This document shows, in pieces, positions 1-34,274 of a stretch of DNA of 34,274 nt. The notes under the pieces were generated by a model. That model did no database searches. It was not told where the DNA came from and saw only the letters and a program-made list of their open reading frames with translations. The position numbers and the translations under genes are program-made. This DNA is from Fidelibacterota bacterium (GTDB lineage: Bacteria; Fidelibacterota; Marinisomatia; Marinisomatales; UBA2128), in NCBI GenBank assembly GCA_046861645.1, contig JBHHUM010000020.1, positions 1-34,274 of the forward strand. Reading direction: 5' to 3'. Each line of letters begins with the position of its first letter. The stretch's first letter is position 1.

Positions 1-171
1 GCTGTGCATATCCATTACGATATCCACGACGGGTGGCATTCCGCTCATAGGGCAACACAACCAAATGTAGTGCCATCTCTTTTCAAGATATTCCTGCAAG
101 TATGTTTGTACCATCTGTCTTAAAAAGTCTGCATCATTTATGGTTTTCTTTGTACTTTTGCTTCGGGTCAT
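1..171 (-). pseudogene. IS256 (Mutator-family) transposase N-terminus with a frameshift near 80-84; partial
   Basis: SD AAGGAG precedes ATG at 171, giving MTRSKSTKKTINDADFLRQMVQTYLQEYLEK. In the -1 frame it continues EMALHLVVLPYERNATRRGYRNGYAQ, matching the IS256 E-M-x2-H-L...YER...YRNGY signature. Not in the ORF track. Confidence 0.8.
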
Positions 172-285
172 GGCTATTCTCCTTTCTTATGAATTTATCC
201 CAACTGGGTCGGGACAAATTTAAGGGGAGACCGTGGCCCTTTTCTTTATGCTTTTTCAAAAGTACAGAAATTTATGTACACAACT
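1..285 (-). mobile_element. Left end of an IS256-family insertion sequence, truncated by the window edge
   Basis: Minus strand from 285 reads AGTTGTGTACATAAATTTCTGTAC, resembling IS256-family terminal inverted repeats. It lies about 115 bp upstream of a transposase-like N-terminus. Confidence 0.65.
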
Positions 286-300
286 ACTTTTGTTGGTTAT

Positions 301-329
301 TTGATTTATATGGATACTTTTAATAATAT
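301..329 (+). promoter_or_regulatory. Candidate sigma70 promoter for the SQR-like gene
   Basis: TTGATT(301-306)-N17-TAATAT(324-329), in an AT-rich context. Confidence 0.35.
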
Positions 330-373
330 TAGAAGACATGAATCTTAATGGAAACTTAACAGGGGGGCGGACG

Positions 374-1528
374 ATGAATAGTAAAACCATTTTAATTTTA
401 GGTGCTGGTGTCGGAGGACTAGTGACAGCAAACGTCCTTAGAAATGAATTAGGAACGAATCATAGAATTTTACTAATTGATAGAGATAATCACCATAAGT
501 TTACTCCATCATATTTATGGTTAATGACAGGACTTCGTAAACCGGAAAAAATCAAGCGAGATTTATTTGAACTTCGAAAGAAGAATATTGCATTTGTTAA
601 AGGAGAAATATCTAAAATAGATTGTAAAAACAAAACTGTAGATGTCGATGGGAAGCAGTTAGAAGGGGATTATCTAGTAATTTCCCTGGGAGCTAACCTC
701 GTACCTGATTCCATACCGGGATTATCTAAAGTAGGATATAATTTCTATACTCTTGAAGGAGCAATAAGACTAAGAAATGCTTTGCGTAATTTTCGAAGTG
801 GTAATTTAGTTGTACTGATTTCTTCGATTCCTTATAAATGTCCCGCTGCACCCTATGAGGCTGCTATGCTATTAGAATACGATTGTCGTAAGCGTAAAAT
901 ACGTGATGATGTCAATATATCTCTTTATGCAGCCGAACCTGGTCCTATGGGTGTTGCGGGGAAGGAATTGTCTGCATCTGTCAGAAAAATGGTGGAAGAA
1001 AAGGGAATCCAGTATTATCCGGAACATCAACTTGTAAGTATGGACATAAATGATAAAACACTTCAATTTACAAATAATACCAGTGCTCACTTCGATTTCT
1101 TAGCGTATGTACCTAAGCATAAAGCACCTGAGGTTATCCATAAAGCTGGATTGAAAGGAGATACAGGATGGGTACCTGTCAACAGACATACATTAGAGAC
1201 AAAATTTAGTAATATATATGCGATTGGAGATGTAACTGGAATTCCTCTAGCTTTAGGAAAACCTCTCCCTAAGGCAGGAGTTTTTGCCCATTACCAGGCT
1301 GAAATTGTAGCTCATAACATTGCCGTAGAAATTAATGGAAAAGGAAAACCTAAACAGTTTACTGGAAAGGGAGAATGTTTCATTGAGTTAGGAGATGGTA
1401 AGGCCGGGTTTGCCCGGGGGAACTTCTATGCAGAACCTTTTCCAGAAGTTATGATATACAAACCAGGACGTTACTGGCATGCTGGAAAAGTCCTATTTGA
1501 AAAGGATTGGTTTCGCAGGTGGTTTTAG
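374..1528 (+). CDS. FAD/NAD(P)-dependent oxidoreductase, sulfide:quinone oxidoreductase (type III)/FCSD-like
   Basis: ILILGAGVGG Rossmann motif, YKCPAAPYE, YAIGD, LPKAGVFAH and C-terminal ECFIELGDG. Start at 374 follows AGGGGGG; the ORF is open from 338. Confidence 0.8.
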   Translation: MNSKTILILGAGVGGLVTANVLRNELGTNHRILLIDRDNHHKFTPSYLWLMTGLRKPEKIKRDLFELRKKNIAFVKGEISKIDCKNKTVDVDGKQLEGDYLVISLGANLVPDSIPGLSKVGYNFYTLEGAIRLRNALRNFRSGNLVVLISSIPYKCPAAPYEAAMLLEYDCRKRKIRDDVNISLYAAEPGPMGVAGKELSASVRKMVEEKGIQYYPEHQLVSMDINDKTLQFTNNTSAHFDFLAYVPKHKAPEVIHKAGLKGDTGWVPVNRHTLETKFSNIYAIGDVTGIPLALGKPLPKAGVFAHYQAEIVAHNIAVEINGKGKPKQFTGKGECFIELGDGKAGFARGNFYAEPFPEVMIYKPGRYWHAGKVLFEKDWFRRWF

Positions 1529-1672
1529 AGTATGTACTACCTTTGAATAGTAATTTTCAAAAGGAGAGATTCCTAAAGCAGTTATAATATCATGAATGAT
1601 CCTTAATGAGTTCATATAAGGCATATCTTGTTTAACAATAGAAATGATTAAATTTGAAGGAGAGTCCATAGT

Positions 1673-2602
1673 ATGATACTTACTGCTGGTGTTGATGAAG
1701 CTGGCCGAGGGCCCCTGGCCGGTCCCGTGGTTGCTGCTGCGGTGATCCTACCTAAGGAATACGACATTATAGGATTGCGTGATTCTAAAAAACTATCTGA
1801 GAAAAAAAGGGAGAAGCTGTTTATTGAAATTGAATCTGAAGCAGTTTCAGTCGGGGTTGGGATCGTTCATGAAGATGAGATTGATCAGACAAATATCCTG
1901 TCTGCCACACACAAAGCAATGCGAAAAGCCTTAGGAAAACTTTATCCCAAACCTGATATAGCTCTTATCGATGGCTATGCCCTACCTGATCAGATAATTC
2001 CTAATCGGGGAATAATCGCAGGAGATGATAAAGTCCCGTTGATTAGTGCGGCTTCTATTACTGCGAAAGTCACTCGAGACAGGATCATGCGTAATTATGC
2101 ATTAGCTTATCCGGAGTATGGATTTGATAGACACAAAGGCTACGGTACTCGAAAGCACTTGAGTGCCTTAAAGCAGTATAAAGCCTGTCCAATTCACCGT
2201 AAATCTTTTCGTCCCGTACGCGAAAATTTACCTACTTTAACCTTTATTAAGAATCAACGATTAGTTGGGATATGGGGGGAAAAACTGGCAGTACGATATC
2301 TTGTTCATAACAATTATATGATTGAAGTAATGAATTTCAACGCTGCTCCTTATGGGGAAATTGATATTGTAGCGCGGAACGAAAATGAGATCATCTTCGT
2401 AGAAGTAAAGACCGCCACGCAGAACAAGTTAGGCGAACCTGAGGATCAGGTAGATGAGATCAAAATGAAGAAGCTTAAGAATGCCTTTGAAATTTACGCG
2501 GCCTCGTACGAGGAAGAAGTTGACTATCGTTTTGACATTATTTCAGTTTTTCTTAGTCGTAAAGGACCAAAAATCAAGCATTTTCAGGATTGTTTATCAT
2601 AA
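1673..2602 (+). CDS. rnhB: Ribonuclease HII fused to a C-terminal YraN (UPF0102) PD-(D/E)xK domain
   Basis: RNase HII motifs GVDEAGRGPLAGPV, DSKKL, IDG, AASITAKVTRD and HKGYGT. YraN motifs GIWGEKLA..YL, GEIDIVA, FVEVK and RFDIISV in the same ORF. Confidence 0.92.
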   Translation: MILTAGVDEAGRGPLAGPVVAAAVILPKEYDIIGLRDSKKLSEKKREKLFIEIESEAVSVGVGIVHEDEIDQTNILSATHKAMRKALGKLYPKPDIALIDGYALPDQIIPNRGIIAGDDKVPLISAASITAKVTRDRIMRNYALAYPEYGFDRHKGYGTRKHLSALKQYKACPIHRKSFRPVRENLPTLTFIKNQRLVGIWGEKLAVRYLVHNNYMIEVMNFNAAPYGEIDIVARNENEIIFVEVKTATQNKLGEPEDQVDEIKMKKLKNAFEIYAASYEEEVDYRFDIISVFLSRKGPKIKHFQDCLS

Positions 2603-2829
2603 GATTATAGTTAACCAGAATGCTATTTATAAAAGGGATTTATTAAATGAATAATCGATTTACCCACTCTAAGTTAAAATCCCTGTTATCTTTCATTGAG
2701 ATGAATGATTTACAAAGTTTTCATTTTCTAGGTCACTAATGTATTTTTACAATATAGAATATACTATCTATTACAAATGGTTAACTTCCTTTGGTCGTAT
2801 GGTACTGAAACGTAAATTATAGACTTAAT

Positions 2830-4008
2830 ATGAAGACGTTAATAAAAATCCTAAAGGAGATTCGCTCTCTATTCATTATTATCCTGATAGCTCTTTCCCT
2901 TCGCGCCACTCTGGTTGAGGCATATATTGTTCCCACTGGATCTATGGAAACTACTATTCGAACAGGTGATTTTCTTATTGGTAATAAGTTTGTTTATGGA
3001 ATGCGTACTCCAGATTGGGTTGGTATTCCCTATACTGACATTGGGTATGATATTCCTTGGATACGTTTTCCATCCTTCAAGTCTCCTCAGCGAGGTGATG
3101 TGGTAATTTTTAAATATCCCCGGGATGTATTTCAGAAATATGTAAAACGCTTGATTGCCTTACCGGGTGACACGTTTGAAATGAAAAATGACAAAGTTTT
3201 TATCAACGGTGAACCGGAGGGAAAACGAGAATTACTCTATCATAAGTTGAACCGAAATGACCACCGGAATTACAGCTATTATAAAATTACATTGAATAAT
3301 GGAGAAGAGTATATAATTCGCCAAAAAGAAGGTGCTATCGGCGGCATACACTCTTATGATCCAGTAACTATTCCATATAAAGGTCAGGTTTTGCAGATAG
3401 ATGAGAATACTAACTGGGATTTATTGATTCCTATCCTGCTTATGGATGGTCATGAAGTCACTTACGATAATGCTGGTTTGCTACAACTCTTCAATAGCCT
3501 AAAAGTGAATTCCCTGGGGACAAAAGATTACCATTTTACTATGGATGAGCCTGTGGATATAGCTCGACGTTATGAATCATCTTTAGGTCTTAAGTTTCGG
3601 AGACTCTTTTCCAGTAGGGCCTCGAATAAGGAAAAAGTTCAGGAAACCAATAGTCACTTCCGGTTGTACCGGGGAGTGATGCGCAATCATTTCGGAGCTG
3701 AACGAATGCAGGTAGGTTTAAGTAATGAAGGCGATTTACTCAATTCTTGGCTCTTAAGCGAGTTTATTAACATTGATCCCCAATTCATTAAAATTGATGG
3801 GAAACCTGTAACAAAGATGAACCATTATGTCGTTGAGCAGAATTATTTTTGGATGATGGGTGATAACCGCGACGATAGTGCAGATTCAAGATATTGGGGA
3901 TTTGTACCCGAGTGTCATGTATTAGGTGAAGCGGTATTCGTCTATATGTCTTGGGATTTTAATAAGGGTACACCTCGATTGAATCGCATTGGTAAAGTAA
4001 TTAATTGA
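2830..4008 (+). CDS. lepB: Signal peptidase I
   Basis: N-terminal TM, VPTGSME (catalytic Ser), RGDVVIF, YVKR (catalytic Lys) and MGDNRDDSADSRYWGFVP. Confidence 0.95.
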   Translation: MKTLIKILKEIRSLFIIILIALSLRATLVEAYIVPTGSMETTIRTGDFLIGNKFVYGMRTPDWVGIPYTDIGYDIPWIRFPSFKSPQRGDVVIFKYPRDVFQKYVKRLIALPGDTFEMKNDKVFINGEPEGKRELLYHKLNRNDHRNYSYYKITLNNGEEYIIRQKEGAIGGIHSYDPVTIPYKGQVLQIDENTNWDLLIPILLMDGHEVTYDNAGLLQLFNSLKVNSLGTKDYHFTMDEPVDIARRYESSLGLKFRRLFSSRASNKEKVQETNSHFRLYRGVMRNHFGAERMQVGLSNEGDLLNSWLLSEFINIDPQFIKIDGKPVTKMNHYVVEQNYFWMMGDNRDDSADSRYWGFVPECHVLGEAVFVYMSWDFNKGTPRLNRIGKVIN

Positions 4009-4035
4009 CAGCACTTTATTGCTTTCAGAATTAGA

Positions 4036-4065
4036 TTGACAAATCGGCTTCTCTCTGCGTATTAT
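4036..4065 (+). promoter_or_regulatory. Candidate sigma70 promoter
   Basis: TTGACA(4036-4041)-N18-TATTAT(4060-4065), upstream of the 4109 ORF. Confidence 0.5.
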
Positions 4066-4108
4066 TTTCTACAACAAACGAGGAGACATATTCATCATCT
4101 AAGACCTT

Positions 4109-4537
4109 ATGATAATTAATACTATAGGTTTTGCTCTGAAAATAGTCATTGCAGCTGGATTAATTGTTCCACTCACTGTACCCAAAACATCTCTTATTTC
4201 AGCAGATAAAATAGCTGTTTATGCCCTAATTGCAGCAGTTGCATCCGCAATGACATCTATTTCAAAATTCATGGAAGCTGGAATTATCGCCGGTGCTTTT
4301 CTGATTACCGTAGGTATTATTTCTTACTCATATATTAAAAGATTAGATGAATGGCCAGATGGTTTAATTGGTATTACTCCTTTCTGGCTGGTGACAGTGA
4401 TTGGAATGTGTGTTGGTGCCGGGATGATTTTTCAGGCGATTCTTTTGACAGCTATCGCCTATTACATCATAAACTATCTACCAGAGCTTCTTAGCAATCG
4501 AAAAAAAAGTAGTAAGAAAAATACTACTACATCTTAA
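4109..4537 (+). CDS. Small multi-pass membrane protein, divergent MgtC/SapB-like
   Basis: About 4-5 hydrophobic segments. GITPFWLVTVIGMCVGAG resembles the MgtC W..A.IG..VG.G motif. Confidence 0.5.
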   Translation: MIINTIGFALKIVIAAGLIVPLTVPKTSLISADKIAVYALIAAVASAMTSISKFMEAGIIAGAFLITVGIISYSYIKRLDEWPDGLIGITPFWLVTVIGMCVGAGMIFQAILLTAIAYYIINYLPELLSNRKKSSKKNTTTS

Positions 4538-4562
4538 ACTAGATTTGATACAGGAAAATAAT

Positions 4563-5324
4563 ATGATAAAATCAATTATCTCTTTTACTGTAGTTGTTCC
4601 ATTAATTCTTTTGCCTAGTTATTTACATTCTCAAGAGACAGAAAATGAACTTATATCAACGGATGAAGACACACTTATTAAAGAAGAAGTTAGTGAAACA
4701 AAATCACCCGAAGAATTAGATAACGTTGAGTCTGAACTGGTAGACAATGCATCTGATGAAGTTTCTTCCATCGAGAAGGGATATCGTGGTTTGCCTTGGG
4801 GTACAAGCAGTTCAGAATTCAAGAATTTTATCCAGTTTGATTCATCTTCAGCTCAGATAAGTAAAGACAATATTTCTTTTACCGCCCCCCTGGGAAACGA
4901 TACTGTAAATTTCATCTACTCCTTTTCTGATTCTGGTTTCTGGAAAGTTAAAATGGATTTCTCCCTCAAAAGAAATTCAATCGAAGATTATATAAAAGAA
5001 TTTCAAAGAATAGAGCAGTTACTCACCAAGAAATATGGGAATCCCTTACGAACAACTCGCAATGATCTAGGTACCAGCCGGGAATATCTATCATCTTCTT
5101 TTCCCCGTCTCTTTCGTGGATATTATCGCTCTTCCTGGATAGTGGATAAAGTCAGTATTGAACTTTTATTGGAAATTCAAATGCAAGATCCTGAGTTCCA
5201 AGCCCCTGTCTTTTCCGAAGATATTCCTTCCATGAGACTATACTATTACCATACTGAATTTTATGGTATCACCAAACTTGAATCTACAGAGATACCCGAA
5301 GAAGATTTACTTAAGCAATTTTAA
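4563..5324 (+). CDS. Hypothetical exported protein with an acidic N-terminal linker
   Basis: Signal peptide MIKSIISFTVVVPLILLPSYLHS, a D/E-rich stretch, then GYRGLPWG and LTKKYGNP motifs. Start at ATG 4563; the ORF is open from 4545. Confidence 0.7.
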   Translation: MIKSIISFTVVVPLILLPSYLHSQETENELISTDEDTLIKEEVSETKSPEELDNVESELVDNASDEVSSIEKGYRGLPWGTSSSEFKNFIQFDSSSAQISKDNISFTAPLGNDTVNFIYSFSDSGFWKVKMDFSLKRNSIEDYIKEFQRIEQLLTKKYGNPLRTTRNDLGTSREYLSSSFPRLFRGYYRSSWIVDKVSIELLLEIQMQDPEFQAPVFSEDIPSMRLYYYHTEFYGITKLESTEIPEEDLLKQF

Positions 5325-5334
5325 CAGAACAGAA

Positions 5335-6441
5335 ATGGGGAGGATATTTCGTACTCTCTGTTTCACTTATCTTTTCCTGACAGCATTTCGCCTATCTACC
5401 TGTCCATTGCCCCCCCCTATGATTCGTGAATATGATTTTAATTCGACACAGGATGAAGCTCTCACAGCTTGCAGGGATGTACTAATTTCACTGAAATACG
5501 AAATCGAGGAATTTGATCCTGGAGATCATTACATTTTAACAAAAATTATTACTAGACGATTCTTCTTAAAGAAAGTTGACTATCTATTATTTGTAAGTGT
5601 TGAAGATCGAGTAAGGGTAACACTCTATGCTGAAAAGAGAGAATTTAGAAGATTCTCAGAGTGGGGTGTAAGCCGGGACAATTTGACCGAGTTGGAAGCC
5701 AGCGATCGATTAAATCTTTCCATTCAGAACAGAATTTTTGAGGAGTTAAGTGTGGAATTTCAAAAACGAGGAATTATCTATCGTCATCCGATTCATGCTG
5801 ATTTAGAGGATGAGGTAACAATCTACAAGGATATTTATCGTGAAAATAAAAGGGAAGAAAGACAATGGAAAAACTCCCAGAAAAGGGAGCAAATCAAGAA
5901 AAGAGAACTTCTGTATAACTATAACCTGGAAAGAGATATGGCTAGACTAAAAGCTTCGGACATAGCTGAAACTCATTTGTCTTTTTTCCAAAATAAAAAG
6001 AATGTAGAACCGACAAATAATTCATTAATTAGTATAGCACAATGTCTTGAAGAACGAGACGAAGACCTCAGGGAGAGGTTAAAGTTACTGTTAGTGGATT
6101 ACACTAATTATAATGGATCACTTAATATTAGTTGGGTAATAGATCCCGATGGAAGAGTAATGTCGGTTTCAGTTGAAATCCAATCTTCTCCTACAGCACC
6201 TGATGTTGATTTACAACGAGTAATAAGTAACTACTGGCGGGAAATCGTCTTTCCACCTCTTACTAAAACTGGTTTTGCACAGTTACATAGAGAAATCATT
6301 TTTAGCGGTAATCGCCATAGATTTTCAACTGAAATGAAACCCCCTTTTCTGGTTGACATTCTAAGTTCATTTCCTGAAGAAGAGGATGAAATAATGAAGA
6401 ATATTCTTTTTCGAAAGTCTACATCTTTAGGAACCGAATGA
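5335..6441 (+). CDS. Hypothetical exported or lipoprotein with a coiled coil and a possible TonB-C/AgmX-PglI-like C-terminal domain
   Basis: Signal-like N-terminus ending LSTC, a charged helical middle, and C-terminal GSLNISWVIDPDGRVMSVSV...W..IVFPP. Start at 5335 avoids overlap with the upstream gene. Confidence 0.6.
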   Translation: MGRIFRTLCFTYLFLTAFRLSTCPLPPPMIREYDFNSTQDEALTACRDVLISLKYEIEEFDPGDHYILTKIITRRFFLKKVDYLLFVSVEDRVRVTLYAEKREFRRFSEWGVSRDNLTELEASDRLNLSIQNRIFEELSVEFQKRGIIYRHPIHADLEDEVTIYKDIYRENKREERQWKNSQKREQIKKRELLYNYNLERDMARLKASDIAETHLSFFQNKKNVEPTNNSLISIAQCLEERDEDLRERLKLLLVDYTNYNGSLNISWVIDPDGRVMSVSVEIQSSPTAPDVDLQRVISNYWREIVFPPLTKTGFAQLHREIIFSGNRHRFSTEMKPPFLVDILSSFPEEEDEIMKNILFRKSTSLGTE

Positions 6442-6570
6442 TAAACACGAAATTGGTTTCGGATAATCGTTTTGCTGCACTAAATTCTCCCTGTTTAGTG
6501 GTGAAGAAATCATCCGCCCGGAGAACAACTATAGGTAATTAACGCCACTTATACCTCAGAGGAGGTAACT

Positions 6571-6894
6571 ATGGCAGTAGATTTCAGTAAACCAGAGGAA
6601 AGAAAACAGTACTTAACTGAAAGGCTAAATGATCTGCTTCTCAGTATCAATGTGAATTATGGTTCGAAACTGATGGAGGAATTAGCCAATCGTTTACAGA
6701 AAACTGTAGATGAATTCAAAGAAGAACTGCAGGATCTCATAGGAACCTTGAAAATTTCCAACGAAAAAAAAGAAGAGCTTCTTACAAAAATTATAACTGG
6801 AGAAGCTGTTATCTCTCAACCCTCTGGCCCAGAAAAGGTAGAGGAAGTGTCTGAAATGAGTGAATGGGAGAAACGTCTCGAAGGATTGAAATAA
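6571..6894 (+). CDS. Hypothetical helical/coiled-coil protein
   Basis: Strong SD GGAGGT. 107 aa, E/K/L-rich. Confidence 0.75.
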   Translation: MAVDFSKPEERKQYLTERLNDLLLSINVNYGSKLMEELANRLQKTVDEFKEELQDLIGTLKISNEKKEELLTKIITGEAVISQPSGPEKVEEVSEMSEWEKRLEGLK

Positions 6895-6907
6895 TAGAGG
6901 ACATCTA

Positions 6908-7420
6908 ATGGAAACCAGAGATAAAGTACTTATTTTAATCGTAGTGGCATGGATTGCAGCCGCTGTTTGGTTCAAAATCACTACCGACCAAGTGGCGGAT
7001 GAAATGAGTAATATCAGGGAAATGTTATCTGATCATGTTGATAAAGTAAATAAAGAATTCCGTGATAATTTATATGATTTGGAATTAAACTTTATCGGTC
7101 GTGAGAAGCATTTGAAAGCGGCTCAAGACAGCATAGCTAACAACAAAAGTTTTACAAAAAAAGTCAGAAGCAGTCTGAAACGAAAAATTGAAAATGTTTC
7201 TGGAGACTTGGAATCTTTTGAAAGGAAAACAGAATCCGATTTTGAAGATATGGGAGGAAAGATTGAAAAAAATAAAAGTGATCTAAGCTCTTTCAAGCGT
7301 ACCACACGCAGGAATCTAAATGACCACGGACGAAACATTACTACTCTTCAAAAAGATATAGAAACCATTCAAGAAAAAATTGGAAAACTAAAGGAATCAG
7401 CTTTTAAAAAGGAGGAGTAA
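6908..7420 (+). CDS. Hypothetical single-pass membrane-anchored coiled-coil protein
   Basis: SD GAGGA, N-terminal TM (VLILIVVAWIAAAVWF) and a long heptad-like charged region. Confidence 0.75.
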   Translation: METRDKVLILIVVAWIAAAVWFKITTDQVADEMSNIREMLSDHVDKVNKEFRDNLYDLELNFIGREKHLKAAQDSIANNKSFTKKVRSSLKRKIENVSGDLESFERKTESDFEDMGGKIEKNKSDLSSFKRTTRRNLNDHGRNITTLQKDIETIQEKIGKLKESAFKKEE

Positions 7421-7447
7421 CTTAGTTAAGATTGGAATAAATAATCT

Positions 7448-7478
7448 GAGGGACAGGGAATCTGTCCCTCTTTTTTTT
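7448..7478 (+). terminator. Rho-independent terminator
   Basis: GAGGGACAG-ggaat-CTGTCCCTC, a perfect 9-bp stem followed by T8. Confidence 0.9.
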
Positions 7479-7482
7479 ACTT

Positions 7483-7860
7483 ATGGGTAATAATAATTAT
7501 ATAAATAAAAATATTAAATCCGTTACTGGACAGCAGCTTATTGATCAGGGAATTAATACTGTGGCTAAAATATCACTCTGGATAAGCCAGGAGAGTATTA
7601 TTAAGGAACTTTTTGATTATTCTGAGAAATTGAATTACTTATGGGATTGGAGTGAAACACAGTATACATTTACCAGTAAGGGAGAGATGAAGACAGAGAT
7701 ATCATTTATTTACTATCTGAAAGCTAAGGAGGTTAAAGAATTCAAATCACAATTCCCAATTCATATTGTACATTTCATGAGGTTTGACGCTTTTATACCT
7801 GAAATATTTGATTATTACCAAAAAAAAGTTGGAGTTATTAAACATCGTCAGACAATATGA
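7483..7860 (+). CDS. Hypothetical protein with weak CutA-like similarity
   Basis: 125-aa ORF with an ATGA overlap into the next gene. YTFTSKGEMKTEISFIYYLK loosely aligns to the CutA beta-hairpin. Confidence 0.5.
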   Translation: MGNNNYINKNIKSVTGQQLIDQGINTVAKISLWISQESIIKELFDYSEKLNYLWDWSETQYTFTSKGEMKTEISFIYYLKAKEVKEFKSQFPIHIVHFMRFDAFIPEIFDYYQKKVGVIKHRQTI

Positions 7861-8252
7861 ATTCCATAATTATAGATAACTTCATTTCTGGAGTCCAACT
7901 TTTCAACCAAGGAGAAATTCTAAAGGGCCATGACAAATGGGAAAAACTGTGGAAAGTAGGAGATAAAAAATTACGAAAATGGATAAAGGGGTGGATTCAA
8001 TTTTCAGGTTGCATATTAAATGTACTGGCGGGTAAACCTGGAGGAGCCATTTATTTAGCAAAAAAGACTGACGAGAATCTAAAGCAAGATGAGATTTCTC
8101 CATGTTTTATTGACGTCGAGTCAGCGATATCTGATATCAATATCTTGCAGAGATTACTAGAGGATAATGTAAGTTCGAAAGAGAAGATAAAAGCAGCCCG
8201 ACAAATCAGGATAAAATTTAAACAGGAGAAAAATTTCAAAATTCCTAAATGA
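7857..8252 (+). CDS. DUF309 domain protein
   Basis: GVQLFNQGEILKGHDKWEKLW...KGWIQ matches the DUF309 pattern G..LFN.G.+..+H+.+E.LW...+GLIQ. Confidence 0.75.
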   Translation: MNSIIIDNFISGVQLFNQGEILKGHDKWEKLWKVGDKKLRKWIKGWIQFSGCILNVLAGKPGGAIYLAKKTDENLKQDEISPCFIDVESAISDINILQRLLEDNVSSKEKIKAARQIRIKFKQEKNFKIPK

Positions 8253-8333
8253 AAAGAGGGGTAGACTTCTTAATGACCTCGGAGCACTAGGAAGATCTAC
8301 CCCTACCTCGCGGGAGAGGCTTTTACGCCTCGT
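8247..8333 (-). ncRNA. Candidate orphan small RNA of about 85-95 nt
   Basis: GC-rich structured island in AT-rich DNA, downstream of two promoters. It has a 5' hairpin GAGGC/GCCUC, a long 3' hairpin AGGGGUAGA...UCUACCCCU and a CUUUUCAUUU tail. No same-strand gene lies downstream. Confidence 0.55.
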
Positions 8334-8337
8334 AACA

Positions 8338-8377
8338 AAAATACAGCAATTATATCTCCGTGTCAAGCTTTTTGCAA
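8338..8377 (-). promoter_or_regulatory. Two overlapping sigma70 promoters
   Basis: TTGCAA(8377-8372)-N17-TATAAT(8354-8349) and TTGACA(8366-8361)-N17-TATTTT(8343-8338). Confidence 0.7.
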
Positions 8378-8628
8378 AAATTCTTCTTAAGTAGAACTTT
8401 AGCTTATTTCAAACCTTAAATAAAGATTTTTTCCGATTTTTTATTTTCTTCAAAGTGAGAGTATTTTTTGAAATAACTTATATAATCTATTTCTTTAAAT
8501 ATTTAATCTATCATCATTATTACACAGATATATATTCTATTATAGAAAGTCTTTAACATGATAAAATCCAAAAATCTTAAAGCATAATTATTCGTTAGAT
8601 CTAAGATAATTATATTAGCGATAATGTG

Positions 8629-8711
8629 TACCGGGAGAGGGACTCGAACCCTCACAGCCAAAGGCCATTGGTTTTTGAGACCAACGCGTCTACCAGTTCC
8701 GCCATCCCGGC
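8629..8711 (-). tRNA. tRNA-Leu(CAA)
   Basis: Reverse complement GCCGGGATGGCGGAACTGGTAGACGCG TTGGT CTCAAAA ACCAA TGGCCTTTGGCTGT GAGGG TTCGAGT CCCTC TCCCGGTA. Long variable arm; CCA is not encoded. Confidence 0.97.
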
Positions 8712-8832
8712 AATTGTTAAATTTAGTAGTAAAAACAATAAAAAAGTTAAGTGAAATAAGACCAATATCAATATATTTTGCTAATGTTTAGGAATCGTAA
8801 TTATCGTATTCACCTTGTTCCAGGGGTATAGA

Positions 8833-9822
8833 TTGAGAATACAAATACTCGGTGCTGGTTCATGGGGAGCGGCGATGGCTGCTCATCTTTTTCGCTGTAA
8901 ACATGATATCTTCATCTGGCATCGTAACCAAGAAGAACTGGAGGTGATGGAAAAGGATCACAGCCACCCCTTTCTTGCCCAGCTAATTATGCCTACAGCT
9001 ATCTACTACTCATCTGTAGTAACGGATCTTTTTGATAAAGATATTATTGTTGTAGCTGTCCCTTCCCATGCAGTACGAACTGTAGTATCGAAGTTTGATG
9101 ATTGGCGAGAAAATCATGTTATCGTCAACCTTGCTAAAGGCATTGAAAATGTAACCCTTCAACGTATGAGCGAAGTAATACATGAAGTAACGGAGGTTTC
9201 TCTCAAAAATATAGTAACAATATCAGGCCCCAGTCATGCTGAAGAAGTGGTTGAAGAATTACCTACAGCAGTAGTTGCGGGCTGTATTGATACCCTAACT
9301 GCTAAGTTAGTTCAAGATATTTTTTCTACTGAAACTTTTCGAGTTTATACAAATCAAGACATAGTTGGTGTGGAATTGGGAGGGGCAATAAAAAATGTAA
9401 TCGCTTTGGCTTCTGGTGTCTGTGATGGTATCGGCTTTGGTGACAATACCAAAGCGGCACTAATCACACGAGGTATTGCGGAGATTTCCCGGTTGGGTGT
9501 AGCCATGGGGGCTCAACAGGAAACATTTGCAGGTTTAAGCGGAATAGGTGACTTGGTTGCCACGTGCCTGAGTCAACATAGTAGGAACCGCCGTGTAGGC
9601 CAACAGATTGCTGAGGGCATGAAATTAAATGAAGTAGTTTCTGGGATGAAAATGGTAGCTGAAGGTGTCAAAACAACAGTATCTGTGCGTGCCCTCTCGG
9701 AAAAATTGGGTGTAGAAATGCCCATATGTAATTCAGTTTATGATGTCTTATTTGGTGGTAAAGATCCCAGGAATTCAGTAAACGAACTGATGAATCGTGA
9801 GTTAACTGCTGAAATCCAATAA
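8833..9822 (+). CDS. gpsA: NAD(P)H-dependent glycerol-3-phosphate dehydrogenase
   Basis: GAGSWG, AKGIE, SGPSHAEEV, GGAIKNVIA, GLSGIGDLVATC.S.HSRN and VAEG. Probable TTG start at 8833; the ORF is open from 8815. Confidence 0.97.
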   Translation: MRIQILGAGSWGAAMAAHLFRCKHDIFIWHRNQEELEVMEKDHSHPFLAQLIMPTAIYYSSVVTDLFDKDIIVVAVPSHAVRTVVSKFDDWRENHVIVNLAKGIENVTLQRMSEVIHEVTEVSLKNIVTISGPSHAEEVVEELPTAVVAGCIDTLTAKLVQDIFSTETFRVYTNQDIVGVELGGAIKNVIALASGVCDGIGFGDNTKAALITRGIAEISRLGVAMGAQQETFAGLSGIGDLVATCLSQHSRNRRVGQQIAEGMKLNEVVSGMKMVAEGVKTTVSVRALSEKLGVEMPICNSVYDVLFGGKDPRNSVNELMNRELTAEIQ

Positions 9823-9921
9823 AGTACAGAAATCATTTATATTCTAAACGAAAAGGAGTTCATGCTGAACATGATCTTATATTATATTCAGTGGCTTATT
9901 TCAATAAATTTCTTGAAGGAA

Positions 9922-9996
9922 GCCCCCATAGCTCAGATTGGATAGAGCAAACGCCTCCTAAGCGTTAGGTCACAGGTTCGAATCCTGTTGGGGGTA
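9922..9996 (+). tRNA. tRNA-Arg(CCT)
   Basis: GCCCCCA TA GCTC AGATTGGATA GAGC A AACGC CTCCTAA GCGTT AGGTC ACAGG TTCGAAT CCTGT TGGGGGT A forms a full cloverleaf. Confidence 0.97.
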
Positions 9997-10037
9997 CTGA
10001 CAAAATAAATAGGATAAAAGGATAACCCACAGTGCTG

Positions 10038-10074
10038 GACCGTCTGGGTAAGACAGAAGGATGGTCGGTTTTTT
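10038..10074 (+). terminator. Possible terminator after tRNA-Arg
   Basis: GACCGTC...GATGGTC stem (one G-U pair, 15-nt loop), followed by GG and T6. Confidence 0.4.
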
Positions 10075-10099
10075 GACTGGGTAGTTAGCATAAGTCAAA

Positions 10100-10153
10100 A
10101 GAGCAAGCGCCTCCTAAGCGCTAGATTACCTGTTCGAATCGAGTCCGGGGTAC
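10100..10153 (+). pseudogene. 5'-truncated tRNA-Arg(CCT) fragment
   Basis: AGAGCA AGCGC CTCCTAA GCGCT AGATT ACCTG TTCGAAT CGAGT CCGGGGTAC. The anticodon arm, T-loop and 3' acceptor strand are present; the 5' acceptor strand and 5' D-arm are absent. Confidence 0.8.
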
Positions 10154-10163
10154 AGGATTAACC

Positions 10164-10835
10164 ATGTTAAAACCTAAAAAGAAAATTACTAGAAAAGAGA
10201 TTCGTCATGATCCACTACTTGAGATATTATACTCAACCAGGGAATTATATAATCAGAATAAAAATCGAATCTTGTTATTTACATTAATCCTGGTAGGAAT
10301 AGTTTCTGTTATTTTGATAATCAACAGAAAGAACATTTCTAAAAGGGTTGAATCCAATGCCATGCTGGCTAGAGCAGTTTCTCGTATGGGAACAGATGTA
10401 GATCAAGCTCTCGCTGAGTTTGATATACTTCTCAAAACTTTCCCTGAATCAGAAGCCAGTACGACTGCTCACTTCTACTTGGGGCGCATATATAATTCCA
10501 TTGACAGTTTAGATGTTGCTGAATTCAATTTTAGAACATATCTGGAACTTGCACCTGATGGACCTCTAACTACAGCAACTTTGAGTTATTTGGGAAGCTT
10601 AGCTCTTCAAAAAGGTGATCCATCTTTGGCAGGAGATTTTTTCGAACAGGCAGGTAGAGAATCACTTACTGAATACGTTGCAGGGACGAATCTGTTGAAT
10701 GGCGCTGAAGCATTTATAACTGCTGAGGAATATGATCGGGCAAAGGAACTCATACTAGCTATTCCCAATAGTACCCTCTTTAAAGAGAAAGTAGAGTTTC
10801 TAAAAACTAAAATTTCTCTTCTTTCAAACTCTTAA
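10164..10835 (+). CDS. Membrane-anchored tetratricopeptide repeat protein (YfgM-like)
   Basis: Basic N-terminus KKITRKEIRHD, one TM, and TPR-like helices (AHFYLGRIY, YLGSLALQKGD). Confidence 0.8.
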   Translation: MLKPKKKITRKEIRHDPLLEILYSTRELYNQNKNRILLFTLILVGIVSVILIINRKNISKRVESNAMLARAVSRMGTDVDQALAEFDILLKTFPESEASTTAHFYLGRIYNSIDSLDVAEFNFRTYLELAPDGPLTTATLSYLGSLALQKGDPSLAGDFFEQAGRESLTEYVAGTNLLNGAEAFITAEEYDRAKELILAIPNSTLFKEKVEFLKTKISLLSNS

Positions 10836-10858
10836 TAATCCCAATCTAATACCTGCAA

Positions 10859-10885
10859 AAATAGCGTATGAAAAGTACGCTATTT
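10859..10885 (+). terminator. Hairpin downstream of the TPR gene, possibly a bidirectional terminator
   Basis: AAATAGCGTA-tgaaaag-TACGCTATTT, a perfect 10-bp stem. Confidence 0.55.
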
Positions 10886-10888
10886 ATC

Positions 10889-10917
10889 TTGCTACTCTTC
10901 GGTAGAACAGGTAAATT
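10889..10917 (+). promoter_or_regulatory. Promoter of the rimP-nusA-infB operon
   Basis: TTGCTA(10889-10894)-N17-TAAATT(10912-10917). Confidence 0.6.
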
Positions 10918-10926
10918 CTTCTCTGT

Positions 10927-10951
10927 AAGGTGGGTCGAAACCCACCTTTTT
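10927..10951 (+). promoter_or_regulatory. rimP leader: terminator/attenuator hairpin
   Basis: AAGGTGGGT-cgaa-ACCCACCTT followed by TTT, between the promoter and the rimP start. Confidence 0.7.
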
Positions 10952-10980
10952 GGTAACTTGAGTTCTTTGAAAGGGCAAGA

Positions 10981-11415
10981 ATGGAATTGAAAGCTGAATT
11001 GGAGAAATTGGCTGATCAATGTGGAGTGATCCTTCTCAGTTCAAGCATTTCAAAAGAAGGTGAACCTCCATTTGTAAGACTGATAGTCGATACTGAAACC
11101 GGTGTGACACTAGATGAAATCGTCCAAATACATAAGAAACTAAAGCAATTGGAAATTTTTTCTCAATACTTTCCTAATGGTTTTAGATCTGAAGTGACAT
11201 CTCCAGGTTTTGATTATCCTCTTACTCATGGATTTCAATTTAGCCGCAATCTTAAGAGACGAATGCAACTTAGTCCCAAAAATGAAGAGGTTAATTCCAA
11301 AGTTGTCGGTGTACTTGAAGAATTTGACGGTGTTACACTTCGAATGTCAACAGATAAGGGAGAAATCTTTTTTCCGTTCGATGCCCTGAAAGAAGGCAAA
11401 CTGGTTTTCGAATAA
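10981..11415 (+). CDS. rimP: Ribosome maturation factor RimP
   Basis: VRLIVD..GVTLDE and EVTSPG.D.PL; position directly before nusA. Confidence 0.9.
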   Translation: MELKAELEKLADQCGVILLSSSISKEGEPPFVRLIVDTETGVTLDEIVQIHKKLKQLEIFSQYFPNGFRSEVTSPGFDYPLTHGFQFSRNLKRRMQLSPKNEEVNSKVVGVLEEFDGVTLRMSTDKGEIFFPFDALKEGKLVFE

Positions 11416-11447
11416 ACTCAGGAATTATTAATCTGCAGGAGGAAGGG

Positions 11448-12800
11448 TTGAACAATCAGGAACTCATACAATGCTTCTCTGATATTGCAAAAGAGAAGAA
11501 TATTGATCGAACTGAGCTTGGTACAATTCTCGAAGAACTGTTTATGACACTTCTTGAGAAACAATATGGAGATGCATCCAATTGTTCAGTACTGGTGAAC
11601 ATTGACAAGGGTGAAATCGAGATATATCAAGAAAAAACTATCGTCGATGAGATCAATGATCCTGCTACAGAGATTGATCTCGAAAAAGCCCGGGAAGTGG
11701 AACCTGATCTATCAGTGGGTGATCCATTTATAGAAGTAATTGATCCTATAGTTTTTGGTCGTCGTCTGATTATGACAGCCCGACAGTTTCTGTCACAGAA
11801 AATCAAAGATGTGGAGCGTCAGTATATTTTTGAAGATTACTTTACTCGCGTAGGTGAGATTGTGGTGGGAGAAGTTCGCCAGATTCAGCGGGATAATATT
11901 CATCTGTTTAATGAGCAGAGTGAAATGCGACTACCTAAAAGCGAACAGATACCTTCAGAAAGACCTCATCGCGGAGAAACCATCCGGGCGGTAGTAAAAT
12001 CTGTGGAAATGACACCTCGTGGACCTGATATCGTTGTTTCTCGATCGGATAATAAATTCCTAGAAAAATTATTTGAAATGGAAGTTCCAGAAATAGAGGA
12101 CGGCATCATAGATATTGTTTCTATCGCAAGATCTCCTGGTGAAAGGTCTAAATTGATAGTTAAGTCAACGGATAGACGTATAGATGCAGTAGGAGCCTGT
12201 GTAGGTATGCGAGGCAGTAGAATCCAAGCGGTAGTCCGTGAGCTGAATGGAGAGAAAATCGATGTAATTAATTATAGTAGTCAATCTGAGGTCCTGATCT
12301 CACGAGCTCTTTCTCCGGTAAAACCGATAAATCTTCATATAGATGATGAAAGGAAATATTGCGTAGCTGTTTTCGATGATGAAGAGATGGATTCTGGGGT
12401 AGGCAAAAGTTACTTGAATGTCACGCTTGCTAGCGAAGTAACCGGTTACACCATTGAAGCCGAAAGAAGTTCTGTAGTTGAAGAATCAACAGATGCAGGT
12501 ATTTCACTTAAGGAAATTGATAGTCTTACTGAACGGATGATCGCGCTTCTAGGTGAAGCTGGAATTAAAACGATTAATGACTTTCAAGATGCTAATCCTG
12601 ATGATTTACTGAATGTAAAAGGTATTGGTAAGCAGTTTATTAATTCAGTTAAGTTAAAAATAGATAGTTTCCTGGAATCATCAAGTCAGGTTCAGTCAGA
12701 TGATGAACCCGATATAGTTGCGCCCACACTGGAAGAAAGAGCCAAATTAAAAACTGATTCTATTTTGGAGAATGCAGAGAAAATGGAGGTGGAAGCTTAA
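11448..12800 (+). CDS. nusA: Transcription termination/antitermination factor NusA
   Basis: TTG start after AGGAGG. FGR..ARQ, S1 domain, LFEMEVPEI, ARSPGERSK, GACVGMRGSRIQ, and a C-terminal HhH. Confidence 0.98.
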   Translation: MNNQELIQCFSDIAKEKNIDRTELGTILEELFMTLLEKQYGDASNCSVLVNIDKGEIEIYQEKTIVDEINDPATEIDLEKAREVEPDLSVGDPFIEVIDPIVFGRRLIMTARQFLSQKIKDVERQYIFEDYFTRVGEIVVGEVRQIQRDNIHLFNEQSEMRLPKSEQIPSERPHRGETIRAVVKSVEMTPRGPDIVVSRSDNKFLEKLFEMEVPEIEDGIIDIVSIARSPGERSKLIVKSTDRRIDAVGACVGMRGSRIQAVVRELNGEKIDVINYSSQSEVLISRALSPVKPINLHIDDERKYCVAVFDDEEMDSGVGKSYLNVTLASEVTGYTIEAERSSVVEESTDAGISLKEIDSLTERMIALLGEAGIKTINDFQDANPDDLLNVKGIGKQFINSVKLKIDSFLESSSQVQSDDEPDIVAPTLEERAKLKTDSILENAEKMEVEA

Positions 12801-12802
12801 TA

Positions 12803-15241
12803 GTGGTAGATTTGGCAACCGGGAAACGCATCGTCCATATAGCGAAGGAATTTAACATTTCGCATAAGGATATTATAGATCTTCTGAAGAAACATGGAAT
12901 AGAAGTCAAAAGTCATATGAGCCTTATTGACGAGGATGCCTATCAATTAATTCTCGAAGAGTTTGAACAGGATCGTCTTAGTGTAGAGCGATACCGTAAG
13001 GAACAGGTACGGAAAGAAATACATACTCGCAAACTAGAAGAAAAAATTCAAGCTTCTCAGGCTTTTGAAATCATGATGCCTAAAGAGCAAAGAAAACTTG
13101 AAGAAAAAGAAAAGGCAGAAAAGGAAGAAAAAGAGAAGAAAAGAGAAGAATTAGAAAAACTCCAAGATCAGGAAGCTAAAAAGCCTACTCCTAAAGTTGA
13201 GGAAGTTAAAAAGGAAGAGGTTGTTGAATCAGAGAAGATTATTCCTGAGCGGGAAAAGATGCAGTTCAGAACAATAGATGTTGCAGAAATTCAAGCTAAA
13301 ATTGAGACTCCAAGGCGACGTGTGCTGAAGAAGAAAGCACCTGAAACCGAAGAAGAAAAAGCGAAACATGCCTCAATAGAATCTACTATCAAAAAGACTC
13401 TGGCACAGGTCGAGACAAAATCCAAACGCAAAAAATATAAAAAGTTAAAAGAAGATGAAGAGGAGTTAGTAGAAGTTGAGAAACAACAAGTTAAATTAAC
13501 TGAATTCATGACAGTTCAGGAATTGGCCAGAGTACTGGACATTTCTCCTCCAGAAATTATTTCTAAATGCTTCGAATTAGGTATCCCCGCTACCATGAAT
13601 CAGCGTTTAAATTTTGATACTATAAGTCTCATTACGGAAGATGCAGGATTAGAGGCTGTTTTGGTAGATGAATCATCAGATACACTTTTTTCTTTTGAAG
13701 ATACTGAGGAAGATTTGAATAAGGCTCTTCCTCGTGCCCCGGTCGTAACGATTATGGGACATGTTGATCATGGTAAGACATCGCTTTTGGATTACATCCG
13801 TAAGACTAATGTTGTAGCCGGAGAATCTGGAGGAATCACACAACACATTGGTGCCTATGAAGTGATTTTGGACAACGGAAAGAAGGTTACATTTTTAGAC
13901 ACACCTGGACATGAAGCTTTCACAGCTATGCGAGCTCGGGGAGCGCAGATTACGGATGTAGTCATTCTCATTGTAGCTGCCAATGATGGAGTGAAACCCC
14001 AGACTATAGAGGCGATCAATCATGCCAAATCCGCTGAAGTACCACTCGTAGTAGCAATTAATAAGATCGACTTACCTGAGGCGAATCCTGACCGTGTAAA
14101 ATCCGCTTTATCAGAGAATGGTGTCGTCGTTGAAGATTGGGGTGGTAATGTTCAATGTATGCTTATTTCCGCGAAAACGGGTGAAGGTGTAGATGAACTT
14201 CTCGAGTTGTTAGCCCTCGAGACGGATATCCTTGAATTGAAAGCTAATCCAGATACATTAGCTAAAGGTACCGTGATTGAATCTCGACTGGATAAGGGTC
14301 ATGGAGCTGTGGCAACGTTATTGGTTCGCAAAGGTACTTTAAAAGTAGGTGACCCATTTCTTTGTGGGAATTCTTTTGGTAAAGTACGAGCTCTAATGAA
14401 CGAAAGAAATATTCGTATCACTCAGGCTGGACCCTCTGATCCTGTCCAGGTTTTGGGATTTGAAACACCTCCTCAGGCTGGAGATCGCTTTGCAGTAGTT
14501 CAGGATGAAAAGGAAGCACGGCATTTATCTGCTGAAAAACAGCGTATTCAGCGTGAAATCGATAGCCAGATGATTCGGGCCATGACCCTTGATAGACTTT
14601 CTCAGGAAATCCGGGAAGGGTTAGTCAGTTCTTTACCTTTAATAATCAAAGCAGATGTAGATGGATCCATCGAAGCGTTGGTAGAAGCTTTCAGAAACAT
14701 TCCCAGTGATGAGGTGGGTGTCGATGTGGTCCATACTGGTGTGGGCAATATTACCGAATCTGATGTCTTATTAGCCCAAGCATCTGGCGCCATAGTGATC
14801 GGATTTAATGTTACCACCCATTCCAATGCTAATTTACTTGCTAAAAATTCGGGTATCGATATACGTAGTTATTCAGTCATATATGATGCTGTCAATGAAA
14901 TCAAACTTGCGCTGGAAGGTTTATTAGAACCCGAAATCGTAGAAACGCCACTTGGTAAGGCCGAAGTATTACGAGTGTTCAAAATATCCAGTCTGGGATC
15001 TATTGCCGGATGTAAGGTTGTGGAAGGTACAATTTCTAAAAATGATTTAGCGCGTTTATTTAGAGATGGTGAAATGATCCAAGAAGGATCTATTTCATCG
15101 CTAAAACATTTCCAGGATGAAGTAAAATCTATTGAGGAAGGTAAGGAGTGTGGTATCGGTATTGAAGGTGTAAAAACTTTTAAAGAAGGTGATTTTATTG
15201 AAACCTACAGTAAAAAAGAAGTAAAGCGTACGCTCGACTAA
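12803..15241 (+). CDS. infB: Translation initiation factor IF-2
   Basis: [41 protein letters not shown] and GKECGI. Confidence 0.99.
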
Positions 15242-15289
15242 GGATTGCCTGACATCTATCATTCATCAGTAGCAAACTCATCAAGCACG

Positions 15290-15658
15290 ATGCCCCACAG
15301 ACCCTATAGTAGGAAAGAGAGATTTGGACATGAAGTTCAAAGAATTCTCGGTGATTTAATTCTAAAAGAAATTGATACTTCAGATGTGGGATTTGTTACT
15401 ATTACTGGGGTTAAGATGACAAATGATCTTCGTTTAGCTCGGGTATATATCAGCATTCTTAACCGAAAAATTCCTGAGAAAAGTGTTGAAAAATTTTTCT
15501 TGGAGCGCAGCAAATATTTGAGAAAAATGCTTGGTAGTAAAATTTCTGCTAAGTCAGTTCCAGAACTGAAGTTTTTTTATGATGAATCATTTGAAGAAGT
15601 TGAGAAAATAGAACGACTGTTATCTGAAGCTCTCTCCCAAAAGAAGAAATTAATTTGA
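15290..15658 (+). CDS. rbfA: Ribosome-binding factor A
   Basis: R.ER...E, VTITGVKMTNDL..ARVY and VPELKFFYDES. Probable ATG at 15290; the ORF is open from 15245. Confidence 0.95.
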   Translation: MPHRPYSRKERFGHEVQRILGDLILKEIDTSDVGFVTITGVKMTNDLRLARVYISILNRKIPEKSVEKFFLERSKYLRKMLGSKISAKSVPELKFFYDESFEEVEKIERLLSEALSQKKKLI

Positions 15659-16311
15659 TTATAGCAGTTAATAAGCCATCAGGGCCTACATCGTTTGACA
15701 TAGTCCAAATGGTGCGATCGGTTACTGGTGAAAAGAAAGTGGGACATGCCGGTACGCTTGACCCTTTTGCAGAGGGTGTACTTGTTCTCGGGATTGGCCG
15801 GGTATCCACAAGACAGTTAGGAAGAATATCCGGTACTGATAAGGATTACCTTGCTACGTTACGTCTTGGAACAGCAACCAGTACGGGGGATGTTGAGGGA
15901 TTAATTACTGAGGAAGCGCCAGTACCACATTTGACTCATGATAAAATCAAAACCATATTGAGAATGTTTACTGGAAAGCAAAAACAGATTCCGCCGATGT
16001 TCTCGGCAAAAAAGGTAAAGGGAACTCGTTTATATAAATTAGCTCGTCAAAATCTGGAAGTCCAGCGTGCACCTGTTGAAATTGTAATCTACAAATTAAA
16101 ATTACTGGATTATGCAAATGATGAGATTACTTTCTCTCTAACTTGCTCGAAAGGTACATATATCAGACAATTAGGTATGGATATTGCCAAGGCGCTTGGT
16201 ACCATGGGACATCTTACTACTTTGGTAAGGACCAGGGTAGGTGATTATACTCTTGATAATGCGATTCCATTAGTGGATATTGATAAGTTATGCTCATTTA
16301 CCGAAGCTTAA
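15655..16311 (+). CDS. truB: tRNA pseudouridine(55) synthase TruB (short form)
   Basis: NKPSGPTS, KVGHAGTLDP, QIPPMFSA and CSKGTYIR. Confidence 0.97.
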   Translation: MIIAVNKPSGPTSFDIVQMVRSVTGEKKVGHAGTLDPFAEGVLVLGIGRVSTRQLGRISGTDKDYLATLRLGTATSTGDVEGLITEEAPVPHLTHDKIKTILRMFTGKQKQIPPMFSAKKVKGTRLYKLARQNLEVQRAPVEIVIYKLKLLDYANDEITFSLTCSKGTYIRQLGMDIAKALGTMGHLTTLVRTRVGDYTLDNAIPLVDIDKLCSFTEA

Positions 16312-17240
16312 AGGAAATCGTGTCAGTCACTAATACGGTGCTAACAATTGGATCTTTTGATGGTTTCCACAGGGGACACCAGGAGATTATTGGTAAAGTT
16401 ATCAATACGGCAAAAGCACTGGGTGAAAAATCAGTAGTCATCACCTTTGATCCTCATCCTAAGCAAGTTCTTCATAATACTGCAAAAAGATTCGAGATTC
16501 TTATTAGCCAGCACAAAAAGGAGAAATTACTGGAAAACTTAGGTGTTGATATTACGGTTGTACTTCCTTTTGATAAGGAATTTTCAAGAAACAGTGCTGT
16601 CGCATTTGTGGATGAAGTGCTTTGGCACTATTTTTCTCCACAGAAAATTGTAATTGGATACGACCATCATTTCGGTTATCAGAGAATGGGTGGTGGACAT
16701 TTACTGCAAGAACTGTCTGAAGAGTATGGTTTTACAGTAGAAATCGTTGAACCTGTCAAAGATCAAGATGAAATATTAAGCAGTACCAGGGTTCGCCAAT
16801 TGATTGCTTCTGGCCATGTACAACGAGCTTCGTTTGAATTAGGCTGGGTTTTTGGATTTGATGCCAAAGTAGTTCATGGAGCCGGAAGAGGTCGGTCCTT
16901 AAAATTTCCGACTGCTAATTTTGTCCCTGTAATTGATAATCAATTAGTCCCAGGTGGTGGAGTATATTTTGCTCGCGGTTTGATCGATGAAGATTGTATT
17001 TATGGAATGTGCAATTTAGGATATCGACCTACATTCGGTGAGGAACAATTTGTCATGGAGATTCATTTCTTCGATAGTGACAAAACTAAGGATCTGTATA
17101 ATAAAATTATTGAAATCCAATTTCTGGAGCGTATTCGTGATGAAAAGAAATTCGATAATCCTGAGGATCTCATACAACAATTAGAACAGGACAGGGAATA
17201 TTGTTATTCCCGTATGAACGTTTATAGGGAGGAGAAATAA
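16290..17240 (+). CDS. ribF: Bifunctional riboflavin kinase/FAD synthetase
   Basis: TIGSFDGFHRGHQ, TFDPHP, SSTRVR, GRGR..FPTAN and IRDEKKF. Confidence 0.97.
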   Translation: MLIYRSLKEIVSVTNTVLTIGSFDGFHRGHQEIIGKVINTAKALGEKSVVITFDPHPKQVLHNTAKRFEILISQHKKEKLLENLGVDITVVLPFDKEFSRNSAVAFVDEVLWHYFSPQKIVIGYDHHFGYQRMGGGHLLQELSEEYGFTVEIVEPVKDQDEILSSTRVRQLIASGHVQRASFELGWVFGFDAKVVHGAGRGRSLKFPTANFVPVIDNQLVPGGGVYFARGLIDEDCIYGMCNLGYRPTFGEEQFVMEIHFFDSDKTKDLYNKIIEIQFLERIRDEKKFDNPEDLIQQLEQDREYCYSRMNVYREEK

Positions 17241-17509
17241 TGCCATTAACAAGACAAACAAAAAGTGAGATTATCTCAAAATATGGCAAAAATGAAAAAG
17301 ATAGTGGTTCTCTTGAAGCTCAAATAGCCTTACTAACCCAAAGGATTAGAGGCTTACAAGATCATTTTAAAACACATAAGAAAGACCATCATTCCAGACG
17401 AGGACTGATAAAGATGGTCAGTAATAGACGTAAGCTCGTCAAACATTTACAGAAAACCAATTATGACAGTTACAAAAAGTTAATTGATGAGCTTGGTATT
17501 CGAAGATAA
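17240..17509 (+). CDS. rpsO: 30S ribosomal protein S15
   Basis: DSGSLEAQIALLT and HKKDHHSRRGL; 89 aa. Confidence 0.99.
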   Translation: MPLTRQTKSEIISKYGKNEKDSGSLEAQIALLTQRIRGLQDHFKTHKKDHHSRRGLIKMVSNRRKLVKHLQKTNYDSYKKLIDELGIRR

Positions 17510-17542
17510 GAAAAAGATAATCGAAAGGTGAAAAGATAAATA

Positions 17543-19732
17543 ATGATGAAAGAAATTAAGAAATCTATGGAAATAGGTGATCGTACACTCACCTTGGAAA
17601 CAGGTACTATGGCCAGACAGTCCGCCGGTTCTGTACTGGTAACTTATGGAGAGACTGTGATATTAGTAGCTGTAAATGCAAATCCGGAGCCAAGAGAGGG
17701 TATCGACTTTTTTCCTCTGTCGGTAGAATACCGGGAGCGGGGTTATGCAGCTGGTAAGATTCCAGGTGGATACTTCAAAAGAGAAGGGAGACCCACCGAG
17801 AAGGAAATTCTTGCGGCACGACTTACAGACCGCCCTATTCGTCCCCTGTTCCCCGAAGGATTCCGCTGCGAAACTCAGATTTTCATTAACCTGTTATCTA
17901 CCGATCAGGAGAATCCTGCAGACACTATTGGAACTATCGGTACTTCGGTGGCGCTCATGGCTTCTGATATTCCCTGGAATGGTCCCATCGCTGCTGTTAG
18001 AATTGGATTAATTGATGGTAAAATGATTCTAAATCCAACATATCAGCAACTTGAAAAAAGTCATCTTGACTTGGTAGTAACTGGAAAGGAAGATAAAGTA
18101 ATCATGATGGAAGGCGAAGCCAAGGAGACTTCTGAAGATGAAGTATTAGCTGCAGTTCAATATGCCCAGGAAGCTATCAGCGATATTATCAAGTTCCAGA
18201 GAGCATTTTGCGATGAACTGGACATTTCTAAACGTGTCGTAGAAGATATCTCAATTGATGGTGAATTAGAAGCAAAGGTACTGTCTTTGATCGGAGATAA
18301 GATTCCACTAATTCTGACAATTCATGATAAGGTTGAAAGAAAAAATGCCTTGTCAGATCTTAACGCAGAAATTGTTGAAAAATTAGAAGAAGAGTTTCCT
18401 GAACAGGGAAGTGAGATTAATTCGATTATTTCCACCCAGTATAAAAGGGAACTTCGAAAAAATCTTCTACAGAAAGGACAACGATTAGATGGGAGAGGAA
18501 TGGATGAAATCCGTCCCATATCGATAAAATTAGGGTTATTACCCAGAACTCACGGAAGTGCCCTTTTCACTCGAGGAGAGACTCAAAGCCTCTGTACAAT
18601 AACCTTAGGTTCTAAATCTGACGAACAGTACGTGGATGATATCGACGGTGAATTCAAGAAAAAGTATATGCTTCACTATAATTTTCCACCCTTTAGTGTG
18701 GGTGAGATCAGACGTTATCTGGGTTTAAGTCGTAGAGAAGTAGGCCATGGCAACCTGGCGGAAAGAGCTCTGAAAAGCGTGCTCCCCAAGTTTGAAGATT
18801 TTCCCTATACAGTACGAGTAGTTTCAGACATTCTTGAATCTAATGGTTCCTCATCCATGGCATCAGTATGTGCTGGTTCACTGGCTTTAATGGATGCCGG
18901 TGTACCAATTTCTTCAGCTGTGGCTGGTGTGACTGTAGGACTAATAAAAGAAGATGATGACGAAGTTCTGTTCACAGATATTATTGGAGAGGAAGATCAT
19001 TACGGTGATATGGATTTCAAAGTTGCGGGAACCTCAAACGGGATTACTTCCATCCAAGTCGATCTTAAGATTGATGGCATCAGTAAAACCTTAATTGAAC
19101 AGATTCTGACCAGAGCTAGAGCTGGCAGGAGACACATTCTAGGAATTATGAAAGACGCTATTGATAGTCCTCGGGCAGAACTGTCAGCCTTTGCACCGAA
19201 AATAGTTCAAACGACTATCAGTCCAGAAAAGATCGGAGAACTCATCGGTCCCGGTGGACGGAACATTCGCAACATTATCAAAGAAAGCGGTTGTGATATT
19301 GAGGTAGATGATGATGGTGTTGTTGTCATTTCATCCATGTCCGCAGAAGATTGCATCCGAGGAAAACAGATGGTGGAAATGATGGTCAAAGAACCCGAAG
19401 TAGGACTGATCTTTGAAGGTAAGGTTCGCAGGATTACCAATTTCGGTGCCTTTGTGGAATTAGTTCCAGGAAAGGAAGGTTTATTGCATATCAGCGAGAT
19501 TGCGTATGAGCGAACTAACCGGGTGGAAGATGTCCTAAAACTTAATCAGACAGTCAGGGTGAAGGTCATTGAAATAGGTGACTTTGGCAAATTTGATGTC
19601 AGTATGAAAGCACTAAAGGAACCACCTGAGGGTTATATTGATAGACCAAGAAAACCTCGAAATAACAGGGGTGGACGTCCCAATCAAAAAAGACATGATC
19701 GAGGAAAGCATCCTCGTCATCAGAGTCAATAA
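17543..19732 (+). CDS. pnp: Polyribonucleotide nucleotidyltransferase (PNPase)
   Basis: DFFPLSV, RLTDRPIRPLF, HGSALFTRGETQ, SNGSSSMASVC, GDMDFKVAG, and KH and S1 domains. Confidence 0.99.
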   Translation: MMKEIKKSMEIGDRTLTLETGTMARQSAGSVLVTYGETVILVAVNANPEPREGIDFFPLSVEYRERGYAAGKIPGGYFKREGRPTEKEILAARLTDRPIRPLFPEGFRCETQIFINLLSTDQENPADTIGTIGTSVALMASDIPWNGPIAAVRIGLIDGKMILNPTYQQLEKSHLDLVVTGKEDKVIMMEGEAKETSEDEVLAAVQYAQEAISDIIKFQRAFCDELDISKRVVEDISIDGELEAKVLSLIGDKIPLILTIHDKVERKNALSDLNAEIVEKLEEEFPEQGSEINSIISTQYKRELRKNLLQKGQRLDGRGMDEIRPISIKLGLLPRTHGSALFTRGETQSLCTITLGSKSDEQYVDDIDGEFKKKYMLHYNFPPFSVGEIRRYLGLSRREVGHGNLAERALKSVLPKFEDFPYTVRVVSDILESNGSSSMASVCAGSLALMDAGVPISSAVAGVTVGLIKEDDDEVLFTDIIGEEDHYGDMDFKVAGTSNGITSIQVDLKIDGISKTLIEQILTRARAGRRHILGIMKDAIDSPRAELSAFAPKIVQTTISPEKIGELIGPGGRNIRNIIKESGCDIEVDDDGVVVISSMSAEDCIRGKQMVEMMVKEPEVGLIFEGKVRRITNFGAFVELVPGKEGLLHISEIAYERTNRVEDVLKLNQTVRVKVIEIGDFGKFDVSMKALKEPPEGYIDRPRKPRNNRGGRPNQKRHDRGKHPRHQSQ

Positions 19733-19801
19733 CCTGATACTTATCGTCATCCTTTGAAAAGTTAATTTCTGGTCGATTTCGTTTTTTCAAGAGGAGCTTT
19801 T

Positions 19802-20554
19802 ACGACTTTACCTCCTATTCTGACATATCATAAGGTTTCAACTCATTTTGAGTGGGGATTAACCACTACGTCACCTAAGAGATTCCGTCGTCATTTAGAA
19901 ATTGCTCGGCAATCAGGTCTGACTATAGCTCCTTTATCAAGTAATGTTAATGAAAAGGGAAAAATATTTATCACGTTTGATGATGGATACGAATCAGTCT
20001 ATTCTCATGCTTTTCCACTTATCGAAGAAGCGGGGGGGAGAGGATCGGTGTTTCTCGTCAGCGATTTTATCGGTCGTCGGAATAGATGGGACTCTAATCC
20101 AGGTTTTTTATCTTTTACACATTTAACTAGACCACAGATACGGGAACTGGTACAGGCAGGTTGGACAATAGGGTCCCATACCAGAAGTCACCGGTGTCTG
20201 ATTGGAATGGTTGATAAGCAGTTGAAGTCTGAATTGAAAGAATCCCGCAAGATATTAGAAGATTTATCTGGTCATCCTGTTGAATATATAGTTCCACCTT
20301 TTGGAAAAGCTGACCGGAGAGTAATCGAAACAGCCCTGGATTGTGGATACAGGAAAATTTTATTGCCATTGACTTTTTACAGATTGAGATTCCCTGATTC
20401 CAATTGCTTGTACCGTTGGAATATTTATGCAACAGATAGTGAAAAATCTTTAGCTACTAGACTTTCCTCAGTGAACTCGAAATTACTGATTGGGAGACAA
20501 ATGGTGATTACTTTCTGCAACAACGCCAGCATAGCCACTGTAAATGTACGGTAG
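19802..20554 (+). CDS. Polysaccharide deacetylase (CE4/NodB family), apparent ACG start
   Basis: The frame is open from 19766. It encodes PILTYHKV and TFDDGY upstream of the ORF-track start at 20048, then IGSHTRSH and PFG. GAGGAG (19791-19796) lies 5 nt before ACG at 19802. Confidence 0.85.
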   Translation, partial: TTLPPILTYHKVSTHFEWGLTTTSPKRFRRHLEIARQSGLTIAPLSSNVNEKGKIFITFDDGYESVYSHAFPLIEEAGGRGSVFLVSDFIGRRNRWDSNPGFLSFTHLTRPQIRELVQAGWTIGSHTRSHRCLIGMVDKQLKSELKESRKILEDLSGHPVEYIVPPFGKADRRVIETALDCGYRKILLPLTFYRLRFPDSNCLYRWNIYATDSEKSLATRLSSVNSKLLIGRQMVITFCNNASIATVNVR

Positions 20555-20892
20555 TTTTGGGTATCGACTAGGCTTTGAATAACTTCATAGAGGACCGAAA
20601 ATGCCTTGTTATTATAAGCTTCCTGCAGGGTGAGATTGCCAGCATTTAGTGTAGACATTCATATTTACGTATATTTAGTGGAGTTACTGGTGAAATAGGG
20701 TTCTGGTGACAAACAAATGCATTAACAGGTTTTAAAACAGATTAAGAATGCTTAAGAAATTAACCATTTAGTTGCCCTCATCAAACTCGCAAATAAAATC
20801 ACCAATATGGAAGAAATTCTCAAGTAAAGTAAATCAGATAAATTAAGTTAATCCCTAAATGACATGAGTAGGATGATTAAGATAATAAGAGG

Positions 20893-21093
20893 TCAACTGT
20901 GATCCCGAACTATCCTTATGAACGGTACGTTGCCAGCCTTATTCAAACTGTAGAAGGCTATAACAAATCCTATTGGGAATAGAAGAAAACTGAGAATACA
21001 CCACGGAAGTGGATTCTTCCCGACCCATTTGGCCATCTTGTAGATAAAGGGTACACTCAGGATGGCAAGAATATTCATAATAAAACTAAGCAC
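20893..21093 (-). CDS. Small membrane protein with two TM segments
   Basis: GTG start after AAGGA. Hydrophobic hairpin with an A...GKNPLPW motif. Confidence 0.6.
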   Translation of the reverse strand: MLSFIMNILAILSVPFIYKMAKWVGKNPLPWCILSFLLFPIGFVIAFYSLNKAGNVPFIRIVRDHS

Positions 21094-21344
21094 ATTAAAT
21101 CCTTTTCTATTTTACTCAATTTAATTATAAAATTGCAAAAATAGCCCGACGATTTTGTTTAAAACTCTTATTATTGCAGTCTAGTAAAAAATAGGTGCTG
21201 TTGTAGGATATTCTGTGATTATTTCCAAGAACTCTGTCAACATTTGAAAGAATTGAAATTTCTCGACACACTTTCAACGCTGGACTTTGGTCAAATGATA
21301 AAGTATTTTCCTCTAATTCTAATACAACAAAGTGGGGCATAATC

Positions 21345-22181
21345 ATGTTTTCAAAAGATCTACTGAAAGATAAAATCATTATTATCACTGGAGGTGGTAC
21401 TGGATTGGGGAAAGCCATGGCTCACAGATTTGGTGAATTAGGTGCTAATTTAGTCATTACCAGTCGTAAACTCGATGTACTCAATGCATCAGCCGTGGAT
21501 TTACGCAAAACCGGAGCCGAGGTTTTACCGATTCAATGTGATGTCCGTAGGGAGGGAGAAGTGGAAGCTATGGTACATCAAACTATCGATAAATTTGGTG
21601 GGTTAAACATATTGGTAAATAACGCAGCTGGCAACTTTATTTCACCTACTGAGAAACTCTCAACAGGTGGTTTTAAAGTGATTGTTGATATAGTTTTACT
21701 CGGTTCCTTTAATTGCACACTGGTAGCCGGACGAGAAATGATGAAGAATGATGGTGGAGTAATTCTAAATATTGTCACCACTTATTCCTGGACTGGTTCC
21801 AGTTACGTGGTTCCATCAGCCTCAGCTAAAGCTGGTGTACTGGCTATGACTCGGTCTCTGGCAGTCGAATGGGCAAAATATGGCATTCGATCAAACGCCA
21901 TCGCCCCTGGACCTTTTCCCACCGAAGGAGCTTGGAAACGACTAGTCGTTCCAGGATTAAATATGGAGAAAAAAATGAAGAAACGCATTCCGCTAAAGAG
22001 ATTTGGTGAACTGAGGGAGTTAGCTGACTTAGCAGCATTCCTAATTAGTGATGGTTCGGCTTACATTAACGGAGAAGTGGTGACAATTGATGGTGGAGAG
22101 TGGTTGCAAGGTGCTGGAGAGTTCAACAATTTAGCTGATATACCAGATACCGTTTGGAAGATCATGGCTAAGAGAAGGTAG
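21345..22181 (+). CDS. SDR family oxidoreductase, 2,4-dienoyl-CoA reductase-like
   Basis: TGGGTGLG, NNAAGNFISP.EKLS, SASAKAG, NAIAPGP and IPLKRFG. Confidence 0.88.
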   Translation: MFSKDLLKDKIIIITGGGTGLGKAMAHRFGELGANLVITSRKLDVLNASAVDLRKTGAEVLPIQCDVRREGEVEAMVHQTIDKFGGLNILVNNAAGNFISPTEKLSTGGFKVIVDIVLLGSFNCTLVAGREMMKNDGGVILNIVTTYSWTGSSYVVPSASAKAGVLAMTRSLAVEWAKYGIRSNAIAPGPFPTEGAWKRLVVPGLNMEKKMKKRIPLKRFGELRELADLAAFLISDGSAYINGEVVTIDGGEWLQGAGEFNNLADIPDTVWKIMAKRR

Positions 22182-22182
22182 A

Positions 22183-23841
22183 ATGGTCTCATCTCTATTT
22201 TTTATCATTACTACAATTCTCACAACCAATCTCTTAGCAGTGGAGGAGCAAAGTAACGTGATTTACACAAATGGAGAAATTTGGATTGGTGTCCCCGGCC
22301 AGCCGTTGGCTAGCACGTTGGTTATTAGAGGTGAGCGCATTGTTGCCGTTGGGGGTGAAGAACTTGTTAAGGAATATGATAGCACTAGTACTAGAGTGAT
22401 CGATTTAGAGGGTGCTTTCATAGTACCAGGTTTTATTGACAATCATACCCATTTTATGAGTGGTGGATTTCAATTAGCTGATGTAAACCTCAGCTTAGCC
22501 GATAACCAACAGCAATTTGCCAGTGCTATCCATTCGTTTGCTGAAAAGCAACCTTCAGGGCGCTGGATTACAGGAGGTCGTTGGGATCATGAACGGTGGG
22601 GAGGTGAATTACCTCGTAAAGAGTGGATCAATAAGGCTGCAGGTCAACACCCGGTATTTGTGTCCCGTCTTGATGGTCATATGGGCTTAGCCAATTCCCT
22701 GGCTTTGGATTTAGCGGGAATTACAGCTACTACTCCAGATCCCAAAGGAGGTACAATTGTCAGGGATATTTTGAATGGTGAACCGACAGGAATTCTCAAG
22801 GATGAAGCGATGAACCTGATGTTCTCAATTATACCCGAACCAACAGAAGAAGAACGGGATCAAGCTTTTGAACGGGCAATAAATCATGTTCTTTCCCTGG
22901 GAATTACTCAGGTTCAAGACATGTGCACCTGGGAAGATTACCAAACCTATATTAGAGCTGCTGAACGGAATAAACTGAAAATCCGTATACACGCTTTTGT
23001 TTATTATACCCAGTGGGAAGAGATGTTGAAACATATTCAAAATTACGGACGAGGAAATGATTGGTTGAGTATATTGGGAGCCAAGGTGATGGTTGATGGT
23101 AGTCTTGGTTCTTCAACAGCATGGTTCTATGAACCTTACCTCGATGAACCTTCCACCAGTGGATTAATGGTGACAGATACTGCTATTGTCAAAAGACTAA
23201 TGTATGATGTAGAGGAATCCGGATTACAATTAGCAGTACATGCTATAGGTGATCGTGCCAATGACTGGGTACTGGATGCCTTTACTGATCTGGAACGGAA
23301 ATATGGAAAGCGAGATCGCCGTTTCCGGATAGAACATGCCCAACATTTAACTTCTTCTGCTATTGGTCGATTTGCTACTCTTGGCGTTATTCCCTCAATG
23401 CAGCCTCCTCATTTAATCGATGATGGACGTTGGGCTGAAAAGCGAATAGGCCCTGAAGTATTAGCAGGAACTTATGCATTCCGGTCGCTTTTGGATGCTG
23501 GCGCCAGGCTAACTTTTGGCTCGGATTGGACCGTAGCACCCATTGCTCCTCTGAACGGCATTTACGCTGCTGTCACTCGCCGGACTTTAGATAATAAACA
23601 TCCTGATGGGTGGCTTCCTGAGCAAAAGATATCTATCCAGGAAGCCTTACAATGTTATACCGTGAACAATGCTTGGGGAGTTTTTAGCGAAGATGGGTTG
23701 GGTACCCTGGAAGCCGGAAAATACGCTGATTTTGTAGTTTTATCAGAAAATCTTCTGGAGATCGATCCGATTTTTCTCCAGGAAGTAAAAATCCTTAGAA
23801 CGGTAGTAGGTGGTAGGGAACAGTACACATTCTCTGAATGA
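22183..23841 (+). CDS. Exported metal-dependent amidohydrolase (Amidohydro_3, YtcJ-like)
   Basis: Signal peptide, PGFIDNHTH, K..VDGSLGS.TA, HAIGDRA, RIEHAQ, GSDW and GKYADFVVL. Confidence 0.92.
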   Translation: MVSSLFFIITTILTTNLLAVEEQSNVIYTNGEIWIGVPGQPLASTLVIRGERIVAVGGEELVKEYDSTSTRVIDLEGAFIVPGFIDNHTHFMSGGFQLADVNLSLADNQQQFASAIHSFAEKQPSGRWITGGRWDHERWGGELPRKEWINKAAGQHPVFVSRLDGHMGLANSLALDLAGITATTPDPKGGTIVRDILNGEPTGILKDEAMNLMFSIIPEPTEEERDQAFERAINHVLSLGITQVQDMCTWEDYQTYIRAAERNKLKIRIHAFVYYTQWEEMLKHIQNYGRGNDWLSILGAKVMVDGSLGSSTAWFYEPYLDEPSTSGLMVTDTAIVKRLMYDVEESGLQLAVHAIGDRANDWVLDAFTDLERKYGKRDRRFRIEHAQHLTSSAIGRFATLGVIPSMQPPHLIDDGRWAEKRIGPEVLAGTYAFRSLLDAGARLTFGSDWTVAPIAPLNGIYAAVTRRTLDNKHPDGWLPEQKISIQEALQCYTVNNAWGVFSEDGLGTLEAGKYADFVVLSENLLEIDPIFLQEVKILRTVVGGREQYTFSE

Positions 23842-24593
23842 AAATATTTAAAGAGTCTCTCGCCGAATATCTATACGCTCCTAATTCATTTCAACTTTTT
23901 GATCAAGCTCATATCTTGTCTATACTGTTGTTCTTGCTATTAGCTGTCTCGCTACCGCTTATTGCCAAACAGTATCTCAACAATCGTCAACAACAACTCC
24001 TGGGTAGCACGATGGGGTGGATCGTCACGCTCTCCTATTTATCCTGGATGATGTTGGAAATATTTGCCGAAACATTTTCAATCAAGGAGCATCTCCCATT
24101 TCATCTTTGTCGGACTGCTAATCTGGCGATGCCCTTAATCATGAGCAGGAGAAATTATCCCATATTTGAGATTATATTTTTTTGGGGTCTTTCCGGCGCC
24201 TTTCAAAGTATGCTCACTCCAGATGTCACTCACGGATTTCCTCATTACCACTTTTTCCGTTATTGGATTTCACATCACTTTATGATTGTTGCACTAATCT
24301 ATGCGGTAGTTGTTTATGGTATGAAACCCACTTGGAAAAGTTTGTGGAAAGCATTCATTGCTCTTAACCTATTTTTCCTCATCACCATACCCGTAAATCT
24401 TCTCCTTCAAGCGAACTATTTCTGGATTTGTGGGAAACCAGAAACTCCTAGTTTATTAGATTATATGGGACCCCATCCCTGGTATATATTAACAGGTGAA
24501 ATTGTGGCATTACTCCACTTTCTTGTTGTATTTTTACCTTTCAAATGGAAAGGTGAGCGCTCAAAAGTAGTACGGGAGATATCAAATAGATGA
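23838..24593 (+). CDS. TIGR02206/YwaF-family integral membrane protein
   Basis: LPFHLC, FFWG..GA.Q..LTPD, F..YW..H, NY....KP..SLLD.MGP.PWY. Confidence 0.85.
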   Translation: MKIFKESLAEYLYAPNSFQLFDQAHILSILLFLLLAVSLPLIAKQYLNNRQQQLLGSTMGWIVTLSYLSWMMLEIFAETFSIKEHLPFHLCRTANLAMPLIMSRRNYPIFEIIFFWGLSGAFQSMLTPDVTHGFPHYHFFRYWISHHFMIVALIYAVVVYGMKPTWKSLWKAFIALNLFFLITIPVNLLLQANYFWICGKPETPSLLDYMGPHPWYILTGEIVALLHFLVVFLPFKWKGERSKVVREISNR

Positions 24594-26131
24594 ATGACTC
24601 TGCCACACCTCAGATTCAGGAAGATGATAGCGGAAGTGGTTTTGCTAAAACTACCAATTTCAAGTGGTTTGGTGTTGGTTTAGTGGTATTTATTCTTATT
24701 ACTTTAATCGCTACTCCTGAATCCATGCTGATTAAAGCAAAAGAGGTTTTTCCCGATGCATCAGAAGTGGAGATTATTGCTAGGGCAAATGATATGAAGA
24801 TTATCATCGCTCTTCTGGCAATGTGTACAGTATTTTTTGCTACAGAGGCCATACCGATGCCGGCGGTGGCCCTGTTAATTGGTCTTGTTCAACTCTTTTT
24901 TGGAGTCACTGAACCTGCTCATATTGTTCGAACTTATGCCCATGATGCCGTCTGGTTCATTGCAGGTTCCTTGGCAATCGGTGCCACTTTAGTAAAACAC
25001 GGATTGGATAAAAGAATTGGCATGTTAGTAGTTAAAATATCCGGTACCAAAACAAGAAATATAGTATTAGGATTGATTCTCGGCACAGCTATACCTTCGG
25101 CATTTATCAACGAAGCATCTATAGCTCCCATGTATGTACCAATTGCCCTCGCTCTTTATACTTTAACGAATAAAACTACTGCTGCCCCACGCTTGGGTAA
25201 ATTGCTGATGATCTCTATTGCCATCGGTTGCATGGTGGGAGCTCCCATGAGTCCTACTGGTGGCGCTCGAAATGCTATCATGATTGGCTTTTTATCAAAT
25301 ATCGGTGTAGAGGTAGACTTTTTTCAATGGATGGCAATGGGCGTTTTTTACATGGTTGTTATGTCCACAATGATGACTTTTATTTTGCCTCTACTTTTCC
25401 AACCAGAGGTAAAGGATTTATCGGGAGCGGTGGCTACATTGAAGGAAGATCTTGAGCAACACGGTCAGATGACGACAAAACAGTGGTTAGTTGCTGGGAT
25501 CATGCTTCTAATGATATTCATGTGGATCACAGATAAAACTGTTACCAGGAGTATCCTTGGTTTTTCTCTGGGGTTAGGAGGCGTAGCCATCACAGGAGCG
25601 GTACTTTATATGCTGTTAGGGTTAACTTCCTGGAAGGATTACGAGACTAATGTCAGCTGGGGAGTAATCATACTCTATGCAGGTGCAATTTCCTTGGGAG
25701 CTGTATTCAAGTCCAGTGGTGCAGCAAAATGGCTGGCGGACGGTTTGATTGGATTGGTATCTCCTCTGGGTATTGAGAATGGTATTCCCCTGATATTAAT
25801 GGTTGTGGTCATTGGCGCTTTGTTAACCAATCTAATGAGCGCCGGTGCGACGGTAGCAGTGATTGGACCTGTGGTTTTAGAAATGGCTCAAACTTCGGGT
25901 ACTAATCCTCTTCTCGTGGGAGTGGGTTTGGCGATTTCTACTTCCATGGCTTTCTGGTTGGTTATTGGAACGCCAGCTAGCTCCATCGTATATGCCAGCG
26001 GTCAGTTAGATGCAAAAGATTTCATACGTATGGCGGTATTCACTTGGCCTGTAGCATTAGTAGTCATGGCATTGATGATTATCCTGTATTGGACAAGTGT
26101 CTTGGGTTATGGAGTTTTTACGGGAGGTTAG
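24590..26131 (+). CDS. DASS/SLC13 family sodium:anion (dicarboxylate/sulfate) symporter
   Basis: TEAIP, SPTGGARNAI, VSWGVIILYAGAISLG, TNLMS and GTPASSIVY; about 13 TM segments. Confidence 0.9.
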   Translation: MNDSATPQIQEDDSGSGFAKTTNFKWFGVGLVVFILITLIATPESMLIKAKEVFPDASEVEIIARANDMKIIIALLAMCTVFFATEAIPMPAVALLIGLVQLFFGVTEPAHIVRTYAHDAVWFIAGSLAIGATLVKHGLDKRIGMLVVKISGTKTRNIVLGLILGTAIPSAFINEASIAPMYVPIALALYTLTNKTTAAPRLGKLLMISIAIGCMVGAPMSPTGGARNAIMIGFLSNIGVEVDFFQWMAMGVFYMVVMSTMMTFILPLLFQPEVKDLSGAVATLKEDLEQHGQMTTKQWLVAGIMLLMIFMWITDKTVTRSILGFSLGLGGVAITGAVLYMLLGLTSWKDYETNVSWGVIILYAGAISLGAVFKSSGAAKWLADGLIGLVSPLGIENGIPLILMVVVIGALLTNLMSAGATVAVIGPVVLEMAQTSGTNPLLVGVGLAISTSMAFWLVIGTPASSIVYASGQLDAKDFIRMAVFTWPVALVVMALMIILYWTSVLGYGVFTGG

Positions 26132-26132
26132 A

Positions 26133-26474
26133 ATGTCTGAGTTTGTTATTGTCATTATCGTAGCGGTTGTCTTGATTATTGTCTTTTTCGCAGGACGAAA
26201 TCAGCAAATGAAAACCATTTCATCCAAACGATCTGAAAATATTGAGAGACATAAGACCTGGGCAGATGAATCCATATTGACTCCGGAACAGGTAGAGGAA
26301 AAATTAGAGGGTCTGCGCAAACTGATCCAAGAAGAGATTGTACCGACTCATCCTCATCGAGCTGAACTTTTAATGGAAATTGTCGAAGAGTGGGCAACCC
26401 TGAAAAAACAAGCATTTAAGGATAGACGATCCTGGGTCAGAAAACCTGATAAAAAAGATAATGGTGAATCGTAA
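26133..26474 (+). CDS. Small single-pass membrane protein
   Basis: SD GGAGGT before ATG at 26133. N-terminal TM and a helical cytoplasmic part; 1 nt after the DASS stop. Confidence 0.75.
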   Translation: MSEFVIVIIVAVVLIIVFFAGRNQQMKTISSKRSENIERHKTWADESILTPEQVEEKLEGLRKLIQEEIVPTHPHRAELLMEIVEEWATLKKQAFKDRRSWVRKPDKKDNGES

Positions 26475-26524
26475 GTTAAGATCAGTGATTTGTTGAGTGG
26501 TATGTACTAATTGATAAGTCCAGC

Positions 26525-27703
26525 TTATATCTTGATAAAGATTTTTTTTATATAAAGTATCCATAGCACTCCCAACCAAAGAAGTATCCAAGATGTGGCA
26601 AAGAAAAGTGAGCCGTTCAGGTCTCCTGCCCAGGGAACAAACAATTCGTGATATAGCCAACTATAAAGGGATCTGATTGTACCATCTTCATAGTGAATTT
26701 TAATTCTTAGAATTGTTCTGACTAAAATTCCTGATGCTACGAAAACGAAAATAGAGTTGCTTCCAAAGACAATAAACGGTTTAGCCCATCGTGTCTTATT
26801 CTTCAGTTCCATAATCCAGTAAAAAAGAGCCAGGATCAAACATGCCCAACCTGATGTCAAAAGCACATAAGTAGGTGTCCATAACTGTTTATTAATTGGA
26901 ATCTGGATACTTAGACCTGTTCCCATAGCAATACCTACCAATCCACCAAATACGAGAAAGATTAACTTTTCTCTTGGACTGTAATGACTTCGTAAAAGAT
27001 TGCCCACAAAAACTCCAGAAAGGGTAGTTGCAATGGCAGGAATAGTACTCAATAATCCTTCTGGATCGAAGGGTATACCCTTAACCGAGTAGATATTTTC
27101 TGTGGAGAAGAGAGCGAGATCTATTTGTCGTGCCAGATTACCTTCCATGCTTAAATCTCCCCTTATTCCTGAAGAATGCGGTATTAGCATCATTGCTGCC
27201 CAATAGACCATCAGTAACCCACCAGCAACATAATATTGCTCTCGTCTATTTAAATGAATAACCAGTAGGGTTGTAGCGAGATAACAGAGGGCTATTCTTT
27301 GCAAAACACCTGGGATCCTAACGCTTAAAATCGTTTCTGTTACTGAGGAGAAGGAAAAATCAGCCCACCCTTCGGCTGTAAAAGGAATTCCGAAAGTATA
27401 AGAGGAGAGAAACAGACCAAGTAAAAAAATTATCAATGATCGCTTAAAGATTTTTTTATGTATGGTGTTAATTGTATTTACACCGATTCGCGATTGAATC
27501 GAGAGAGTAATAGCAACTCCTACAATGAATAAGAAAAATGGAAAAATCAAGTCTGTAGGTGTCCAGCCATGCCATTCAGCATGGCGGAGAGGAGCATAGA
27601 TATGAGACCAGCTGCCTGGTGTATTCACCAGAATCATGGCAGCAATCGTCATTCCTCTAAAGGCATCCAGTGAAAGTAAACGTTTCTGTTTTTTAAATAT
27701 CAT
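26525..27703 (-). CDS. HGSNAT/DUF5009 (NagX-like) membrane acyltransferase
   Basis: RLLSLDAFRG.TIA.MILVN.PG, HAEWHG.TPTDL.FPFFLFIVG, GVLQRI, DPEGLLS and PINKQLWT. Confidence 0.92.
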   Translation of the reverse strand: MIFKKQKRLLSLDAFRGMTIAAMILVNTPGSWSHIYAPLRHAEWHGWTPTDLIFPFFLFIVGVAITLSIQSRIGVNTINTIHKKIFKRSLIIFLLGLFLSSYTFGIPFTAEGWADFSFSSVTETILSVRIPGVLQRIALCYLATTLLVIHLNRREQYYVAGGLLMVYWAAMMLIPHSSGIRGDLSMEGNLARQIDLALFSTENIYSVKGIPFDPEGLLSTIPAIATTLSGVFVGNLLRSHYSPREKLIFLVFGGLVGIAMGTGLSIQIPINKQLWTPTYVLLTSGWACLILALFYWIMELKNKTRWAKPFIVFGSNSIFVFVASGILVRTILRIKIHYEDGTIRSLYSWLYHELFVPWAGDLNGSLFFATSWILLWLGVLWILYIKKIFIKI

Positions 27704-29014
27704 TTATTTATATATAAGGTAGGATGAACGCAACTTCATAAATATTGCGCGATCAGTAGCTATTTTATCAAGTATCTCTTGAAGTGACAACTCATCATTT
27801 AGAAGTTTAGTTAATTCGTTTGTTCCATACAATCTGTTCAGACTGGCTGCATTAATTTTCAACGATTCAGGGTATAAGTTGTGAATCATATTGAGAAGTT
27901 GTATCCCAGTAACAACGGGGTTAAAAGAATTACGATCGGTTACAACAATTCTTACTCCCTTACATAATTCATTGTGATATTTTCTATGACCGCTATTTTC
28001 AGGGTGGTGTGGAGTAAATGTTACGGGTCTGAAGACAACGCCATTCATATTGAGTAGGTTTAATTTTTGAGAGAGCAGCACTTTATCTATCCAGGGAGCT
28101 CCAATTTGTATAAATGGCAAAGCTGTTCCACGTCCTTCAGAGACATTTGTTGCTTCAAGGAAACAGGTTCCCGGATAGACCGTTGCAGTCATCACATCAG
28201 GGATATTGGGGGATGTGGCTACCCAGGGAATTGTAGTTTCGTCATACCACAACTCTCGGGACCAATTTATCATGGGTATTATTTCCAGTTCCGGTGATAC
28301 TTTTAGCCAACCTTCGCCATTAATCATCCTGGCCAATTCCCCAGAAGTGAGACCATATTGAATAAGAATGGGGTAAAAGCCTACAAATGATTGGTAGTTT
28401 AAATCGAGGAGTGGACCACCCAATTTTTTTCCAGTGATGGGATTAGGTCTGTCGAGGATATACACTGGAATATTGTGCTCTCCTGCTGCTTCCATCACCA
28501 GTCCCAGGGTTGTGATATAAGTGTAAAATCGAACACCTACATCCTGAATATCATAGATCAAGAGATCAATACCCTTTAACATCTCAGCTGTTGGTTTTTT
28601 AGTCTTACCATAAAGAGAAAATATTTTAGGATTTATTTGCGATTTCTCTGACTCGTCGGAAACAGATTCGCCAGCCAGATATTGTCCAGTCAATCCATGT
28701 TCGGGTGTAAAGATTGATACGACTTGAGCAGTCGTCTTCTCTTCGATAACAACCCAATCAGGACGACCTTGTTTGTCTAATCCTGTATGGTTAGTGACAA
28801 TACCTATTCTTTTGTTGGCAACTCTATCTGGAAAATTTAGAATTAGATTTTCCAGTCCGGTTAATACTTCGACAGGTTCAACAATAATTTTTTCATCTAA
28901 ATGTTCTCTAAATTCTTCTTCATGAATGGAAGGATGTTCTTGAGTTAGAGAGGCAAGAGGCAAAAAAAGGATAAAAAATGAAATACTAAAAGTTTTAAGG
29001 GAAATTGGGATCAT
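27704..29014 (-). CDS. DUF1343 family exo-beta-N-acetylmuramidase (NamZ-like), exported
   Basis: Signal peptide, TNHTG, FTPEHG, DIQDVGVRFYTY, LDRPNP, SPNIP and SEGRGT. Confidence 0.9.
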   Translation of the reverse strand: MIPISLKTFSISFFILFLPLASLTQEHPSIHEEEFREHLDEKIIVEPVEVLTGLENLILNFPDRVANKRIGIVTNHTGLDKQGRPDWVVIEEKTTAQVVSIFTPEHGLTGQYLAGESVSDESEKSQINPKIFSLYGKTKKPTAEMLKGIDLLIYDIQDVGVRFYTYITTLGLVMEAAGEHNIPVYILDRPNPITGKKLGGPLLDLNYQSFVGFYPILIQYGLTSGELARMINGEGWLKVSPELEIIPMINWSRELWYDETTIPWVATSPNIPDVMTATVYPGTCFLEATNVSEGRGTALPFIQIGAPWIDKVLLSQKLNLLNMNGVVFRPVTFTPHHPENSGHRKYHNELCKGVRIVVTDRNSFNPVVTGIQLLNMIHNLYPESLKINAASLNRLYGTNELTKLLNDELSLQEILDKIATDRAIFMKLRSSYLIYK

Positions 29015-29019
29015 TGTCT

Positions 29020-30591
29020 TTAGAGAGTGATTTGTCTGATAGAAATTATCTCCTTGATGTTAGTGAGTTCTCTCAAGTTATCTTCCGAAATCGGAGTATC
29101 TAAACGGATAATTCCCATGGCATAGTGATGCTCAACTTTGCGACTGAGTTGATAACCAGCTATGTTAGCACCAATTTTACCCAGATACGTTCCCATTTTG
29201 CCTACGACTCCAGGTATATCTTCATTCTCTACTATAAGGAGCACACCGGTAGGATTGAGGTCAAAATGGAAGCCATTAAAATAGACAATCCGGGGATGTT
29301 TATCAGAAAAGAGACTACCCCTGATCGTCATTGATTCACCATCAGAAGAAACGGTGGTAGAAATGAGATTTACATAGTCCTCTTTACCGTGATGGTAAGT
29401 CTCTTCCACTTCGATACCATGCTGTTGAGCAATTGCCAGTGCATTCACGAAATTGATACTGCTACCGTGAGCCGATCCCAGAAATCCTTTGAGAAAGGCC
29501 AGAGTGATGAGTTTAACTTCGGTGATAGTACCACGAGTTTCTACATGAACAACATCAGTAGGTTGATTGTTGATCTGCTGTTGAAATATGCCGATCTTGG
29601 TGGCTAAATTAAGATGTGGTTCCAGGGAGCGAAGGAGAGAGAGATCAGAGATGGGGATATTGAGTGCATTTTCCAACTTACCATCGTTTAAATAATCTCT
29701 GATTTGCTCACAAACTGCCCGGGAGACTCCTTCTTTAGCTTCTTGTGTGGATGCTCCTAAATGAGGCGTAAGCAGAATATTAGGAGCTTTTGCCAAGGGA
29801 GTATCCAGAGCGGGTTCAGAGGAGAATACATCGACGGCAGAACCGGAAATAATACCCCTTTCCAGGGCGATCGATAGATCCTGTTCATTCACAACTCCAC
29901 CCCGGGCACAATTTATTAGATAACTGGATGGTTTCATTGTTTTTAGTCGTTCCATGTCGATCAAGTCTTTTGTAGTTTCCACCAAAGGTACATGAAGGGT
30001 AATTATATCACTTTCTCTGCAGAGACGATCTACATCGACGAATTCTACATAATCTAATTCATAGTTCTCAGGCTTTATGTAAGGATCATAACCCAGGATT
30101 TCCATACCGAAACCGTACAATCGTTTTATTACTTCACTGCCCACTTTTCCCAAACCTATGACACCCAGTGTTTTTCCTCTAAGTTCTGAACCTACTAATC
30201 TATGACGTTCCCACTGTCCCTCCATGAGGGAGAGGTGACCACGATGCACATTCCTGACAAGCGATAGTATTAGAGCAATTGTGTGTTCTGCTGCGGCAAT
30301 CGTGTTTACTCCAGGGGTATTCATAACAACAATTCCTCTAAGAGTAGCCTCCTGTATGTCGATGTTATCGACACCTACTCCTGCACGGCCTATCACTTTT
30401 AGCTTTGTAGCTTCTTTTAGAAGTTCTTGTGTAACTTTAGTCCCACTTCTGACTATCCAACCATCTATGTCAGGAAGGATTTTTTTTAGTTGTTCAGTAG
30501 GAGTATCAATTTTTTCTATGATTTTCAAGCTGGCACTCTTCAAAATACTCTTGCCGACATCTCCTATGGGATCAGTGATTAGAACTTGCAT
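29020..30591 (-). CDS. serA: D-3-phosphoglycerate dehydrogenase (long form with ASB and ACT domains)
   Basis: RAGVGVDNID, GLGKVG, NCARGG, TPHLGAST.EA and a C-terminal D.PGVVG..G...NI ACT domain. Confidence 0.95.
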   Translation of the reverse strand: MQVLITDPIGDVGKSILKSASLKIIEKIDTPTEQLKKILPDIDGWIVRSGTKVTQELLKEATKLKVIGRAGVGVDNIDIQEATLRGIVVMNTPGVNTIAAAEHTIALILSLVRNVHRGHLSLMEGQWERHRLVGSELRGKTLGVIGLGKVGSEVIKRLYGFGMEILGYDPYIKPENYELDYVEFVDVDRLCRESDIITLHVPLVETTKDLIDMERLKTMKPSSYLINCARGGVVNEQDLSIALERGIISGSAVDVFSSEPALDTPLAKAPNILLTPHLGASTQEAKEGVSRAVCEQIRDYLNDGKLENALNIPISDLSLLRSLEPHLNLATKIGIFQQQINNQPTDVVHVETRGTITEVKLITLAFLKGFLGSAHGSSINFVNALAIAQQHGIEVEETYHHGKEDYVNLISTTVSSDGESMTIRGSLFSDKHPRIVYFNGFHFDLNPTGVLLIVENEDIPGVVGKMGTYLGKIGANIAGYQLSRKVEHHYAMGIIRLDTPISEDNLRELTNIKEIISIRQITL

Positions 30592-31661
30592 TACATTTCC
30601 TTCAAAACTTTATCCATCATTTCTAGAAGTTCTTCTATGTCATTTAATTGCAGATTACCCATATGAGCTATCCTGAATGTCTTCCCTTTAAGTGGTCCGT
30701 AGCCACCTGAGATTAAGAAACCGTATTTCAGTAAGCGACTGGACATTTCGATAAGATCAGTATTACCTGGATTACCTGCACATGTGACCGTATCAGACTC
30801 ATAACCAGCTTCAGGAAAAAGTTCAAAATTCTGCCTGACCCATTTCCTGACTGTTTCTGCCATTGTTCTGTGACGATTGAATCTATTTTCTAACCCCTCA
30901 GCGAAGATACGGGCGAGTTGAGCTTTTAGTCCATACATATGTGGGATTGAGGGGGTAGAAGGTGTCTGCGACCTTTGAGCATATTTTTCCATTACAGTAA
31001 AATCAAAGTAATAACCCTTTTGGGGAATTTGTGAACTTCTCTCTAATATGTTTTCTGAAACAGAACAGATAGCAAATCCGGGAGGGAGGCCCCAACCTTT
31101 CTGCACACTAGCCAGTGCGATATCGATGTCTAATTTATCAATTTCAACTTTCACACTCCCCATGGAACTAACCATATCGACTAACAAAGCAACTTCAGGA
31201 AAATCGTGAATTACTTCCGCTATCTCTTCTATAGGATTCATTACTCCCGTTGATGTTTCGTTGTGGACAATAGTAATTGCATCATATTCCCCAGTTTGTA
31301 TTGTTTCCCGAACAAGTTCTGGTTTTATTGCTTTTCCTAACTCCACAGTAATTTCGTCACATTCGAACCCGCAAGCTTTGGTGATTTCATACCATCTTTT
31401 GGAGAAGGCACCGCATACAAAATTAGCGCACTTTTTTTGGACGGAGTTGCGTACTGCAGCTTCCATCAGTCCTGTAGCAGTACAAGTACCTAAATAAATT
31501 CGGTTAGTAGTAAACAGAACTTTCTGAATACCCCTCACAACTTCATTATATAACTCTGAAAATTGAGGAGTGCGGTGACCAATAGGATATTCTGCTAAAG
31601 AGTCAAGTAAATCAGCATCAACATGAGTAGGACCGGGTATAAATAATTTAGGTTTGTCCAT
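30591..31661 (-). CDS. Class V PLP aminotransferase (AGAT-like), probable phosphoserine aminotransferase by context
   Basis: FIPGPT, HNETSTGV, VDMVSS, SVQKGWGLPPG (PLP Lys) and FRIAHMG; directly upstream of serA. Confidence 0.88.
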   Translation of the reverse strand: MDKPKLFIPGPTHVDADLLDSLAEYPIGHRTPQFSELYNEVVRGIQKVLFTTNRIYLGTCTATGLMEAAVRNSVQKKCANFVCGAFSKRWYEITKACGFECDEITVELGKAIKPELVRETIQTGEYDAITIVHNETSTGVMNPIEEIAEVIHDFPEVALLVDMVSSMGSVKVEIDKLDIDIALASVQKGWGLPPGFAICSVSENILERSSQIPQKGYYFDFTVMEKYAQRSQTPSTPSIPHMYGLKAQLARIFAEGLENRFNRHRTMAETVRKWVRQNFELFPEAGYESDTVTCAGNPGNTDLIEMSSRLLKYGFLISGGYGPLKGKTFRIAHMGNLQLNDIEELLEMMDKVLKEM

Positions 31662-31663
31662 GG

Positions 31664-32887
31664 TTAAATTAACTCTAGAGATTGCATCACCATTCCAGCA
31701 CCGACCTTAGGAAAAAAGAAAGTTGACTTCTGTGGTAACACCCTACCATCCCTTGTGGTTGACATTAAATCCATAATAGACATTGGTTGCATAATAAACG
31801 CCACCTGTAATTCCCCATCGTTAACAGCCTTAAGACACTCATCTCTTTGATGAAAATACATCAGATGCTTCTTGTTAGCAATCTCGTCTGTAGTCAGTTT
31901 TAATATTTCTCTCAGAATCTTGTCTTCGAAAAGTTGGACATCCAATAAGTTTGCATCAGAGCCATTTCGGGAATAATAACGGGTAACTTTATCATCTCTA
32001 AAACTAACGGACAAATAAGTTCTGCTACTATTAGGGACTTCTTTTGTGAAAAGAGTTTCGAGACCTGTAACCAACCGGTGAGTTTTCTCAGAAGATAGAC
32101 CATGAATGCCACGGTGAGTAGGGAGAACACGCAACCCCTGACAGCTTGATGCTACGAGGTATGCCATGATATAGTCACTTTTCAAAGAGACATGATCTGA
32201 ATGATCTTTGTGAAAAGCAAGGGCGGTTTCATAGCGATGATGTCCATCCGCAATAAGAATAGGTTGTTCAGCCAGTATAGATCTAAAAGAATTGATCCAA
32301 ACGCTATCGGATGTCTGCTCGATTCGGAGATCAACCTCAGTTTCGCCATACAACTGACCACATTGAGTTTCTTCAACAGGAAAGTGCTCCAGCAAATCTT
32401 CACAGAGAAGGCCGTTATTTTCAAAAATGAAAAAGATAGGGCTGAAATTCATATGTGTCGTGTCTAAAAGATGATAGCGATCTTCTTTGGCAGCCTTATG
32501 GGTGCGCTCATGTCTTCTGATCCCATGGGTCGAGAATTCTTCCAATTTTAACAGAGTAATAAATCCATGCCTCTGTAGAATGTTATCATTGGTATCCCGA
32601 AATGATTCCGTTACTCGCCAAATACTGGGTCTATCAACGGGTAACAAAATATTGTTTTCCTTCCATTGCTGTAAAGTATTCGCTGCATTGGAATAGTGTT
32701 GTGGATCAGGCTTTCCGGCAACGGTTTCTGCTAGAGTCAGATTGACGATATTGAATGTGGAACGATGCAGCAATTCTTCTCTTTTCTGGGGCGATATAAC
32801 ATCATAAGGTGGTGCAATGACATCTGATAAATCATCAAATATCTTAGGATTGTACTGATAACCCCGGAATGGTATTATTTCTGGCAT
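31664..32887 (-). CDS. DUF1015 family protein
   Basis: I.PFRG, APPYDVIS, HE.T, IADGHHRYETA, LPTHR and LPQKSTFFFPK. Confidence 0.92.
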   Translation of the reverse strand: MPEIIPFRGYQYNPKIFDDLSDVIAPPYDVISPQKREELLHRSTFNIVNLTLAETVAGKPDPQHYSNAANTLQQWKENNILLPVDRPSIWRVTESFRDTNDNILQRHGFITLLKLEEFSTHGIRRHERTHKAAKEDRYHLLDTTHMNFSPIFFIFENNGLLCEDLLEHFPVEETQCGQLYGETEVDLRIEQTSDSVWINSFRSILAEQPILIADGHHRYETALAFHKDHSDHVSLKSDYIMAYLVASSCQGLRVLPTHRGIHGLSSEKTHRLVTGLETLFTKEVPNSSRTYLSVSFRDDKVTRYYSRNGSDANLLDVQLFEDKILREILKLTTDEIANKKHLMYFHQRDECLKAVNDGELQVAFIMQPMSIMDLMSTTRDGRVLPQKSTFFFPKVGAGMVMQSLELI

Positions 32888-32927
32888 GTTATTCTAATAT
32901 GAGCTAAGATGTCGATAAACTTGATGG

Positions 32928-32955
32928 AATTTAATATGTAGAGTATTCAATTCAA
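32928..32955 (-). promoter_or_regulatory. Candidate promoter of the DUF1015-serA operon
   Basis: TTGAAT(32955-32950)-N16-TAAATT(32933-32928). Confidence 0.35.
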
Positions 32956-33035
32956 GAGAGGTTTGGTAATTAATTCGTGTATTACAAGAATCAACCCTAT
33001 CACTACTGAAAATCATTTCTCCTGTGTAAATTAAC

Positions 33036-33458
33036 ATGCAAACCGAAAATCAAGGGAGGAACGATCTCGTGGAAGTTACACCAGTTACCTTTACACTCAC
33101 AGAAAGTGATGTAGTTAAATATCGTACCCAAATAGACAACTTTCCTTTAGAAAAACAGCAAAAAATATTGAGCGAGTTACATGGAAAGCTCAAGAAGCTT
33201 TTGGAGAAAGAGGACATTTCTACTTTTGTACTACAACTTGTACAAGATGTTGATCGCATGTTCACCGTGCTGGTTTCTAACCCCGATCTGGATATTAAAT
33301 CCCGTAAGATGATTCTATTTGCACTGAGTTATTTCATTGAAGAAAAGGATGAAATTCCAGATGAAATAGACATTTTAGGCTTTTTGGATGATGCAGTCAT
33401 TGTTCGCTGGGTAATGGATGAGCTCTTAAAACTTCACCCCGAATTTTCGTCATCATGA
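33036..33458 (+). CDS. DUF1232 (YkvA) domain protein
   Basis: AL.YF....DEIPDEI.ILGFLDDA.IV motif. Confidence 0.85.
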   Translation: MQTENQGRNDLVEVTPVTFTLTESDVVKYRTQIDNFPLEKQQKILSELHGKLKKLLEKEDISTFVLQLVQDVDRMFTVLVSNPDLDIKSRKMILFALSYFIEEKDEIPDEIDILGFLDDAVIVRWVMDELLKLHPEFSSS

Positions 33459-34147
33459 AATATTTCCGTAATATAGTTTTTTCAACAGGGTTTCTATTTT
33501 TCGGTTGCCTTAGTGATACACAATCTCTCAAACCAAAGTCTCCAGTTGATTTAAGTTTTGCTCAGGCTTATGATGCCTATTCTAGTGGCAATTACCAGAA
33601 AGCCAAGCAGCTTTTCCTCCTTCATGTCCGCACTGACCGTCATGCTGTTCATTATGAGAGTTTTATGTTCCTTGCCGAATGTTATAAACAACTAGGAATG
33701 ATAGATAGTGGTAGAGTAGTGCTTAATTCTGGAATTGCTTACATGGAAGGTTCTGGAATGAACGAGGAAGATGTGGCAGACCTGCGTAACTGGCGTTCAA
33801 GTTATCCCACCTTTCCACCGGAGTTGAGAGAAGAAAATGGCTTTGTTCCTTATAATGAAGCTCCGGCTCCTTTGGGAGGTATGAGAGCTCTGATTGAAAA
33901 CGTATTTTATCCCTGTTCTCCTTACACTTCAGGGATTCGGGGTAGAATTATAATTCAAGTCCTTATTAATGAGGAGGGGGTACCTATAGACTTTGTTATC
34001 GAGAAATCACTTCACGAAGATTGTGATCTAATGGCGATTAGTGCTATTCAGAACACCGTGTTTATACCAGGAAAGCGCAAGGGGAGAGCGAGGAAAATGT
34101 GGGTGGCCATTCCGATTGACATTGGGACTCACGTCCAGAGATTTTGA
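33455..34147 (+). CDS. Lipoprotein with a TPR-like region and a TonB C-terminal domain
   Basis: Lipobox FFGC, a TPR-like helix pair (AY..GNYQKAK; LAECY..LG), then P.P.GG..L...YP...GI.G.+.+Q.LI.E.G...F.PG..G. Confidence 0.8.
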   Translation: MKYFRNIVFSTGFLFFGCLSDTQSLKPKSPVDLSFAQAYDAYSSGNYQKAKQLFLLHVRTDRHAVHYESFMFLAECYKQLGMIDSGRVVLNSGIAYMEGSGMNEEDVADLRNWRSSYPTFPPELREENGFVPYNEAPAPLGGMRALIENVFYPCSPYTSGIRGRIIIQVLINEEGVPIDFVIEKSLHEDCDLMAISAIQNTVFIPGKRKGRARKMWVAIPIDIGTHVQRF

Positions 34148-34274
34148 TCAGTATTATACCTGTGAATATAATAATGTTCATCAGGATAATAGATATCAGT
34201 AAAATATCGATTAATAAATTATGTCTATGTTCCATAAACTTCCTGAATTAGACATAATAAAAACATTCAACACC

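Follow-up and report, generated by a model that had tools for sequence, protein, structure and literature searches.

A small RNA gene with lineage-matched complementarity to the nrdJ and purA leaders in one order of uncultured Marinimicrobia

Introduction

The Marinimicrobia are abundant, uncultured marine bacteria, for which no described regulatory RNA was found in those parts of the literature that our search covered. The window analyzed here, a stretch of 34,274 nucleotides from a Fidelibacterota bacterium (contig JBHHUM010000020.1), contains a short intergenic region between a DUF309 gene and a gene for tRNA-Leu, and the question is what this region encodes. An earlier note, made from the sequence alone, proposed an independently transcribed small RNA with two tandem promoters and three CGAGG repeats that possibly served as a protein sponge with repeated Shine-Dalgarno (SD)-like motifs. 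With a probability of roughly 0.7, we read it as the gene of a trans-encoded, base-pairing sRNA of one order of the Marinimicrobia that controls nucleotide synthesis after transcription. Such an RNA would have named targets at two control points of nucleotide metabolism, and it would add a post-transcriptional layer to the control of ribonucleotide reductase in genomes where Hfq was not found. The seed and the target also appear to change together across the order, with a seed swap in which the target was kept and a site that was lost with the RNA, and this co-change makes the evolution of an sRNA-target pair directly testable.

A Structured RNA Gene with Its Own Promoter

All sequence features listed in the earlier note are present at the locus: the promoter-like sites, the hairpins, the U tail, and the CGAGG motifs at positions 8332-8328, 8310-8306, and 8281-8277. 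The RNA gene on the minus strand (8252..8332) is real. Its product, which extends over about 80 nt (about 8332-8252, both ends being predicted), is encoded by a single copy in the genome. It starts with a 5' hairpin (hairpin 1, minus strand, 8316..8331) of 4-7 bp with a variable loop, for which pair types were compared over 53 distinct sequences. This is followed by a linker of the type here called A (minus strand, 8304..8315), which is unpaired in the fold and contains the predicted seed UCCCGCGAG at 8315-8307, by a long irregular 3' hairpin (minus strand, 8257..8304) with a near-invariant basal stem and an apical YGAG loop, and by a short tail (minus strand, 8252..8256), the sequence of which is U-rich here and in the homologs.

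The 80-nt stretch from 8332 to 8253 folds at −36.2 kcal/mol with a z-score of −5.0, and none of 200 shuffled sequences folded as well; the opposite strand of the RNA folds with a z-score of −3.2. In the alignment of the homologs, which includes 88 copies of the RNA, the long hairpin shows two-sided changes at 13 of its 20 pairs over 73 distinct sequences. This covariation, one of the checks suggested at the outset, exceeds that of all 500 shuffles and all slid controls, with an alignment that had itself been fitted to the covariance model. In hairpin 1, whose 5' arm was picked by best pairing, the exchanges are A-U/U-A and C-G/U-A/U-G. The type-A RNA has no AUG and no conserved coding frame, and in the RNA of the second linker type (type B, see below) an AUG opens a frame of four codons, the stop of which is lost in family f6. 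Three further candidates, namely a small open reading frame within the RNA, a 3' end resembling a tRNA, and a pseudoknot formed by the apical loop with hairpin 1, were not conserved in the alignment and were dropped for that reason.

A sigma70-type promoter (minus strand, 8338..8366) precedes the RNA and consists of a −35 hexamer TTGACA (8366-8361), a 17-nt spacer, and a −10 hexamer TATTTT (8343-8338). The pattern TTG-N16-18-TAYYTT is present in all 87 homologs with full upstream sequence, as compared with 4% in shuffles, and in all 106 metagenomic copies; in the homologs it ends 6-10 nt ahead of the first stem base. Only this member of the proposed tandem pair stood up to comparison. The other site, TTGCAA-17-TATAAT (minus strand, 8349..8377), located 11 bp from TTGACA-17-TATTTT, has its TATAAT in just two of the 13 type-A loci, both from this genus; it is genus-specific and probably incidental. 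Promoter-like matches in this AT-rich region do not exceed chance expectation (4 observed, 6.2 expected), so only conservation gives them meaning. Nor are the three CGAGG repeats a feature of the family, since all three copies occur in only 5 of the 88 homologs and a single copy in 68 of them. We take the TATAAT of the upstream site, like the threefold CGAGG, to be a local accident. The promoters of type-B RNAs contain a conserved TAAAC in the spacer directly before the −10 hexamer, which is absent in type A and which may be a regulator site or an extended promoter element.

The stop codon (8250-8252) of the convergent DUF309 gene (plus strand, 7857..8252) adjoins the tail of the RNA. The gene downstream of the RNA is on the opposite strand at all 16 loci examined; its identity varies among the relatives, and it is DUF309 in this genome. 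Upstream, on the same strand as the RNA and outside of it, is the gene for tRNA-Leu(CAA) (minus strand, 8628..8711), a syntenic neighbor found in 9 of the 16 homologous loci. With its own conserved promoter (87/87) and a convergent downstream gene (16 loci), the RNA forms an independent transcription unit, and independent transcription, as first suggested, is supported in a family conserved in 94 of 140 genomes. In metatranscriptomes, the segment is present in four runs from three studies. The contigs span the RNA (8242/8252-8319/8325) and tRNA-Leu, and one of them, from a relative, reaches across the promoter; since they stem from relatives with different flanks and give neither strand nor ends, they provide a weak hint only of transcription. 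The missing read cover beyond the RNA and the tRNA carries no weight, because the presence of the organism in these runs was not established.

That the element is only a terminator, of the convergent operon or of tRNA-Leu, or else a divergent housekeeping RNA such as SRP RNA, 6S RNA, or a piece of tmRNA, would be in line with its position between tRNA-Leu and the convergent operon, and no SRP, 6S, or tmRNA was detectable in this assembly, which is 94% complete. However, a conserved promoter of its own precedes the RNA, relatives vary in their convergent gene, and lineages that lost the RNA carry an ordinary, bidirectional-looking terminator at this site; the RNA is not merely the DUF309 terminator. 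The carriers, moreover, have canonical SRP, 6S, and tmRNA genes at other loci. There was no match to RF00169 or RF01854, and canonical SRP RNA is found elsewhere in 32 of 41 genomes, including carriers; there was no match to RF00013 (a 6S RNA has about 180 nt and a central bubble), and five carriers have a separate 6S-like match; and the RNA has neither the tRNA-like domain nor the tag frame of a tmRNA, while full tmRNA is found elsewhere in 116 of 140 genomes, with either linker type. The earlier note had likewise not recognized the RNA as one of these three classes, and we consider the explanation as terminator or housekeeping RNA hardly credible and already largely refuted. Although SRP 4.5S, 6S, and tmRNA are likewise single-copy, conserved, independently transcribed, and structured, the RNA studied here matches none of their models and is dispensable in several families. 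An apparent lack of tmRNA in type-A genomes vanished in a wider search. In family f8, tmRNA was found in two of eight genomes, as compared with 116 of 140 overall, which may reflect assembly gaps, a limit of the search, or an unusual form. The RNA was also considered as a Y RNA and rejected as such, no Ro60 (TROVE) gene having been found in this genome. Against Rfam it gave no match at the gathering score and six sub-threshold matches with E-values up to 10.

Distribution in One Order

No second copy of the RNA was found in this genome, which rules out a dispersed repeat, another challenge to novelty that had been foreseen. A BLAST search identified the element in 17 of 41 genomes, one of which (G040) is a spurious match to the flank. 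A covariance model built from 16 copies identified the RNA in 94 of the 140 genomes of the order, which are Marinimicrobia according to their record titles, each with an E-value of at most 4.4e-9. There is one strong copy in each carrier genome, except G131, where two divergent copies in one assembly (L094, L095) could represent a duplication or binning contamination. Outside of the order, the model gave no strong match and two weak ones in 102 sampled genomes, with 32 candidates scored per genome. A pattern scan of GTDB returned at least 120 stretches, of which at least 27 are strong by the covariance model; among the strong matches listed with titles, 17 of 18 are Marinimicrobia or Neomarinimicrobiota and one is unclassified. 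None of the nine pattern matches in viral sequences scored with the covariance model. The RNA, undescribed as far as our search extended and without a match in Rfam, is common to many uncultured marine Marinimicrobia.

At the syntenic locus of non-carriers, an unfiltered search of 20 loci did not find the RNA; the 20 loci that came from other orders were judged by eye only. In f12, f15, and one genome of f11, only a plain terminator separates tRNA-Leu from the syntenic gene, showing that the RNA is truly missing from the locus. The copy in G021 (L090:389-460) is degenerate, with a broken hairpin 1, an altered seed, and a weakened promoter, and looks like a decaying gene.

Two Types of Linker

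The linker between the two hairpins is a conserved single-stranded seed, unpaired in the folds, of which there are two invariant types. Type A, YUCCCGCGAGGUA, with a palindromic CGCG core, is found in families f1, f3, f5, and f8, including this window, and is degenerate in f4. Type B is UUGGUAUGUGG. Only these two types were found among the metagenomic copies, 117 of 118 of which had upstream sequence for typing (104 of type B and 13 of type A).

The phylogeny (INDEPENDENCE) was inferred from one syntenic protein of 170 residues, with 53 rows and with f7 left out, and is a single-gene tree. The type-A genomes form one clade (100/99), so the seed switch represents one event. Families f2, f12, and f15 are nested among the type-B families (96/95), and the non-carriers of f11 form a separate clade. 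The RNA is missing in f2, f12, f15, and most of f11; it was lost at least three times in branches that are nested within the type-B lineages, and the lineages that lost it are without the B site in nrdJ described below.

Complementarity to the nrdJ Leader

The exact complement of the type-B linker was searched for across the order, and 40 non-self sites were inspected. Most of these are antisense to coding regions. Four sites immediately precede purA, another four immediately precede the SD of a gene for a ribonucleotide reductase, and a single site precedes a TonB-dependent-receptor-like gene. The ortholog of the reductase in this genome passes TIGR02504, which identifies it as the adenosylcobalamin-dependent NrdJ. 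A type-A site in its leader was looked for as a prediction from the type-B targets, and an exact 9-nt complement of the seed is present there (G000:C121), 75-67 nt before the start.

The nrdJ gene was found in 134 genomes, and 70 leaders were read, 30 of them chosen automatically and 40 by hand; two were too short and were dropped. Windows and thresholds for the leaders were set post hoc, when the data had already been seen. The type-A site is present in 13 of 13 type-A genomes, which in view of the single seed switch are not 13 independent tests, in none of 32 type-B genomes, and in none of 17 non-carriers. The type-B site is present in 20 of the 32 type-B genomes (19/31 without the discovery genome), in none of the 13 type-A genomes, and in none of the 17 non-carriers. 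Six further genomes have an undefined RNA status; one of them contains the type-A site and four the type-B site. In a shuffle test at p ≤ 0.05, seed A matched the leaders of 13/13 type-A genomes, 4/32 type-B genomes, and 0/17 non-carriers, and seed B matched those of 22/32, 2/13, and 5/17 of the type-B, type-A, and non-carrier genomes, respectively. The 12 type-B genomes in which the site is missing by threshold include all of f10 and five of the eight in f7, and f6 has a bulged form. Most of the variants in the target sites are G-U-compatible. What the comparison shows is this lineage-matched complementarity, along with the promoter, the structure, and the conservation of the seed. Since the seed matches the front end of the nrdJ mRNA lineage by lineage, the RNA probably controls the supply of nucleotides.

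The position of the site differs between the types. The type-B sites cover an ACA-containing element beside the nrdJ SD. No other part of the type-A leader is as well conserved as the type-A site, which starts 6-8 nt past the predicted start of the transcript (within the first 6-16 nt of the transcript) and constitutes the 5' arm of a terminal hairpin. Co-folding of the RNA of this genome with its nrdJ leader gave a 9-bp seed duplex with the hairpins of the sRNA intact, at about −12 kcal/mol net. In a ranking by duplex energy that is restricted to this genome, the nrdJ leader comes only 43rd of 2072. The type-A site persists in f4, where the RNA looks decayed (G021), and the local hairpin of the leader alone could keep the type-A motif conserved.

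In most families, the nrdJ leaders (L275-L344) also contain a direct repeat, GCCAAC ... TTGCCA[AG]C, that flanks a variable hairpin just after the −10 box, and a CAATATATT-like motif over the promoter, which we take to resemble an NrdR box. No Rfam cis-element was found in the six nrdJ and purA loci scanned, and the repeat and hairpin possibly represent an undescribed cis-element.

Complementarity to the purA Leader and Other Candidate Targets

In 17 of 23 type-B genomes (13/19 without the discovery genomes), the leader of purA pairs with the 5' half of the type-B RNA from the same genome, and it lacks this pairing in the other six; three short leaders were dropped. With a reference type-B RNA, pairing was found in 1 of 13 type-A genomes and in 1 of 6 non-carriers. 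For seed A, pairing to the leader of purA was found in only 1 of 13 type-A genomes, indicating that purA is not a target of type A, and the purA leader of this genome is without a complement of the type-A seed. The type-B duplex spans 15-25 nt just upstream of the start and involves both the linker and hairpin 1. In six genomes of f9, a U>C change in the loop of the RNA is matched by an A>G change in purA (6/6), and in G015 a separate U>C change in the RNA is matched by a G in purA, both as read by eye. In f16, where hairpin 1 has diverged, the purA site is present in 0/2 genomes and the nrdJ site in 3/4. Complementary sites are thus conserved in the leaders of two unlinked mRNAs, nrdJ and purA. 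Given the topology of the tree, the comparisons contain a single seed switch, three to four losses, and two to three compensatory changes, and should not be counted as dozens of independent tests.

The shared motif might instead work as DNA: a transcription factor would bind it as an operator, which is present in the leaders of nrdJ and purA and also, inverted, inside the RNA gene. The palindromic CGCG core of type A, located just downstream of the predicted starts in both genes, would suit an operator, as would the fact that the differences between A and B follow the phylogeny. An operator would not, however, account for a motif that is always antisense relative to transcription, for complementarity in purA that extends into hairpin 1 and tracks the changes in its loop, for target variants that are mostly compatible with G-U pairs, or for the absence of the site where the RNA has been lost. 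We therefore regard an operator as highly improbable and retain base pairing between the RNA and the two leaders as the explanation.

No conserved targets beyond nrdJ and purA were found among the matches inspected. Ranking by duplex energy in a single genome was uninformative for other targets, further 11-nt matches to type A are mostly in coding regions and do not recur, and of the type-B matches close to an SD-like motif, 50 of which were inspected, nearly all are coincidences in coding regions. G000:C54, considered as a second type-A target, is not conserved in three of three orthologs. Candidates seen in single genomes are a complement of the type-B seed upstream of the TonB-dependent-receptor-like gene (L187, G082) and another upstream of an unannotated secreted protein (L532, G072). 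The murD-like coding region of G024:C74 (L087:1501-1553) contains a near-perfect complement, of about 20 nt, to the type-A linker and basal stem; it was seen in that one genome and is absent from the ortholog in this genome.

Proposed Mechanism

Pairing in the cell, and its effect, we infer from the complementarity described above. In the proposed mechanism, the sRNA would be made from its own sigma70-type promoter and would consist of the 5' hairpin, the exposed seed linker, the long 3' hairpin, and the U tail, with the seed pairing to the leader of the nrdJ mRNA. In type B, the G/U-rich seed would cover the C/A-rich element that immediately precedes the SD of nrdJ, and the linker together with hairpin 1 would pair just upstream of the purA start. 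By analogy with GcvB, such pairing would most likely repress translation: GcvB represses yifK by pairing to an ACA enhancer immediately upstream of the SD (PMC3879156), which makes translational repression the likely mode for type B.

In this genome and the other members of the type-A clade, the seed would have been replaced and the site moved to the 5' end of the nrdJ mRNA, where pairing would open the 5'-terminal hairpin. Blocking the type-A site gave no consistent change in the predicted accessibility of the ribosome-binding site (RBS). An allosteric RBS switch is thus unsupported, and an effect on mRNA stability appears more likely; pairing of type A would most likely alter the stability of the nrdJ mRNA, and we lean toward destabilization. 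The net effect of both types may be that the supply of dNTPs and AMP is throttled when growth stops.

Pairing could also be real with the roles reversed or the sign positive, such that the RNA stabilizes or activates nrdJ, at least in type A, or that the leader is a decoy for the sRNA. The type-A site is located at the extreme 5' end, far from the RBS, and a duplex there could shield the mRNA from 5'-dependent decay. On the other hand, the type-B sites directly overlap the translation initiation region, where sRNAs that repress usually bind, and a change of sign on the same target is less parsimonious. We give activation or a decoy only a slim chance and lean toward negative control by base pairing.

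The 3' Hairpin and Possible Protein Partners

The basal stem, the UUC/GAA helix, and the motif of the apical loop are conserved in sequence far beyond the needs of a terminator. The 3' hairpin is a terminator-like end of the RNA and a candidate scaffold for protein binding; this invariant element probably ends transcription and may bind a protein. A stronger proposal is that the RNA mainly binds or titrates a protein, as a sponge or as a ribonucleoprotein formed via the long hairpin, with the matches to the leaders being secondary or coincidental. The conservation of the hairpin would agree with such a role, as would the finding that Hfq was not identified in this genome (in the 94% complete assembly) or in five relatives. 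However, the CGAGG repeats are not conserved, and neither CsrA, nor an RRM protein (a possible chaperone), nor Ro60 was found in this genome, with CsrA present in one of five relatives. A protein sponge with repeated SD-like motifs, envisaged originally as a possibility, is thus not supported, with CsrA not found here or in four of the five relatives. Furthermore, a role in protein binding alone does not predict complementarity that is matched by lineage or compensatory changes, and we consider it unlikely as the main function. The base-pairing explanation itself leaves room for a protein that binds the 3' hairpin.

A bolder version of the base-pairing explanation would be a modular, guide-like RNA, in which the near-invariant 3' hairpin is a handle for a protein that replaces Hfq, and in which the seed is exchangeable. 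One lineage would then have swapped its whole seed and re-acquired nrdJ as its target, with the site in another position and another mode of action. We hold this to be possible, if rather doubtful. If true, the order would preserve a natural history of how a seed and its target were rewired, and it would point to a new RNA chaperone or effector.

Comparison with Known Small RNAs

Like GcvB of enteric bacteria acting on its targets (PMC3879156), type B is predicted to pair a G/U-rich single-stranded seed with an ACA-containing element of nrdJ immediately upstream of the SD, and it likewise has several predicted metabolic targets. In contrast to GcvB, the RNA studied here is much shorter, has no match in sequence or Rfam, and has targets in nucleotide rather than amino acid metabolism; no Hfq was found in the six genomes tested here, and the type-A seed is G/C-rich and aimed at the 5' end of the mRNA. 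CsrB and RsmZ are similarly small, independently transcribed, and equipped with SD-like purine motifs, but they need several GGA motifs in loops as well as CsrA, whereas the repeats here lack conservation and have GAGG as their motif, and CsrA was found neither in this genome nor in four of five relatives. The Hfq-independent sRNAs of Bacteroidota and the cyanobacterial Yfr1 are small RNAs with two hairpins and a conserved single-stranded pairing linker, from lineages without a classical Hfq. The RNA described here differs from these in its seed and targets, and it has no match in Rfam; no RRM protein was found in this genome.

The literature accessible to our search yielded no description of small RNAs in Marinimicrobia, Marinisomatota, or SAR406, or of sRNAs that act on nrdJ or purA. 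The main texts of 2026 preprints on non-coding discovery, of PMC5737381, and of PMC13414033 do not mention these taxa or targets. On comparative sequence grounds, the RNA would represent a new trans-acting sRNA family within a known kind, and the comparative evidence that identifies its targets is unusually clear.

Two further observations concern other parts of this genome. The contig G000:C133 encodes a terminase-like and other open reading frames, which we take to be phage-like based on their motifs. Within the window, positions 6571-7420 contain two unannotated genes, of 107 and 170 amino acids, in a conserved gene order. The 170-amino-acid protein, which has no real match in Pfam, occurs in 221 of 276 genomes from the phylum, and the two genes are located downstream of the gene for signal peptidase I (2830-4008).
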